A stretch of DNA of 64,000 nt from Sedimentisphaerales bacterium (GTDB lineage Bacteria; Planctomycetota; Phycisphaerae; Sedimentisphaerales; Anaerobacaceae). Below are positions 1 to 64,000 of this stretch, piece by piece (position 1 is the first letter of the stretch; each line of letters begins with the position of its first letter). Under the pieces are notes generated by a model. It was given only the letters and a program-made list of their open reading frames with translations. It was not told where the DNA came from and made no database searches. Made by a program: the position numbers and the translations under genes. Location of the stretch: NCBI GenBank assembly GCA_963708075.1, contig OY970194.1, positions 1,120,001 through 1,184,000 on the forward strand. The letters are read 5' to 3'.

Positions 1-119
1 GTTCAGTGCGTTGTCCTATCATCCGATACAGTATGGGCAGACCTTGGCGCGCCGAGGCGGCCGGATGGATTACTCGAATGCAGGGCTGCTGGAGGAGCCT
101 GACGCCATAAGGCAGAGCT

Positions 120-914
120 ATGAAGACGATATCGATAGTCAACCAGAAAGGTGGTTGTGCCAAGACGACCACGGTGTTGAATCTCGCCGCGGCTTTTGCC
201 CGGTCCGGGCAGCGGGTCCTGCTCGTGGACCTGGACCCCCAGGGGCATGCCACGATGGGGGCGGGCTTCAACCCGGATAACCTGGAGCGAACGATCTATG
301 ACGCCCTGGTGAACCCGGGCGTGTCCTTGTCCTCCGTCATCGTTCACACCGAGATCGAGTGGTTCGACGTGGCGCCGAGCAACGTGAGCCTGGCGGGCAT
401 CGAGGTCCAGTTGCGTGAGGCCATGGGCAAGCAACTGATCCTCGGCGAGCAGCTTCGACAGGTCGCCGACCACTACGACATCTGTCTCATCGACTGTGCC
501 CCGTGGCTGGGGCTGCTCATGATCAACGCTCTTGTGGCAAGCACCGATGTCATCATCCCGATGCAGGCCCATTTCTACGCGTTCGAGGGCTTGAAGAGGC
601 TGCTCGATACTACCCGCATGCTCAAAGAGCGATTCCAGCCTTGTTCCGCCAGGACGCTCGGCCTGCTCCTGACCTTCGTTGAAGATCGGCCTCTCTACAC
701 ACGCAAGATTCAACTCAAGCTCCACGAGATGTTCGGCGACCTGATGTTCAATACGGTCATTCACAAGACCGTGAAGCTGGTGGAAGCCCCGGATACGGGC
801 AGATCCATCTTCTCGTTTGCCCCGAACAGCAAGGCGGCTCTGGAATACCGGGCGCTGGCCGATGAAATCCTGGCTCGTCTGCGGACCGGCGAGCTGGCCG
901 TCGCCGCGGTCTGA
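120..914 (+). CDS. parA: ParA/Soj family ATPase
   Basis: N-terminal NQKGGCAKTTT deviant Walker A, LLVDLDPQG, LIDCAP motifs. Confidence 0.9.
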   Translation: MKTISIVNQKGGCAKTTTVLNLAAAFARSGQRVLLVDLDPQGHATMGAGFNPDNLERTIYDALVNPGVSLSSVIVHTEIEWFDVAPSNVSLAGIEVQLREAMGKQLILGEQLRQVADHYDICLIDCAPWLGLLMINALVASTDVIIPMQAHFYAFEGLKRLLDTTRMLKERFQPCSARTLGLLLTFVEDRPLYTRKIQLKLHEMFGDLMFNTVIHKTVKLVEAPDTGRSIFSFAPNSKAALEYRALADEILARLRTGELAVAAV

Positions 915-1059
915 ACTGCCCCGGAGACTCTCTCGCTCATATCATCGGCGGCAAAGTCTCGCCGCAACGGTTGTCGCATGCCTCGACTTGCAGTATCATT
1001 GCCTGCGGTTTCTCTGCAATGGTGGAGAGCCTGGTGGAGATCTTTGGGAGTGTTGAATC

Positions 1060-1967
1060 ATGGTTCCTCAAATCACGTTGAGCAAGAACGGTCCATCGTG
1101 TTCGCGGCTTGTGCACGGGCTTTGGCGTCTGGCCGGATGGAATAAGAGCACGTCGCAGATTCGTGCCGCGATCGATTTATGTCTGGAGAACGGCATCACA
1201 ACGTTTGATCACGCCGACATCTATGGGGACTACACGTGCGAGGGGCTTTTCGGCGACGCTCTGGCCGCCGCCGCGGTGGACCGCTCACGCATCCAGATCG
1301 TGACCAAGTGCGGCATCAAACTCGTCTCGCAGAACAGGCCCGGCCACAGGATTAAGTCGTACGACACGAGCTGTTCGCATATCCTCGCTTCCGTTGACAA
1401 TTCCCTCAAATGCCTGCATACGGACTACATCGACCTGCTGCTGATTCACCGGCCCGATCCGCTCGTGGATCCCGAAGAGGTGAACCAGGCCTTCGTTATC
1501 TTGCGGGACAGCGGCAAAGTCCGGCACTTCGGCGTCTCCAACTTCCTGCCGTCCCAGTTTGAGACCCTCGCTGCCCGGCTGGAGGTGCCGCTGGTGACGA
1601 ACCAGATCGAGTATTCAGTGATGCATGTCGCGGCTCATGCCGATGGAACGATCGACCTGTGCCAGAAGCTGGCGATTCGTCCCATGGCTTGGTCCCCCCT
1701 TGGCGGCGGCAGACTATTCCATCAGGACTCCGGACAGGCCGGCGCGTTGCGCGAACCCTCGGCAGAATCGGCCGTCACGTGGGCGGCGCGTCCGTCGATC
1801 AGGTCGCCCTCGCCTGGGTGCTCCGGCATCCCGTGCAATTCGCCGTGGTGCTGGGCACAGGGAACCCCTCACGCATCAGCAAGGCGATCGAGGCGCTCGA
1901 TATCCCGCTGTCCCGAGAACAGTGGTTCGAGATCTGGCAAACCTCCACAGGCCGCGACGTGCCGTAG
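1060..1967 (+). CDS. Aldo/keto reductase (YdhF-like), frameshifted near 1753
   Basis: FDHADIYG, IDLLLIHRPD, GVSNF motifs; C-terminal QVALAWVLRHP...LSREQWFEI is in the frame of ORF 1659..1967. Confidence 0.85.
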
Positions 1968-2005
1968 GATCGCTGTGTTCGATTTGGATTGAGCATCTTT
2001 CCTTC

Positions 2006-2101
2006 CGGGTGGCATCGGCAAGCGCAGTCTTCGGAGCTTGCCGATGGTGTCCGGGCATAGATACGAGCCCTCGGCAAGCCGGCGCTTGCCGATGCCACCC
2101 G
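2006..2101. repeat. REP/REPIN-like inverted repeat, family A (GGGTGGCA..CGGCAAG....CTTGCCG..TGCCACCC)
   Basis: Palindromic element between convergent genes; related copies at 53540, 54373, 59215, 60566. Confidence 0.85.
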
Positions 2102-2123
2102 CCGCTTTAGCCTATTTGGAGCA

Positions 2124-3083
2124 CTAGTGATGTGCGATGGGACTGGAAAGGATGTAGTCGAGCACTTCGCTGAGCCTGGCGGTGGCGACGGCGACGGTGG
2201 AGTCCGCCGCTCCATAGTAGAGGCGCAGCTCATCTGTTTCCTTGTACACGATGGCGCCCGTCGGAAATACGACATCGGCCACGTCGCCCACCCGCTCGTA
2301 GTAAGCTTGTGGTCCCAGGACCCACTCGGCGCTGCGGCGCAGCAGTTTCCACGGCTGGTTGAGGTCGGCCAGCGCCACGCCGACGCGGTAGATCTGCCCG
2401 GCAGTCGTCAGGCGAACGCCGTGATAGAAGATCAACCAACCCTCGGGCGTCTCGATCGGCTGGCAGGCCAGGCCGACGCGATGAGTGTCCCAGTAGGCCG
2501 GCCGGGTGTGGATGAGCAGTTGATGGTCGCCCCAGTGTTTCAGGTCCGGCGACAGGCTCAGCCAGATGTGGGCCTCGCCGCGAACGATAGGGCGGTGAAT
2601 CAGCGCGAAGCGGCCGTCGAATCGCCGCGGGAACAGGCAGGCATCCTTGTCCTCCGGCGGCAGCAGTGCACCCATGCGTGCGAAGGTCTTGAAGTTCTTG
2701 GTAATCGCCAGCGACACGAGCGGCCCGCCTTCGCTGAACGATACATAGGTGACGGCGAATTCCTTCTGCTCCTCCAGCCAGACGATGCGGGCGTCCTCCA
2801 CGCCCCAGCGTTCCTCGTTTGACTGAGGATCGGCGGTGAATGTCGGCTCCGCATCGATCTGCCAGTCGGTGAAGCCATTGGGGCTTCGCGCCATGGTCAG
2901 GTGGGAGGACCCTCGCATATCCTCGACCCTTACCAGCAGCAGCGTCTCGTTTCCGAGCCTGGTCGCCGCCGGATTGAACACGGCGTTGGCCGGATACGGC
3001 CAGTCCTGCGGCTTCAGCACGGGATTGCCGTCAAACCGCCTGAACAGATCGTGCGCCTTCTTCTCTCTTTCCTGCTGCGACAT
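2124..3083 (-). CDS. GH130 family glycosidase / mannoside phosphorylase
   Basis: AVFNPAA, GVEDARI, EDKDACLFP, YHGV, GDVADVVFPTG, YYGAAD motifs. Confidence 0.88.
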   Translation of the reverse strand: MSQQEREKKAHDLFRRFDGNPVLKPQDWPYPANAVFNPAATRLGNETLLLVRVEDMRGSSHLTMARSPNGFTDWQIDAEPTFTADPQSNEERWGVEDARIVWLEEQKEFAVTYVSFSEGGPLVSLAITKNFKTFARMGALLPPEDKDACLFPRRFDGRFALIHRPIVRGEAHIWLSLSPDLKHWGDHQLLIHTRPAYWDTHRVGLACQPIETPEGWLIFYHGVRLTTAGQIYRVGVALADLNQPWKLLRRSAEWVLGPQAYYERVGDVADVVFPTGAIVYKETDELRLYYGAADSTVAVATARLSEVLDYILSSPIAHH

Positions 3084-3244
3084 TGCCTGCGCCCTGAATC
3101 ATCTGCAACGCACGGCACCGGATCCCTGCCTGAGTGGTCACAGATGCTCTCTGTCAGACTATAGAGCGGAGAGCGGCGCAGAGTTCACAGAATCGGCCGG
3201 CGTAAAGAGAATGAGCAGATGCCTTATGGGGCAGAGCCCGCCGG

Positions 3245-5449
3245 CTATGCCTGGATCAACTGTGTCTCATATAACCGTTGGTAAACTGGACAGGTCTGCA
3301 TCAACTGCTCGTGGTGGCCCTGGGCAATGATCCGCCCGCCGTTCATAACCACGATCACATCGGCCGAGATCACCGTGCTGAAGCGGTGGGCGATGACGAA
3401 AGTGGTTCGGCCCCGCATGACCTCTTCAATGGCCTGGTGAATCTTGGCCTCGCTGTCCGCGTCCACCTGGCTCGTCGCTTCATCGAAGATCAGGATGGCT
3501 GGATTTTTCAGAATGGCCCGCGCGATGATGATCCTCTGCAACTGTCCGCCGCTGAGCCCGGTGCTGTGCTCGCCGATGATGGTGTTGTAGCCGTCGGGCA
3601 TCTGGGAAATGAACTCATGGGCGAACGCGCGCTTCGCGGCGTCGACGATCTCTTCCTGCGTGGCGCCGTGGCGTCCGTAGCCGATGTTGGCGGAAATCGT
3701 GTCATTGAAGGTGATCACGTCCTGCGTGACCATTCCGATCTGCGCACGCAGGCTCTCTATGGTGACGTCGCCGATGTCGTGGCCGTCCATGAGGATTCTG
3801 CCGGAGTCCGGATCGAAGAACCGCGGCAGCAGGTTTATCAGAGTGGTCTTGCCCGAGCCATTGGGGCCGACGACCGCTACATTGTGGCCCGCGGTCACGT
3901 TCAGGTTCACCCCCGCCAGGGCAGGCTGCTCAGCGCCGGGATAGGTGAAGACGATATCACGGAATTCTACGTTGCCGCGGACCGGCGGCAGGGTGGCTGC
4001 GTCGGGCTTCTGAAATTCCAGCGGCTGCTCCATGACGGCGAAGACTCTCTCCGCCGCCGCATTGGCCTGTTGAATCCTGTTCCAGATATCACTGGTTTTT
4101 CGCACGGATTCGGCCGAGGCGCCCAGCATAGCGAGCAGGGCCAGGAATTCGGGACCGTCCAGACCGCCGCCCAGCACCCAGCTCATACCCAAGACGATGG
4201 CCCCCGCGCCGGCCAGAATGCCGAAGACTTCCAGGACAGGGCTGGTGGCTGCCTCCACCTTCGACATGCGAAGCAGTTGCTTGAGCAGGCGGTCGTTGAT
4301 CCCCTTGAATAGCTGCTGCTCATGCCCCTGACGGTTGTACACCTTCACGACGCGCAGCCCCACCATCGCTTCCTGCAGTTTCGCCAGCATTTCGGAGCCG
4401 GCCACGAGAGAGCGGCGGGTCGCCTTTTTCATTTTTGAGCCGAAGGTGGCCAGTGCGGCCAGCACAAACGGCGCTCCGCACAGGAACACAAGGGTAAGCT
4501 GCCAGTTCAACATGATGGCCGCGGCGGTCAGGGCCAGTGCAATCATGGGCTCTCGCAGACCCTTGCCGAGCAGCACTTTGATCGCACCGCCCAGGATGGT
4601 TGTGTCACGAATAAGCCGGCTGATCGCATCGCTTGGCCGTTCCCGGGCAAAGGCGCTCATCGGCATGTTGGTTACGTGGGCGAAGACGTCCTCCCGGAGA
4701 TGATTGACCGCCACCTGCACGATCTTCTCGCCCAGATAGTCCTGGTAGAACTTGGCTATGCACCGGATGATGGTGACGACGACCATCACCATCATGATGA
4801 TAGCGACCGCTCGGATCTGGTTTGCCGGCGTCTGCTCGCGGGGCAGGAGGCTCACGACTCGTCGCGCAACCCGAAGACCGGCGAGACTGACTCGCCACTG
4901 CAACGTCCGGAACACACCCCAGTTCAGGTCCTTGATGTAGGCAGCGTTGCGCGGCGTCGCCACATCGATTCTTTGGACCGCTGATGCACCCTGCTCCAGG
5001 GGACGCACCAGCTCAATGGATACTGTCTCGCCTGGCGCACTGGCCAACTCAAGGAGCAAGCGTGTGTACGGGACCTGCGATTCCGGCCCATCGCCTGACA
5101 CATCGTTGACATCGATGATCTGATCGTTCGGCCGAATACCGGCCTTTTTCGCAAGTCCATTCTTCTCCACATGAGTGACCAGGAGACGATGACGCAAGGA
5201 GGATCCCGATGTATCCGCCAGATTGGCCACGTTCGGGGTACTGAATCGTAACCCGTACTGGCGCTCGCAGGCGTTTCGGTCCACCCATCCGTGAAGGCCC
5301 TCGCCGCCCATCATCACCGTCAGCAAGGGGATGATCGTCATGAAGCTGATGGACAGCAGCAGGCCGATGGCCAATGCGCTGACAACGACAGCGATGACGC
5401 GGGGCCACTGCGGCCATACATAGCGAAACACCTGCCAGAAGGCTTTCAT
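3245..5449 (-). CDS. MsbA-like ABC exporter (TMD+NBD) with PDZ-like insert
   Basis: Walker A GPNGSGKTT, LSGGQ, IFDEATS, IAHR; TM helices; start set at MKAFW. Confidence 0.9.
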   Translation of the reverse strand: MKAFWQVFRYVWPQWPRVIAVVVSALAIGLLLSISFMTIIPLLTVMMGGEGLHGWVDRNACERQYGLRFSTPNVANLADTSGSSLRHRLLVTHVEKNGLAKKAGIRPNDQIIDVNDVSGDGPESQVPYTRLLLELASAPGETVSIELVRPLEQGASAVQRIDVATPRNAAYIKDLNWGVFRTLQWRVSLAGLRVARRVVSLLPREQTPANQIRAVAIIMMVMVVVTIIRCIAKFYQDYLGEKIVQVAVNHLREDVFAHVTNMPMSAFARERPSDAISRLIRDTTILGGAIKVLLGKGLREPMIALALTAAAIMLNWQLTLVFLCGAPFVLAALATFGSKMKKATRRSLVAGSEMLAKLQEAMVGLRVVKVYNRQGHEQQLFKGINDRLLKQLLRMSKVEAATSPVLEVFGILAGAGAIVLGMSWVLGGGLDGPEFLALLAMLGASAESVRKTSDIWNRIQQANAAAERVFAVMEQPLEFQKPDAATLPPVRGNVEFRDIVFTYPGAEQPALAGVNLNVTAGHNVAVVGPNGSGKTTLINLLPRFFDPDSGRILMDGHDIGDVTIESLRAQIGMVTQDVITFNDTISANIGYGRHGATQEEIVDAAKRAFAHEFISQMPDGYNTIIGEHSTGLSGGQLQRIIIARAILKNPAILIFDEATSQVDADSEAKIHQAIEEVMRGRTTFVIAHRFSTVISADVIVVMNGGRIIAQGHHEQLMQTCPVYQRLYETQLIQA

Positions 5450-5651
5450 CGCAGCGAAGCTCTCCAACCAATAACTATTGTTCCAAGCCGTCTTTCGGCG
5501 CGTCACCGGAACGTCGGGCAACCCGCACAGCAGGTGGGGGACGGCCGGTCCGTGGACAGTCCGCGCACACTAACAGACTCGCGTCGCGCGGTCAAGTCTA
5601 AAGACCGCCGATCAGCGTGAAGAGGTTTGTGCACAGAGTGCCGCGAGGCCG

Positions 5652-7124
5652 TCAGTACTTCCTGCGGAAGCGGGCCGTGGGAATGTTCATGAGCTTGCGG
5701 TATTTTGCGACCGTTCGCCGGGCCAGGTTGGAGATGCCGGCCTCAGCCAGCTTCTTGCGAATCTCATCGTCGTTGAGCGGCCCGGTCTTGTCTTCCTCAT
5801 CGATGATCTGCTGCAACTTGGCGCGGATCGCCTCCCAACTATGAGCTTCGCCGCTCGCGTCTTCCATGCCGCCACTGAAGAATTTTCGCAGCGGCAGGAT
5901 GCCCCAGGCACATTGCAGATACTTGCCCGAGACCGCCCGCGAGACGGTGGCCAGATGCACGCCCACCTCGTCGGCGATTTTGGACATGGGCAGCGGCCGC
6001 AGGTGAAGGGGTCCTTGCTCGAAGAAGCCTCGCTGGTGCCTGACGATGGCCTGGGAGACCCTGAGAAGGGTGATTCTTCGCTGTTCGATAGCCTCCATGA
6101 TCCACGCGGCTGAGCGGATATTGTGCTGCAGGAATTTTCGGGTCTTCTCGGCGACCTGTCGATCCTTGGCCATGTCCATGTACTGCTGGTTGAGTCGCAG
6201 CCCCGGCAGGTGGGCATCGGCCAGGCGGACGACGAACTCGTCCGAGCCGTTGGACGACTCGACGATGACGTCCGGCGTGATCGGGATATTCTCGTTGCGC
6301 CCGACCTGCAGGCCGGGGGACAGGTCCAGCTTGCCCAGTCGCTCGATGGCTTGGCGGACTCGCTCGATACTGCACTCCATCTTCCTGGCGATGTCCGGCA
6401 GCCGATTTTCCAGCAGGGCGTCCATGTGGTCGCCGATGAGCCGGTACTCGAAGGCAAGGTCCTTGTTGCTCTGGGCCATCTGGATGAGGAGGCACTCCCT
6501 CAGGTCGCGTGCCCCGACGCCGGGCGGGTCCAGTTGCTGCACGAGTTGCAACGCTTCTTTCAGATGCTCGGGCGTGAAATCCGTGCTGTCTTTCGTGTGC
6601 AGTTGCTCCAGCGGGACCGTCAGGTATCCCCGGTTGTCGATGAAGTCGATGATCGCAACACCGGCCTTTCTCACCGGCTCGTCCACGTCCATCAGGCGCC
6701 ACTGCTCGACAAGATAATCGTGCAGCGACTGCGGGGGGGCCGCCGTGTTCTTGATCGCCTCCAGCTTGCGGTCTTTCTCCTCGCTGTACCGGCGGCTGTA
6801 GTACGGGCCGGACTGGTCGAGAAAGTCTTTGAAGTCGTCATCGAGGTTGTCCAGCCGCTTGAAATCCTCCGCCTGGTTCTCGCTATTCACGACAAGGGTC
6901 TTCTCTGCGTCGTCGCTTTCCACAGGCGCCGCTTCCGGCGTCTCGGCTTCATCTGCGTCCGAAGACTCCTCCAGTTCGAGGACGGGATTGCTGTTGAGCT
7001 CCTGTTCGATGCGCTCCTGCAGAGCCAGAAGGGGGAGCTGGAGAATCTCCATGGACTGGATCATATGCGGAGCCAGCTTCATACGCTGCTCCATTCGCAT
7101 CTGTCCTGTCATCTCCAGCTTCAT
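5652..7124 (-). CDS. rpoN: RNA polymerase sigma-54 factor
   Basis: QSMEILQLPLLALQERIEQEL region I, PPGVGARDLRECL, RpoN box ARRTVAKYR. Confidence 0.97.
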   Translation of the reverse strand: MKLEMTGQMRMEQRMKLAPHMIQSMEILQLPLLALQERIEQELNSNPVLELEESSDADEAETPEAAPVESDDAEKTLVVNSENQAEDFKRLDNLDDDFKDFLDQSGPYYSRRYSEEKDRKLEAIKNTAAPPQSLHDYLVEQWRLMDVDEPVRKAGVAIIDFIDNRGYLTVPLEQLHTKDSTDFTPEHLKEALQLVQQLDPPGVGARDLRECLLIQMAQSNKDLAFEYRLIGDHMDALLENRLPDIARKMECSIERVRQAIERLGKLDLSPGLQVGRNENIPITPDVIVESSNGSDEFVVRLADAHLPGLRLNQQYMDMAKDRQVAEKTRKFLQHNIRSAAWIMEAIEQRRITLLRVSQAIVRHQRGFFEQGPLHLRPLPMSKIADEVGVHLATVSRAVSGKYLQCAWGILPLRKFFSGGMEDASGEAHSWEAIRAKLQQIIDEEDKTGPLNDDEIRKKLAEAGISNLARRTVAKYRKLMNIPTARFRRKY

Positions 7125-7245
7125 CGAGACACCTTCATGCACTCCAACTACGGGCTGCCATACTGCTGGCGCGAGTCTATCATAGCCTCGACAAGGATTT
7201 CGTCAACACGAGCGTCTCGCTTCAGTGGATTCCGCCCATCCGGTG

Positions 7246-7851
7246 CTACTCGATTTCCTGTCTGCCGAGGATGGCGTCCGTGAGGATTCTTCCGCTGGCG
7301 TACTCGATGGTGCTTCCGGTGGGCAGGCCGCGCGCCAGGCGCGTGATCTTCACCCCCAGAGGTCTCAATAACGAGCCGAGATACAGCGACGTGCCGTCCC
7401 CTTCGAGATTGGGGTTCGTGGCCATGACGATCTCTTTGACCTCGCCGCCGCGGACCCGCTCGACGAGCTTGTCAACGGTCAAGTCGCTCGCGTCGATCCC
7501 TTCCAGAGGCGCGATGTGTCCGCCGAGGACGTGGTAGAGCCACTTGCACGCCCCGGTCTTCTCCAGGGAGATGACATCCTTCGGCTGCTCGACGACGCAG
7601 ATCAGGCTCCTGTCTCGCCGGGTGTCGGCGCAGATCTGGCAGACATCCCCCTCGGACAGGTTGCAGCAAGTCTTGCATCGCTGGATTTTGGTCTTGACGT
7701 TCCGTATGGCGTCGGCCAGGGCCATCGCCTCCGGAGCATCGGCTTTGAGGATGTGGAAGGCCAGGCGCTCTGCCGTCTTCGGTCCGATCCCCGGCAGTCT
7801 TCCGAACTCTTCGATCAGTTTATTCAATGTCGCTGTATATGCACTGCTCAT
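7246..7851 (-). CDS. recR: Recombination mediator RecR
   Basis: LPGIGPKTAERLA HhH, C4 zinc finger, Toprim ATNPNLEGDGT, TRLARGLP. Confidence 0.97.
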   Translation of the reverse strand: MSSAYTATLNKLIEEFGRLPGIGPKTAERLAFHILKADAPEAMALADAIRNVKTKIQRCKTCCNLSEGDVCQICADTRRDRSLICVVEQPKDVISLEKTGACKWLYHVLGGHIAPLEGIDASDLTVDKLVERVRGGEVKEIVMATNPNLEGDGTSLYLGSLLRPLGVKITRLARGLPTGSTIEYASGRILTDAILGRQEIE

Positions 7852-7881
7852 AGCTAAGGTAATCTATTCCTGTACTTCCCG

Positions 7882-9585
<1,704 letters not shown>

Positions 9586-9586
9586 C

Positions 9587-9620
9587 AGATCTATGAACTA
9601 TGAATTATCATCTATGATTT
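9587..9620. repeat. Degenerate 7-mer tandem repeats (ATCTATG-like), left flank of four-helix-bundle gene
   Basis: agatctatgaactatgaattatcatctatgattt; roughly the reverse complement of 9990-10022. Confidence 0.7.
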
Positions 9621-9971
9621 GCGACTGCCCTGGGTCGTGTGCCTTGAAGCAATGAAGATCGACTTCAACTCCTCACCTTCAGCAAGTAGCGGGCCGACCC
9701 GCTTCTTGGCCAAGAGGGCCTCATCTGTGATGAACTCCATCCAGAAGCATGACTCATCAACTTCTTCGATTACTATCCTGAGTTTGGCGATCCAGGCAGC
9801 TTTTGACTGTGCGACGCAAGCCGCCCGGTGGTTTGCTGCTGCCCCGGTCGAACTCCGGATCAACTGTCCACGAATATGCCGCCCGAGTGGCGTTTCGGGC
9901 AAAGCCAGTGCCAGTCTCACACACCGATGAGCGAACTCCTTGAGCCTTTCCAGCAGTTACCGCCGGTCCAC
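9612..9971 (-). pseudogene. Four helix bundle protein (IVS-protein-like family) with in-frame TAA at codon 5
   Basis: GGGAGG RBS then GTG GAC CGG CGG TAA CTG CTG GAA... reads MDRR*LLERLKEFAHRCVRLALALP...GQLIRSSTGAAANHRAAC...KLRIVIEEVDESCFW. Confidence 0.8.
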
Positions 9972-9989
9972 GGTCCTCCCCTCCGACCC

Positions 9990-10022
9990 AAATCATAAAT
10001 CATCAATCATAGATCATAGATG
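9990..10022. repeat. Degenerate 7-mer tandem repeats (ATCATAG-like), right flank of four-helix-bundle gene
   Basis: aaatcataaatcatcaatcatagatcatagatg. Confidence 0.7.
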
Positions 10023-10030
10023 AAAAAAGA

Positions 10031-10129
10031 TCGGCCGGGTTGCCCCACACACAACCAAGCGTCCGCTTATGGCTGCTCGGTTCCCCGCCTGACCAGGTTC
10101 ACGGGCTCGGCTTGCATGGGACCCGGCCG
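10031..10129 (-). ncRNA. ffs: Signal recognition particle RNA (small bacterial SRP/4.5S)
   Basis: Minus strand has GUCAGG-CGG-GGAA-CCG-AGCAG domain IV motif, terminal CGGCCGGGU/ACCCGGCCG stem followed by U-run, and lies upstream of dnaX-recR. Confidence 0.92.
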
Positions 10130-10358
10130 GTAAATCACGACCTGCTATTTACGAGTCAAAGAGCACTCCAACCACCAACGGCCCCACTATAGCACAGTGG
10201 CCGCCGGTTTTCCACCAAGATTTTGGGTTTTCTTGTTCCTATCCCCGTCCCACATTATACGACCATCCCCCAACCCCAGTTCAGCCACAGGACCGGCCGG
10301 CATTCGTCCGGACTACAGGCAGTGTCGTCGGCAATCGCTGGCGGATTCGGGACTCAGC

Positions 10359-10460
10359 GTAGGACGAGCGTCCTCGCTCGTCCCTCTTGGGCTGGAGCCT
10401 TGTACAGTATCGAGTCCACCACAAGTGTCCGAAATGGTCGTGCGGGGACGCGCGACCTAC
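10359..10460. repeat. GTAG...CTAC bounded REPIN-like element
   Basis: gtaggacgagcgtcctcgctcgtcc hairpin and ggtcgtgcggggacgcgcgacctac hairpin. Confidence 0.55.
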
Positions 10461-10549
10461 AACGAGCCTCGCCGATTACCACCATATTCCGACCGCACCC
10501 GCTACAGGCGGACCTCCCTTCGGTGCCCCCAGGTCGGTCTGGCGTTTCT

Positions 10550-10984
10550 TCAGTAATCCAAAGTCAGGATTCGGCCCTTGGTGAAGGTGAAGAACTTGTC
10601 CTTGTCGGCGATCTGGATGCCTTCGGCGAGGTCTTGGGCAGTCTTCCCGGCCGCCTGGAGGCACCCGGGGCAGGCCATGATCGTCACCTTCTTGTCCAGC
10701 AGTCTGCGGATCAGGGTCTGGGAGGATGGCATCTGGGAGAACTGGATGTCCGGTGCATCTTTCAGACACGCCTCGATCCCCTTGATGTCGAAGTAGACCA
10801 GGACGTCTCTCTGCTCCTGCATGATCTCGGCCATCCGCAGGGCCATCATGACCCGATGGGGGTCATCCCTGCCGCGACTGATATGGATGAACACGCCATC
10901 CCGCGGCTCCGGCCCGGGAGCTTTCATTGCCGCAATGCCGCCAACCAGCACCAATCCGATCAGAAACAGCCATCTGCCTTTCAT
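10550..10984 (-). CDS. DsrE/DsrF-like family protein with signal peptide
   Basis: Hydrophobic N-terminus, VYFDIKG, ACPGC motif; RBS aaaggag upstream of second Met. Confidence 0.75.
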   Translation of the reverse strand: MKGRWLFLIGLVLVGGIAAMKAPGPEPRDGVFIHISRGRDDPHRVMMALRMAEIMQEQRDVLVYFDIKGIEACLKDAPDIQFSQMPSSQTLIRRLLDKKVTIMACPGCLQAAGKTAQDLAEGIQIADKDKFFTFTKGRILTLDY

Positions 10985-11315
10985 CGTGTGCTCTCCTTTC
11001 ATGTCCGCCGTTCACGTCGGCCAACAATCGACCGCCCGGCACCATGAAAGACAAAGACCCGCTCCCGCCCGTATCAGGAATTTCCTTGCCCGCTGTCCGG
11101 GCCAGGCGGTACAATAGAGCCAGACTAAGGAACGAAGGCGGGCAATCGCATTATCATAAGCTTTCGTCGTTATCATACTTCATTCGTTTCTCATTCATCC
11201 CCGCCCGCCTCCGCAAGCCATGGATGTCTGTGCAGCCGGTGAGTATCCAAGTGATTCGCCCCGGCGGCATGCTCATTATCCATATTCATCATCCATCGTT
11301 AAAGGAGGCAAAGAG

Positions 11316-13967
11316 ATGGAGGGAAACGAAAAAGCCAGGTTCACAATCGCCGCATGTGTCTTCACGCTGGCCCTATGTCCCGCAGGCATCGCCAGGACCA
11401 TCTACGTAGCGAACGACGCCCCGGCAGACTTCACCACGATCCAGGCAGCCATCGACGACGCCAACGACGGCGACACCGTCATCATCCAGCCCGGCACCTA
11501 CACCGGCCCCGGCAACCGAGACATCAGCATCAAGAACAAGGTCATCACTGTACAGAGCGTCGATCCCAACGATCCGAACGTCGTGGCTGCGACGGTTATC
11601 GATTGCGAGGGCACACAGAGTGCTCCTCACCGCGGCTTCTATTTCTCCAACGCCAGAAATGCGCCAAGTCCCACTTTGGCTGGCCTGACCATAATTCACG
11701 GCTATGAAATCAACGGCGGGGGCATCTACTGTATCGAAGATGCCAGCCCGATGATTCGCAATTGCCGCCTCATAGGCAATCATGCCTGGCGCGGCGGTGG
11801 CCTCTATATTGGCTATGGAACGCCCACTGTGCGGAACTGTGCATTCCTCAACAACTCCGCTTCTCATACCAAGTATAGAGGTGAGGGCGGCGGCATTTTC
11901 TGTGCCAGCAGTTGGACTCCCATCACGATTAGTGGTTGCATAATCGCTGGCAACTCTGCATCCGGCGTGGGGACCGACCCTGGCGCTGGTGGTGGCATGT
12001 ACCTGAACATCTACAGCGGAAGTGTTCGACATTGTACGATCATTGGTAACTCGGCGGATACGGGCGGTGGCATTTACTGTGATGCATATGGTGGTATGGC
12101 TGTCGCGGACTGCATCGTACGCTCGAATAGGGCGTCTCAGGGCCCACAGATCAGTGGCTCAACGCTGGTCTGTTACAGTAATGTGGAGGGAGGTTGGTCG
12201 GGCCTCGAAAACATCGACGCCGATCCCCTGTTTGTGGACCCGGCTTCCGGCGACCGTCATCTTTCCACAGGCTCGCCGTGTATTGATGCGGGAGACCCAC
12301 AGTACGTGCCATACGCAGGTCAGACGGACTGCGACAACCAGCCGAGAGTCATGGGACTACGGGCAGATATGGGCGCTGATGAATTTACGTCTACCCCGAC
12401 TGGCATCCTCGATGTCTACCCGAAGCAATTGGTGTTTCACGCCGATGTCAACGGACCGGCCCCCGAGCGTCAGGTTCTGCACGTCCAAGATGCTGGTTTT
12501 GCACCCCTGACATGGGTTGTTGCTGAGGACTCTCCGTGGCTTGTTGTCACCGAGCCGGCAGATGGGATTGGGGGTGTCAGCCTCGGCATAGGCCCTATGG
12601 GATTGAGCCCCGGCCAGTACGATTGCCAAGTGACGGTCACCGCCGACCACGTCCCCAACAGCCCGCAAGTGGTCGCCGTGAGACTCTATGTGCGAGCCGG
12701 CAGGTATCTGCATGTGCCGTCGCCATACCGCACCATTCAGTCTGCCGTCGAATCGGCCCAGAACGGCGATACTGTGATCATTGCAGAGGGCACCTATACT
12801 GGCTTGGGCAATCGCGACATCGATCTTCGGGGCAAGGCGGTAACCGTCCGAAGCACCGACCCCAACAATCCAGCCATCGTAGGCGCAACAGTCATCCACT
12901 GCGGCGGCACGAAGACCGAACCTCATCGGGGATTCATATTCCAGAGCGGAGAAGATGCGAACTCGGTTCTTGCAGGTCTTACGATCACGGGGGGATCTGG
13001 CACGGGCGCCGGCATATACGTGGATGGCAGCAGTCCCACCATTCTCTATTGTAACATTACAGGTAATGGGGGCACATCCTTCTCCGGAGGGGGAATCTAC
13101 GTTCGTCTGGGCAGCCCATACATTGGACAGTGCCTGATAGCGGATAACCAATGTGGCGATGACGCCGGACGTGGCGGTGGCATTTACAGTTCGGGTGACC
13201 CTATTATCGTCGATTGCATCATCAGATCGAACGGAAGGGCGAAAGATGGCGGCGGAATATTCTTCAACGGTGGCAGCCCGGTCGTGAGTGGCTGCGTCAT
13301 TGTCGACAATGACGCGACATTCAGCGGCGGAGCAATCTACTCGCTGTACACAGCAGGGGCTCTGGATCATTGCCTGATTGCTGACAATCGAGCCGGCGGT
13401 ACTGGTGGTGGGACGTGTTTCAGGAACAGCGAGTTGACGGTTCGCAACTGCACGATCGCCGGAAACACGGCTAACAACTCTGCAGGTGGTCTGTATTTCT
13501 CGTTGGGCAAGCTGTCCCTGGTGAACACCATCCTGTGGGCAAATGTCGCCAAGAGTGGCCGTGAGATGGAGATCTATACATGGAGCGGCGCAGTTGATGC
13601 CCGCGGTGGCTTTTACAAGCTAAGCGGCATCGTCGATATCCTGACCTGCGATATTGAGGGTGGGCGGTCAAAGGTGTATGTTCACAGCGATACACGTTGC
13701 CTTCAACTCAACTGGGGGACGAACAACATTGATGCTGATCCTTTGTTCGCAGACCCGGCCAATAGCGACTATCATTTAAAGTCACAGGTGGGGCGGTGGG
13801 AGTCCGGCAGTGGGAGTTGGGTGATCGACGAGGTCACGAGCCCGTGCATCGACGCGGGGGACCCGAACAGCCCTGTGGGGGATGAGCCGGAGCCGAATGG
13901 CGGGCGGATCAATATGGGGGCTTACGGCGGCACGGCCGAGGCGAGTAAATCCTATCCTGGCAAATGA
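11316..13967 (+). CDS. Secreted protein with two right-handed beta-helix domains, a BACON-like linker and conserved C-terminal tail
   Basis: AAGGAGG RBS; signal peptide; many GGGIYC/N-x-A repeats; duplicated TIQ.A...GDTVII..GTYTG.GNRDI cap; tail DYHLKSQ.GRW...SPCIDAGDP...GGRINMGAYGGT.EASKS. Confidence 0.88.
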   Translation: MEGNEKARFTIAACVFTLALCPAGIARTIYVANDAPADFTTIQAAIDDANDGDTVIIQPGTYTGPGNRDISIKNKVITVQSVDPNDPNVVAATVIDCEGTQSAPHRGFYFSNARNAPSPTLAGLTIIHGYEINGGGIYCIEDASPMIRNCRLIGNHAWRGGGLYIGYGTPTVRNCAFLNNSASHTKYRGEGGGIFCASSWTPITISGCIIAGNSASGVGTDPGAGGGMYLNIYSGSVRHCTIIGNSADTGGGIYCDAYGGMAVADCIVRSNRASQGPQISGSTLVCYSNVEGGWSGLENIDADPLFVDPASGDRHLSTGSPCIDAGDPQYVPYAGQTDCDNQPRVMGLRADMGADEFTSTPTGILDVYPKQLVFHADVNGPAPERQVLHVQDAGFAPLTWVVAEDSPWLVVTEPADGIGGVSLGIGPMGLSPGQYDCQVTVTADHVPNSPQVVAVRLYVRAGRYLHVPSPYRTIQSAVESAQNGDTVIIAEGTYTGLGNRDIDLRGKAVTVRSTDPNNPAIVGATVIHCGGTKTEPHRGFIFQSGEDANSVLAGLTITGGSGTGAGIYVDGSSPTILYCNITGNGGTSFSGGGIYVRLGSPYIGQCLIADNQCGDDAGRGGGIYSSGDPIIVDCIIRSNGRAKDGGGIFFNGGSPVVSGCVIVDNDATFSGGAIYSLYTAGALDHCLIADNRAGGTGGGTCFRNSELTVRNCTIAGNTANNSAGGLYFSLGKLSLVNTILWANVAKSGREMEIYTWSGAVDARGGFYKLSGIVDILTCDIEGGRSKVYVHSDTRCLQLNWGTNNIDADPLFADPANSDYHLKSQVGRWESGSGSWVIDEVTSPCIDAGDPNSPVGDEPEPNGGRINMGAYGGTAEASKSYPGK

Positions 13968-13976
13968 CTTGGCTGG

Positions 13977-14150
13977 TCAAAGGCGGGAGGCGTAAGAGTG
14001 AACCAAGGGCCGAAAGCGATAGGCGTCGGGGTTGGCGGGATCGAGGGTCTGGGCGGCAAGGGTGATGTAGCCGAGGCGGTGGGCTAAGCAGGCGATGGTG
14101 TAGAAGGGCAGGCGGTCGCGGATGGTTTTGTCGACGGCTTTAGGATACAT
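13977..14150 (-). other. 57-codon ORF, possibly the 3' remnant of a lost gene
   Basis: Reads MYPKAVDKTIRDRLPFYTIACLAHRLGYITLAAQTL... with strong C-ending codon bias; no clear RBS. Confidence 0.3.
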
Positions 14151-14373
14151 GCACCCATGGCCGAAGGTAGTCTATATGATGCCTGCGAACCTCCGGGGCG
14201 TTCTCCAGGTCCTCAATGTCAGTGTACCTGCCGTGCTCCTTGCGGTAGGTAGTGATCGCGTTGGCCGTGTCCTCGTCGATGCCGGGGATCATGAGCAACT
14301 GTTCCCTGGTCATCTCGTTGAGATTGTATTGGTGCCCAGCCATAATCGACTCCAAGTTCACACAATCTGACAC
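14140..14373 (-). CDS. Helix-hairpin-helix (ComEA-like) DNA-binding protein
   Basis: NLNEMTREQLLMIPGIDEDTANAITTYRKEHGRYTDIEDL. Confidence 0.8.
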   Translation of the reverse strand: MSDCVNLESIMAGHQYNLNEMTREQLLMIPGIDEDTANAITTYRKEHGRYTDIEDLENAPEVRRHHIDYLRPWVHVS

Positions 14374-14620
14374 TGTACGAGCCTTCTCGTGCGGCGGCTA
14401 TAGGGTGAACCCTGCATTTCTTATGGAGGAGTACTGACGGGCTGCTGTGCTGTCCGGCCCGGAGGCCGGCGATGGGTCCAGCACACGGCTCGCCGCATCT
14501 CTTGGCCAAAGGATGTGAAAATCGGCGAATTCCGGTGCAAAAAGGTTGACGAGAGTAAGTTGATACTGTATTGATTGTATCCGAACGGAGACGCCCATCC
14601 GTCAGTGAAAGGAGACCGCT

Positions 14621-14803
14621 ATGAAGGCAAGAGTCGAGGATACCTGCACCGCATGTGGACTGTGCTGTGACACCTGCCCCGATGTCTTCGAGATGGGCGA
14701 TGACATAGCCACGGTCATCACCGCCCAGGTGCCGGACGAGTACCGGGAACTTGCCCTGCAGGCCGCCGATGAATGTCCCGTCGGAGCGATCGTCGTCGCG
14801 TAA
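14621..14803 (+). CDS. Ferredoxin (single cluster)
   Basis: CTACGLC...CPDVF...CPVGAI; AAGGAG RBS. Confidence 0.92.
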   Translation: MKARVEDTCTACGLCCDTCPDVFEMGDDIATVITAQVPDEYRELALQAADECPVGAIVVA

Positions 14804-14804
14804 C

Positions 14805-15614
14805 TCAACGCGACAGTTCTCTGCTCCTGTCGCGGGCGGCGGTCAACGCCCGGCCGACAAGCTGCTCAAAGCCGGCCTCGGCAAAGATCCGCAGGGCCGC
14901 CTCGGTCGTTCCGCCGGGAGACGTCACCTTGCGGCGGAGCATGGAGGGATCTTCGTTGTTCTTGTCCGCCTCCACCGCGAGCAGACTGGCCCCCTTGGCG
15001 GTCTGCAACACGAGGTCCCTGGCGACATCGGCGGGCAATCCTAATGTGGCGCCCGCCTGCATCATGGCCTCCATCAGCAGGAAGAAATAGGCGGGACCGC
15101 TGCCGCTGACGGCCGTGACTGCGTCGATCAAGCCTTCCTCATCCACCACCACCGCTTTGCCCACGGCGGAGAAGATCGAGAGGGCTTGTCCGAGCCGGGG
15201 CCGGGCCCTGTCGTTGGCGAACAGGGCACTGACGCCCTCGCTGATCAGTGCCGGCGTGTTGGGCATGACACGGATGATCGCCACGTCGCCGAGCGCCGCC
15301 GCGATTTTGGCAACTTTCACCCCCGCCGCGATGGAGACCACGAGCTTGCCGCCAACGCCCGTGCCTTTAATGCTGTCGAGAGCACCGGCCATCGTCTGCG
15401 GCTTGACACTCAGGACGATTGTCTCGCTGCGCTGGACGACGCGTGCGTTGGCGTCCATTGCCACGACGCCGTACTTCTTCGCCAGCTCTTCGAGACGCTC
15501 CTTTCGAATGTCACTGATGAAGACATCGCCCGGCGCGTACACTTTGGCCGTGAGAATTCCCTTGATGAGGGCTTCGGCCATGTTGCCGCTGCCGATGAAA
15601 CCGATTGTGCCCAC
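14805..15614 (-). CDS. proC: Pyrroline-5-carboxylate reductase
   Basis: GFIGSGNMAEA, RVMPNTP, SGSGPAY, VTSPGGTT; GTG start after AAGGAG. Confidence 0.96.
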   Translation of the reverse strand: MGTIGFIGSGNMAEALIKGILTAKVYAPGDVFISDIRKERLEELAKKYGVVAMDANARVVQRSETIVLSVKPQTMAGALDSIKGTGVGGKLVVSIAAGVKVAKIAAALGDVAIIRVMPNTPALISEGVSALFANDRARPRLGQALSIFSAVGKAVVVDEEGLIDAVTAVSGSGPAYFFLLMEAMMQAGATLGLPADVARDLVLQTAKGASLLAVEADKNNEDPSMLRRKVTSPGGTTEAALRIFAEAGFEQLVGRALTAARDRSRELSR

Positions 15615-15718
15615 GTCGCTCTCCTTGTCTGCCCGGTTGCACTCCTGGCCGCAGACTCTACAATAGCTGCTTGTCGCTGTGCCGCGTACAACTATAGGCC
15701 TGGTCCGGGAGAAAGACA

Positions 15719-16231
15719 ATGCAAAAGCAGGTGGAGTTCGCCGAGGCGGTCAAGACGAAGTACCCCGAGCAGACGGTCATTGCCGTCGCCAGGGACAGTG
15801 CGGGTAAGGCCAATCCGATCACGCTGGGCTGGACGATGTTTGCGTCGGGCAGCCCGCCGATGATGGCCATCGCGGTGGCCGCGGGACACTACTCCGTCCA
15901 GGCCATCGAGCACTCCAGGTGCTTCACGATCGCGTACCCGTCGGCCGAGATGACGCAGGATGCCCTGTTTTTCGGCTCCCGGTCCGGCCGGAACATCGAC
16001 AAGTTCGCCCAGTCCAACTGCAGGACGGAGCCGGCAAAGCAGATCGATTCGGTCCTGCTCGCGGACGCCGTGGCGAACTTCGAGTGTGCCCTGGAATCGC
16101 AGATGCCGGCGGGCGACCACATCATCTATGTGGGCAAAGTCGTCGCCGCCCACGTCAACACGGAGCCGGCGAATCGTCTCTATACAATCGCCCCCGGCCA
16201 CAAGCTCGGTGCGGTGACTCCCTGCGACTAG
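15719..16231 (+). CDS. Flavin reductase family protein
   Basis: NPITLGW, FGSRSGRNIDKF, ANFEC, GDHIIYVGKV. Confidence 0.88.
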   Translation: MQKQVEFAEAVKTKYPEQTVIAVARDSAGKANPITLGWTMFASGSPPMMAIAVAAGHYSVQAIEHSRCFTIAYPSAEMTQDALFFGSRSGRNIDKFAQSNCRTEPAKQIDSVLLADAVANFECALESQMPAGDHIIYVGKVVAAHVNTEPANRLYTIAPGHKLGAVTPCD

Positions 16232-16236
16232 CCTTG

Positions 16237-16323
16237 GCCGGGTGCCATGTCTACACTCGCGTGGACATGCGTTGCCCATCACGGGAGAAACATGCTTATG
16301 CAAGCGTAAGCATGGCACCCGGC
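16237..16323. repeat. REP/REPIN-like element, family B (GGGTGCCATG....CATGGCACCC)
   Basis: Two nested hairpins; near-identical copy at 59084-59165, half copies at 28757 and 54499. Confidence 0.85.
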
Positions 16324-16360
16324 ACCCAGGTTCCATGTGTCCCGATATGGAAGGAAATGC

Positions 16361-17407
16361 ATGATTGACAACTATCTGGAGGACCTCGAACGCAGAATCG
16401 AGCCGCAGGTCGAGGACTCGCTTTTCGAGCAGTGGAAAGTCTTTGCCGGCGGTGGATTCAACGAGCCGATCTTCTCGCCGCGCAGACCCGCGCCGATACC
16501 GCCGTTGGTCGAATGGCCCCACGTGCTTGTCAATGATGCGCTCGCGGATTTTGAAGTAATGGCGATGCAGCAGTTGGAAGGGTGCTCGAAGGTGTTGGCG
16601 GAGGGCGGCGGCGCCTTGCTCGCGGCGCGGTGCAACTACGGCACGGCGATTCTGCCTTCGCTGTTCGGGGGCGAGCTGTTTCTCATGGACAGAGAGATCG
16701 ACACGCTGCCCGCCTGCCGGCCGCTGCCGGGAGGTAGTGACGCGATCAAGCGGCTCCTGGATTGGGGCGTGCCTGATTTGAACGCGGGGCAGGGTGCTGC
16801 CGTGTTCGGGATGGGACAATACTACAAGGAGCTTCTTAAGGGCTACCCCATGCTTTCGGAGCACGTCCATATCTATCATCCGGACCTGCAAGGACCGATG
16901 AACGTCTGCGAGATGCTCTGGGGCGGCTCGCTTTACGTGGACCTGTACGATAAGCCGGACCTGGTCAAGGACTTCCTCTCGCTCATCACAGAAACGTACA
17001 TGTGTTTCATGCGGCGATGGAACGAGCTTTTCCCGGCGCTTGACGGTTTCGCCGTGCACTGGTCGATGCTGCACCGGGGCTGCACCATGATCCGCAACGA
17101 TGCAGCGACGAACCTATCGCCCGCAATGTATGAGGAGTTCGTCCGGCCCTGTGACGAGCGGCTGCTGCATGAATTCGGGGGCGGAGGCATCCACTTTTGC
17201 GGGCGGGGCGATCACTTCATTGCGAAGGTCGCCGAGATACCCGGAGTCTGCGCCGTCAATATCACCCAACCCCACCTGAACGATGCGGAGACAATCTTCC
17301 AGAACACTATCGACCGAGGCATTCAGCTCATCGGCTTCGAGCGACAGGCCGCCGAGCAAGCCCTGCGTCAGGGCAGAAACCTCCGCGGTAACGTTCACTG
17401 CTGGTGA
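16361..17407 (+). CDS. URO-D/MtaA-CmuA-like TIM-barrel protein
   Basis: DLQGPMN, D...LSPAMYEEFVRP, IHFCG motifs typical of the uroporphyrinogen decarboxylase superfamily. Confidence 0.65.
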   Translation: MIDNYLEDLERRIEPQVEDSLFEQWKVFAGGGFNEPIFSPRRPAPIPPLVEWPHVLVNDALADFEVMAMQQLEGCSKVLAEGGGALLAARCNYGTAILPSLFGGELFLMDREIDTLPACRPLPGGSDAIKRLLDWGVPDLNAGQGAAVFGMGQYYKELLKGYPMLSEHVHIYHPDLQGPMNVCEMLWGGSLYVDLYDKPDLVKDFLSLITETYMCFMRRWNELFPALDGFAVHWSMLHRGCTMIRNDAATNLSPAMYEEFVRPCDERLLHEFGGGGIHFCGRGDHFIAKVAEIPGVCAVNITQPHLNDAETIFQNTIDRGIQLIGFERQAAEQALRQGRNLRGNVHCW

Positions 17408-17408
17408 C

Positions 17409-18026
17409 TTACCGGGTGTACAACTCGATGACCTTGGTCATATCGATCTCGAACGGCAGGCGGACTTCGCCGGGTTCGGGCAGACGCAGGACCTTGGCTG
17501 TCAGGTGCTCGTTATCGACCAAGAGCCACTCCGGCACAGTCGATTCCACGTTCTCGACGGTTGCCACAATCTCGCGAATGGATTCATCGTCGCCCGGCTT
17601 GATCGTGATCTGGTCGCCGGGCTTGACCTGATAGGACGGGATATCCACCTTATGGCCATTGATATAGAAATGGCCGTGGGAAACCATTTGGTGCGCCTGC
17701 CAGATGGTCCTGGCCCAGTGGAGCCGTCGAATCACGTTATCGAGCCGGCTTTCGAGGATCTGCTGCAGCGCCTCGGTAGACGACCCGCGGGTCGTCTGTG
17801 CCTGCTTGATATGGCGGGTGAACTGCCGGTCGCGGACGTCATAATAGGCGCTGAGCTTACGCTTTTCCTGGAGCTGCTCACCATAAAGGCTACGCCGTGC
17901 TCCCCGTTTCTTGCCATGCACGCCGGGCTTCTGGGGGCGCCGCACATTCGTATGCTTAGGCGTCTCGGCGATCGGAGCACCGACCCGCCGGGTCAATCTT
18001 ACTTTCGGGCCGTGGTACGTTCCCAT
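17409..18026 (-). CDS. rpsD: 30S ribosomal protein S4
   Basis: Y.GPK.RL.RR.G, YGEQLQEKRK, LESRLDNV, QMVSHGH...NGHKVDIPSYQV, VIELY. Confidence 0.96.
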   Translation of the reverse strand: MGTYHGPKVRLTRRVGAPIAETPKHTNVRRPQKPGVHGKKRGARRSLYGEQLQEKRKLSAYYDVRDRQFTRHIKQAQTTRGSSTEALQQILESRLDNVIRRLHWARTIWQAHQMVSHGHFYINGHKVDIPSYQVKPGDQITIKPGDDESIREIVATVENVESTVPEWLLVDNEHLTAKVLRLPEPGEVRLPFEIDMTKVIELYTR

Positions 18027-18084
18027 CTCATTTCCCTCGACCTTCTATCCGCGTACTGTAAATTCCCTCTTATTACTACGCAGA

Positions 18085-18952
18085 TCACGAGGGATTGTTG
18101 CGGCGAAACGACGCAACGACAGACTGCACGATAGGCTTCAACCCATCCAGGTATTTCCGGGCGGGTGGACGGGAGTCACCATTTTCCGGCGGCTGTTTGA
18201 TGGTTCCGAGCAGTCTCAGCAGCCCGTCCAGAATGGTGATCGGATGAGGGGGGCAGCCGGGAACGTAGAGATCGACAGGGATGATTGCATCGGCTCCCTG
18301 GCTCGTCTCCGGATCGCCGGCGAACATGCCGCCCGAGATAGCGCAAGCCCCGACGGCAATCACGAGCTTGGGGGCAGGGGTGGCCTCATAGGTCTTCGCG
18401 GAGGGCCAGTTCCATATTCTTCGGGACCGGCCCGGTGATCAGCAGGCCATCCGCGTGCCGGGGGGAAGCGACGAACTGGATTCCGAATCGACCCAGATCG
18501 AACACGACGGTGCTGAGCACATTGGTATCCGCCTCGCAGGCATTGCAGCCGCCGGCGCTGACCTGGCGGAGCTTGAGCGAGCGGCCGAAGAGCCTGCGGG
18601 ACTGATCGTTCAAAGCCTCTGCGAGCACGGCCGGGCGGGTATCCACGATCAACGCCTCGCGGGTGCGTGCGGCAAGACTGTATTGCCCGGTGAACTGGAT
18701 CGCCTTGGTCGGGCAGGCATCTGCGCAGTCGGTGCAGAACAGGCATCGCCCCATATCGATGGAGAGAACATCGCTCTTTCTGCTCAGCGCGCTCGTCGGG
18801 CACACCTGGATGCAGGCTTGGCAATCTTTCCGGCATTGGGTGGCATCCCACTGCGGCCGGCCTGCGTATCGCTCCGGCAGCGCCGGCGGCTTGTCCGGAA
18901 AGCCAATCGTGCGGAAACCCTGTTTCAGCCTTGCCTGTAACGCTCTCAGCAT
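18085..18952 (-). CDS. Ehr/Hyf small subunit (2x[4Fe-4S] + NuoB/HycG-like domain), frameshifted near 18394
   Basis: CQACIQVCP, CLFCTDC, GGCNACE, SPRHADG; continuation IAVGACAISGG, VPGCPPHP in ORF 18085..18363. Confidence 0.88.
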
Positions 18953-19003
18953 AATGCGTATCCCATAAAGTTTGAAATTCGAATCTCGAATTTCAAAATC
19001 GGC

Positions 19004-20519
19004 TCACAGATCGTGTCCGCAGTAGGACAGGTTGAAACTTTTGTTGCACAGTGGGAAATCGGAAATCTGCTGGCCGCGCAGGGCCATCGCCAGTCCGAAC
19101 CAGTTGTGGAACGACGGATCGGTGATCTTGTAACGTCGCAATCGGCGCCGGTCGTCCGTGATGGCTACATGGCAGATCTCCCCTCGCCAGCCCTCGACCA
19201 GCGCCACCGCCAGATGCTCCGGCGCCGATGGAGGCACCTCCTGCTGAACTGGGCCGGACGGCAGGGCGTGAATCGCGTCGGTGATGAACTCGACGGACTT
19301 TTGAATCTCGAACCATCGCACGTATGCACGGGCGGCAACGTCACCTGTCGGGAAGCTGATCGACGGTAGAAGCTGCGACTGGTAGGTACCCCACGGCAGG
19401 TCGCTGCGGACATCCTGATCGACGCCGCTGGCGCGTGCCACCGGCCCGACGAGTCCAAGCCGCACGGCGTCCTGCCGCGAGACTACCCCCGTTCCGTCGA
19501 AGCGGGACATGACCGAGGGCGTCTCCCACAGCAGATTGGTGGCATTTTGCACGGCCTCGAGTGTTCTATGCAGACGAGTCACAACGTCGTCCATCACTTG
19601 CGGAGTCGGATCGAATCGCACGCCGCCGGGACGGATCAGGCCGCGGCCGAAGCGGTTGCCGCACAGCAGGGCGGTCATATTCAGGAAGTCGCCCCGCAGC
19701 CGGCCACAATAGGAAGCAGTGGGCAGATACCCCACGTCGCCGGCCAGTGCACCCAGGTCGCCGGTGTGGTTGGCCAGACGCTCCAGCTCCAGGGCGATCG
19801 CACGAAGTGCGTGAGCCCGCGGGGAGACCGTCGCGTCGCCGAGCGCCTCCATGATCGAGGCATACGCCGTGGCATGCCCGACCGTAGTGTCCCCGGCGGC
19901 TGTCTCCATGTAGTGTGCCGTGCGCGGGTTTGGGCCGCTGACGAGGGCCCGCTCGATGCCCCGGTGCTGATAGCCGAGCTCGATTTCCAGGTGCAGGACG
20001 TTCTCGCCGTGACATTGGAAACGGAAGTGGCCCGGCTCGATGATCCCGGCGTGCACCGGGCCGACGGCGACCTCGTGGATTTCCTCGCCTTCCACGCGGT
20101 AGTAGTCGGTCACGCAGGGTTCGATCGGTGTTCCTTTCGCGCGGCCCCACGCATCGCGGTCGCCGTTGTAGGATGCATGGAACCGGATCGGCTTGAGCCA
20201 CGGATGTCCCTGCGGCACGATCCCCCATTGCTCGGCGATCTCCCGCTCGAACCAATGAGCCTGGGGGACATCGGGCGTCGAGGGCCGGATAGCTGTCGCG
20301 GACCCGCGTCCGGCACAACTCCAGCATGCCTTGTGCATCGTTCGTCAGCACAAGGATCAGCATGATCCCGTCGCCGTCCGGCATGCCGAACAGGGAGGAG
20401 ATTCGTCTGCCCTTGCGAACGCGTTCGATCACGGCGGCACGGAACTCCGGCATCGCCAGCTCCGGAATCTCCTTGAGGGCAATCGCCTGACCGTTGTGCA
20501 GTTGAGGCAGCGGGATCAT
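19004..20519 (-). CDS. Ehr/Hyf large subunit (NuoC+NuoD-like), frameshifted near 20281
   Basis: HWFEREIAE, VGPVHAGIIEPGHFRF, GYQHRGIE, EGWRGE, DPSFHNW, NKSFNLSY.GHDL. Confidence 0.88.
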
Positions 20520-21983
20520 TTCGTCACTCCTGTGAGCAGTTGTGCCGCGTCATGGAGCTTATCGACCAGCGGGCCGGGCAGATACACGCCCAGGACAATC
20601 GCCAGCACGGCGAAGACCACGGGTGAGGCAATCGCGGTGAGCGGCTCACGAGACGCGATCCACTTCGGACCGCCCCAGGGCCATCCGCAGAACGATTCCG
20701 GACATGCCGACAAACGCCAGCAGCAGGAATGCGAGGTAGAGCCCGGCGATGACCCAGCGGCCCTGATCGAGAATCGCCCGGAGGATCGTGAACTCGCTGA
20801 CGAACGTCCCGAACGGGGGCGATCCCGTCACAGCCAGGAACCCCGCGATCCACAGAGCGCCGGAGATCGGCAGGGCATGGCACGCGCCCTGGATCTTCAT
20901 CGTGGATTTCGTGTTGAACCGGGCCAGGATGTTGCCCGCCGTGAAGAAGAGCATGGCCTTGACGATGGAATGGTTGACCGTGTGCAGGAACGAGCCGAAC
21001 AATCCCAGGCCGCCCAGACCGACCCCGAGGGCGAGGATGCCCATGTGCTCCACACTCGAGTACGCGAGCATGCGTTTGTAGTCGGCCTGGTGCAGGATAA
21101 AGACGCCGGCCAGGCCCATGGACAGAAGGCCGAAAAGGATCAGCAGGTCGCCGCCAAATGATGCCATGCCGGCTGCTGCACAGATTTGCTGTACGCGCAG
21201 GATGCCGAGAAAGGCACAGTTCAGCAGCGCGCCGGAGAGCAATGCGGAAACCGGCGACGGCGCTTCGCTGTGTGCGTCCGGCAGCCACGTGTGCAGCGGC
21301 GCCAGGCCCATCTTGGTCCCGTACCCGACCAGCATGAAGATGAATGCGGTGCTCAGCCATTTATGGTTCAGCGTGCCCGCGTGCTCCAGCAAGGCGGCAA
21401 GCGTCAGATCGTGTGGGCCGTCCTGGACCGTCATGCGGATGAAGAATATGCCCAGCAGGGCCAGCGCGATGCCGACGGAGCACAGGATCAGGTACTTCCA
21501 GGCGGCCTCCAGCGACCGGCGGTTCTGGTGGTAGTAGATCAGCGGGGCACTGGCGAGCGTCGTGGCTTCAATCGCCACCCACTGAAGGGCCAGATGCCGG
21601 CTCAGAATCGCCAGGCTCATCGTGGCCAGCAGCAGGAGCGATCCGCCTGTAAACACCGATTCCGGCTCGTTCTTGAAGAGGCTGCCGTCCTCGAAATCCC
21701 GCCGGAGTGTCACGGGCTCTCTGGACACGTACCCAATTCCGTAAATCGTGGCCCCGAGGAAAAGCAGGCTCGTCAGGACGAGGAAGATGGCGCTGAGGGA
21801 GTCCATACCAATCCAATGATCGAGCGGAGTCCCGCCCGCCGGCAGCGCCGCTGCGATGGACATCGCCAGATGGGAGCCGGCCACGGCCACCCACAGGAAC
21901 CGCCTCAGACCGTTCCACCGGATAAAGTACGATGCCGTCCCGGCCGCCGCGGGGAGCAGGATAATCCACCACAGGAGCGTCAT
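20516..21983 (-). CDS. hyfF: HyfF-like proton-translocating membrane subunit, frameshifted near 20670
   Basis: LEAAWKY, GYGTKMGLAPLHTWLPDAHSEAP, KRMLAYSSVEHMG; last TM helix in ORF 20516..20713. Confidence 0.85.
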
Positions 21984-22691
21984 GCGTGCTCCTCCACCGT
22001 GTAGCACCCCCGCCCTCGGGGGTGATCATCCCCAGCCGAGGGCGGCTGGGCCACATCCGACAGGTCGGACAACTCCGTCAGCTTGTCCGTGTCGAGATGC
22101 TCGAATTCATGATCCAGGTGAAACAGGAGGTTGCCCATGAGGAACACGCCTACAAAGACGTCCAGCAGGATGCCCAGCTCCACGAGGAACGGGAAATCGA
22201 GGCTCATGCTGATGCCGATGCCGTAGACGCCGTTCTCCATCACCAGGTAGGCCAGCGATTGCGTGATGGCCTTGCGCCGGGTGACCATGAGGAACAGGCC
22301 GACGAACATCGCGAAAAAGGAGCTTGTTGCCAGGATCAGAGGGGCGTGGCCGGGCAAGTGCAGGCGGGCGGTAATCCAGACCGCCAGGGCCAGCAGGGCC
22401 GTGCCGCACAGCAGCGAAGGCGCCGAAGCCAATGAACGGCTCGATCTCCCGGCGAATCCCCGTATGACGCAGACACACGCTCATCAGCCAGGGCAGAAGG
22501 ATGCCCTTGGAGAGGATCGTGCTCAGTCCCAGGATCCAGATGCCGAGCGAGATGTCGCCCCACGACCGGATGATCGGAAGCACCGCCAGCAGAACGCCCT
22601 GCACGGCTATCACGCGAATCGCCACGTGCAGCCGGCTCGACCCGAGCAAGAGCAAACAGGAGAGTATGAGCAGGACCGAGATGATATCCAT
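21980..22691 (-). CDS. hyfE: HyfE-like membrane subunit, frameshifted near 22421
   Basis: KGILLP...RREIEP N-half and TRRKAITQ..YLVMENG...ELGILLD C-half in two frames. Confidence 0.82.
22000..22055. repeat. GTAG-type REP-like palindrome inside the hyfE 3' end
   Basis: tgtagcacccccgccctcgggggtg...cagccgagggcggctgggccaca. Confidence 0.6.
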
Positions 22692-22694
22692 ACA

Positions 22695-23609
22695 CTAGCC
22701 CATCAATTTCACAACGAGAGCGATCAGACCCAAGAGGGCCGCGCCGATGAGAACTTTGGGAATCTGTTGCAGACGCAGCCTCGCCAGGATCGACTCCACG
22801 ACCCCGACAACGACCATGACGAACACGATGCCAAGCAGGAACACCGGCGCCTGCAGCCACGGCGCGAGCGAGTGCATGGGAACCACCAGGTTCACCACGA
22901 GGGCCGCAAAGATCCACATCTTCAGCGACGCCGCATAGAGGATATAGGCGAAGTCCGGCCCGCTGTAGTCGAGCACCATGACCTCGTGGATCATCGTCAG
23001 TTCCAGGTGCGTATTGGGATCGTCGACCGGGATGCGCGAGTTCTCCGCGAGCAGCAGGACAAACCAGGAACCGGCGACCAGAACCAGGAGCACGCCGGAA
23101 GTCTGCCACGTCTCCAGCGAAATCCCCGAGACCATGTTCGACAGCCCGGAGAAGCCGAAGTGGAGCACGAGAACCAGCATGCCGAGAAAGAACGAAGGCT
23201 CCGCCAGGGCAGCGAACTGGACTTCGCGGCTCGCGCCCATGCCCTCAAAGCTCGACCCCGTGTCGAGGGCGGCCAGCACCGTGGCGAAGCGGGCCAGACC
23301 CAGCAGATAGGCCAGGAGGATGATGTCCCCGGTGAATGTGACAGGGGCACGCAGCCCACCCCACGGCAGCATCGTCGTGCAAATAGCCAGGCACGCCAGG
23401 ATCACCGATGGTGCGACGCGGATCACCATGCTTGTCGATCGGCTGTATACGGAAGCCTTCTGCAGCAGCTTGAACAGGTCGAAATAGAGCTGCCACACGG
23501 ACGGCCCCTGCCTGCCTGCGAAGAACGCCTTCACCCGATTGATGATGCCGAGCATGAGGGGAGAGAGGACCCATGCGGCCAGCGGAAGAGCCCAGTGCAT
23601 GATCTTCAT
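22695..23609 (-). CDS. hyfC: HyfC/HycD (NuoH-like) membrane subunit
   Basis: GRQGP, DTGSSFEGMGASRE, ENSRIPVDDPNTHLELTMIHE. Confidence 0.9.
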   Translation of the reverse strand: MKIMHWALPLAAWVLSPLMLGIINRVKAFFAGRQGPSVWQLYFDLFKLLQKASVYSRSTSMVIRVAPSVILACLAICTTMLPWGGLRAPVTFTGDIILLAYLLGLARFATVLAALDTGSSFEGMGASREVQFAALAEPSFFLGMLVLVLHFGFSGLSNMVSGISLETWQTSGVLLVLVAGSWFVLLLAENSRIPVDDPNTHLELTMIHEVMVLDYSGPDFAYILYAASLKMWIFAALVVNLVVPMHSLAPWLQAPVFLLGIVFVMVVVGVVESILARLRLQQIPKVLIGAALLGLIALVVKLMG

Positions 23610-25579
23610 TATCGCCCTCCCGCTTTCCAGAGCAGCAGCAGCACGAGCACAATCGCGATGTAGAGCAGGTACTCGTGGATGCGTCCATGCTGCATTCGGC
23701 GTATCGGGGATAGCGTGCGATCCACGAGCCGGAACAGCGGGGCGAACAGGCGTTCGCGTGCTGCATCCGGTGTGTGTGTCTCGAATGTCGTCGGCTGCGG
23801 GAAGAATCCCTGCGGCGGCTTGCCGTGCTTGCGGGTCCCGAGGAAAACACGGAACAGATCAGTCAGAGGCTGTGCAAAGGACGACGCAGTGTACTGCATC
23901 CGGGGCGTCGGCCGGGCATAGCCGCAGCCCCATGTTCCCGTCACGGTTTCCTCTCTCGCCCGCGGCAGATGGCGGCGGACTATGTACAGGCCGACGATCA
24001 ACAGCAGCAGGGATGCTGATACATACACGACGCCCGTCAGACTCTGCGTCGCAATTGTTACGGGCTCCATTGCCGGCCCGGCCACGACACGGATAGCGGG
24101 AGCGACCAGCTTCACCGCCATCGGCGCCAGCAGGCCGATGCTCAGGCACACAGCGGCGAGTATCGCCATCGGCCATCGCATCGCGGCGCCCACCTCATGA
24201 GCGTTCACGGCGTGAGAGCTTCGCGGCTCCCCGAGAAACACGACGCCGAACGCTTTGGCGAAGCAAGCGGCCGCCAAGCCACCGATCAGTGCCAGGCCGC
24301 CGGTAATCCCGATGGCCAGGATGACCGTCTCAGGTGACCCGGCCCGTACGCCGCTGAAGGCGCCGACGTAGATGAGGAACTCGCTGACGAACCCATTGAA
24401 CGGGGGCAAGCCGGAGATCGCGGCCGAAGCGACAAGGAATGTCACGCCCGTCCAGCGCATCGACTTGAACAATCCGCCGAGATGATCGATGTCCCTCGTC
24501 CCCGTGCTATGGACGACAGCGCCGGCGCCGAGGAACAGCAGACTCTTGAACACGGCGTGGTTCAGCACGTGCAGGATGCCTCCGCCGAACCCCAGGACCA
24601 CCAGCACCGGTTGTTTCCAAGCGAGGCCCAGGAGGCCTGCGCCGATGCCGAGTGCGATGATGCCTATGTTCTCGACGCTGTGATAGGCGAGGAGCCGCTT
24701 GAGATCGTGCTGGGCCAGCGCGAACGCGACACCGAGGATGCCCGACACCAGGCCGATGATAATCAGGGTCCAGCCCCAGGCTGCCGATGGATTGCCCAGC
24801 AGCGTCAGCATACGGAGCAGCCCGTAAATACCTGTCTTGATCATCACGCCCGACATCAGGGCCGAGACGTGGCTCGGGGCGGCGGGGTGAGCTTCCGGCA
24901 GCCAGACGTGCAATGGGATGAAGCCGGCCTTTGAGCCGAAACCGATCACAGCGAGAGCGAACAGCACACTTGCCATCGCCGGGGACAAGCTCGCCCCGGC
25001 CATCCGGTCAAAGTCCAGCGAGTTCGCCTGCCTGCCCAGCAAGGCAAAGAGCACGAGCAGTGCGGCTGTCCCAATGTGGGTGGCGATCAAGTATGTCCAG
25101 CCCGCCTCACGCACGTGGGCGTGCTCATCGTCGAAGATGACCAGGAAGAATGAGCTGATCGCCATGAGCTCCCAGACGATCAGGAACAGCAGGGCATTTC
25201 GCGACGCCATCAGAAGGAGCATGCTGGCCGTCAGGACGTTGTAGAAGAAGAGGATTGGGCCGAGTGACTTCTTCTCATTCGCCAAGTATGCACAGCCGTA
25301 GAGGGCTGCAAGCGGCGAGATAAGCAGGATCGGCAGGCAGAAGAACGCGGACAGCCCGTCCAGTCCGAACGAGAGTGACCCGCCGGGCATGCTCCAGGCG
25401 ATCTGTATCGGCGTCACCGCCTGGCCCGACAGCGCCCCAATCACCGGGACTGATGCGATGCCGCATCCTATCCACACCCCGAGCGTGGCAAGCCACGTGG
25501 CGGCTCTTGTGCGACCCATCAGAAGAACGCCGGCGCCCACCAGGACCGGCAGAATGCAACCTGCGATGAACAGTTCCAC
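23609..25579 (-). CDS. hyfB: HyfB/HycC (NuoL/MrpA-like) membrane subunit
   Basis: WELMA, KAGFIPLHVWLPEAHPAAPSHVSA, DLKRLLAYHSVENIG, TWGCGY...MQYT. Confidence 0.9.
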   Translation of the reverse strand: MELFIAGCILPVLVGAGVLLMGRTRAATWLATLGVWIGCGIASVPVIGALSGQAVTPIQIAWSMPGGSLSFGLDGLSAFFCLPILLISPLAALYGCAYLANEKKSLGPILFFYNVLTASMLLLMASRNALLFLIVWELMAISSFFLVIFDDEHAHVREAGWTYLIATHIGTAALLVLFALLGRQANSLDFDRMAGASLSPAMASVLFALAVIGFGSKAGFIPLHVWLPEAHPAAPSHVSALMSGVMIKTGIYGLLRMLTLLGNPSAAWGWTLIIIGLVSGILGVAFALAQHDLKRLLAYHSVENIGIIALGIGAGLLGLAWKQPVLVVLGFGGGILHVLNHAVFKSLLFLGAGAVVHSTGTRDIDHLGGLFKSMRWTGVTFLVASAAISGLPPFNGFVSEFLIYVGAFSGVRAGSPETVILAIGITGGLALIGGLAAACFAKAFGVVFLGEPRSSHAVNAHEVGAAMRWPMAILAAVCLSIGLLAPMAVKLVAPAIRVVAGPAMEPVTIATQSLTGVVYVSASLLLLIVGLYIVRRHLPRAREETVTGTWGCGYARPTPRMQYTASSFAQPLTDLFRVFLGTRKHGKPPQGFFPQPTTFETHTPDAARERLFAPLFRLVDRTLSPIRRMQHGRIHEYLLYIAIVLVLLLLWKAGGR

Positions 25580-25590
25580 TTAGCGGTCCT

Positions 25591-26265
25591 TTACGAATCT
25601 CGATGCAAGCGGGCTTCCGTCTGAGATAGAAGTTTCAGAATTGTCTCACGCGCCGCCTGGTTCAAGACGGCCTTCTTGAACTCCGCAGTGCGAAGACAGA
25701 AGGACAGTCTCGCCAATATACGCAAATGCGTGCGGACGTTCGGTGAGATCAGCATGAACAGGGCGTACACAGGCTTGCCATCCAGTGCGCCGTAGTCGAT
25801 CGGCTTCTCCAGGAACGACAAGGACAAGATCGGATAGCTGACAAAGCCCACTAAAGACCCGCGGGCATGGGGGATAGCAATGTGGTCTCCGATGCCTGTG
25901 GAGGCCAGTTCCTCCCTCGCGAAGAACATCTGGAACAGCGGGTCAGAGACACTGTCATCGACCCCCTTGATCATCCCCAGTGCATTTCGCAGCACATCCT
26001 TCTTTGTCTCGCCGCTGATGCGATAGAAGACACCGCCTCTGACGAGCATCTCGTGCAGCGAGATATCCTCGTCATTCTCCGCCTCCGAGGCGGCGTCAGG
26101 CAGAGGCCCGAGGCCTTCCCTGATGACGAGATTGTTTACCTCCGACCTTTCCAGGAAGTGCTGGCTGCCCAGGCGATGGGACGGAAGCCGCCCATCCTTG
26201 ATCCAGCGGTATACGGTCTTCTGAGAGACTCCCAGTGCCTCAGCAGCCTCACGAACCGAAAGCAT
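25591..26265 (-). CDS. Excisionase-type HTH + PTS EIIA-2 fusion regulator
   Basis: LSVREAAEALGVSQKTVYRWIKDG.LP N-domain; REELASTGIG..IAIPHAR phospho-His motif. Confidence 0.87.
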   Translation of the reverse strand: MLSVREAAEALGVSQKTVYRWIKDGRLPSHRLGSQHFLERSEVNNLVIREGLGPLPDAASEAENDEDISLHEMLVRGGVFYRISGETKKDVLRNALGMIKGVDDSVSDPLFQMFFAREELASTGIGDHIAIPHARGSLVGFVSYPILSLSFLEKPIDYGALDGKPVYALFMLISPNVRTHLRILARLSFCLRTAEFKKAVLNQAARETILKLLSQTEARLHRDS

Positions 26266-26497
26266 GACATCAGGTCTCCAATTTGCCTCTACGTGACAAG
26301 CACAGCCCAGAGTGTACGAAGTATTTACCCTGATGTCAATACGTGTGACAAAATTTTCCTTTATTGGGACACGCGAGTGAGCAGGCCGGCAAACCGGGGG
26401 ACAGAAATAATGCGGGCCCCTTGCCTTCGACAAAGGGCCCGTAGAAATGGCGCCATAAACTTAGGCCCAGACTATACTTCCATATAGCCGGTCTACT

Positions 26498-26734
26498 CTA
26501 CGCACGCACACTGACGGGCTGTGGTCTTCGTTTCTTTCCCAGCCGCGTCAATACATACACACCGACCAGCAGTCCAAGCAGAGAAGCGGTCCGGCTGAAA
26601 ACCATCAACGAGCCGAACGGCTCGGATAGCAGAAGGTCAATGCGACTGAAGCCAAAAAGGCTCAGGCTTAGCACTCCGATGGATACTGCAATATATGCAA
26701 GGATGTCGGCCGAGTTTTGTCTTGGAGCCTTCAT
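26498..26734 (-). CDS. Small two-TM hypothetical protein
   Basis: Two hydrophobic segments, basic tail, GGAAAGGA RBS. Confidence 0.5.
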   Translation of the reverse strand: MKAPRQNSADILAYIAVSIGVLSLSLFGFSRIDLLLSEPFGSLMVFSRTASLLGLLVGVYVLTRLGKKRRPQPVSVRA

Positions 26735-27133
26735 CTCGATTTCCTTTCCGAGTCTTCTGCGTCTACTCATTTTCTCTGGCTGTCTACAAATTCTACGTCC
26801 TGGTCAGGAATCAGTTTGAGACCGGTCGGGAGGGAATTACCACATCCGGGGGGGGTCTTTGCCAAGGTGCACCAGGGCACAGGCAAGGATGCCTTTATGC
26901 CTTCATCTTCCTGCGGTTACTCAAGTTATGTTCCCGGAGGTGCTTATGGCATCCGACGGCAGCCACAGGCAGCAAAGAGTCCGGCGGCTTTGAGGGTTCG
27001 GCGTATTGGCTTTGCCGGCCGCCACTGCCATGATGGATGGCTAAACAGAAGAGACTCTCTGGGGGAATCTATGTACGGCATCCTCACAACAAGTCTGTGG
27101 CCTTCCGGCTCTCCTATCGATCTGCTGGAACAG

Positions 27134-28023
27134 ATGCCCACCCGTGTGCTCGGCAGGACCGGGCGGAACATCTCCATCCTCGGGCTCGGCGGCCATCACA
27201 TCGGACAAATCCAGGACGACCGGGAGGCGATCCGCCTTATTCGTACGGCCATCGACATGGGCATCACGTTCATGGACAACGCATGGGAGTACCACCAGGG
27301 GCGGTCCGAAATGCTCATGGGCAAAGCCCTGCAGGACGGCTATCGAGAACCGAATCTTCCTTATGACCAAGCATCACGGCCGGGATAAGAAAACCGCCAT
27401 GCAGCACCTCGAAGACAGCCTGCGTCGACTCAACACCGACGTGATCGATCTGTGGCAGTTCCACGAGATCATCTACGAGAACCGATCCGGACATGATCTT
27501 CGCCCCCGGCGGCGGGATTGAGGCGGCCGAGCAGGCCAGGGAGCAAGGCAAGGTCCGACACATCGGCTTCACCGGCCACAAAGACCCCGCCATTTTCCGC
27601 AAGATGCTGTCGTACGACTATCCCTGGGACAGTGTGCAGATGCCGGTCAATGTGCTGGACGCTCATTTCATGAGCTTCCAGAGGAATATTCTGCCGATCC
27701 TGCTGGAGCGCAACATCGGCCCGATCGCCATGAAGAGCATGGGGGGTGGGCACATCCTGGAGTCCGGGGTCGTCGGGCCCAGGCAGGCCCTGCGCTATGC
27801 CTGGAGTCAGCCGGTGGCGACGGTGGTCTGCGGCATGACCAGCAGAGAGCAACTCGAACAGAACGTCGAAGCCGCCATGGATTTCAAGCCGTTGAGTAAG
27901 CAGGAGGAATCCGAGCTGCTGGAGAAAGCCAGGCCGGCGGCCCGGGACGGTGCGTTTGAGCCGTTCAAGACCACGGCTCAATTCGACGGAATCGTGGGAA
28001 AACAATTGCATGGACTGGCATAG
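27134..28023 (+). CDS. Aldo/keto reductase, two frameshifts (~27348, ~27480)
   Basis: RVLGRTG...DNAWEY | FLMTK...SLRRLNTDVIDLWQFHE | GKVRHIGFTGH...AMKSMGGG across three frames. Confidence 0.82.
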
Positions 28024-28044
28024 GCCGATAGCAGGACCTGAAGC

Positions 28045-28548
28045 ATGGACGGGCACTCGTTGAGCAAAGCGTTGCGGACCGCCGGGGGGCTCTACATGTT
28101 CTGCCGGCGGGGGATCATCATCACCTCGTTCATCGCCGCCCTGTGCATGATGATGATCGCGCTCTACCAGATGGGGATCATCAAGAGGCTGCCCGACTTG
28201 CCGTGGCGCCGATTCAAATCCTCTGAAATTGCCGCTGTCATCGCTGCGTACCGTCCTCTGGGCTTGCCAATCCCTGATTCTCTCCTGGGCGTGGTCAGCT
28301 ACGCCGTGACAGCCGCCCTCGCCGCGTTTGCCGGGCCACAACGTCATCAGGACCTGCCCTGGATCGTGCTTCTGATGACGGTCAAAATACTCGCAGATGC
28401 CACGCTGGCCGGCGTCTTGTGGTGGGTACAATGGGCATGGTACCGGGCCTTTTGCATGTATTGCCTTGCCGCCGCCGTCGCCAGCTTTGCAGCCGTGATC
28501 CTGGCAGTCCCCGAAACATGGGCAACGCTGCGGCGCCTGTGGCCATAA
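28045..28548 (+). CDS. VKOR-like membrane protein
   Basis: Four TM segments, GLPIPD, FCMYC (CxxC) motif. Confidence 0.75.
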   Translation: MDGHSLSKALRTAGGLYMFCRRGIIITSFIAALCMMMIALYQMGIIKRLPDLPWRRFKSSEIAAVIAAYRPLGLPIPDSLLGVVSYAVTAALAAFAGPQRHQDLPWIVLLMTVKILADATLAGVLWWVQWAWYRAFCMYCLAAAVASFAAVILAVPETWATLRRLWP

Positions 28549-28655
28549 CCGGTTCGTCACGTCCTGCCGGCCATCTCTGCCAGAGTCCCAGACCTGCCCA
28601 TTGGCAATGCATCCTTAGAGTCTCTAACACAATGAAAACATGGTAAGGTTGCCCA

Positions 28656-28732
28656 CATGTCATTCCCGCGAAGGCGGGAATCCAGTCGCCTATCGAATGA
28701 TCCTGGACCCCCGCCTTCGCGGGGGTGACATG
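28656..28732. repeat. REP-like element, family C (GTCATTCCCGCGAAGGCGGGAATCCAG, dRS3-like)
   Basis: Inverted pair of hairpins; variant copy at 54539-54591; followed by family B half copy 28757-28785. Confidence 0.8.
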
Positions 28733-28897
28733 ATAAGGCTCATTCTGCTATAGCCTCTTACGCAGGCGTAAGCATGACACCCGGCTCTTGCTTCCTGCGG
28801 GATTTCCATGCATACTTGTGACGGGTGTGATGTCGCCCGAGTGGGAATGGAATTGGGCACAAGGCGGTTAGAGGTGTGGTTGAACGGGAGAAGGCAA

Positions 28898-29878
28898 ATG
28901 AGGACATACCTGGTTCTGTTCGTTGTGTGTATCGCCTGCCCGGCAGGATGGGCCGAGTATCCGGAGCTGGCGGCGTTGAAGGAATCGAGCCGCAAGACCC
29001 TGGCCGGTTATGCCGGGAAGTTCGCGGGCGACGACGCGAAGTTCGAGGGCCTTGTCAAGTTCGGGGAGGCCCTCAAGGTGGTCGAGGACCCCGCCAAGGC
29101 TGATGTGGCGAAGCTGACGTACAAGAGCAAAGCCTACTGGCGGGCGGTGCTGGAGATGACGCCCCAGGATTCGTCCGTCCTGCTGGCCCACGCCCATCTG
29201 CACGCCGCTCGCGGCGAGCGGGACTACGCCGACATGTACTTCCTGCTGGCCAGCGTGACGATGGACAAGAGCCGCCGCGAGGAATTGGAGGCGTACACCC
29301 GCTTGCGGGACGCGTTGAACGCAAGGGCAGGCCAGGAGATTGGACGGGGCGTCAAGCTCCACGACATGGGTCACTACACGAAGGCGATTGAGATCTACGA
29401 CGGCATACTCGCCGAGTATCCCTGCTCCTCCCAGGCGTACTACGAGAAGGGCTACTCCTATCTGATGATGCGTAAAAACGATCCGGCCATGAAGCGTAAA
29501 GCGGATGAAATGTACGCGGAGTGCAGGCGGCTGGACCCGTTCTGGTGGAAGGCGTACCAGGGCGGCGGGCCGACCGTGGTGAAAAAACTACAGGTGTGCC
29601 TGGAAAAGGTGCAGCCGTTCCTCTCCGGCAAGGAGCGAAGCAAGGCGGGTTTCGTCGCGTTCGCGGAGGGCTGCGAGGCCATGGAGTTGTACCCGTTCGC
29701 CGCCCATGCGAGATGGAAGCTCGCTATGATGGACCCTGACCAGATGCGCGAGCACGTGAAGGCGTTCCTGGACCTGATTGAGAAGTGCGGCTGCGAAGAC
29801 CCTGCCTTCTTTCGCCGCCAGTTCCAGCTCGACGAGAACAAGGCAACCACCCCGGCGGATGCCGGTTCCCATAAGTAG
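28898..29878 (+). CDS. Secreted TPR-containing protein
   Basis: Signal peptide; KAIEIYDGILAEYP...AYYEKGYSY TPR-like helices; strong codon bias. Confidence 0.72.
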   Translation: MRTYLVLFVVCIACPAGWAEYPELAALKESSRKTLAGYAGKFAGDDAKFEGLVKFGEALKVVEDPAKADVAKLTYKSKAYWRAVLEMTPQDSSVLLAHAHLHAARGERDYADMYFLLASVTMDKSRREELEAYTRLRDALNARAGQEIGRGVKLHDMGHYTKAIEIYDGILAEYPCSSQAYYEKGYSYLMMRKNDPAMKRKADEMYAECRRLDPFWWKAYQGGGPTVVKKLQVCLEKVQPFLSGKERSKAGFVAFAEGCEAMELYPFAAHARWKLAMMDPDQMREHVKAFLDLIEKCGCEDPAFFRRQFQLDENKATTPADAGSHK

Positions 29879-30054
29879 GCCGGACCGACGTGAGCGAACT
29901 GCCCTCATCAAATAAGGGGAGAACTCTTGCAGATTCGTGGCGGCGGGTCCGTATCATCGGGAGACGCCGGCGGGCATTGGGCGTCTGCCGGGTATAGAAG
30001 GGAACCTGTGAGCCGACTGGAACGCGGGCCGGCTCTTGCTCGGATAGAACTGCA

Positions 30055-30462
30055 CTGAAGATATCGCAGCTTAAGACATTCAGGGATGTCGGGGCACGGT
30101 TTCGGGAGAACTGGCGGGGGTACGTACACCAGTACCGTGTCCTGCTGCTCCTGACGTTTCTCGCTTCCCTGGCGGATATGGCCTCGACCATTTATTTCAT
30201 GCTGATCCACGGCCCCGCGGCGGAGGGGCACCCGGTCGTGAGGATGATCTCGCATGTTTTGGGACCCATCCTGGGGCCCATGTTGGGCAAGACCACTCAG
30301 TTTCTGGTAGCCATCGTGGTGACGGTCTTCCTTCGCCGGTGGGCGGCCTACATCTTCGTTCCGCTCATCATCCTCTACGGCTGGGCCGCCTGGTACAACC
30401 TCTGGGGCCATGAGGTCTACTACCCCCGCCTGCTCGAGATCCTGGAACACTTGGGAATCTGA
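30055..30462 (+). CDS. Small membrane protein (DUF5658-like); start uncertain
   Basis: Open frame upstream of ATG 30178 adds a TM helix ending LADMAST; EGHP motif; further TM helices. Confidence 0.6.
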   Translation: MKISQLKTFRDVGARFRENWRGYVHQYRVLLLLTFLASLADMASTIYFMLIHGPAAEGHPVVRMISHVLGPILGPMLGKTTQFLVAIVVTVFLRRWAAYIFVPLIILYGWAAWYNLWGHEVYYPRLLEILEHLGI

Positions 30463-30718
30463 GCCTTCTGCAGGGGTACTGGGCGTGCCATCTGAACAGT
30501 TGCTCACAGGGACCGTACAAGGGGCGGACTCGGCTTTTGTCGTTGCATCCGAGCCTGATTACGGATATAATTAGCATGGCAGGAGCGGGAGGCTGCACCG
30601 GTTGTTCCCCTGCCCTGGAAATAGACGGGATGACGGTCCCGAGGTCCGATAGACAACCAATGATATTTCCCATATCAACTCGACTCAGCGGACTGGACCG
30701 CTCTGAGGCACGACTGTA

Positions 30719-31477
30719 ATGACTGGGCCGGTGATAGAGAAGGTGTCGCAGCGCCTCGGGAAGGTGCTCGTCAAGGCGCGCCGGAGAGCCATCGTGTATT
30801 CGCTGCTGACGGCGTTTTGCACGCCGGCGTTTGTGGCATTGGTGAGCCTTGCCGCTCGCGTCGTGCTACTGCCCGTTGTGCAGCCATCCGGCTACTGGAC
30901 CGATACGGTCACGATCTACACCGGCACGATTATCTTCCTCGGCTCGATGCTGGTTCTAGTTCTGATTGACTCTGCTCGCTCGCCCATGAAAGCTCTATTC
31001 AGCAAGACGTGGCTGGCCGGGACGGGGGTCTTTCTCCTGCTGCTTTTTCTGATGTATCGCACATCCCTGCCGGCGCGAACCCCCGGCGTCTTCAATATGC
31101 TTTTTGTCGTGGGAGGCCTTCTGGTCCTGGGGCTCGTCGGGCAGATGCCCCTGGCCAACCATGCCGCCCGGGGCTCGGGCACATGCAAGGACATTTTCGC
31201 AGGCCTTGCGATTATCGGTTCGGGCATTGTGACCGCATATGCTGAGCTTCTGTCGGCCTCATGGCTGTGGGTGCCGCCGCGTCCGCAGGAGGTCCGCATC
31301 GCCGCGGGCGTCCTGTACCGGCTGGCGATCGACCCGGACGAACCGTTCAATAGCAGCACCGTCAACAGTCGACTGATGGCCCTCCTGTTCCGTCTCAACC
31401 TCGTCAAAATGACGGACAACGAGCTTCGCCTGACCCCCAAAGGCATGGACTTCGTCTGGTCAGCCGCGAAGGATTGA
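30719..31477 (+). CDS. Membrane protein with C-terminal winged-helix-like tail
   Basis: About five TM segments; LNLVK....LRLTPKG tail. Confidence 0.65.
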   Translation: MTGPVIEKVSQRLGKVLVKARRRAIVYSLLTAFCTPAFVALVSLAARVVLLPVVQPSGYWTDTVTIYTGTIIFLGSMLVLVLIDSARSPMKALFSKTWLAGTGVFLLLLFLMYRTSLPARTPGVFNMLFVVGGLLVLGLVGQMPLANHAARGSGTCKDIFAGLAIIGSGIVTAYAELLSASWLWVPPRPQEVRIAAGVLYRLAIDPDEPFNSSTVNSRLMALLFRLNLVKMTDNELRLTPKGMDFVWSAAKD

Positions 31478-31647
31478 CACGTTCCAGAAACTCACCGAAG
31501 GGCGACACAATTGCCCGCAGCGCTGGGTCTCAGCAGACCCTTCCGTCCCAAGGGATGACGAATATCGTGCACGGTGTACGCAGGCCGTGGTATGATAGTG
31601 CAGAGACCGCGCGACAGTGCGTGTTCGTTCGTTGAGGATGTCGAGAA

Positions 31648-31947
31648 ATGGACGACAAGAGGTATTACGGATTGCTGCTGAAGTTCAGGGATGAAGGCAT
31701 CCGGTTTCGTTCCTTCATGGGCAGACGATGGTTCGCTGTGAAGGGGCTCATCCTCGTCGTTTCCGTTGCCTTTGTGTCGATTGAGGATCCTGTCATCCAA
31801 GTGGTCGGCTTGATCCTGCTGGGGTTCGCGTCGGGCACGATTGCTGTGGACGTTCGCAGCTACGTCACAACAAAGAGGTACTGGCCTTATCAAAAAGAGG
31901 TTCTCAATTGGGACAAGATCGAGGCCTTTTCAAAGGAGACCCCATGA
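31648..31947 (+). CDS. Small two-TM hypothetical protein
   Basis: GAGGA RBS; ATGA overlap with next gene. Confidence 0.65.
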   Translation: MDDKRYYGLLLKFRDEGIRFRSFMGRRWFAVKGLILVVSVAFVSIEDPVIQVVGLILLGFASGTIAVDVRSYVTTKRYWPYQKEVLNWDKIEAFSKETP

Positions 31948-32627
31948 AGAGCGGTGGTCGCCGTGTCGCGGGCGGTGTCTTGCTCACCGCTCTTGTCGTC
32001 TCATGGTTCGTCTGGGGGCCGCTGGGGATCATCTTCTACGTGGGCGGGTTGTTCAATTCGCTTTGGCCATTCATGCTTATCCCGCTTCTAATCCTGCTGA
32101 TTCCCTTGGCCGCGATCGGCCTGCCTGTACTGGCAATACGCACTGTAATTTGTTGGCGGAAGCTCTCAGATCGTGACAGGATGTTCTCGTCTTTCCTTAC
32201 AATCGCACTGGCCGCTTTTGTGGCTTCGGCCGGCTTGACGTTTACCGCTATGGTACCCGGCCCCTATGACATGTTCCGCCGGGGCTTCACCCGGTATGTG
32301 GAGAGCCGGACGGATGTCTCGGCGATCCAAGCCTGGCTGGGTATGCTGGACCCAAACGAGTATACGGATAAGTACGGGGCTAGGACGGAGAGACACTTCA
32401 CCGGGTCCGAGCAGCCGCCGTGCGTCGCACGCCTGCACGCCGGGGGAGCCAGAGTCCAGCCGGATGACAAGGGCCGTCTGATGCTCCGAACAATTTGGGG
32501 TGGAGGCCTGATCGGTCATTGGGGCATCGAGGTCGGCGACAAGAGCATGGAACCGCCGCCGGACTCCGAGGTGATCGGGTACCAGCCGCTTGCTCCGGGC
32601 GCCTGGATCTGGTACGAGTTGGAGTGA
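31944..32627 (+). CDS. Membrane protein with soluble C-terminal domain
   Basis: Three TM segments; WGGGLIGHWG motif. Confidence 0.65.
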   Translation: MKSGGRRVAGGVLLTALVVSWFVWGPLGIIFYVGGLFNSLWPFMLIPLLILLIPLAAIGLPVLAIRTVICWRKLSDRDRMFSSFLTIALAAFVASAGLTFTAMVPGPYDMFRRGFTRYVESRTDVSAIQAWLGMLDPNEYTDKYGARTERHFTGSEQPPCVARLHAGGARVQPDDKGRLMLRTIWGGGLIGHWGIEVGDKSMEPPPDSEVIGYQPLAPGAWIWYELE

Positions 32628-32773
32628 GGATGGCGCAGCGATACATGAACCTGACTCCAAAGCGCCGTGACCTCTTCCTCGCTACTGTGCGCGAGTAGAG
32701 TCGAACGGTACAATCAGATGAAGCCGGCGTGAATCGCTGACGAGTGACTATTTTTAAGCAACCGTGGTGTCCG

Positions 32774-33259
32774 ATGACCAGGATCATACTGGTGATTCTT
32801 GGTGCACTCCTGATACTCGCTGGAGTCGGTGCGTGCCTGCTGCAACATGTCATTAGCATTATCGACACGGGCTCGGTAGGGGTTCTAATTGCCCGCGGCG
32901 ATTTCGATGTCGAGACACTCCATACTTTTCGCTTCACGCCGTGGCGCGAGCCAACAGCAGAGATTCAACCATTCCCATCCAGGCGCGAATCTCTTGAAAA
33001 GGGTCGGATCATTCGCTACCGGCAAGGCACGCGGATGGATCATCCTTTGTTTCGCCAGACATATTACGAGGCCGAGTACCTGATGCCTGATGGGAAGATG
33101 ATCATTGGCCCTGCCTTGGGCCCGGTGGCCTTCACGTCGCCCAACTACGCGGTCTCTATTCCCGTAATCCTCGGCGGGGCTATCATGCTCGTTCTCGCTA
33201 TGAGGCTCAGCCACAAGAAGTCAGAGCAAGCGGCCATTCAGGAATTCAGGCATGAATGA
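32774..33259 (+). CDS. Hypothetical protein with N- and C-terminal TM helices
   Basis: Hydrophobic ends flanking a soluble loop. Confidence 0.55.
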   Translation: MTRIILVILGALLILAGVGACLLQHVISIIDTGSVGVLIARGDFDVETLHTFRFTPWREPTAEIQPFPSRRESLEKGRIIRYRQGTRMDHPLFRQTYYEAEYLMPDGKMIIGPALGPVAFTSPNYAVSIPVILGGAIMLVLAMRLSHKKSEQAAIQEFRHE

Positions 33260-33441
33260 AGCCCGCCGGAGTAACGCTACCATAGTGGGGAGGATCCTAT
33301 GGCACAGCGTGTGCGTGACTCTGGTTCTCATGCAGGTTGGATGCCGGAGCGTGTATCGGCCTCAATGCACGGCATGGCGGCCGCGCAGTCTGGTGCGCAG
33401 GCAGAATCGAAGCCGGCGACTCTGAGATCAGGGAAACGATA

Positions 33442-34251
33442 ATGCTTGTGGTATCCATAGTAGCTCAATGCCTCTTCCTCTTTGCGGCCGTCATCGCCTC
33501 GGCAAGGCTCACCATCCGCAGCCGCAGTATTGCCGCGGGCGGACTGCGTTTGTATGGCTTTTTCATACTGTGGGCCATTCTGTTCTGCGTTGTTGTGCCG
33601 GCGGTCTTCACGGGTCTGATGGGCAGATCGGAGGTCATTGCTGTGTTCCCTGATGCTATCGGCGTGGTTCCTGTCATCTGCCTGTCCTGGATTCACGCAT
33701 TTGCTTTTGCCGGATTGGTGCGTCTGATTCATTGGGGCATGACCAGATGGGCCGGGGCCGGCAGGGTGCCGCGGTTTGAGGACTACAGCATTCAGACCGG
33801 CTACACGAACGTCGGTCACTTGCCGCATGCCTCGATTGAGGAGTTCTTCTCGCTGGCTGCAACGGGCGGCACTCCTGAAGAAGCCGTTGAGAATCTGAGG
33901 AAGCGGTTCGAAGAGAGAGTCAATCTGATGATGGAGAGTGGTGAGCGGATTCCTCGCCCCGGCAGTGGGAGAGCACGGCCGAGATTCGCGCCCAACGATC
34001 AAATAGAGGTCCTTCGGCCATTCGTGGACGAGTTCTGGTCGGAAATACTGGGCACATCCTATCTGACCTCGTTTGTCTCGAATGAAAGCCGATTGAGCTC
34101 TTGGGAACATTATGTGTCTGGTGGAAGACCCTCGCTGATTCAGAAGGTCAAGGAACGCTACGGCGTTGACATCACGGCATTCTACGATGACCCAATTCCG
34201 GATGTCCTGGGCCGAGTTCAAGAAGGTAGATCCCATGAGAAGAGACATTGA
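33442..34251 (+). CDS. Three-TM protein fused to HicB-like domain
   Basis: TM N-terminus; ATGGTPEEAVENLRK......MESGERIPRP resembles the HicB N-terminal fold. Confidence 0.6.
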   Translation: MLVVSIVAQCLFLFAAVIASARLTIRSRSIAAGGLRLYGFFILWAILFCVVVPAVFTGLMGRSEVIAVFPDAIGVVPVICLSWIHAFAFAGLVRLIHWGMTRWAGAGRVPRFEDYSIQTGYTNVGHLPHASIEEFFSLAATGGTPEEAVENLRKRFEERVNLMMESGERIPRPGSGRARPRFAPNDQIEVLRPFVDEFWSEILGTSYLTSFVSNESRLSSWEHYVSGGRPSLIQKVKERYGVDITAFYDDPIPDVLGRVQEGRSHEKRH

Positions 34252-34747
34252 GAGTCTGGCACGCAGGATCAGGGTCCTGCTCACACTATTCACTGTTGGC
34301 TTGGTGGTTTCGGGGGTGACGGCGATTCCTCTGGCTCGCGAGATTGCGTTCCTTCAGAGGGTGGTGGGGGAGGGTTCGGCGGCACAGGTGTGGTGGCCTT
34401 CTCTATCGGCCTGGATTTCGCGCGTTCATCAGGGCATCGTGGAGACGGATCGGCAGTACCCGTTCATCCTCTACGGTACGGACTGGCTGGCCTTCGGGCA
34501 TATCGTCATCGCAATCGCGTTCCTCGGGCCGCTGCGCGACCCCATCAAGAACATCTGGGTGATCGAGTTCGGCATGATCGCCTGTATTCTTGTCATTCCC
34601 TGGGCTTTGATCTTCGGCCCGGTTCGCGGCATTCCCTTTTTCTGGCGGTTGATCGACTGCAGCTTCGGCGTCGTCGGCATCATCCCGCCATTCCTCGCCT
34701 GGCGATACACCCGCCGGATCATCGGGTGTTCCTCGATTCAGGGCTGA
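34235..34747 (+). CDS. Conserved membrane protein
   Basis: LVVSGVTAIPL, YGTDWLAFGH, GPLRDP.KNIWV, WRLIDCSFG. Confidence 0.75.
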   Translation: MRRDIESLARRIRVLLTLFTVGLVVSGVTAIPLAREIAFLQRVVGEGSAAQVWWPSLSAWISRVHQGIVETDRQYPFILYGTDWLAFGHIVIAIAFLGPLRDPIKNIWVIEFGMIACILVIPWALIFGPVRGIPFFWRLIDCSFGVVGIIPPFLAWRYTRRIIGCSSIQG

Positions 34748-35049
34748 GTCATCGGATGATGCAAAATGCAGGGGTAGGCGCACGCACCCGTCTGTAAGGG
34801 CTCCGTAAGGTTTCGGTAAGCGACAACCGCGGCACCCTGGTGTGGAGCCGCGATGAGATGTAGCGAAGGCACTGTCGAAACGGCGCCGGGCGGAATCGCG
34901 TCGCCCGGCGCCGGACAGTGCGCAAGGTGGATTCGGATCGATCATCACAACGTGAACATCTGCGTAGCCTTCGGTGAGAGGCGTATCAGAAAGTAATCCA
35001 AAGCACCAAATTCGGATTTCGAGCTTTCTTCCTGGGGAGGTTCAATTCC

Positions 35050-35379
35050 ATGGCAGCGCTGGCCGAAAAACACTGCATCCCGTGCGAGAAGGGGTCCGAG
35101 CCGCTCAAGGGCGAAGAGATCGAAAGGCAGATGGAGCAACTGGACTCCGATTGGCACGCCGTGGACGAGCATCACCTTGAACGGCAGTTCACCTTCGACG
35201 ACTTCCGCCAGGCACTGGACTTCGTGAACAGGGTTGGCGAAATGGCAGAAGAGGAGGGGCACCATCCGGACATCTGCTTTGGCTACGGCAAGGCGAAGAT
35301 CGATCTGTGGACGCACAAGATCAACGGCCTGCACGAGAACGACTTCATCCTGGCCGCCAAGATCGACCATCTCTTGTGA
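35050..35379 (+). CDS. Pterin-4-alpha-carbinolamine dehydratase
   Basis: AEEEGHHPDI, WTHKINGLHENDFILAAKID; GGAGG RBS. Confidence 0.93.
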   Translation: MAALAEKHCIPCEKGSEPLKGEEIERQMEQLDSDWHAVDEHHLERQFTFDDFRQALDFVNRVGEMAEEEGHHPDICFGYGKAKIDLWTHKINGLHENDFILAAKIDHLL

Positions 35380-35721
35380 TTTACGATTTTGGCGTTGGGG
35401 GCAGGCTACAGGCTGCACTGAGAGGTACAAGACAGGTCGATTTTGATATCGCGGCGGGCTCTCGGGTCCATCGTGTCGCTATCGCATCTGCCGAGCGGCC
35501 GCGAGAAGGGTTTTTTTTACATTTTTTTGAGAATTCCATCCACATCGGCCGTCCGCCAACCGCCTCAAATATAGTAACAGGGTGGAAGTATGACTACGCA
35601 CGAACGTGCAATGGATGGCGTAGCCAGACGCGTTCGGCCGGGAGCAACACGGAATGGACAGGCCCCCGGCCTGCGCGTCGGTGTAAGTCCTTGATTTGCA
35701 GTCACTTACGCGGTGCAAAAG

Positions 35722-35756
35722 CAAAAGGGCCGGCTCCGGTGGTGGGTGCCGGCCCC
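35722..35756 (-). terminator. Likely intrinsic terminator of the PD40/LamG gene
   Basis: GGGCCGGC/GCCGGCCC stem followed by U-run on minus strand. Confidence 0.6.
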
Positions 35757-35784
35757 TCGCCGTTGCGCACACGCGCAACAGGGC

Positions 35785-37458
35785 CTACGGTTTCACGATT
35801 CGGTTGTAGATGCGGACGTCGTCGATCAGGCCGGACCAGAAGCTGCCCGCCGTCAGGTCCTTGCCCGTGCCAATGTGCAGGCCGCCATATGCGCTGGTGA
35901 CTTGGTTCTGCGTGTCCTGAGCAACCAGGACGCCATCGACGTACAGGGTCCTGCCGGCACCGTCAAGGACCAGCCCGACACGATGCCATTTACCGTCGGT
36001 GATGACCGCCTTGGAGACGATGTTGCGACCGAATCGGCTATCGCTTCTCAGCTCGCTCGCCAGAGCGCCTGTCGCGGCATCCACAATGAGCCAATTGGCG
36101 CCCATCTTCTGCGAGATGATCGCTTGGCCGGGAGCGCCGCCCTTGACCCAGGCGAAAATGCTGATGGGTTCCCGGGATGGGTCGCACACGTACCGGGTGG
36201 TTATGTGGTCGTCCACACCATCCAGTTGGATCGCTCCGCCGACCGCTCCTTCCTCCGGCTGCCAGACCGGGCCGCCGACCAGCATGCCATCGCACGCCTG
36301 CGTACACTCCGAGGCGACGATGCCCTCGGCCTCATCGAACTTCCAGCAGACCGTGAGGGTGGGGTCGTGAAACTCTTGCGCTGCGCACTGCGTCAGGACG
36401 GCCAGATCCTTCATATCGACGATGCCGTCGCCGAAGGGGGTCGGGCCGATATCGCACAGCGGATCATCCTTGCCCAGACTCTCCGTCATGATTCGCACCT
36501 CGGCCTCATCCACCTTCCCGTCGCCGTTTAAGTCCACGATGGGGCTGATGGAGGCCTCCCACAGATCCGTGTAGCCCCTGCCGCCGGGACGGTCGGAGCT
36601 GAAGTAGAGCGTGCGGCCGTCAGGCGACAGCGCGGGGTTGCCATCCCAGGAACCGCTGTTGACGGATGCACCGAGGTTCACCGGATGCCTCCATTTGTCG
36701 TTTGCCGTCTTCCGCACGCTGACCCAGATGTCCCACTGGCCCAAGCCGCCCGCACGATTGGAGCCGAAGAGCAGCACGAGGCCGTCTGTGGAGACGCTCG
36801 GTGCGCCATCGACGGCGGTGCTATTGACGGCCGACACATTGATCGGCGAGCCCCAGGGGCTCTCCGCGTCCGCGCGCGTCGCCATCCAGATATCGCACTG
36901 GCCGCGTCCGCCCGGCCTGACGGCGCTGCCCCATTCCGCGTCACAAAGGAACAGGGTCTTTCCATCGGCGCTGATCCACGGACTGACGTCATCGAACTGC
37001 GTATTGATGCCCGAGTCCAGCATTACCGGCGGTCCCCACGGTTCCTCCCGGCCGGCTCGCGTGGTCATATAGACGTCGTGGCCGCCGATGCCATCCTCTT
37101 CGCGAATACAACTGAAGTACATGGTCAGGCCGTCGGCCGAGAGGCTCGGTCCAAGCTCCTGGGCGGCGCTGTTGATCGTCGAGCCAAGGTTCTGCGGCTT
37201 CGACCACGGGGCATCGATGCTCGGGCGGCGCAGGACCCAGAGGTCCTGCACGCCGTACGTGCCGGTCCGGCAGGAGGAGTAGTAAAGCTCCAGCCCGTCC
37301 GGCGAGAGAGACGGATCATACTCGCACAATTCGCAGTTGACCGTCGGCCCGAGGTTCTTCGGCTCGCTGAACACAAAGTCCCCGCGTACCTGTCCCGTCC
37401 ACACTGCCGTGAGCATCACGGCCATCGTTGCTGCAATCGTCCTTCTTTGGGTCCTCAT
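35785..37458 (-). CDS. Secreted PD40 beta-propeller + dockerin/EF-hand-like + LamG domain protein
   Basis: Repeated P.NLG..VN....PSLS.DG..LYFSS; DLNGDGKVD; WHRVGL...LYVDG...GLIDDVRIYNR. Confidence 0.85.
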   Translation of the reverse strand: MRTQRRTIAATMAVMLTAVWTGQVRGDFVFSEPKNLGPTVNCELCEYDPSLSPDGLELYYSSCRTGTYGVQDLWVLRRPSIDAPWSKPQNLGSTINSAAQELGPSLSADGLTMYFSCIREEDGIGGHDVYMTTRAGREEPWGPPVMLDSGINTQFDDVSPWISADGKTLFLCDAEWGSAVRPGGRGQCDIWMATRADAESPWGSPINVSAVNSTAVDGAPSVSTDGLVLLFGSNRAGGLGQWDIWVSVRKTANDKWRHPVNLGASVNSGSWDGNPALSPDGRTLYFSSDRPGGRGYTDLWEASISPIVDLNGDGKVDEAEVRIMTESLGKDDPLCDIGPTPFGDGIVDMKDLAVLTQCAAQEFHDPTLTVCWKFDEAEGIVASECTQACDGMLVGGPVWQPEEGAVGGAIQLDGVDDHITTRYVCDPSREPISIFAWVKGGAPGQAIISQKMGANWLIVDAATGALASELRSDSRFGRNIVSKAVITDGKWHRVGLVLDGAGRTLYVDGVLVAQDTQNQVTSAYGGLHIGTGKDLTAGSFWSGLIDDVRIYNRIVKP

Positions 37459-37654
37459 GGTTGCCGTCCTTTATGGTTTGCGGTAGCATTCTCGCCAGAT
37501 CCTCGCTCTCCGCGCGAAACCGGGCGCGGGAGCAGATCCGGGCTGGTGAAACGGTCGCCGAAATCGAATGATTCGCCAGCCCTTACTGTTTCAACACGAG
37601 ATCACGTCACATGCTTCGATTTGCCTGAGTTTCCGGTCTGCGTGCCGGTATCGG

Positions 37655-40600
37655 TTAATCCAGGTCGATAATCCATATTTCGTGGTGCCATTGGGCGTAC
37701 GGCCTCTCGACGGCCATGCGGGTCCCATTTTGCTGCGGCCAGGAGCACCATCCGAAGAAACCGTCCATCACCTTCGATGCCTCCTTTTTGTCGATGTCGT
37801 AAATCCATAGTCCGGCGCCCCAGTAGCCTCCGACCGTCAGTTGCCGTCCATCGGCGGACCAACTGAGAAACATGTGCTGTTTCACCGGCGGGCCGGCCCA
37901 GATCGTCACGGATCCCGTCGGCAGGTCCTTAATGCCTATCGTCATGTCGTCCTGCATGAAGGCGACGTGCTGCTCGTCGGGGGACACCACGGGGAACGCG
38001 TACTTGCAGGAGAGGATCTCTTGCAGATCGCTGTTGGCCGGGTCGATGGCGACGGAGTACATCTTCATATCGATGCGCGAATGATAGTAGAGCCGATTCG
38101 AGCTGCGTCCCCAGTTCGGCCAGCCGCCATTGGCGAGCAGTCGCGGGGCCTCCGTGCCGTCGGCCTTGATGATCCAGATTTCCTCCTGCTCCATCGGGGG
38201 ATGCTCGCCCTGGTTCTTCGTGGCCAGGTCCTGCAAGGACAGGACCTGGCGATCTCGCACGTAGGCGATGTACTTGCCGTCGGGCGACCAGGTGGGGTCC
38301 TTGCCGGGGATGGTCAGCAGCCGGGTCGTGCCTGTCTTGAGATGGAGGATTTCGATGCCGCTGGCGCCGAGCACGCCGCGGCTGTAGGCCAGCTCCGTTT
38401 CGTCGGGCGACCAGCTCGGATGAAAGCCCTCGGGTACCGCGCGAGTGCCTTTGGCGGCAAGCTGGCCGTACTCTGTGGCGGCCTGGTGCATCGCGACGAA
38501 CGCCGTGCCTTGCGGACTGCGGCCCTCCGGATGCCACGATCTCCCGGCCGAGAGGCTGTCGAAGACGTACCGGGCCGCCAGGCGGTCAATCGCCGCCTCC
38601 TTCATCCCCTGCGAGCTAAGGATCTCCTCGTATTTGGCCTGCGCCTTGTCATACTCGCCCATCGAGGTCAGGATGCAGAACAGGCGGAACTGGTGAGTCA
38701 CATCATCCGGCTGGAGTTGCAGGCATGCCTTCGTGTCGCTCAGAGCCTGCTCATAGGAACCCAGGCACAGGAACGTCTCGCATCGCTGGCGGTACAGCTC
38801 GGCCAGCCGCGAATCGCGTGGACCCATGAGCCCGGCGGCCTGGTCCTGATCCGCAATCGCCTCGCGAAGCAGCGAGCTGTCGTCCTGTTTCATCGCCATC
38901 GCCCGCCGCGCGATGCCCCGGAGCGCGTAGCCCGTAGGGTTCTTTGCCTGGCTGCCGATCATGATGCTCGCCTCGGTCTCCGTGTTGCGGTATTCACCCA
39001 TCGCGTAGTAGGCGGATGCACGAGCCTTGCGCGTCCCATAGTGAGCCGGGTCCAGGGACACGGCCTTGTTCAGCCAGTCGAGTGTCTCTCGCACGGTCGG
39101 GGCGGTCATGGCGCGCAGCAGGTAGGCGTCGGCCGTCCTGGGCATCAGCCGTTCGCCTTGCTGCAGGTGAATCTCGGCCTTGCTCTTCATGCGTGCGTCG
39201 TTCGGATTGGATTCGAGGTAGATTGCGGCGAGCAGGAAATGGGCATTGGCCGCGATCTCGGGACGCTCCTTGAGCAGACCCTGCAGTTGCTCGACGCCGG
39301 CGTCCGGGCCCTGGAGTTCCAGCAGCACACGGGCGTTGAGCAGGCGGGCTCGCGGCCCCACGGAGCGGCTGGACAGGATCGGCTTGAGCTCCGACACGGC
39401 CTGCTGGTATTCGCCCGCGGATAGCCGGTCCTCGACGAGTCCGAGGGCCCGCTCGTGATTCGTCCGTGTGCGCTGAATCGAGAAGCGGGCGTAGGCGATG
39501 CTCGTGACGAGCAGGGCCAGCACGATGACGGCGACGGCCGAGCCCGTGATCAACTGGGTCCGCTGCCTTCGCACGAATTTCTGAATGCGGTAGAGGGTGC
39601 TGGGGGAGCCGGCGAGGATCGGCTCGTGGCGCAGGTGCCGCTCGATGTCCTGGGCCAGGCCGTGCGCCGTCTCGTACCGGTGTGTCCGGTCCTTCTCCAG
39701 GGCCTTCATCACGATCCAGTCGAGGTCCCCCTTGATCAGCTTGCGGAGGAGTTCCGGGCTGGTGTGACGGCACTGGGCGACGTCGCCGGCCGTCTGGCCG
39801 AGCGTGCGGATCTTCGTCGATGGCTTGAGCGGGTCGGTCTCGCGGATGATCCGCTGCATCTCGGCATAGCCGCCGCTGCGGAGCGTCTCGCCGGCGAACG
39901 GTGTGCTACCCGTCAGCAACTCGTAGAGCAGCACGCCGAGGGAGTAGATATCCGTCCGTGTATCGACGTCGAGGCCGCTCATTTCCGCCTGCTCGGGACT
40001 CATGTATTCCGGCGTCCCGATCATCTGGGCGTAGCGGGTGAAGAGGGTTTGCTCGGTCAGCCGCTGGTTCGTCGCCTTGGCGATGCCGAAGTCGATGACC
40101 TTGGGCACGGGCTTGCCGTCGTGGAGCGTCACCATGACGTTGGACGGCTTGATGTCCCGATGGATGATGCCTTTCTGGTGGGCGTGCTGGACGGCGCTGC
40201 AGACCTGGTTAAACAGCTCCAGCCGGTCCCGTGTGTTGAGCCGGTTCTTGTCGCAGTACTCGGTGATGGACACGCCGCGGACCAGTTCCATGACGAAGTA
40301 GGGTCGCCCTGTCTCGGTGGCGCCGCCGTCGAAGACCTGGGCGATATTCGGGTGATCCATCAGGGCCAGGGCCTGGCGCTCCGCCTCGAAGCGGGCGATC
40401 ACCTGTTTCGTGTCCATGCCGAGCTTGATGACCTTCAGGGCGACCCTTCGCCGGACAGGGCGCTGCTGTTCGGCCATATACACGACGGCCATGCCGCCTT
40501 CGCCGATCTTTTCCAGCAGCTTGTAGCGGTCGATGGTCGTGCCGGGACCTTCGATCGCCATGGGCACTTCGAGCGTCAGTTGCAGCGAGTTCGCCGCCTG

Positions 40601-40771
40601 CTCCAGGAAGCTCTGCTCGCTGCGGTGCACCTTCAGAAGGGCCTCGAGACGATGAAGGAGGGTAAGGTCGTCACCGCAAGCCTTCTGAAGGTACGCCGCA
40701 CGCTCCTGTTCGCTGTCGAACCCGAGCGCCGCATCGAATATTGCCTCTTCGTTTCTGAACTCACTGACCAT
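37655..40771 (-). CDS. Ser/Thr protein kinase with TM, TPR and TolB/PD40 repeats
   Basis: IGEGGMAVVY, VALKVIK, HRDIKPSN, DFGIAK, GTPEYMSPEQ. Confidence 0.95.
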   Translation of the reverse strand: MVSEFRNEEAIFDAALGFDSEQERAAYLQKACGDDLTLLHRLEALLKVHRSEQSFLEQAANSLQLTLEVPMAIEGPGTTIDRYKLLEKIGEGGMAVVYMAEQQRPVRRRVALKVIKLGMDTKQVIARFEAERQALALMDHPNIAQVFDGGATETGRPYFVMELVRGVSITEYCDKNRLNTRDRLELFNQVCSAVQHAHQKGIIHRDIKPSNVMVTLHDGKPVPKVIDFGIAKATNQRLTEQTLFTRYAQMIGTPEYMSPEQAEMSGLDVDTRTDIYSLGVLLYELLTGSTPFAGETLRSGGYAEMQRIIRETDPLKPSTKIRTLGQTAGDVAQCRHTSPELLRKLIKGDLDWIVMKALEKDRTHRYETAHGLAQDIERHLRHEPILAGSPSTLYRIQKFVRRQRTQLITGSAVAVIVLALLVTSIAYARFSIQRTRTNHERALGLVEDRLSAGEYQQAVSELKPILSSRSVGPRARLLNARVLLELQGPDAGVEQLQGLLKERPEIAANAHFLLAAIYLESNPNDARMKSKAEIHLQQGERLMPRTADAYLLRAMTAPTVRETLDWLNKAVSLDPAHYGTRKARASAYYAMGEYRNTETEASIMIGSQAKNPTGYALRGIARRAMAMKQDDSSLLREAIADQDQAAGLMGPRDSRLAELYRQRCETFLCLGSYEQALSDTKACLQLQPDDVTHQFRLFCILTSMGEYDKAQAKYEEILSSQGMKEAAIDRLAARYVFDSLSAGRSWHPEGRSPQGTAFVAMHQAATEYGQLAAKGTRAVPEGFHPSWSPDETELAYSRGVLGASGIEILHLKTGTTRLLTIPGKDPTWSPDGKYIAYVRDRQVLSLQDLATKNQGEHPPMEQEEIWIIKADGTEAPRLLANGGWPNWGRSSNRLYYHSRIDMKMYSVAIDPANSDLQEILSCKYAFPVVSPDEQHVAFMQDDMTIGIKDLPTGSVTIWAGPPVKQHMFLSWSADGRQLTVGGYWGAGLWIYDIDKKEASKVMDGFFGWCSWPQQNGTRMAVERPYAQWHHEIWIIDLD

Positions 40772-40879
40772 AAGCCCTATCCTTTTTCTCCCCGACTACA
40801 GTGCGTCGTTCACCGGGCCGTTACCCCACCAAAATCAAAAAAACCACAGGGGGTTCCATCACGATGCGGGTACGACCTG

Positions 40880-41425
40880 TCATTGTCCCTGGCCGCCGGT
40901 CCGGATGCGGTGCCACAGACCGGCCAGGCCGCGGGCCTGCAGGAACAGAATGAAAGCGAGAACAAGCTGAATGACCGCCGGAATGCCGTATCGCCAGAAG
41001 TCCTGACGCATCCGCCCTGACGTCGGCTCAGAGACGTGCTGCGAGATGGCATAGTAGCCGGTCCAGACGGCCTGGGCGATCTGCGGAATAGCGTGAAGGA
41101 AGATCAGGACCGCCACGACGGCGAATCCGATGGCCTGTACGTCGCGACCGGTCAGGACGCTCGACATGCCGAGGGGCTTGTCCTCACCCACAAGCCGCGG
41201 CGCGAGATTCTGGCTGAACACGAGAAGTATCGCGCCGGCCGCTGCCGTCAGCAGCAGTGGAATCAGCATGATCACATACACCCAGGCCTCCGTGGCGGCC
41301 TGCGGACGATCGGATCGCAACGCATACACGAGGCCGCCGAGAGACTGGAAGAGCGGAAGGGCCTCGATGAATGCGTAGATCCCCAGCAACTTCAGGGCAA
41401 ACGATGCCAACTCATGTCTCGTCAT
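40880..41425 (-). CDS. Four-TM hypothetical membrane protein
   Basis: GGGAGG RBS; two internal hairpin-like TM pairs. Confidence 0.75.
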   Translation of the reverse strand: MTRHELASFALKLLGIYAFIEALPLFQSLGGLVYALRSDRPQAATEAWVYVIMLIPLLLTAAAGAILLVFSQNLAPRLVGEDKPLGMSSVLTGRDVQAIGFAVVAVLIFLHAIPQIAQAVWTGYYAISQHVSEPTSGRMRQDFWRYGIPAVIQLVLAFILFLQARGLAGLWHRIRTGGQGQ

Positions 41426-41473
41426 GATTCACCTCCCGAACACTATCTGCTCGTCGCTATTGTTGTGCACCGG

Positions 41474-42058
41474 CTACGAGCCGGTGGCCTTCGTAATTTC
41501 CAGGTGCAGCCAGGAGCGGGCATAGGCCCAATAGCGGTCGGCGGTGTTGTGTGAGATGCCCAGGACCGTGGCGGCCTGCTCGCCTGTCAGGCCGGCGAAG
41601 AAGCGGAGCTTCACCAGGTCGGCCTTGACCTTGTCTTTTTGGGCCAGCCTCTCCAGGGCTTCATCCAGGGCGATCAGGTCGTCGCAGGAGCCGCTCAGGG
41701 TCAGTCCCGTCTCGTCCGGCAGGCAGGCGATATCCTCCGCATCCGCCCGCTGGAGATTGCCGCCGCGTTTGAGCCGCTGCTTGCGCCGGGCGTTGTCGAT
41801 GAGGATTCGGCGCATCGCCTCGGCCGCGGCGGCGAAGAAGTGCCCCCGACTGTTCCAGGTCTGGCCCTCATCGCCGACCAGCCGGAGGTACGCCTCATGC
41901 ACCAGCGCCGTCGCTTGCAGGGTCTGTCCGGGGGTCTCCTTGGCGAGCCTCTGGGCGGCCAAGAGACGCAACTCCTCATAAACCAGCGGCAACAGCTCGT
42001 CCGTCGCCTTCACGTCTCCCCGTTCAATCGCAGTCAGAATCCGTGTTACATCACTCAT
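41474..42058 (-). CDS. ECF sigma factor, planctomycete STK-associated type
   Basis: [55 protein letters not shown]. Confidence 0.93.
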
Positions 42059-42248
42059 AGTAATGCCCAATCCGGCTCATCCATCCGACAACCGGTGTAT
42101 TCTCCTATGCAGACTGTGGTATTTCAACTACCCATGTGAAATTCGGCATGGACCAACGGCTCGGATCAGGTATAATAATGAGGCGTGCAGGGGGCAGGCT
42201 GTTGCGGCCGCCCCGGCATGCGGCAACCAAGGTAATTGGATACAGGCG

Positions 42249-42671
42249 TTGTGTAGAAATAGTCATGCATCCGTTCTCATGCTGCTGTCGCTGGTAGGGG
42301 CGTTGAATGCCTCGCAGGCGATGGTCCTGTGCATCGGCCGCGACGGCCATGTGGCCATTGAGCCGGTGGGGCACAACCACTGCGCCGATGGCACGCACAA
42401 GTGTGAATCCGATGCGGCGGTGCATGATACGGTTCTGGTCCCGGATATGGGCGGCACGCACTGCGGGGGGTGCACGGACATTTCGGTGGCCCAGACCATC
42501 GGCAGCGACCCTGGGGCCTCTGCCGCGTCAAAGATAGTCTCCGCCGGCCTGTTCGCCGTCCTGGCGGCGCCGCAGACTCTGCCAGATGATGCTGCGTGCA
42601 TCGATTCACTGGCATCCGCACACCTGATCTTCGATCCCGTCCCCTTGCGCAGCATCGTGCTGCAGGTGTGA
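42249..42671 (+). CDS. Cys/His-rich exported small protein upstream of metal efflux operon; start uncertain
   Basis: VLCIGRDGHVAIE, HNHC, CGGCTDI, LRSIVLQV. Confidence 0.6.
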   Translation: MCRNSHASVLMLLSLVGALNASQAMVLCIGRDGHVAIEPVGHNHCADGTHKCESDAAVHDTVLVPDMGGTHCGGCTDISVAQTIGSDPGASAASKIVSAGLFAVLAAPQTLPDDAACIDSLASAHLIFDPVPLRSIVLQV

Positions 42672-42782
42672 TCTCCCACAACGATTGATTCGGCCCGGAT
42701 GGCGCGGCGACTCCGCGCGCGGGGCGGGCAATGCGCTCGCCGGCCCGGGGCAGATATGCCGTTCTCTGTGGGAGTATTGTCT

Positions 42783-44150
42783 ATGCACGTTCGTATGCTC
42801 GCGTCTGTTCTTCTAACCGTAGCCTTCGTCTGCGGCTGTCGATCTGTGGATCGGTCAACGGTCTCATCATCGATGAACAGCGCACCGACGCCGCCACAAC
42901 CAGTCGTATCGAGCGACGCCGCAGCCATCGAGCCGACGGGCACGATCACGCTGGCCGATGCCCTCGGTTTGTCGCTGGTCCACAATCCGGGGCTGAAGAC
43001 TTTCCCATACTCGCTTCGCGCGGCGGAGGCCCGCATGCTGCAGGCGGGTTTGCGGCCGAATCCGGAGCTTCAGGTGGAACTGGAGGAATTCGGCGGCAGC
43101 GGGGAAAGAAGTGGGTTCGATGCGACGGAAACGACGGTCCAGATCGGCCAGCCTATTGAGCTTGGCGGCAAGCGAGCCAAGCGGACTCGCGTGGCCGCTG
43201 TCGGCAAGGAGTTGGTGCAGTGGGACTACGAATCAGCCCGCCTGGACCTGATGCGCGAGGTTTCGCAGGCGTTTAACGGGGTGCTGGCGGCCCAGGAACG
43301 GCTGGCCCTGGCCGAGAAGGTCCTTGAACTGTCCCAGCAGGCGCACTCGGCCGTCGCCCAGCGTGTCGAGGCGGGGAGGGATTCGCCCGTCGATGCGCTG
43401 CGGGCGGGTGTCGTGCTATCGGAGAGCCGGATCGAACGACAGAAGGCGGAAAAGGCGCTGGCCGCTGCTCGTCGCAGCCTGGCCGCAACGTGGGGCAGCA
43501 ACGCACCGGCGTTTGTCACGGCAACCGGAGACTGGTACGAGATGCGGGTGCTGCCGGCTGTCGATCTATCGCCTGATGCCATCGTGGCCAACCCGGACGT
43601 GGCTCGCTGGGAGGATGAGCAGCGCGGCCGCCGGGCGGCGCTGGACCTGGAGAAGGCCAAAGCCATGCCCGATGTCACGGCCGCCGGCGGTGTGCGGCGG
43701 TTCGAGGAGACGGATGATGCGGCGTTCGTGGCTGGTCTGGCTGTGCCGCTGCCGCTGTTCGACCGCAATCAGGGCAGGATCGAAGAGGCGATTGCCGATC
43801 TGGCCGCGAGCCGTCAGCAGTATGAGGCTGTCCGCGTCAAGACTCTGGCGGCACTATCCGAGGCGGCCAGCGCCCTCGCCGCCGCGCAGGAGGAAGTGAC
43901 CGCGCTGAAGAGCGAGGTGCTCCCGGCCGCGCAGCAGGCCTTCGAGGCCGTCCAGCAGGGCTACCGCCAGGGCAAGTTCGATTACCTATATGTTCTGGAC
44001 ACCCAGCGCACATTATTTGAAACGCAGGCCCGTTATGTCCAGTCGGTCGAGGCGTACCACAAGGCGCTGGCCGACGTGGAGCGATTGACAGGGCGACCGG
44101 TTACTACGGATCTTAGACAATCTTCACAGGAGGCTTCCAATGAGAAGTAG
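42783..44150 (+). CDS. czcC: Outer-membrane factor (TolC/CzcC)
   Basis: Lipobox-like VCGC, PNPEL, PIELGGKR, PLPLFDRNQG, GKFDYL.VLD.QR. Confidence 0.88.
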   Translation: MHVRMLASVLLTVAFVCGCRSVDRSTVSSSMNSAPTPPQPVVSSDAAAIEPTGTITLADALGLSLVHNPGLKTFPYSLRAAEARMLQAGLRPNPELQVELEEFGGSGERSGFDATETTVQIGQPIELGGKRAKRTRVAAVGKELVQWDYESARLDLMREVSQAFNGVLAAQERLALAEKVLELSQQAHSAVAQRVEAGRDSPVDALRAGVVLSESRIERQKAEKALAAARRSLAATWGSNAPAFVTATGDWYEMRVLPAVDLSPDAIVANPDVARWEDEQRGRRAALDLEKAKAMPDVTAAGGVRRFEETDDAAFVAGLAVPLPLFDRNQGRIEEAIADLAASRQQYEAVRVKTLAALSEAASALAAAQEEVTALKSEVLPAAQQAFEAVQQGYRQGKFDYLYVLDTQRTLFETQARYVQSVEAYHKALADVERLTGRPVTTDLRQSSQEASNEK

Positions 44151-45408
44151 ATTCATACACGCCTGGGCATTCCTGCTCGTTCTTGCCATGCTTGGCCTGG
44201 GACTTGCCGGCTGCAAGAAAGAGCAAGCCCACGCCGAAGGCGACGGCCATGGTCACGGAGAGGCAGCAGCTCATACGGAGGTCGTGGACGGCGTCACGAT
44301 GTGCACCGAACATGGCGTACCGGAAGCTCAGTGCGGCATCTGCAAGCCCCAGCTCATCGGTCAACTGAAGGCCGGCGAGAGCCTGAAGGTGCGTCTGCCA
44401 TCCGCCGAATCCACGAAGATCGTGGGCGTCCAGATGGGCTCCCCCAAGATCGGCCTGACCACCGATGGTGTCGAGTGCTTCGCCGAGGTGAGCTTCAATC
44501 AGAATGCCCTGGCGCAGATCGTCGCGCCCGTCGGCGGCATCCTCCAGAGCGTGGACGTGGACTTGGGCGGCAAGGTCGAGGAGAGACAGATCGTGGCGAG
44601 GCTCTGGTCCGCTTCAGTGGCGGAGGCCATCTCCAAGGCCGTGCTCACGCACCAGACCTTGGAGCGGGAGCGCAAGCTCAGCGCCGACCGCGTAACCTCC
44701 CAGGCAACTTTGCAGGAGGCCGAGGCGGCGCACAATGCGGCCTGCCTGCCCTTGCGGACGCTGGGGTTCACCGAGGAGCGGATCGACGAATTCAGCCACA
44801 AGCCACAGGAGCAGGTCTTACTGGAGGTGCGTGCACCGTTTGCCGGGGAAATCGTCGAGCGCTCGGCCGTGCGCGGGGCCCTCGTCGAGATGGGCAAACC
44901 GCTGTTCACGCTGGTGGATCGCTCTGTCATGTGGGCAATGCTGCAAGTGCCCGAAACGGCACTGGCACGCGTGCAAGTGGGGCAGCCGGTGGAACTGGGC
45001 GTGGACTCATTGCCCGGCAAAGTGTTCACGGGCAAGCTGACGTGGATTGGGCCGGCGGTAAATGAACGCACGCGGATGACGCTCGCGCGGGCCGAGTTCG
45101 CCGACCCCAACGGCCTGCTCAAGGATAAGATGTTCGCCACCGCGCGGATTCTGACACGCCGCACGGAGAACGCCATGTTGCTGCCGCCGGAGGCGGTTCA
45201 ATACGTCGAAGGCAGGCCGCTCGTGTTCGTGCAACTGGCCGACGATCTGTTTGACGCGAGAGCCGTCCGACTGGGTGTGAAGTTCAACGGACACCAGGAA
45301 GTGCTGGCTGGGCTAATGCCGCAGGAGACCGTAGCTGTGACGCACACCTTCGCCCTCAAGTCGGCCCTATTGATGTCGCGCTTGGCGCAGGATGCGCGGA
45401 CGACTGAG
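44140..45408 (+). CDS. czcB: RND periplasmic adaptor (CzcB/CusB); frameshift near 45382, corrected end SRLGAGCADD*
   Basis: LAGC lipobox, His-rich segment, CTEHGVPEAQCGICKP, VRAPFAGEIV. Confidence 0.85.
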
Positions 45409-45490
45409 TCCCCGTTTGTAGTGACGCCGTCAGGCGTTTCTCGGTTCGTCCTGCGCGGGCACACGACAATGGCCTCAATGGAGATTTGAC

Positions 45491-48400
45491 ATGTTGAATT
45501 GGATCATCGATTTCTCGCTGAGAAACCGACTGCTCGTATGCATCCTGGCGGCGGCGCTGGTCGTCATTGGCGGGCGGACGCTGAGCATCCTGCCGATCGA
45601 CGCGTTTCCCGATACGACGCCGGTGCAGGTGCAGGTCAACACGACAGCGTCATCGCTGAACCCGCAGGAGACGGAAGCGCAGATCACGCTGCCCGTGGAA
45701 TTGGCTATCAGCGGCCTGCCCGGCCTGCAGAATGTCCGCTCGGTCTCGAAGTTCGGCCTCTCGCAAGTCGTGGCGACTTTTGACGACAAGACCGGCATCT
45801 TCAAGGCCCGCCAACTCCTCATGGAGCGGCTCCAAACGGTCGAATTGCCGGAAGACATCGAACGTCCGCAATTAGGTCCTATCGCCACCGGCTTGGGCGA
45901 AGTCTTCCACTACGTGGTCCGCTCGAAGGACCCCAACCGGACACTGACCGAGCTGCGGGAAATCCACGATTGGGTCGTCAAGCCGGAGTTGCGAAAGGTG
46001 CCGGGAGTGGCCGAGATCAACTCGTGGGGCGGCTTCGAGAAGCAATATCACGTGGTGGTCGATACCGAGCAACTCATCAAGTACCGCCTGACGCTGGAGG
46101 AACTGGTCGAAGCCCTCCAAGCCAATAACCAGAACGTCGGCGGCGGACAAGTGGTTCGCAGCGGCGAGTCGCTGCTCGTCCACGGCATCGGCCTGACCAC
46201 GAACGTCGAGGAGATCGGCAACATCGTGGTCGCCGCCCACGACGGCACGCCTGTGCGAGTGCGCGACGTGGCCACGGTCCAGATCGACCACGAGATTCGG
46301 CGCGGCGCGGTCACCGCCGACGGAAGAGGCGAGGCGGTCCTGGGCCTGGGCTTCATGCTCATGGGTGAGAACAGCGCCGTCGTGACCCACGCCCTCAAGA
46401 AGAAACTGGCCGAGGTGCAGAAGTTCCTCCCGGCGGATGTCGAGCTGGAAGTGCTCTACGATCGGACGGAACTCGTCGAGAATGTCATTCGCACCGTCGA
46501 GCACAACCTGCTGGCCGGTGCCCTGCTGGTCATTACGGTCCTCTTCGCCTTCCTGGGCAACCTGCGGGCCGGGTTGATCGTGGCGGCGGCCATCCCGCTG
46601 TCCATGCTCTTTGCGGGCAACTTCATGTTGCAGGCCGGTATCGCCGCGAGCCTGCTGAGCCTCGGCGCGATCGACTTCGGCCTGATTGTGGACAGCGCCG
46701 TCATCATGGTGGAGAACTGCGTCCGATACGTGGCACACCGCAAAGACAAGCCGTGGCTCGACACCATTCGGGATGCGGCCATCGAAGTCCGCAAGCCGAC
46801 GATGTTCGGCGAATTGATCATTATGATCGTGTTCCTGCCCGTGCTGACGCTCGAAGGGATCGAAGGCAAGCTGTTTCGACCGATGGCGTTGACGATGATC
46901 TTCGCTCTGGTGGGCTCTTTGATACTGTCGCTGACACTCATGCCGGTGCTGGCCAGCCTGTTGCTGCCTCGCACGATGAAAGAGCACGAACCATTGCTGG
47001 TCCGGATAGCCAAGCGAGTCTATACGCCGGCCCTGGACCTCGCCTTGCGGCTGCGAGTTGTCGTGCTCGTGGCGGCGCTGGCCATTGTGGCAGGCGGCGC
47101 GTTCCTGGCCATGCAGATGGGCGGGGAGTTTCTCCCGCGGCTCGGCGAAGGTGCCATCGTCGGGACCACTGTCCGGCTGGCGGGCATTTCCGTGGAGGAA
47201 TCGGTCGCGCAGAACGATCTGATCGAGCAGCGGCTCATGGCCGAATTCCCGGATGAAATCGAGCACATCTGGACGCGGCTTGGCACGGCGGAAGTCGCCA
47301 CGGACCCGATGGGCGTGGAGTTGGCCGATTTCTTCCTGGCCCTCAAGCCGCGAGAACAGTGGACGAAGGCTCGGACGCAGACCGAACTGACGGAGAAGAT
47401 GTACGAGTTCCTGAGCCAGGTGCCGGGGATGCGACCGGCCTTCAGCCAGCCCATCGAGATGCGCATGAACGAGCTCATCGCAGGCATTCGGGGCGATATC
47501 GGCATCAAGGTTTATGGTGACGATCTTGAAGAGCTGCGCCGGCTCGGCGGCGAGGTGCAGGCAGTCCTCGCCGAGATTCCGGGGGCCAGCGAGGCCTCGG
47601 TCGAACAATTGACCGGACAGACCTTCCTCCAAGTGCGCGTGGACCCGCAGGCCATCGCCCGCTTTGGCGTCCCGACGCGCAACGTGCTGAACGTGGTGGA
47701 AGCCGCGGGCACGAAGAAGGTGGGCGACGTGCGCGAGGGCCAGCGGCGATTCCCGCTCGTGGTGCGGTTGCCTGACCGGCAGCGCACCGACCCCGACGTG
47801 CTGGCGAACACACTGATCCCCACCGAGGCCGGGCCGGTGCTCCCGCTCAACCGCGTGGCGCGGATCGTAGAGACCGAAGGACCAGCCACCATCAACCGCG
47901 AGTGGAGCAAGCGGCGGATCACCGTTCAGTGCAATGTGCGTGAACGCGACGTGGCGGGCTTTGTGGCCGAGGCGAGGCAGAGGATCGCCGAGCACGTGAA
48001 ACTGCCGGAAGGTTACACCATCGAATGGGGCGGGCAGTTCGAGAACATGGAGCGGGCCAATCGCAAGCTGATGTTCGTAGTGCCGATGTCGCTGGCACTG
48101 ATCTTCGTGCTGCTGTTCTTCAGTCTCGGATCGTTCCGCGACGTGTTGATCGTGGCGTCCGGCATTCCGCTGGGTTTGGTGGGCGGCGTGCTGGCCCTGT
48201 GGCTACGGGACATGCCGTTCACGGTTAGTTCGGCCATCGGCTTCGTCGCCCTCAGCGGCGTGGCGATCCTCAACGGTCTTGTGCTGGTGACGTTCATCCA
48301 GCAGAAGATCGAAGCCGGACGGCCTATGGAGCAAGCCGTGCGGGAGGGTTGCTTAGTGCGGCTGCGTCCCGTCTTGATGACCGCCCTGGTGGCCGCCGTA

Positions 48401-48583
48401 GGGTTCCTCCCGATGGCTGTAAACGTGGGCGTTGGCGGCGAAGTCCAGCGGCCCTTGGCCACAGTCGTCATCGGGGGCATCTTCACCAATACCCTCCTGA
48501 CGCTGCTCGTGCTCCCGGCGCTGTACGTCCTGGCCCACAAACGCACACGAGGAGCCGGGACACCAGAGGGTGTGGGAAGCTGA
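45491..48583 (+). CDS. czcA: CusA/CzcA heavy-metal efflux RND transporter
   Basis: IDAFPD, SLGAIDFGLIVD, EGKLFRPMA, RLRPVLMTA, EVQRPLATVVIGG. Confidence 0.95.
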   Translation: MLNWIIDFSLRNRLLVCILAAALVVIGGRTLSILPIDAFPDTTPVQVQVNTTASSLNPQETEAQITLPVELAISGLPGLQNVRSVSKFGLSQVVATFDDKTGIFKARQLLMERLQTVELPEDIERPQLGPIATGLGEVFHYVVRSKDPNRTLTELREIHDWVVKPELRKVPGVAEINSWGGFEKQYHVVVDTEQLIKYRLTLEELVEALQANNQNVGGGQVVRSGESLLVHGIGLTTNVEEIGNIVVAAHDGTPVRVRDVATVQIDHEIRRGAVTADGRGEAVLGLGFMLMGENSAVVTHALKKKLAEVQKFLPADVELEVLYDRTELVENVIRTVEHNLLAGALLVITVLFAFLGNLRAGLIVAAAIPLSMLFAGNFMLQAGIAASLLSLGAIDFGLIVDSAVIMVENCVRYVAHRKDKPWLDTIRDAAIEVRKPTMFGELIIMIVFLPVLTLEGIEGKLFRPMALTMIFALVGSLILSLTLMPVLASLLLPRTMKEHEPLLVRIAKRVYTPALDLALRLRVVVLVAALAIVAGGAFLAMQMGGEFLPRLGEGAIVGTTVRLAGISVEESVAQNDLIEQRLMAEFPDEIEHIWTRLGTAEVATDPMGVELADFFLALKPREQWTKARTQTELTEKMYEFLSQVPGMRPAFSQPIEMRMNELIAGIRGDIGIKVYGDDLEELRRLGGEVQAVLAEIPGASEASVEQLTGQTFLQVRVDPQAIARFGVPTRNVLNVVEAAGTKKVGDVREGQRRFPLVVRLPDRQRTDPDVLANTLIPTEAGPVLPLNRVARIVETEGPATINREWSKRRITVQCNVRERDVAGFVAEARQRIAEHVKLPEGYTIEWGGQFENMERANRKLMFVVPMSLALIFVLLFFSLGSFRDVLIVASGIPLGLVGGVLALWLRDMPFTVSSAIGFVALSGVAILNGLVLVTFIQQKIEAGRPMEQAVREGCLVRLRPVLMTALVAAVGFLPMAVNVGVGGEVQRPLATVVIGGIFTNTLLTLLVLPALYVLAHKRTRGAGTPEGVGS

Positions 48584-48856
48584 GGCAGCCGTGAATTGAC
48601 GAGTGGCAGCGGCAAGGCCGATGGGCTTGTCGATGGCTTGGTGGTATGCGCGAATGACCATCGGCAAGCTCGCGCTTACCGCTGCCACCCGGAGAAGTCT
48701 CCAGCCGCTCACCCGTTCTCTACAGAAGGCCGTGAGACTCGGTCTCTTCGGCACAAGATTCGGCTTTTTCCCACCGGTCGGTTTCTGCACATGCCGGATG
48801 CCTTGTCGTAAGGAATGACAGGGGAGCGTGGTGTGAGGCAGAAATTGAGGTGAATC

Positions 48857-49363
48857 ATGACTGCGAAGAGAGTATCGACGCGGTTGGCTTTTGCGTTGGT
48901 GCTTGTGGCGGCAATGGGGGCTTGGGCCATGGGCGAGACCCGGCAGGTCAACACCACGCCGGTGTGGTACCGGATCTGGACCCCCAATCTCTATGGCCTG
49001 AACACGTATCATTACCTGGGTCCGATAGCGCCGTACGCCCCCGGCTTTTTCCCGCTGGACGGCTGGTACGGCGGGTACTATCCGCCGCTGTTTGAGCCTC
49101 CGCGGTATAGTCCGCTATTGCCGGGCTCGGTTCCTGCGCCCTGGCAGTATCGGGCACCGGATTGGTATTACCGCCAGCCGTACGCACCCTATGTGTATCC
49201 GCCGCCGTTTTACGGGGGCTACTACGCACCCAATGCGCACCAGTGGTGGTATTACCGCTACTACAACCAGCCCTGGAGTGGACCAGGCTGGCGCAGCTAT
49301 CGCGGCATGCGGGATCCCCGGCCCAATCCCCAAGCCCCAACCGCAGTTCCGCGCAGCCGGTGA
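48857..49363 (+). CDS. Secreted Tyr/Pro/Gly/Trp-rich low-complexity protein
   Basis: GAGGTG RBS, signal peptide, YYPP/GGYY repeats. Confidence 0.7.
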   Translation: MTAKRVSTRLAFALVLVAAMGAWAMGETRQVNTTPVWYRIWTPNLYGLNTYHYLGPIAPYAPGFFPLDGWYGGYYPPLFEPPRYSPLLPGSVPAPWQYRAPDWYYRQPYAPYVYPPPFYGGYYAPNAHQWWYYRYYNQPWSGPGWRSYRGMRDPRPNPQAPTAVPRSR

Positions 49364-49408
49364 AGACACGCAGGGCAGGCTTCTGCGCCGCTCTCATCGA
49401 GCCCCAAT

Positions 49409-49441
49409 AGAAAGGGCTGCGGACACAATTGCCCGCAGCCC
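49409..49441 (-). terminator. Hairpin terminator between convergent genes
   Basis: GGGCTGCGG/CCGCAGCCC stem with short U-run on minus strand. Confidence 0.55.
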
Positions 49442-49469
49442 CTGAACATACTGCATTGCAGACTCACGC

Positions 49470-50136
49470 TTACAGCGCGTTGCGTCTGCGAAGATAACCC
49501 ACGAGAACCCATGCCAAGAGCGCCGAGCAGGATCGCCCCGGGAGCGGGGACTTGATAGATCATGTTCGGACCATCGAAGAAATCGGGAGCCGTCGGACCA
49601 TACGTCTGTGTCGGCCACGTAGGTGCCGGGTCCGAGCTCGTCGCAGTCCACACGGACTGTACGAACTGTACCCCATCACCATTGAACGTAGGTCCAGGTC
49701 CGCCAAGGTTACTATTGTGCTCGGGATTGGCGTCCGAGAAGCCGTACCCGACGATGGTGTACTGCCCGACCGGCAACGCCAGAGGACTGATCGGCTTGAA
49801 CCAGTAGTTGCTCGCCGCATCGAACCACATGCCCGCATCGCCCGCTGCAAACGTCATCGAAGCGATCACGTTTTGCTGCGCGTCGAACAGGACGGTCGTG
49901 AGCGGTGCCGCACCGGCTGCCAGGCCATCAGCTCCACTGTCGTATATGCCGAGTTCCAGGACCTGGAAACCGGAGGTAAGGACGTCGAAGGTCCAACCCA
50001 CACCGCTCCAGCCCTGGTTCCCGGTGGTCGTATTCGCCACATGCATGGTCGTAGGAACTGCGCTTGCCGACATTGGAAGAGCGGCCAGCAAGGCTGCGGC
50101 CACGACCGCCAACATCAGCTTGGTGCATCTTTTCAT
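49470..50136 (-). CDS. PEP-CTERM-like (VPAPGA) sorted surface protein; frameshift near 49505
   Basis: Signal peptide; removing one base gives VPAPGAILLGALGMGLVGYLRRRNAL*. Confidence 0.85.
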
Positions 50137-50277
50137 ATCATCCTCCTACAACTCAAACGTCACTCCAAGAAAACGCTTCCGTGCCCCGTTCATGTATGCA
50201 TCTGCTGCCCAAGGGACACGCACTTTTCCCCATCAGGCTCATCGCGCGTCAAACCACACTTCTCCAGGCAGAAGCGT

Positions 50278-50441
50278 CCGACCTGCTCGGCCCGCAACTG
50301 GCGGCCTTTCTCATGCTGCCGACCGGCCGTTCCCAGACCCGGCCTATCCAGCCGCTAACAGGTATGGACACACGGAGGCTCTGCAAAATGCGCAATGGCT
50401 GATGGGGACGCTGATATACGCGCCAAGTTCTCGCAGGTCAG
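50278..50441 (-). ncRNA. Candidate structured leader RNA, copy A
   Basis: Strong similarity to 51421-51585; closing stem CUGACCUGC/GCAGGUCGG; internal UGUCCA/UGGAUA stem. Confidence 0.55.
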
Positions 50442-50446
50442 CCCGT

Positions 50447-50475
50447 AGTATAGCCTCCCGGCCTCGACGTGTCAA
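50447..50475 (-). promoter_or_regulatory. Sigma70-type promoter TTGACA-N17-TATACT
   Basis: Near-consensus boxes, 17-bp spacer, same position in copy B. Confidence 0.75.
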
Positions 50476-50556
50476 CAGGAAAAACCAGTTTTTTTTGCAC
50501 TTGGGCCGGCCGCGTGACTGAATCATGTGCAGGCCCGGGAAGGGGAAATTTGGAGG

Positions 50557-50592
50557 AAAAAAAAGGCCGGCAGTCCCTGGGGACGACCGGCC
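50557..50592 (-). terminator. Intrinsic terminator downstream of 50639 gene
   Basis: GGCCGG...CCGGCC stem followed by U8 on minus strand. Confidence 0.75.
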
Positions 50593-50638
50593 GTGAAGAT
50601 TCAAGCCTGCCAGGTACAGATGCAGTCACCTGGGCTTC

Positions 50639-51280
50639 TTACAGCGATCTTCGCCTGCGGAGCCAGCCGATCAGGCAAGTGCCTATGGCACCGAGAAGGA
50701 CAGCGCCCGGGGCCGGGATGGGAGTTCCCATTGCCAGGTTGTCGATTCCCGTGTTGATGCGCTCGCCACCCACGCTGGTCCAGTGGATTTTGGTGATCGG
50801 CTCATCGAGCACGATACCGAAGAACCACTGGCCTGCCGCACGCCCATCATAGAGCGTGACAGCAGGGGTAGGATCGCTGCCGTAGAACTCCACGACGACA
50901 TTTCCCAGGCCGTTGAGGTACGCATCATAACCGACCGCCGTATAGGAAAACGCACTCAGATCGATTGTGAAATCCTCAGGTCCGGTACCCGTCAGGATGC
51001 TGCTGGTCGTCAGCGGAACGCCGAAGTTGGTGTAGCCCGGAGAGGCCACCCAGACGTTGTTCGTTGGTGGTGTCCCTGCGTACGTGACGCCGTTACTCGT
51101 GAACGACGCCAACGCCGTGTCCTTCGGGACCACAGCCTCGAAGTCTTCGACTTGCAGGATGTTCACTGCGGCGTCGAAAGAGGCGTAGTCCATGTAAAAA
51201 GCAGGGACTGCCAAGCTTACGCTGCTCAGCGGCAAAAGGACCGCCGCCAGTGCCAGGCAAGCTGTTGTCAAACGTCCCAT
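50639..51280 (-). CDS. PEP-CTERM-like (IPAPGA) sorted surface protein
   Basis: AGGAGG RBS, signal peptide, IPAPGAVLLGAIGTCLIGWLRRRRSL tail. Confidence 0.88.
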   Translation of the reverse strand: MGRLTTACLALAAVLLPLSSVSLAVPAFYMDYASFDAAVNILQVEDFEAVVPKDTALASFTSNGVTYAGTPPTNNVWVASPGYTNFGVPLTTSSILTGTGPEDFTIDLSAFSYTAVGYDAYLNGLGNVVVEFYGSDPTPAVTLYDGRAAGQWFFGIVLDEPITKIHWTSVGGERINTGIDNLAMGTPIPAPGAVLLGAIGTCLIGWLRRRRSL

Positions 51281-51420
51281 GTAATCCTCCTAAAGCTCAA
51301 TGTTCAATGTCACTCCAAGACACAGTCTCGGTATCTCCTCTATGTATCTGGCAAAGAGACACCCTGACCCCACATCCAGCCTGTCGCGCAGTAAACCAGT
51401 GCTTTCCCAGGCAGAACCGT

Positions 51421-51585
51421 CCGACCTGTTCGGGCCGCAAGCTGCGGCCTTTCCCCTGCTGCCGGCCGGCCGTTCCCAGACATGGCCCGTCCAGCCGCTA
51501 ACAGGTGTGGACGCATAGAGGCTCTGCACGATGCGCAATGGTTGATGTGGACGCGTGATATATGCGCCAAGTCTTCGCAGGTCAG
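51421..51585 (-). ncRNA. Candidate structured leader RNA, copy B
   Basis: Closing stem CUGACCUG/CAGGUCGG; CGUCCA/UGGACG stem; GGCCGC/GCGGCC hairpin. Confidence 0.55.
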
Positions 51586-51590
51586 TCTAT

Positions 51591-51619
51591 AATATACCCC
51601 GGGGGCCCGGAAATGTCAA
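51591..51619 (-). promoter_or_regulatory. Sigma70-type promoter TTGACA-N17-TATATT
   Basis: Near-consensus boxes with 17-bp spacer. Confidence 0.7.
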
Positions 51620-51831
51620 GTAAAAAGCGGACCATCTTCCCGCGAGGGCGTACGACAAGATTGTGGCAGAGCGAGGATTAGGCTCTTGGGTGGCAGCGTC
51701 AAGCGGCAGCTTGGCGATGGCGTTCTTGGGATGCGCCTCCACCATCGCCAAGGCCTGCGGCCTTGACGATGCCACCCGGGTCGAGTGCCACTTTCTTGTC
51801 GTACACCCTCCCGCGAATCGTCACCTGGCCG

Positions 51832-53249
51832 TCAGTACTCCCGGTTTTTGAGAATCCCCGGCTGGGGCAGGGGGTACTTGCCGTCAGGGCCGGCGGGCAG
51901 GGGGGCGGGGGAGTCCATCGCCAGCTTGTCCACGTCGGGGGCGAACTCCTCCTCGCTGTTGAGCATCTCGTCGAATGTCACGATCTGCCCGGTATGGACG
52001 GCCCGGCGGGCCATGGCCGTGACCAGGGCGGCCTCTGTTCCTCGTTTCGTCTCGTTGAAAGGCTTGTCATTGCGAATGGCGTCGATCAGCTCATCCCACT
52101 CAAGTTGGTAGGGATTCGGCTCCGGCTGCGGGAACGACCAGGCGAGGTCCTCTTTCGCGAAGTTTTGTCCTTTATATATGCGGCATTTGCCGGGCGTGTG
52201 CATGAAGGTGGAGATCACGGCCGAGCCCCTCGTGCCGTGGGCGTAGCTGGCGAACTCCTCGTGACAGCCGGGCATGTGGCGGTTGTTGAGGAACAGCTTG
52301 GCCCCATCGGCGAACGTGTACTCGACGTCGTAGTGGTCGAAATTCTGGTCCACGGCATCGCCGCGATAGCAGCGTCCGCCCGCGCCCTGGGCCCGGACCG
52401 GCCAGGCGTCCTTCATCCAGCAGCACTCATCGACGTTGTGCGCAACCACGTCCTGGAACAGCCCGCCGCTGGCCCACAGAAAGCCCAGATAGTTGCGGAC
52501 CTGCCAGAGCAACTCGCTGATATTGCCCTGCCTGGGCCCCGCGAATCCCGCCGGGCCCTGCTGGCGGTAGGTTCGCATCATGGTGATGTCGCCGATCTGG
52601 CCGGACTTGATCCGGTCGTAAAGCTCCCAGCGGGCCTTGCAGTGCCGGCACATCAGTCCCACGCCCACCTTGAGGTTCTTCTTCACCGACTCCTCGCCCA
52701 GTTGCAGCATCTTGCGCGTGATCGGCCCGTCCACGACCACGGGCTTTTCCATGAACACATGGATGCCCTTGGCGATCGCATAGCGGAAATGCACCCAGCG
52801 GAACGCCACCGGCGTGGCGAAGATCGCGACATCGCCCGGCCGCAGGCAGTCCATCGCCTTTTGATAGGCGTCGAATCCGAGGAACCGCCGCTCCGGCGGC
52901 ACGTCGAGCTGGCTCGCCTGATACCCGCATCGACCCAAGTATCCGCCGACCCGCTCGTCCGCGGCGCGCTGGCCGCCTCGATCAGCCCGTCGTAGCTGCG
53001 TTTGATCCGGTCCTCGAACACATCCGCCATCGCGAAGAGCTTGACGGGAGCGACCCTGGTGGCCATCGCATTGGCCGCCGCCCCCGACCCTCGCCCCCCG
53101 CAGCCGACGAGCGCGACCCGGATCGTCTCATCCCCAGCCGCATACACCCGCGGCCCGACCGCCGCCAGAAACGCCGACCCCGCCGCCACCCGACCCGTGC
53201 CCTTCAAGAACTCCCGTCGTGACGTGCCCCGTGCATCGCTACCGCTCAT
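51832..53249 (-). CDS. Tat-exported Gfo/Idh/MocA oxidoreductase, frameshifted near 52930
   Basis: SRREFLK Tat motif, LVGCGGRGSGA, GFDAYQKAM, HVFMEKP. Confidence 0.88.
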
Positions 53250-53261
53250 AACAACCCCTCG

Positions 53262-53301
53262 TGATTTACGATTTACCATTTACGATTTACGATTTACCAT
53301 T
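53262..53301. repeat. Heptamer tandem repeat (GATTTAC/CATTTAC)n
   Basis: gtgatttacgatttaccatttacgatttacgatttaccattt. Confidence 0.85.
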
Positions 53302-53409
53302 TGAGACCCACGCGTCACCCGTGACGCACAGCCAGATTGTATATCCCAAGTCGGCAATCTGAAATGGCAAATCCATTCACCCAATCCACCACGCCGAGCC
53401 ACACGCGGA

Positions 53410-54089
53410 AATTGGCTTTGTTTCGCACAACTGCCCATGCAGTTCACCGACAAACGGACCCGGCCGCCTGAATTGGCTTTGTTTCGCACGCCAGGCCCTC
53501 AGCGTGTAGTGCTTCGACTACTCTGATCTGGTGGATACCGGGTGGCAGCGGCAAGCGGGGTCTTCGGAGCTTGCCGATGGCGTGCAGACGCAGACACGAG
53601 CCATCGGCATGCTGGCGCTTGCCGCTGCCACCCATAATAAGCGATATTCTAAGCCTCGTTTCAGGGTGGCCGCAGTGGCAGGGTGTGCCGTGCACACCTT
53701 CTCCACGGGGAGGGAGTCCGCACTTGTCCCGGGCCCGGAAATTGGCTTTGTTTTCGCAGATACACAACGGATGACAATCTTTCATAACGCTTTTTCTGGA
53801 CAGCAGTTAGTGTTCGTCTGCCCTCCGGCCCATTGGCTTTGTTTCGCACGCCAAGCCCCGTTTGGAGTCCCGTAGGACAGGCTGTGACCGCCATTCGTCC
53901 GCCAGGCAAATTGGCTTTGTTTCGCACAATCGCTCGTTCCCTGCCGGGCGGCAGCGTCAAGCGAAGCTTGGCGATGGTCGTCCGGAGACGCCTCAGATTG
54001 GCTTTGTTTCGCATAACCATCCCTCAGCCGTCTTGTCGAATGGCTGACACCCGGCGTCCGCCACCAGGCAAATTGGCTTTGTTTCACGC
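53410..54089. repeat. Array of seven ~19-bp direct repeats AATTGGCTTTGTTTCGCAC
   Basis: Copies near 53410, 53471, 53740, 53831, 53909, 53996, 54071. Confidence 0.9.
53540..53633. repeat. REP-like family A copy inserted in the repeat array
   Basis: gggtggcagcggcaagc...gcttgccgctgccaccc. Confidence 0.85.
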
Positions 54090-54372
54090 GCCTTGACGCC
54101 CGCCTGCCGCGAGTCCTGCTTCATTGGTCATAGGAAACTCTCCGGAAATTTTTTGATTTCCGGCCCTCCGGCCTGGCTCGGTGTACCGGGTGAGATGTGG
54201 TCGTAAGACCATATATAGAGACGCTCCACGGGTCGGGATGTTGCAGGAATTTCCGCCACATGGTGAGAATACCCGCAAATGCCTGCGACACAGGGACTTA
54301 GGGCACCGGGGCGTTTGCGCCTTGCGATCTGGCCACTGTGCGTTGCCGGCCCCGTACTGTGGTGGCAAACAC

Positions 54373-54690
54373 GGGTGGCAGCGGCAAGCGGAGTCTTCGG
54401 AGCTTGCCGATGGCGTGCAGGCACTGACAGGGACCATCGGCAAGCCGACGCCGGGGGCCGGACCGGCGCTTGCGTGGGCGTGCGGATCCGATGCAGAACA
54501 TGCTTACGCGAGCGTAAGCATGGCACCCAGCCCCTGTGATGTCATTCCGGCGCAGGGCCTGCCCTCGACCTGATCGGGGGCGGGAATCCAGACTCGCGGG
54601 ACCTTCAGAGTTCGTAGGGTGGGTCCTTGACCCACGCGGTCCTTTTTCGGCGAGACACTCTTTGACGCGTGGGTTGAGAACCCACCCTAC
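54373..54690. repeat. Mosaic cluster of REP-like families A, B, C and D
   Basis: A arm 54373-54443, B half 54499-54528, C 54539-54591, D 54614-54690. Confidence 0.8.
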
Positions 54691-54999
54691 AGGCTTGCCG
54701 GCAGCCGCGGTTGACGTTCAAAGGCCCTTGATGTACATCTCGCTGGTTTCCCGACAGATTCTCCAGGAAAGCGCTTGCACCGTCCGGGCGCCGGTGGTAG
54801 AATGCATTGCAACGAGAAACCGGATACCGAAGGCGGGCAAGGAATCGATCATATTCCGAGCCGTTATCATATTCTCGTGTCGCTTTTCATACGCCGCCCA
54901 CCTTCGCGAGGTCGCCGGATGCCAGTGTCACCGCCGCACGGAGGTCACAGCAGGACCGGCCGCGTGGCGCCCCGTGCCGTGCATTGAAGGAGGCGGAAA

Positions 55000-56793
55000 A
55001 TGGCGAAGAAGAGAACGATCCCCGCAATCATCGTCTGTGCCCTCACTCTCATCTATTGCCCGCCAACCCCCGGCAAGATCATCTACGTCGACGACGACGC
55101 CAATGGACTTGGCAATGGTTCTTCTTGGCAGGACGCCTACAAGTACCTGCAGGGTGCTTTGGCGGATGCAGGTACGCCGAATGAGCCTGTAGAAGTCCGG
55201 GTGGCGCAGGGTGTGTACAGGCCGGACCGCAGTGCAGCGAATCCTCAAGGGACCGGAGACAGCCATATCTCATTTGACATTCCACGTGGCGTCACGTTGA
55301 TTGGCGGTTTTGCCGGTCTGGCAGCGGATGATCCAAGTGCCCGGGATGTCAAGCGAAATGAGACAATCCTCAGCGGGGACCTGGCGGGGAACGATGCGCC
55401 GATTGCCAACCCCGCAAATATTGCCAACGACCCGACGCGGGCAGACAACTCTCATCACGTGGTTACGATCATGGACAAGGGAGTAGGCGACAATCTTGTA
55501 TTTGCGGGTGAGGCGGCTTTTGATGGTCTTGTCATAACCGCCGGGCACATGCACGGCCACGTGACCAGGGAACCACGTCCAAATTGGATCTCGGGCGGAG
55601 GTCTGTATGTTGAGTTGCTCGTCAGCACTCTTAAGGAGCCGGTGCCTCCGCGTGTGACTCTGAGAGACTGTGTCTTCAGGGACAACTTTGCCGATTGGCA
55701 TGGTGGAGGAATGTGGATTGAGGGGGGGCGGCTGACTTTGGAAAGGTGCTTATTCACAAGCAATGGCAGTGATCGAAGCGGTGGTGGGTTGCAAACACTG
55801 GGTAACGCAGTCGAATTGTTGGATTGTGACTTCATTGCCAATCGTACGACAGAGTCAGGGGGCGGCGGCGGATGGGCTTGTTCATCACCTGCTGCAGTGG
55901 CTACTCGCTGCAGATTCACTGACAATTCCGCTGGTTGGGGTGGAGCGATCGCTGGCAACATGAGACTTGTCACCTGTACCATAACTGATAATGTGGCGAA
56001 GTACTACGGAGGGGGCATCGCTGGAGGCGGTCGGAAGGGGGAGTTTACGAACTGCTACTTTGCAGGTAATCAAGCGGGCACGAATGGGGGAGCAATAGCG
56101 GCCGGAGACGCCCTTGCCTTGAGCAACTGTGTGCTTGTTGGCAATAAGGCGCTCGAGAGTGGGGGTGGGGTAAGCGGGGCCAACATGGATTTCCAATTCG
56201 GCAACTGTACCTTCACGGAGAACCTTGCCCCCGAGGGAAGGTTCTTGGCGGACAAGACTCGTGCCTCCGGGCAGTCCAAAGCCCAAGTTGACAATTGCAT
56301 CGTGAATGATGGCGAGAATGAGATATGGAACGAGCATACGAACCTGACAGTTCGATATACCGACCTACGGGGTGGAGCCTCGATGATTCACGATCCATGC
56401 GGCCTCATCGAATGGGGCCCAGGCAATCTGGATGCGGACCCGTGCTTTGCTGACCTTGGCTATTGGGACCCGAATGGAACGCCTGACGATGCGAGCGATG
56501 ATTTCTTCGTTGCCGGGGACTATCATTTGAAGTCGCAGGCCGGACGCTGGGACCCGAACAGCGAAAGCTGGGTCATCGACGACGTGACCAGCCCCTGCAT
56601 CGACGCCGGCGATCCGAACAGTTCGGTCGGTGATGAGCCGCAGCCCAACGGGGGGCGGATCAACATGGGGGCTTATGGGGGGACGGTGGAGGCGAGCAAG
56701 TCTGTGGCGCCACCGCAGGTTCTCCTATTGCCTCCCTTGACTCACCGCTGGCTTTGGGGCTATGATGGTGAAAAAGGAGACATCGACCCGTGA
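55000..56793 (+). CDS. Secreted right-handed beta-helix protein with conserved C-terminal tail
   Basis: AAGGAGG RBS; IIYVDDDA...GSSWQDAY, VAQGVYRPD, ETILSGDL, GGG repeats; same tail as 11316 gene. Confidence 0.88.
   Translation: MAKKRTIPAIIVCALTLIYCPPTPGKIIYVDDDANGLGNGSSWQDAYKYLQGALADAGTPNEPVEVRVAQGVYRPDRSAANPQGTGDSHISFDIPRGVTLIGGFAGLAADDPSARDVKRNETILSGDLAGNDAPIANPANIANDPTRADNSHHVVTIMDKGVGDNLVFAGEAAFDGLVITAGHMHGHVTREPRPNWISGGGLYVELLVSTLKEPVPPRVTLRDCVFRDNFADWHGGGMWIEGGRLTLERCLFTSNGSDRSGGGLQTLGNAVELLDCDFIANRTTESGGGGGWACSSPAAVATRCRFTDNSAGWGGAIAGNMRLVTCTITDNVAKYYGGGIAGGGRKGEFTNCYFAGNQAGTNGGAIAAGDALALSNCVLVGNKALESGGGVSGANMDFQFGNCTFTENLAPEGRFLADKTRASGQSKAQVDNCIVNDGENEIWNEHTNLTVRYTDLRGGASMIHDPCGLIEWGPGNLDADPCFADLGYWDPNGTPDDASDDFFVAGDYHLKSQAGRWDPNSESWVIDDVTSPCIDAGDPNSSVGDEPQPNGGRINMGAYGGTVEASKSVAPPQVLLLPPLTHRWLWGYDGEKGDIDP
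56737..56766 (+). promoter_or_regulatory. Putative promoter TTGACT-N18-TATGAT for the TA pair
   Basis: Followed by AAAGGAG RBS and GTG at 56790. Confidence 0.5.
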
Positions 56794-57014
56794 CGACGAA
56801 AGAACTCATAGACGAGGTGGCTTCGCTGCCGGTGGAGGAACGGGCCATGGTGGCGGACTCGATTCTCCGCAGTCTGAATCCTCCCGAATCGGATATTGAC
56901 CGCAAGTGGGCGCAAGTCGCTCAACGCAGGCTTGCGGAATTGCGGTCAGGCAAAGTGAAGCCGATCCCCGGCGAGCGGGTCTTTGCCAAGGCTCGGAAGC
57001 GATTCGAAGAATGA
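56790..57014 (+). CDS. Addiction module antitoxin
   Basis: LPVEERA..A..IL.SL...W....RR..E..SG.V..IP pattern; ATGA overlap with toxin. Confidence 0.85.
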   Translation: MTTKELIDEVASLPVEERAMVADSILRSLNPPESDIDRKWAQVAQRRLAELRSGKVKPIPGERVFAKARKRFEE

Positions 57015-57304
57015 ACTTTTCCTTTCATCCGGAAGCCGAAGAGGAATTCCTCGGGGCCATGGATTACTATGAGGAACGCGAGGAGAATCTGGGCCTTGAT
57101 TTTGCCGCAGAGGTTTACGCTGCCGTCAGGCGTGCGGCGGAGCATCCAAAGGCATGGCCCATTCTCGATGGGGAAGTGCGCAGATGTCTGACGACGCGAT
57201 TTCCCTACGGCGTGCTCTATTCGGAGGAAGTGAACGGCATCTTCATCCTGGCGGTGATGCATCTCCACCGAGATCCCGACTACTGGAGGCATCGCCTCGA
57301 ATAG
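57011..57304 (+). CDS. RelE/ParE family toxin
   Basis: FHPEAEEEF..A.DYY...LG.DF...RRC...FPYG..Y....ILAVMHLHR.P.YW. Confidence 0.88.
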   Translation: MNFSFHPEAEEEFLGAMDYYEEREENLGLDFAAEVYAAVRRAAEHPKAWPILDGEVRRCLTTRFPYGVLYSEEVNGIFILAVMHLHRDPDYWRHRLE

Positions 57305-57334
57305 CCACGGGCACCCGCCAACTTCATCACGCCA

Positions 57335-58961
57335 TCAGCGACTGGGCCGCGCACTGTCACCCTCCGGCCAATTCCAAAGGAGAACGGCGGTTATGGACAG
57401 CGGCGGCAGGGACAGGTTCATCACGCCCTCTTCGATAGTAGCTGTGTCTTCCTGAAGGGCATTCTCGGCATGAGAACCGGAATGTCTCTGTGGCTGGGAG
57501 GTTGGAGAGCCTCAAGACCTTGCAGGTGCTTGCGGTGGCGGGGAAGTTGGCTATGGCGATGCGCACGTCTGTAGTTTGCGACAAGGACCGGTTCACTAAC
57601 ATGATCGTCAGGTCGTTGCTGTCGGGGCTGATGGATGCGTAGGCGGAGACGAGGTCCTCGCGATCCGACGTGGCCTGGACGCGGATCGGCTGGTTGTAGC
57701 GGCTGAACAGGTGCAGGACTTCCCACATGCCGACCTTCCAGCTCCAGGGCGTGAAGATCTCGACCCCTTCATCGGCGAAGACCCCGAGCGTGGAAGCATA
57801 CCAGACCGCCGTCACGTTGGGGTCGTCGCCCTCGATGCCCATCTCGGTGACACTCAGCGTCACGCCGTGGTTCGGGTCGAGGTACTGGTCGAGCCATGCC
57901 CGGCAGCGGGCGAAGATGTATTCCTTCCTGATGCTGTTGTCCCAGCCGGAGGAGCCGAGCCGCTTGACGCCGTTGGCGCCGGGATAGGTGTAGGTCTGGT
58001 CGAACCAGACGCGATGAAGTTGGACGATATCCGCTGGTTTCGTCTCGCCCGGATAGAAGTGGATGTCCAGCACGTCGAGCAATCGGATGCCGCTGACCTT
58101 CTGTTCGTCGCTGATGCGTTTGATGAAGTACTCCAGCCAGACATAGTTTCGGCCGCCGGACATGATCCGGCCGTTGTCCCAATTGTACCACTGCCATTCG
58201 TTCGCCGGCACCGGGCCGACGAGCTTGATCCCGGGGAACCGGGCGCGGGCCTTCTTCGCGACCTCGAGATAGGCCCGCATGAAGTCCTCGACCGGCGGCT
58301 GCTTCGGATACACGTCGTCGTGTGTGCCGCTCCAGATCTCCGGCTCGTTGTCCATGTTCCAGTAGAGCAGCCCGTTGGGGTCGAGCCCCAGGCCGTTCGG
58401 ATCGAACCAGTGGTCCAGGATGGCCGTCGTATCCTCGGCGGACCAGTCCATCAAGTACAGGCTCGTGTCGCCTTCTTTCTGGCCGCCTTCCGGCAGGGGC
58501 CCACCGCCTCCGGCCCAGTTGTTCCGCACGCCGTCCCACCACTGCGAGCGGTTGTATCCCCAATCGTTGAAATTGTGCGCCTTGGTGGAAGCGGCCTTGC
58601 CGATCAGTTGGAGCGACCACATCCCCTGCACGCCGGGCAGGTTCGCCTGCAGGCTCTTGGCCTCGAAATCCCAGTCGTGAGCATAGACGTTGTTATACCA
58701 GTCCGGGTGGCTGGACAGCTTCAGGGCCCAGTTGTACTTCGTGCTGTTGTTGCCGCCGCTTTCCCGCAGCATGCGCACGCCTGCGTCCCGGAGGAACTGC
58801 CAGTCCTTGGCCGCCGGCGGTTTCTTCGGATCGTCGGAGAGCGAGTTGTTCCGCCCGTACAGCCAGGGCGAGATCGCCTTGCGTCCCGACAGGGCATCCA
58901 CCTGAATCTCCGCCGCGAACGCACTGCCCGCCAGAACCAGAATCATCATCACACGCACCAT
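57335..58961 (-). CDS. GH44 endoglucanase-like protein; frameshift near 57475
   Basis: ISPWLYGRN, GGNNSTKYNW, MDNEPEIWSGTHDDV, RLLDVLDIHFYP; corrected end SHAENALQ...LPPLSITAVLL. Confidence 0.82.
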
Positions 58962-59083
58962 GCTCACCAGACTCCTACCTGTATTCGATCCTCCACCTCC
59001 GCGACCCATTGTATCACAAACTGCCGCCGCGGACCAGCCCGTTCCTTCGGGACACCAGCGACTCACTCATAGGAGACTAATTG

Positions 59084-59308
59084 GCCGGGTGCCATGTCTA
59101 CGCTCGCGTAGACATGTTCCACTCGATGGGCAAGGCATGCTTACGCGAGCGTAAGCATGGCACCCAAACCCTCAGGTTTCTTCCTGACACCCGCCGCGCA
59201 GCGGCTGACCGACCGGGTGGCAGCGGCAAGCGGAATCCTCGGAGCTTGCCGATGGCGTGCGGGTGTAGACACGAGCCATCGGCAAGCTGGCGCTTGCCGC
59301 TGCCACCC
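59084..59308. repeat. Adjacent REP-like family B (59084-59165) and family A (59215-59308) copies
   Basis: Close matches to 16237-16323 and 53540-53633. Confidence 0.85.
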
Positions 59309-59351
59309 GAACTTTGACGTGGTCAGATACCAGGGTTTGTGAGATGCAAGG

Positions 59352-60537
59352 CTATCCGCACTGGCCGCCGCAGCAGCATTCGCCGGGGCCGGAGGCGGCG
59401 CGGCGGGTGCGGGTGACGATTCTGGCGAGGGCCTGCAGAGCTTGTTCGATGTCGGCGGGGGTCGTGGTGCGGCCCATGCTGATTCGGATGGAGCCGAGGG
59501 CCTGCGCGGCGGGAAGGCCGATAGCCATGAGCACGTGCGACGGATCGAGCGAGCCGGAGGAGCACGCCGAGCCTGTAGAAACGGCGATGCCCTCCAGATC
59601 CAGAGCGAGCTGCACCGCCTCACCTCGGGTCTGGGCGAAGGAGACGTTCAGCGTCCCCGGCAGCGAATCCGTCGGATGGCCGTTGAAGGTCGCTTCGGGG
59701 ATCACTCTCTTGATGCCTTCCCTCAACGCTCGCTTGAGCATGGCCAGGTGCGTCGCTTCCTCGGCCATCTCCGCCTTTCGCATCTCGATGGCCTTGGCGA
59801 AGCCGACGATTCCAATCGTGTTTTCCGTGCCGGCTCTGCGGCCGCGCTCCTGGTGCCCGCCCCGGATCAGCGGCTGGAACGGTGCGCCCTCGCGGACGTA
59901 CAGGGCGCCGACGCCCTTGGGGCCGTAGAGCTTATGCGCGGAGAAGGACAAATAATGGGCGCCGATCTCATTGACGTTCACGGGGATTTTGCCGACGGCC
60001 TGCACGGCGTCGGTATGGAACAGGGCGCCTCGCTCCTGACACATCTTCGCGATGGGCCCGACGTCCTGGATTGTTCCGATTTCGTTGTTGGCAGTTATCA
60101 CGGAGACCAGGCCCGTCGCATCGCTCAGCAGGCCTTCGAGCTGATCGAGATAGATTTTGCCGGTCTCATCCACGTCGAGATAGTGGACCGGCAGGCCGAG
60201 ATCGGCCATGTGCGCCGCCGCTCGCAGGACGCAGGGATGCTCGATGCTCGTGGTGATGATCTCCCGCCTGGCTGAGGGCTGGCTGGACAGAGCATTGAAC
60301 ACAGCGTTATTGGCCTCGGACCCGCTGCCTGTGAAGACGATCTCCTCCGGCTTTGCCCCGATGAAGTCGGCGATCACCCGCCGGGAGTTCTCGACCAGCT
60401 CGCGCCTGCCTGCCGGCTTCGTGATAGCTGGAGGGATTGCCAAACACCTCCATTGCCTCCGTCATGGCCTTCGTCACTTCCGGATGCAGAGGTGTCGTCG
60501 CGTTGTGATCGAGATAGATGCTGCGAGGTTTATCCAT
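59352..60537 (-). CDS. iscS: Cysteine desulfurase (IscS/NifS), frameshifted near 60410
   Basis: [10 protein letters not shown]...GNPSS in ORF 60307..60537; [25 protein letters not shown] in ORF 59352..60443. Confidence 0.9.
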
Positions 60538-60565
60538 GCTCTCTTTCTGTTATGTCAGGACGGTT

Positions 60566-60611
60566 GGGTGGCATCGGCAAGCTCCGAAGACTCCGCTTGC
60601 CGCTGCCACCC
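60566..60611. repeat. Short REP-like family A copy between mnmA and iscS
   Basis: gggtggcatcggcaagc...gcttgccgctgccaccc. Confidence 0.8.
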
Positions 60612-60625
60612 GTCGATTCATTCAT

Positions 60626-61705
60626 CTATGTCACCACACTCTCAATGATGCCGCCGCCGATGACGATGTCGCCGTCGTACAGCACTGCCGACTGGCCGGC
60701 GGTGACGGCGAATTGCGGCTCCTCAAATTCCAATAGAACCTTGTCGCCTTCGACTCGGATCCGCGCCTTGACTTCAGGCGAGCGGTATCGCACCCGGGCG
60801 CCAAGCTGCTTCTCCGCGGGCAGGCCGGCGGGGAAGATGCAGTCTGTCAGGCGGCAACCTTTGGCCATGGCCTGCTTTCGCGAGCCGACGATGACGCGGG
60901 CGTTTTCGGCGTCGAGCGCCACGACGTAACGGACGTGCTCCGTCCCGATCCCGAGGCCCTTGCGCTGGCCGATGGTGAAGTAGTGGACGCCGTCGTGCCT
61001 TGCCAGTACGTTGCCGTCGGTATCGACCACGTCGCCGGGTCGGCTGCCCAGCCGCGGCGCCAGGAACGAGCGGAGATCGTCCGGCACAAAACAGATCTCC
61101 TGGCTTTCCTTCTTTTGGGCCACGGGAAGCCGCCGCTCCTTCGCCATCGCGCGTACCTGCTCCTTGGTGTACTCGGCCAGCGGGAAAAGGATGTGCGCGA
61201 GCTGCTCGGAATTGAGGCGATATAGAAAGTAGGATTGGTCTTTCCGGCTGTCGGCGGCCTTGCCCAGATGATTCACGCCGTCTCGCTGCACGATCCGGGC
61301 GTAGTGCCCGGTGGCGAGGAATTCGACATCCATCGCCCGCATCATTTCGAGCAAACGGCCGAACTTGAGGTACTCGTTGCAGCGGATGCAGGGGTTGGGT
61401 GTCCTGCCCCGGGCGTACTCGCTGAGGAAGTCCGCCACGACCAGCCGCTCCAGGTCCTTCTCGAAACCCAGCACGTGGTGGCGGATGCCGAGGATCTCGG
61501 CCACGCGGCGCGCATCGGCGACGCTGTCGGCGCCGCAACAGGCGGGCCGGCCGGTCGTCGGCTCCGGCAGGCTGAAGCACATCGTTACGCCGATGACCTC
61601 GAAACCCTGGTCCTTCAGCAGGGCGGCGGCGACGGAGGAATCGACGCCTCCGCTCATTGCCACCGCGACGCGGCCCCTTGCAGGTTTTTGCACATCCATC
61701 GTCAT
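60626..61705 (-). CDS. mnmA: tRNA 2-thiouridylase MnmA
   Basis: AMSGGVDSSV, TPNPCIRCN, ATGHYA, KDQSYFL, ESQEICF, FTIGQRKGLG. Confidence 0.97.
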   Translation of the reverse strand: MTMDVQKPARGRVAVAMSGGVDSSVAAALLKDQGFEVIGVTMCFSLPEPTTGRPACCGADSVADARRVAEILGIRHHVLGFEKDLERLVVADFLSEYARGRTPNPCIRCNEYLKFGRLLEMMRAMDVEFLATGHYARIVQRDGVNHLGKAADSRKDQSYFLYRLNSEQLAHILFPLAEYTKEQVRAMAKERRLPVAQKKESQEICFVPDDLRSFLAPRLGSRPGDVVDTDGNVLARHDGVHYFTIGQRKGLGIGTEHVRYVVALDAENARVIVGSRKQAMAKGCRLTDCIFPAGLPAEKQLGARVRYRSPEVKARIRVEGDKVLLEFEEPQFAVTAGQSAVLYDGDIVIGGGIIESVVT

Positions 61706-61778
61706 CCATTGATCCTTGGGCCGCCATACATGGGCCTTCGGCCCACCACGAGAAGATGAAGAAGGCCTTGGTCCGCTC

Positions 61779-61853
61779 GTAGGGTGGGTCCTTGACCCAC
61801 GCGGTCTTTCGAGCGAAAGATACGTTGACGCGTGGGTTGAGAACCCACCCTAC
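61779..61853. repeat. REP-like family D (GTAGGGTGGG...CCCACCCTAC)
   Basis: Arms identical to 54614-54690 with a variable loop. Confidence 0.85.
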
Positions 61854-62184
61854 ACGTCAACGCCACGTTCTCTCGCGGGGACTTGCCCATAATTTACTCG
61901 TTTGCCATCGACAAGACCTTCATACTTCTCCGGCCTGGAAAGAACTAATCTTGGGCGGCCCGGGCCATCCATGTATTTCCTTCTCCCGGCGTTCTTGTTC
62001 GATGAATTCACGATCGGCAGGAAAAGTCCCACCATAGTCATAGGGATGGTAGTCTTCGCACCGCGGGCTGTCAAGCTTCCTATCTGGGGTATCGTCGTGC
62101 TTGAAGGATATCGTCCGGCGTGCTACACTTGCCGCCGGACCTGAACGCAATGGCCTGCGAATACCGCCAGTTAAGGATTGAGAC

Positions 62185-64000
62185 ATGGACCACTTCACAC
62201 GAGTCTTGAAATCCGTCCTCGCCCTGTTATGCCTCCTGATGCCTACCGGCACTGGTTTTGCGGCGTCTGCCCAGAAGGCACAGGTTGACACCTCCGCCTG
62301 GCTGCCGTACGAGATGCCGGACATCAAGAAGGCCAAGGGCACGGCCCTCGACATGTCGTTCCTGCTGGAAGCCCCAGCGGGCAAGCACGGCACTTTGACC
62401 GTCAAGGGCGACAAGTTCTTCTTCCTGGACGGCACGGAGGCACGCTTCTGGGGCGGCAATCTCTTCGCCGAGGCCAACTTTCCGACCCACAAACAGGCCG
62501 AAGCGCTGGCCGAGCGGATCGCGCAGACCGGCGCCAACATCGTCCGCATGCACCACCTGGACGTCGTGGCGCCCTGGACCGACTTCATCGTCCGCAAGAA
62601 CCTCTTCGGCGGCCAGAGCCCCGAAACCACGCGCGTGCTCGATAAGGAGATGCTCGATCGCTTCGACTACCTCGTGTCCTGCTTCAAGAAGCGGGGCATC
62701 TACGTCTTCCTGAGCCACCTGTCCAGCCGCAAAGTCATGCCCGCCGACGGCATCCCGCAGCCCGCCGAGTCGCTCGACGACATCTACGCCGGCCTGAAAA
62801 TCGAGGGCGAGTTCGACGAGTTCCTCATCCAGTTGCAGCAGGACTACTTGAAGAAGCTCCTGACGCACAAGAACCCGTACACGCGCCAGCCGCTGGCCGA
62901 AGACCCTGTACTCGCGATGACCAAGATCATCAATGAAGACTCACTGCTATTCCTCGGCGCCGGGCCGAACTTCAGCACGAACTCGGGCTACTACGCGCAG
63001 ATGCTGCAGGGCCGATTCAACGACTGGCTGGTGAAGAAGTACGCGACGCGCGAGACCCTGGCCAAGGCCTGGCAGCCGGCAGACCGCAAGGGCAAGGGGC
63101 TCGGCGAGGATGAGAGTTTCGAGAAGAAGAACATCGCGTTCAGCTACCAGTTCAGTTACGACTCGAAGGCTCGGTACAATCCCGCCTTCAGCCGGCAGCG
63201 CAATCTGGATATGTACGCGTTTCTGTACGACACGCAGACGGCGTATTACGACCGTATGTACGGATTTCTGCGAGCGCTGGGCGTGAGGTGCCCCATCGCC
63301 GGCAGCAACCACTGGATTTCCGACGTCGCCGATCTGCACGCGAACGCCGGGCTCGATTACGTGGACCGGCACGAGTACTACGCGCACCCGCACGGCACGT
63401 ACAACTACGTCCAGGGCCAGTCGGTCAGCCCGGCGACGCCCATGGTCAAGTCGGACTCGCTGGGCACGATTGGCGGCCTGGCGAATCGCCGGGTCCTCGG
63501 TCGGCCGTACACCGTTTCGGAATGGAACAACTGCCTGCCCAACCCGTACCGCGCGGAAGGGCCCGTGTTCATGGCCGCCTATGCCTGCCTGCAGGACTGG
63601 CACCCGATGCAGTACGCGTACCTGGCCTTCATCGACTACGAGCCCCAGGTGATCAACTCGTTCATGGTCCTGTATGACCCGGCTCATATGAATGTGCTGC
63701 CTGCGTCGGCCCTGATGTTCCATCGCGGGGACGTCAAAGAGGCCATGACCGGGTACTACGAGCGCGTCGCGGCGGGGGAGTTCATGGATCCGGCGTTCGC
63801 CCCGAAAAGGGATAATCGGCTCGCGCTGCTCGGGAAGTACGGCCTGGTGTTTGCGAATGTCGCGGAGGCCCGATTCCCGGCCAACCCGGACCTGTTGAAG
63901 CAGGCCTCCGACAAGACAAAGCAGGTGTACGATTCCGTCACGGGCGAGCTTCGCTGGGACCTGAACCAGGGCCTGCTGCGAATCGACTCGCCGCGAACGC
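62185..64000 (+). CDS. Secreted GH-A clan (GH5-like) glycoside hydrolase, runs off window end
   Basis: Absent from the ORF track (no stop in window); reads MDHFTRVLK...PAGKHG...RFWGGN...NIVRMHHLD...NPYT...INED...DRHEY...VSEWN. Confidence 0.78.
   Translation, partial: MDHFTRVLKSVLALLCLLMPTGTGFAASAQKAQVDTSAWLPYEMPDIKKAKGTALDMSFLLEAPAGKHGTLTVKGDKFFFLDGTEARFWGGNLFAEANFPTHKQAEALAERIAQTGANIVRMHHLDVVAPWTDFIVRKNLFGGQSPETTRVLDKEMLDRFDYLVSCFKKRGIYVFLSHLSSRKVMPADGIPQPAESLDDIYAGLKIEGEFDEFLIQLQQDYLKKLLTHKNPYTRQPLAEDPVLAMTKIINEDSLLFLGAGPNFSTNSGYYAQMLQGRFNDWLVKKYATRETLAKAWQPADRKGKGLGEDESFEKKNIAFSYQFSYDSKARYNPAFSRQRNLDMYAFLYDTQTAYYDRMYGFLRALGVRCPIAGSNHWISDVADLHANAGLDYVDRHEYYAHPHGTYNYVQGQSVSPATPMVKSDSLGTIGGLANRRVLGRPYTVSEWNNCLPNPYRAEGPVFMAAYACLQDWHPMQYAYLAFIDYEPQVINSFMVLYDPAHMNVLPASALMFHRGDVKEAMTGYYERVAAGEFMDPAFAPKRDNRLALLGKYGLVFANVAEARFPANPDLLKQASDKTKQVYDSVTGELRWDLNQGLLRIDSPRT

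Follow-up and report, generated by a model that had tools for sequence, protein, structure and literature searches.

Duplicated structured leader upstream of two PEP-CTERM-like genes in a Sedimentisphaerales bacterium

The window, a stretch of 64,000 nucleotides from contig OY970194.1 of a Sedimentisphaerales bacterium, carries two tandem genes on its minus strand, each of which lies behind its own promoter and a long leader. The gene transcribed first and its leader are referred to as copy A, and those that follow as copy B.

51591..51619, minus strand: sigma70-type promoter of copy A, TTGACA-17-TATATT, with +1 inferred near 51586
51281..51586, minus strand: full leader A, ~305 nt
50639..51280, minus strand: gene A, 213 aa, with a signal peptide, a domain of unknown function, and a PAPGA (PEP-CTERM-like) tail
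50557..50592, minus strand: intrinsic-terminator-like hairpin and U run, 3' of gene A
50447..50475, minus strand: sigma70-type promoter of copy B, TTGACA-17-TATACT, with +1 inferred near 50442
50137..50442, minus strand: full leader B, ~305 nt
49470..50136, minus strand: gene B, with a signal peptide, a DUF4082-like lead, and a PAPGA tail

Because a terminator-like hairpin follows gene A, the two genes are separate units. Their proteins share little, as the preliminary description of this DNA had noted, and the PAPGA tail is the only common part. Against the PEP-CTERM tail model, the tail of gene A scores 14.2 bits, below the curated cut-off of 20.7, and the genes are thus termed PEP-CTERM-like. 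The genome contains three exosortase matches over the cut-off, and two filters retrieve 37 and 57 PEP-CTERM-like gene candidates. The tail of gene B is frameshifted in the window by one extra base near 49506-49507. This base is absent from a metagenome contig, L044, that is ~96% identical with the same gene order, and from contigs of two sequencing runs, which makes an assembly error or a strain-specific lesion the probable cause.

Several features surround these genes. Upstream, a Gfo/Idh/MocA oxidoreductase (window 51832-53279) seems split between two frames near 52900, and a palindromic REP-like repeat lies directly upstream of promoter A at 51646-51810; among the matches listed, its ~90-nt core has well over 100 BLAST matches in the genome. 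On the plus strand, window 48857-49363 encodes an exported, Pro/Tyr/Gly-rich protein of 168 aa that is convergent with gene B and has no Pfam or NCBIfam match. The sole Rfam match in the window is a bacterial small SRP RNA at 10030-10128 (minus strand).

Closely aligning non-coding copies had been described at 50278-50441 and 51421-51585 of the minus strand, and this alignment holds: BLAST finds 82% identity between leaders A and B over 216 nt (E 3e-55). Within the first ~185 nt, 155 of 181 columns are identical, as are 8 of 17 in the promoter spacer and 76 of 113 from the 3' end of the core to the start codon; core identity exceeds that of both the spacer (p 5e-4) and the 3' remainder (p 2e-4). 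The distance from the core to the ATG is 141/142 nt, as claimed. The ~165-nt unit that was originally proposed is indeed duplicated, but it does not end at 165 nt, as weaker similarity reaches the start codon. Comparison with L044 and with the gene A orthologue of a congener (L011, 67% protein identity) indicates instead that the entire ~305-nt leader forms the unit. Both copies begin 5-6 nt past a near-consensus sigma70 promoter, and the reported TTGACA-17-TATA(C/T)T arrangement is present ahead of each, with 11 of 12 consensus positions matched; two promoters of such quality were found, versus 0.7 +/- 1.0 in shuffled sequence. Searches by BLAST, profile, and covariance model found no third copy anywhere in the genome, a single contig of 7.5 Mb.

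Structure prediction on the transcribed strand divides the leader into a 5' domain and a 3' module over the Shine-Dalgarno (SD) sequence.

51575..51585, minus strand (50431-50441 in B): promoter-proximal motif YUGACCUGCGA, the 5' strand of the closing stem P1
51550..51568, minus strand: small 5' hairpin GGCGC/GCGUC, also in B and in the leader of L011, where an A-U replaces a G-U
51370..51550, minus strand: outer rod of A, 51544-51550 with 51370-51376 and 51533-51538 with 51384-51389
50228..50407, minus strand: outer rod of B, 50401-50407 with 50228-50234 and 50390-50395 with 50242-50247
51411..51527, minus strand: helix X (GCAGAG with UUCUGC), an alternative to P1, with a counterpart in L011
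51421..51513, minus strand: inner domain of A, comprising stem 51508-51513/51488-51493 around ACCUGUUAG, a GGCC stem, a GGCCGC hairpin, and CAGGUCGG
50278..50370, minus strand: inner domain of B, with the same layout as in A
51330..51363, minus strand (about 50181-50220 in B): hairpin H2, covarying in seven leaders
51286..51321, minus strand: helix H3, a U/C-rich strand with the SD AGGAGG (SD 51286-51291; 50142-50147 in B)

The 3' module is the best-supported structure in the leader, as judged from aligned sequences. Across seven related leaders, which represent about four to five independent lineages and from which the structure itself was predicted, 90.6% of cells in H2 and the SD helix are paired, and double-sided changes occur in 7 of 20 pairs. 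Only 0-1 of 500 shuffles reach as high a value, and every slid register is lower. In L044 (1938-2028, minus strand), leader A departs from the window at 23 sites within the 85 nt next to the SD, whereas the flanks diverge by 0-4%, and both hairpins are retained; this looks like a swapped segment.

The 5' domain is dominated by the outer rod, which encloses the inner domain and pairs nt ~38-55 with nt ~199-218 in all four copies at -22.9 to -32.4 kcal/mol. Shuffled partners pair as well in 0-1 of 500 cases, with strands that were picked after the fold was known. The 3' strand of the rod has diverged and still pairs in each of the four copies; moreover, once one alignment gap is moved, A and B differ in the rod by one double change, A-U/C-G, and in the L044 B copy one pair is broken. 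The minus strand has 22 shared helices of at least 6 bp, versus 8 on the plus strand. Full leaders A and B fold with z-scores of -2.3 and -1.3 relative to shuffles; the 165-nt core by itself is no better than shuffles (z -0.04 and -0.89). A structured leader that is specific to the transcribed strand and absent from Rfam is thus supported on sequence grounds.

The evidence is different for P1 (CUGACCUG/CAGGUCGG), which was originally reported to close the domain. The pairing exists as described; however, it is invariant, and it is displaced in the full leader. P1 is unchanged in all three copies that include it and so contributes no covariation. Folding predictions give it a probability of ~1 for transcripts ending at nt 168-182 and of 0 after nt ~222, it is predicted only in transcripts under ~185 nt, and the P1-closed form is less stable than the competing rod by 10-16 kcal/mol. 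P1 and the outer rod have no bases in common and, in these models, may coexist as a pseudoknot. The GCAGAG pairing had been offered as a pseudoknot or alternative fold; because the extended helix overlaps P1 bases, it is an alternative fold and not a free pseudoknot. Of the two copies, only A forms its 8-bp GCAGAGCC pairing perfectly, and B needs a bulge. The CAGGUCGG strand (51421-51428) can pair with either the 5' end or the ACCUGUU loop. Between the CAGGU strand and this loop, 7 bp can form with one A-to-G change tolerated, but 43-51 of 500 shuffles are as good, which makes this pairing weak.

Covariation adds little within the inner domain. The internal stem around ACCUGUUAG does contain the double-sided change that was reported, but covariation is not above chance: one double change is observed among shared helices versus a null mean of 1.3-2.4, where the null relocates the same substitutions on the unedited alignment, which misses the double change of the rod. 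Invariant loops carry no information at 85% identity. A test in which paired columns varied less (p 4e-5) was circular and was set aside. No terminator lies inside the leader. Also, no conserved upstream peptide is common to the two leader copies, and this candidate function was rejected.

Relatives of the leader indicate that it is modular. In L011, promoter and helix X are retained along with ~70 nt at the 5' end and ~85 nt at the 3' end of the leader, but the middle is shorter, different, and devoid of the CAGGUC strand. Only the last ~120 nt are found in two more leaders of the source genome, near 448.7 kb and near 2,133.4 kb, both of which follow a shared small gene. The latter two belong to paralogous units of a promoter and a small gene, STAS-like by eye, at 448610-449150 (minus strand) and 2132900-2133435 (plus strand). 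These units share the 3' leader module and the signal peptide with gene B and lead into different proteins, one of which has another C-terminal sorting-like tail.

The full element is narrowly distributed. Complete copies were found only in this genome, in L044, and in short variant contigs from two of four sequencing runs, and the 5' part is absent in 7 of 8 gene A homologues and 5 of 5 gene B homologues examined. The check for copies across relatives that was suggested at the outset came back empty, as BLAST and covariance model R1 found no full copy in 60 relatives. With laxer filters, R1 also found none in five congeners without a known positive. These searches have low sensitivity at the divergence of L011, which BLAST missed and to which R1 gave an E of 4.2. 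The core pattern with two mismatches matched 4 of 300 genomes of the order, fewer than its reversed control, and the 5' pattern matched 9 of 250 family genomes, of which the two best are not homologues; R1 found nothing in the nine loci. The exact core pattern had 0 matches in 185,579 species genomes, a set that may leave out the source genome itself. The 5' pattern had 22 there, of which 21 are promoterless and inside long open frames and 1 is an L011-type leader. Among metagenomes, six stretches matched, with only one contig real; among viral contigs, all 27 matches were due to chance, and no relative of gene B was found either. Plasmids and phages yielded no copy, and none of 20 weak BLAST or pattern matches and 59 PAPGA upstream regions carries the element. 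Rfam 15 has no match over the core at the gathering threshold, and at E<=10 the best matches lie outside the core and far below threshold. The leader is real, probably functional, and undescribed, with a narrow range.

The 5' strand of P1 recurs, without its partner strand, at +1 of other PAPGA-gene leaders. Within the genus, YUGACCUGCGA has 11 matches with at most one mismatch, 3 of which are the design set; of the 8 independent matches, 4 lie ahead of PAPGA-tailed genes, in leaders without the domain. The motif is nevertheless rare, occurring after just 3 of the genome's 341 consensus promoters and at 1 of 59 sampled congener PAPGA genes. Because it is not enriched between genes, a genome-wide operator was rejected. 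Two congeners have another conserved non-coding element of 250-400 nt after the same promoter and motif (L109 ~1130-1545 and L099 1-248, both minus strand); it repeats CCUGCG words, is convergent on the 3' end of a PAPGA gene, and has no Rfam match, and the L109 element ends in a tRNA-like T-loop minihelix. A CRISPR-like repeat-spacer array stands behind a consensus promoter in congener G013 (L093 1501-1900).

Selection on the leader is likely, to judge from strain comparison. Between the window and L044, the 5' 220 nt of the leader have 7 differences in 414 positions versus 33 in 423 for third codon positions (p 3e-5) and 9 in 286 for other nearby non-coding DNA (p 0.21). Six of the seven are C/U exchanges. 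One column is T in both L044 copies and C in both window copies, a pattern suggestive of gene conversion or of a tolerated site.

From 20 listed sequencing runs, including 8 of RNA, we compared four (three RNA, one DNA). The element is covered in one of the three RNA runs, by low-depth contigs that give neither strand nor level. In this run, X5, contig 17 bridges leader B and gene B (49925-50373, 4 differences), and there are at least three further leader variants, with, for instance, 15 differences over 121 nt or 10 over 77 nt; one variant contig has 88% identity across its leader portion and 81% across its gene portion. One X5 joint is read as a copy with a shortened GGCC stem region. Coverage by RNA-run contigs ends before the promoters; in one run, contigs cover the 50240-50491 bins and none covers 50492-50575, which is weak evidence. 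RNA runs X9 and X12 contain other parts of the stretch and lack the element, and DNA run X14 contains 50267-50417.

We propose, giving the idea an even chance, that the element is a lineage-restricted, modular, structured 5' UTR of PEP-CTERM-like surface-protein mRNAs that acts on translation and stability. A strong promoter leads into a ~305-nt leader without an internal terminator, as seen in the sequence, and action would come after transcription has started. By default, the SD helix would dampen translation. The 5' 220 nt would fold first as the P1-closed form (P ~1 up to ~180 nt) and then as the rod, the formation of which would free the 5' motif and the CAGGUC strand. The likeliest role for the inner domain would be to serve a protein or RNA partner, either as a platform for binding or as a timer of folding. 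Such a putative partner might bias refolding from P1 to the rod and in this way set translation and mRNA lifetime.

The alternative that survives best, albeit one we consider somewhat unlikely, is that the leader is a residue of duplication and gene conversion. Under this explanation, the promoter and leader were copied to a position ahead of the second gene and homogenised, folding only stabilises the mRNA, and the inner domain is non-regulatory. There are just two copies, in tandem, and within each strain the paralogues share one column; moreover, the core has no excess covariation and an MFE z of about 0, and the congener orthologue L011 lacks the middle. However, identity falls sharply at the promoter spacer and past nt ~185, and yet the diverged 3' strand of the rod pairs in four of four copies. 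The three or more further variants in an RNA run, and the stronger conservation of the leader than of third codon positions, also argue against a mere residue.

The preliminary description read the element as a structured leader controlling surface-protein expression and as a candidate new riboswitch. The first reading stands insofar as the leader is structured, strand-specific, and outside Rfam; the riboswitch is decidedly unlikely. In that model, a ligand would stabilise the P1-closed domain, with the ACCUGUUAG and UCUGGGAA loops as its pocket, block the rod, and open the ribosome-binding site. Two exclusive folds in silico and an SD-sequestering helix agree with this idea, as does a precedent in gene context, the c-di-GMP riboswitches beside the PEP-CTERM genes of Methylophaga GP59 (PMC12530212). 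Folding predictions provide further, uneven agreement: when P1 is forced, the SD of copy B becomes unpaired (0.86 versus 0.07 free) and that of the L044 B copy opens partly (0.36 versus 0.01), whereas copy A shows no P1-SD coupling (0.28 versus 0.27). Nevertheless, the core has no Rfam match by gathering score or at E<=10, and the element is restricted to one narrow lineage, with no aptamer conserved across distant taxa with covariation. Core covariation is at chance, the loops are uninformative at their level of identity, and no intrinsic-terminator expression platform was found in the leader. P1 is invariant and displaced, and its 5' strand recurs at other promoters without its partner. The riboswitch is left unsupported.

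A related idea, to which we assign a similarly slim chance, is a new class of RNA switch with two states, set by whether the CAGGUC strand pairs with the 5' end or with the ACCUGUU loop; a second messenger or a dedicated UGACCUGCGA-recognising factor would control the choice. If true, this switch would toggle surface-protein synthesis in sediment planctomycetes, with the UGACCUGCGA motif common to several surface-protein leaders.

An element that acts as DNA is very improbable. Here, a looping repressor would use the +1 motif and, 155 nt downstream, an inverted copy of it as operators, or the rod would be a relic of a miniature mobile element or single-stranded DNA hairpin. Several PAPGA promoters do have the motif at +1 (it precedes such genes in 4 of its 8 independent matches with at most one mismatch), and the rod resembles the Rhodopirellula-1 hairpin by eye. 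However, the scarcity of the motif after consensus promoters (3/341) and at congener PAPGA genes (1/59), and its lack of enrichment between genes, speak against operators. Pairing is 9-15 kcal/mol better for the transcribed strand as RNA, and no target-site duplication, attC-type boxes, or integron integrase above cut-off was found. Finally, release of the 5' 170-220 nt as a stable small RNA, either trans-acting or serving to titrate a factor, is extremely improbable, because, despite a compact closed domain from +1 and the other long non-coding element after the same promoter motif in L099 and L109, no terminator follows the domain, and RNA-run contigs continue into the gene with no high depth over the domain.

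We return to the modular 5' UTR in comparing the leader with known systems. No published description of the element was found in the literature searched; the main text of Weinberg 2017 (PMC5737381) gave 0 matches, and its supplement, which possibly holds unlisted motifs, was outside the search. In Proteobacteria, Haft 2006 (PMC1569441) describes PEP-CTERM genes with a PrsR/sigma-54 DNA motif and long upstream regions, and expects further unknown upstream motifs. The likeness lies in single-gene PEP-CTERM units with >200 nt of upstream non-coding DNA (PMC1569441). The difference is that PrsR/sigma-54 control uses a DNA enhancer and a sigma-54 site upstream of the start, whereas the present leader is conserved, transcribed, and preceded by a sigma70-type promoter. 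The leader offers a concrete candidate for PEP-CTERM gene control outside Proteobacteria, although its narrow range limits the weight of this case.

In Methylophaga nitratireducenticrescens GP59, four c-di-GMP riboswitches flank PEP-CTERM genes (PMC12530212). Both systems have repeated structured leaders beside clustered PEP-CTERM genes; however, the leader here has no RF01051 match and is three times longer than a c-di-GMP riboswitch. A genome-wide RF01051 search was empty, but its positive controls were also silent.

The Rhodopirellula-1 motif, a long imperfect hairpin of planctomycetes with a variable apical loop, invites comparison with the rod, as the words CAU..GCGC / GCG-AUG are similar by eye (Weinberg 2010, PMC2864571). 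No Rfam accession is listed for this motif. Yet Rhodopirellula-1 spans 60-120 nt versus ~180 nt for the rod and has terminal AAC/GUU pairs, a 5-nt spacing, a single bulge, and a 1-71-nt loop that the rod lacks. Membership was rejected on these missing by-eye features and on 0 sites in a descriptor scan run without a positive control. Rhodopirellula-1 may be attC-like. Integron attC sites are marked by R boxes and an integron integrase; the leader has no R boxes, 0 of 6 integrase matches are over cut-off, and an attC site was rejected, as was a miniature mobile element. Leaders controlled by CsrA carry several ANGGA motifs in loops; this candidate was rejected with 0 motifs in A and 1 in B, although csrA is present. 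Some leader words are reminiscent by eye of ZTP, pistol, and cobalamin RNAs, for which Rfam gives no backing.

A further likeness is to translational attenuators, in which a helix between an anti-SD strand and the SD shows compensatory changes and is accompanied by an upstream alternative fold. An SD-sequestering helix with compensatory changes and a predicted upstream alternative fold are present here too, with the difference that no leader peptide is common to the copies. By analogy, the leader, a member of no family tested, works like a translational attenuator, and its covarying SD helix and swappable upstream domain make it a testable design.
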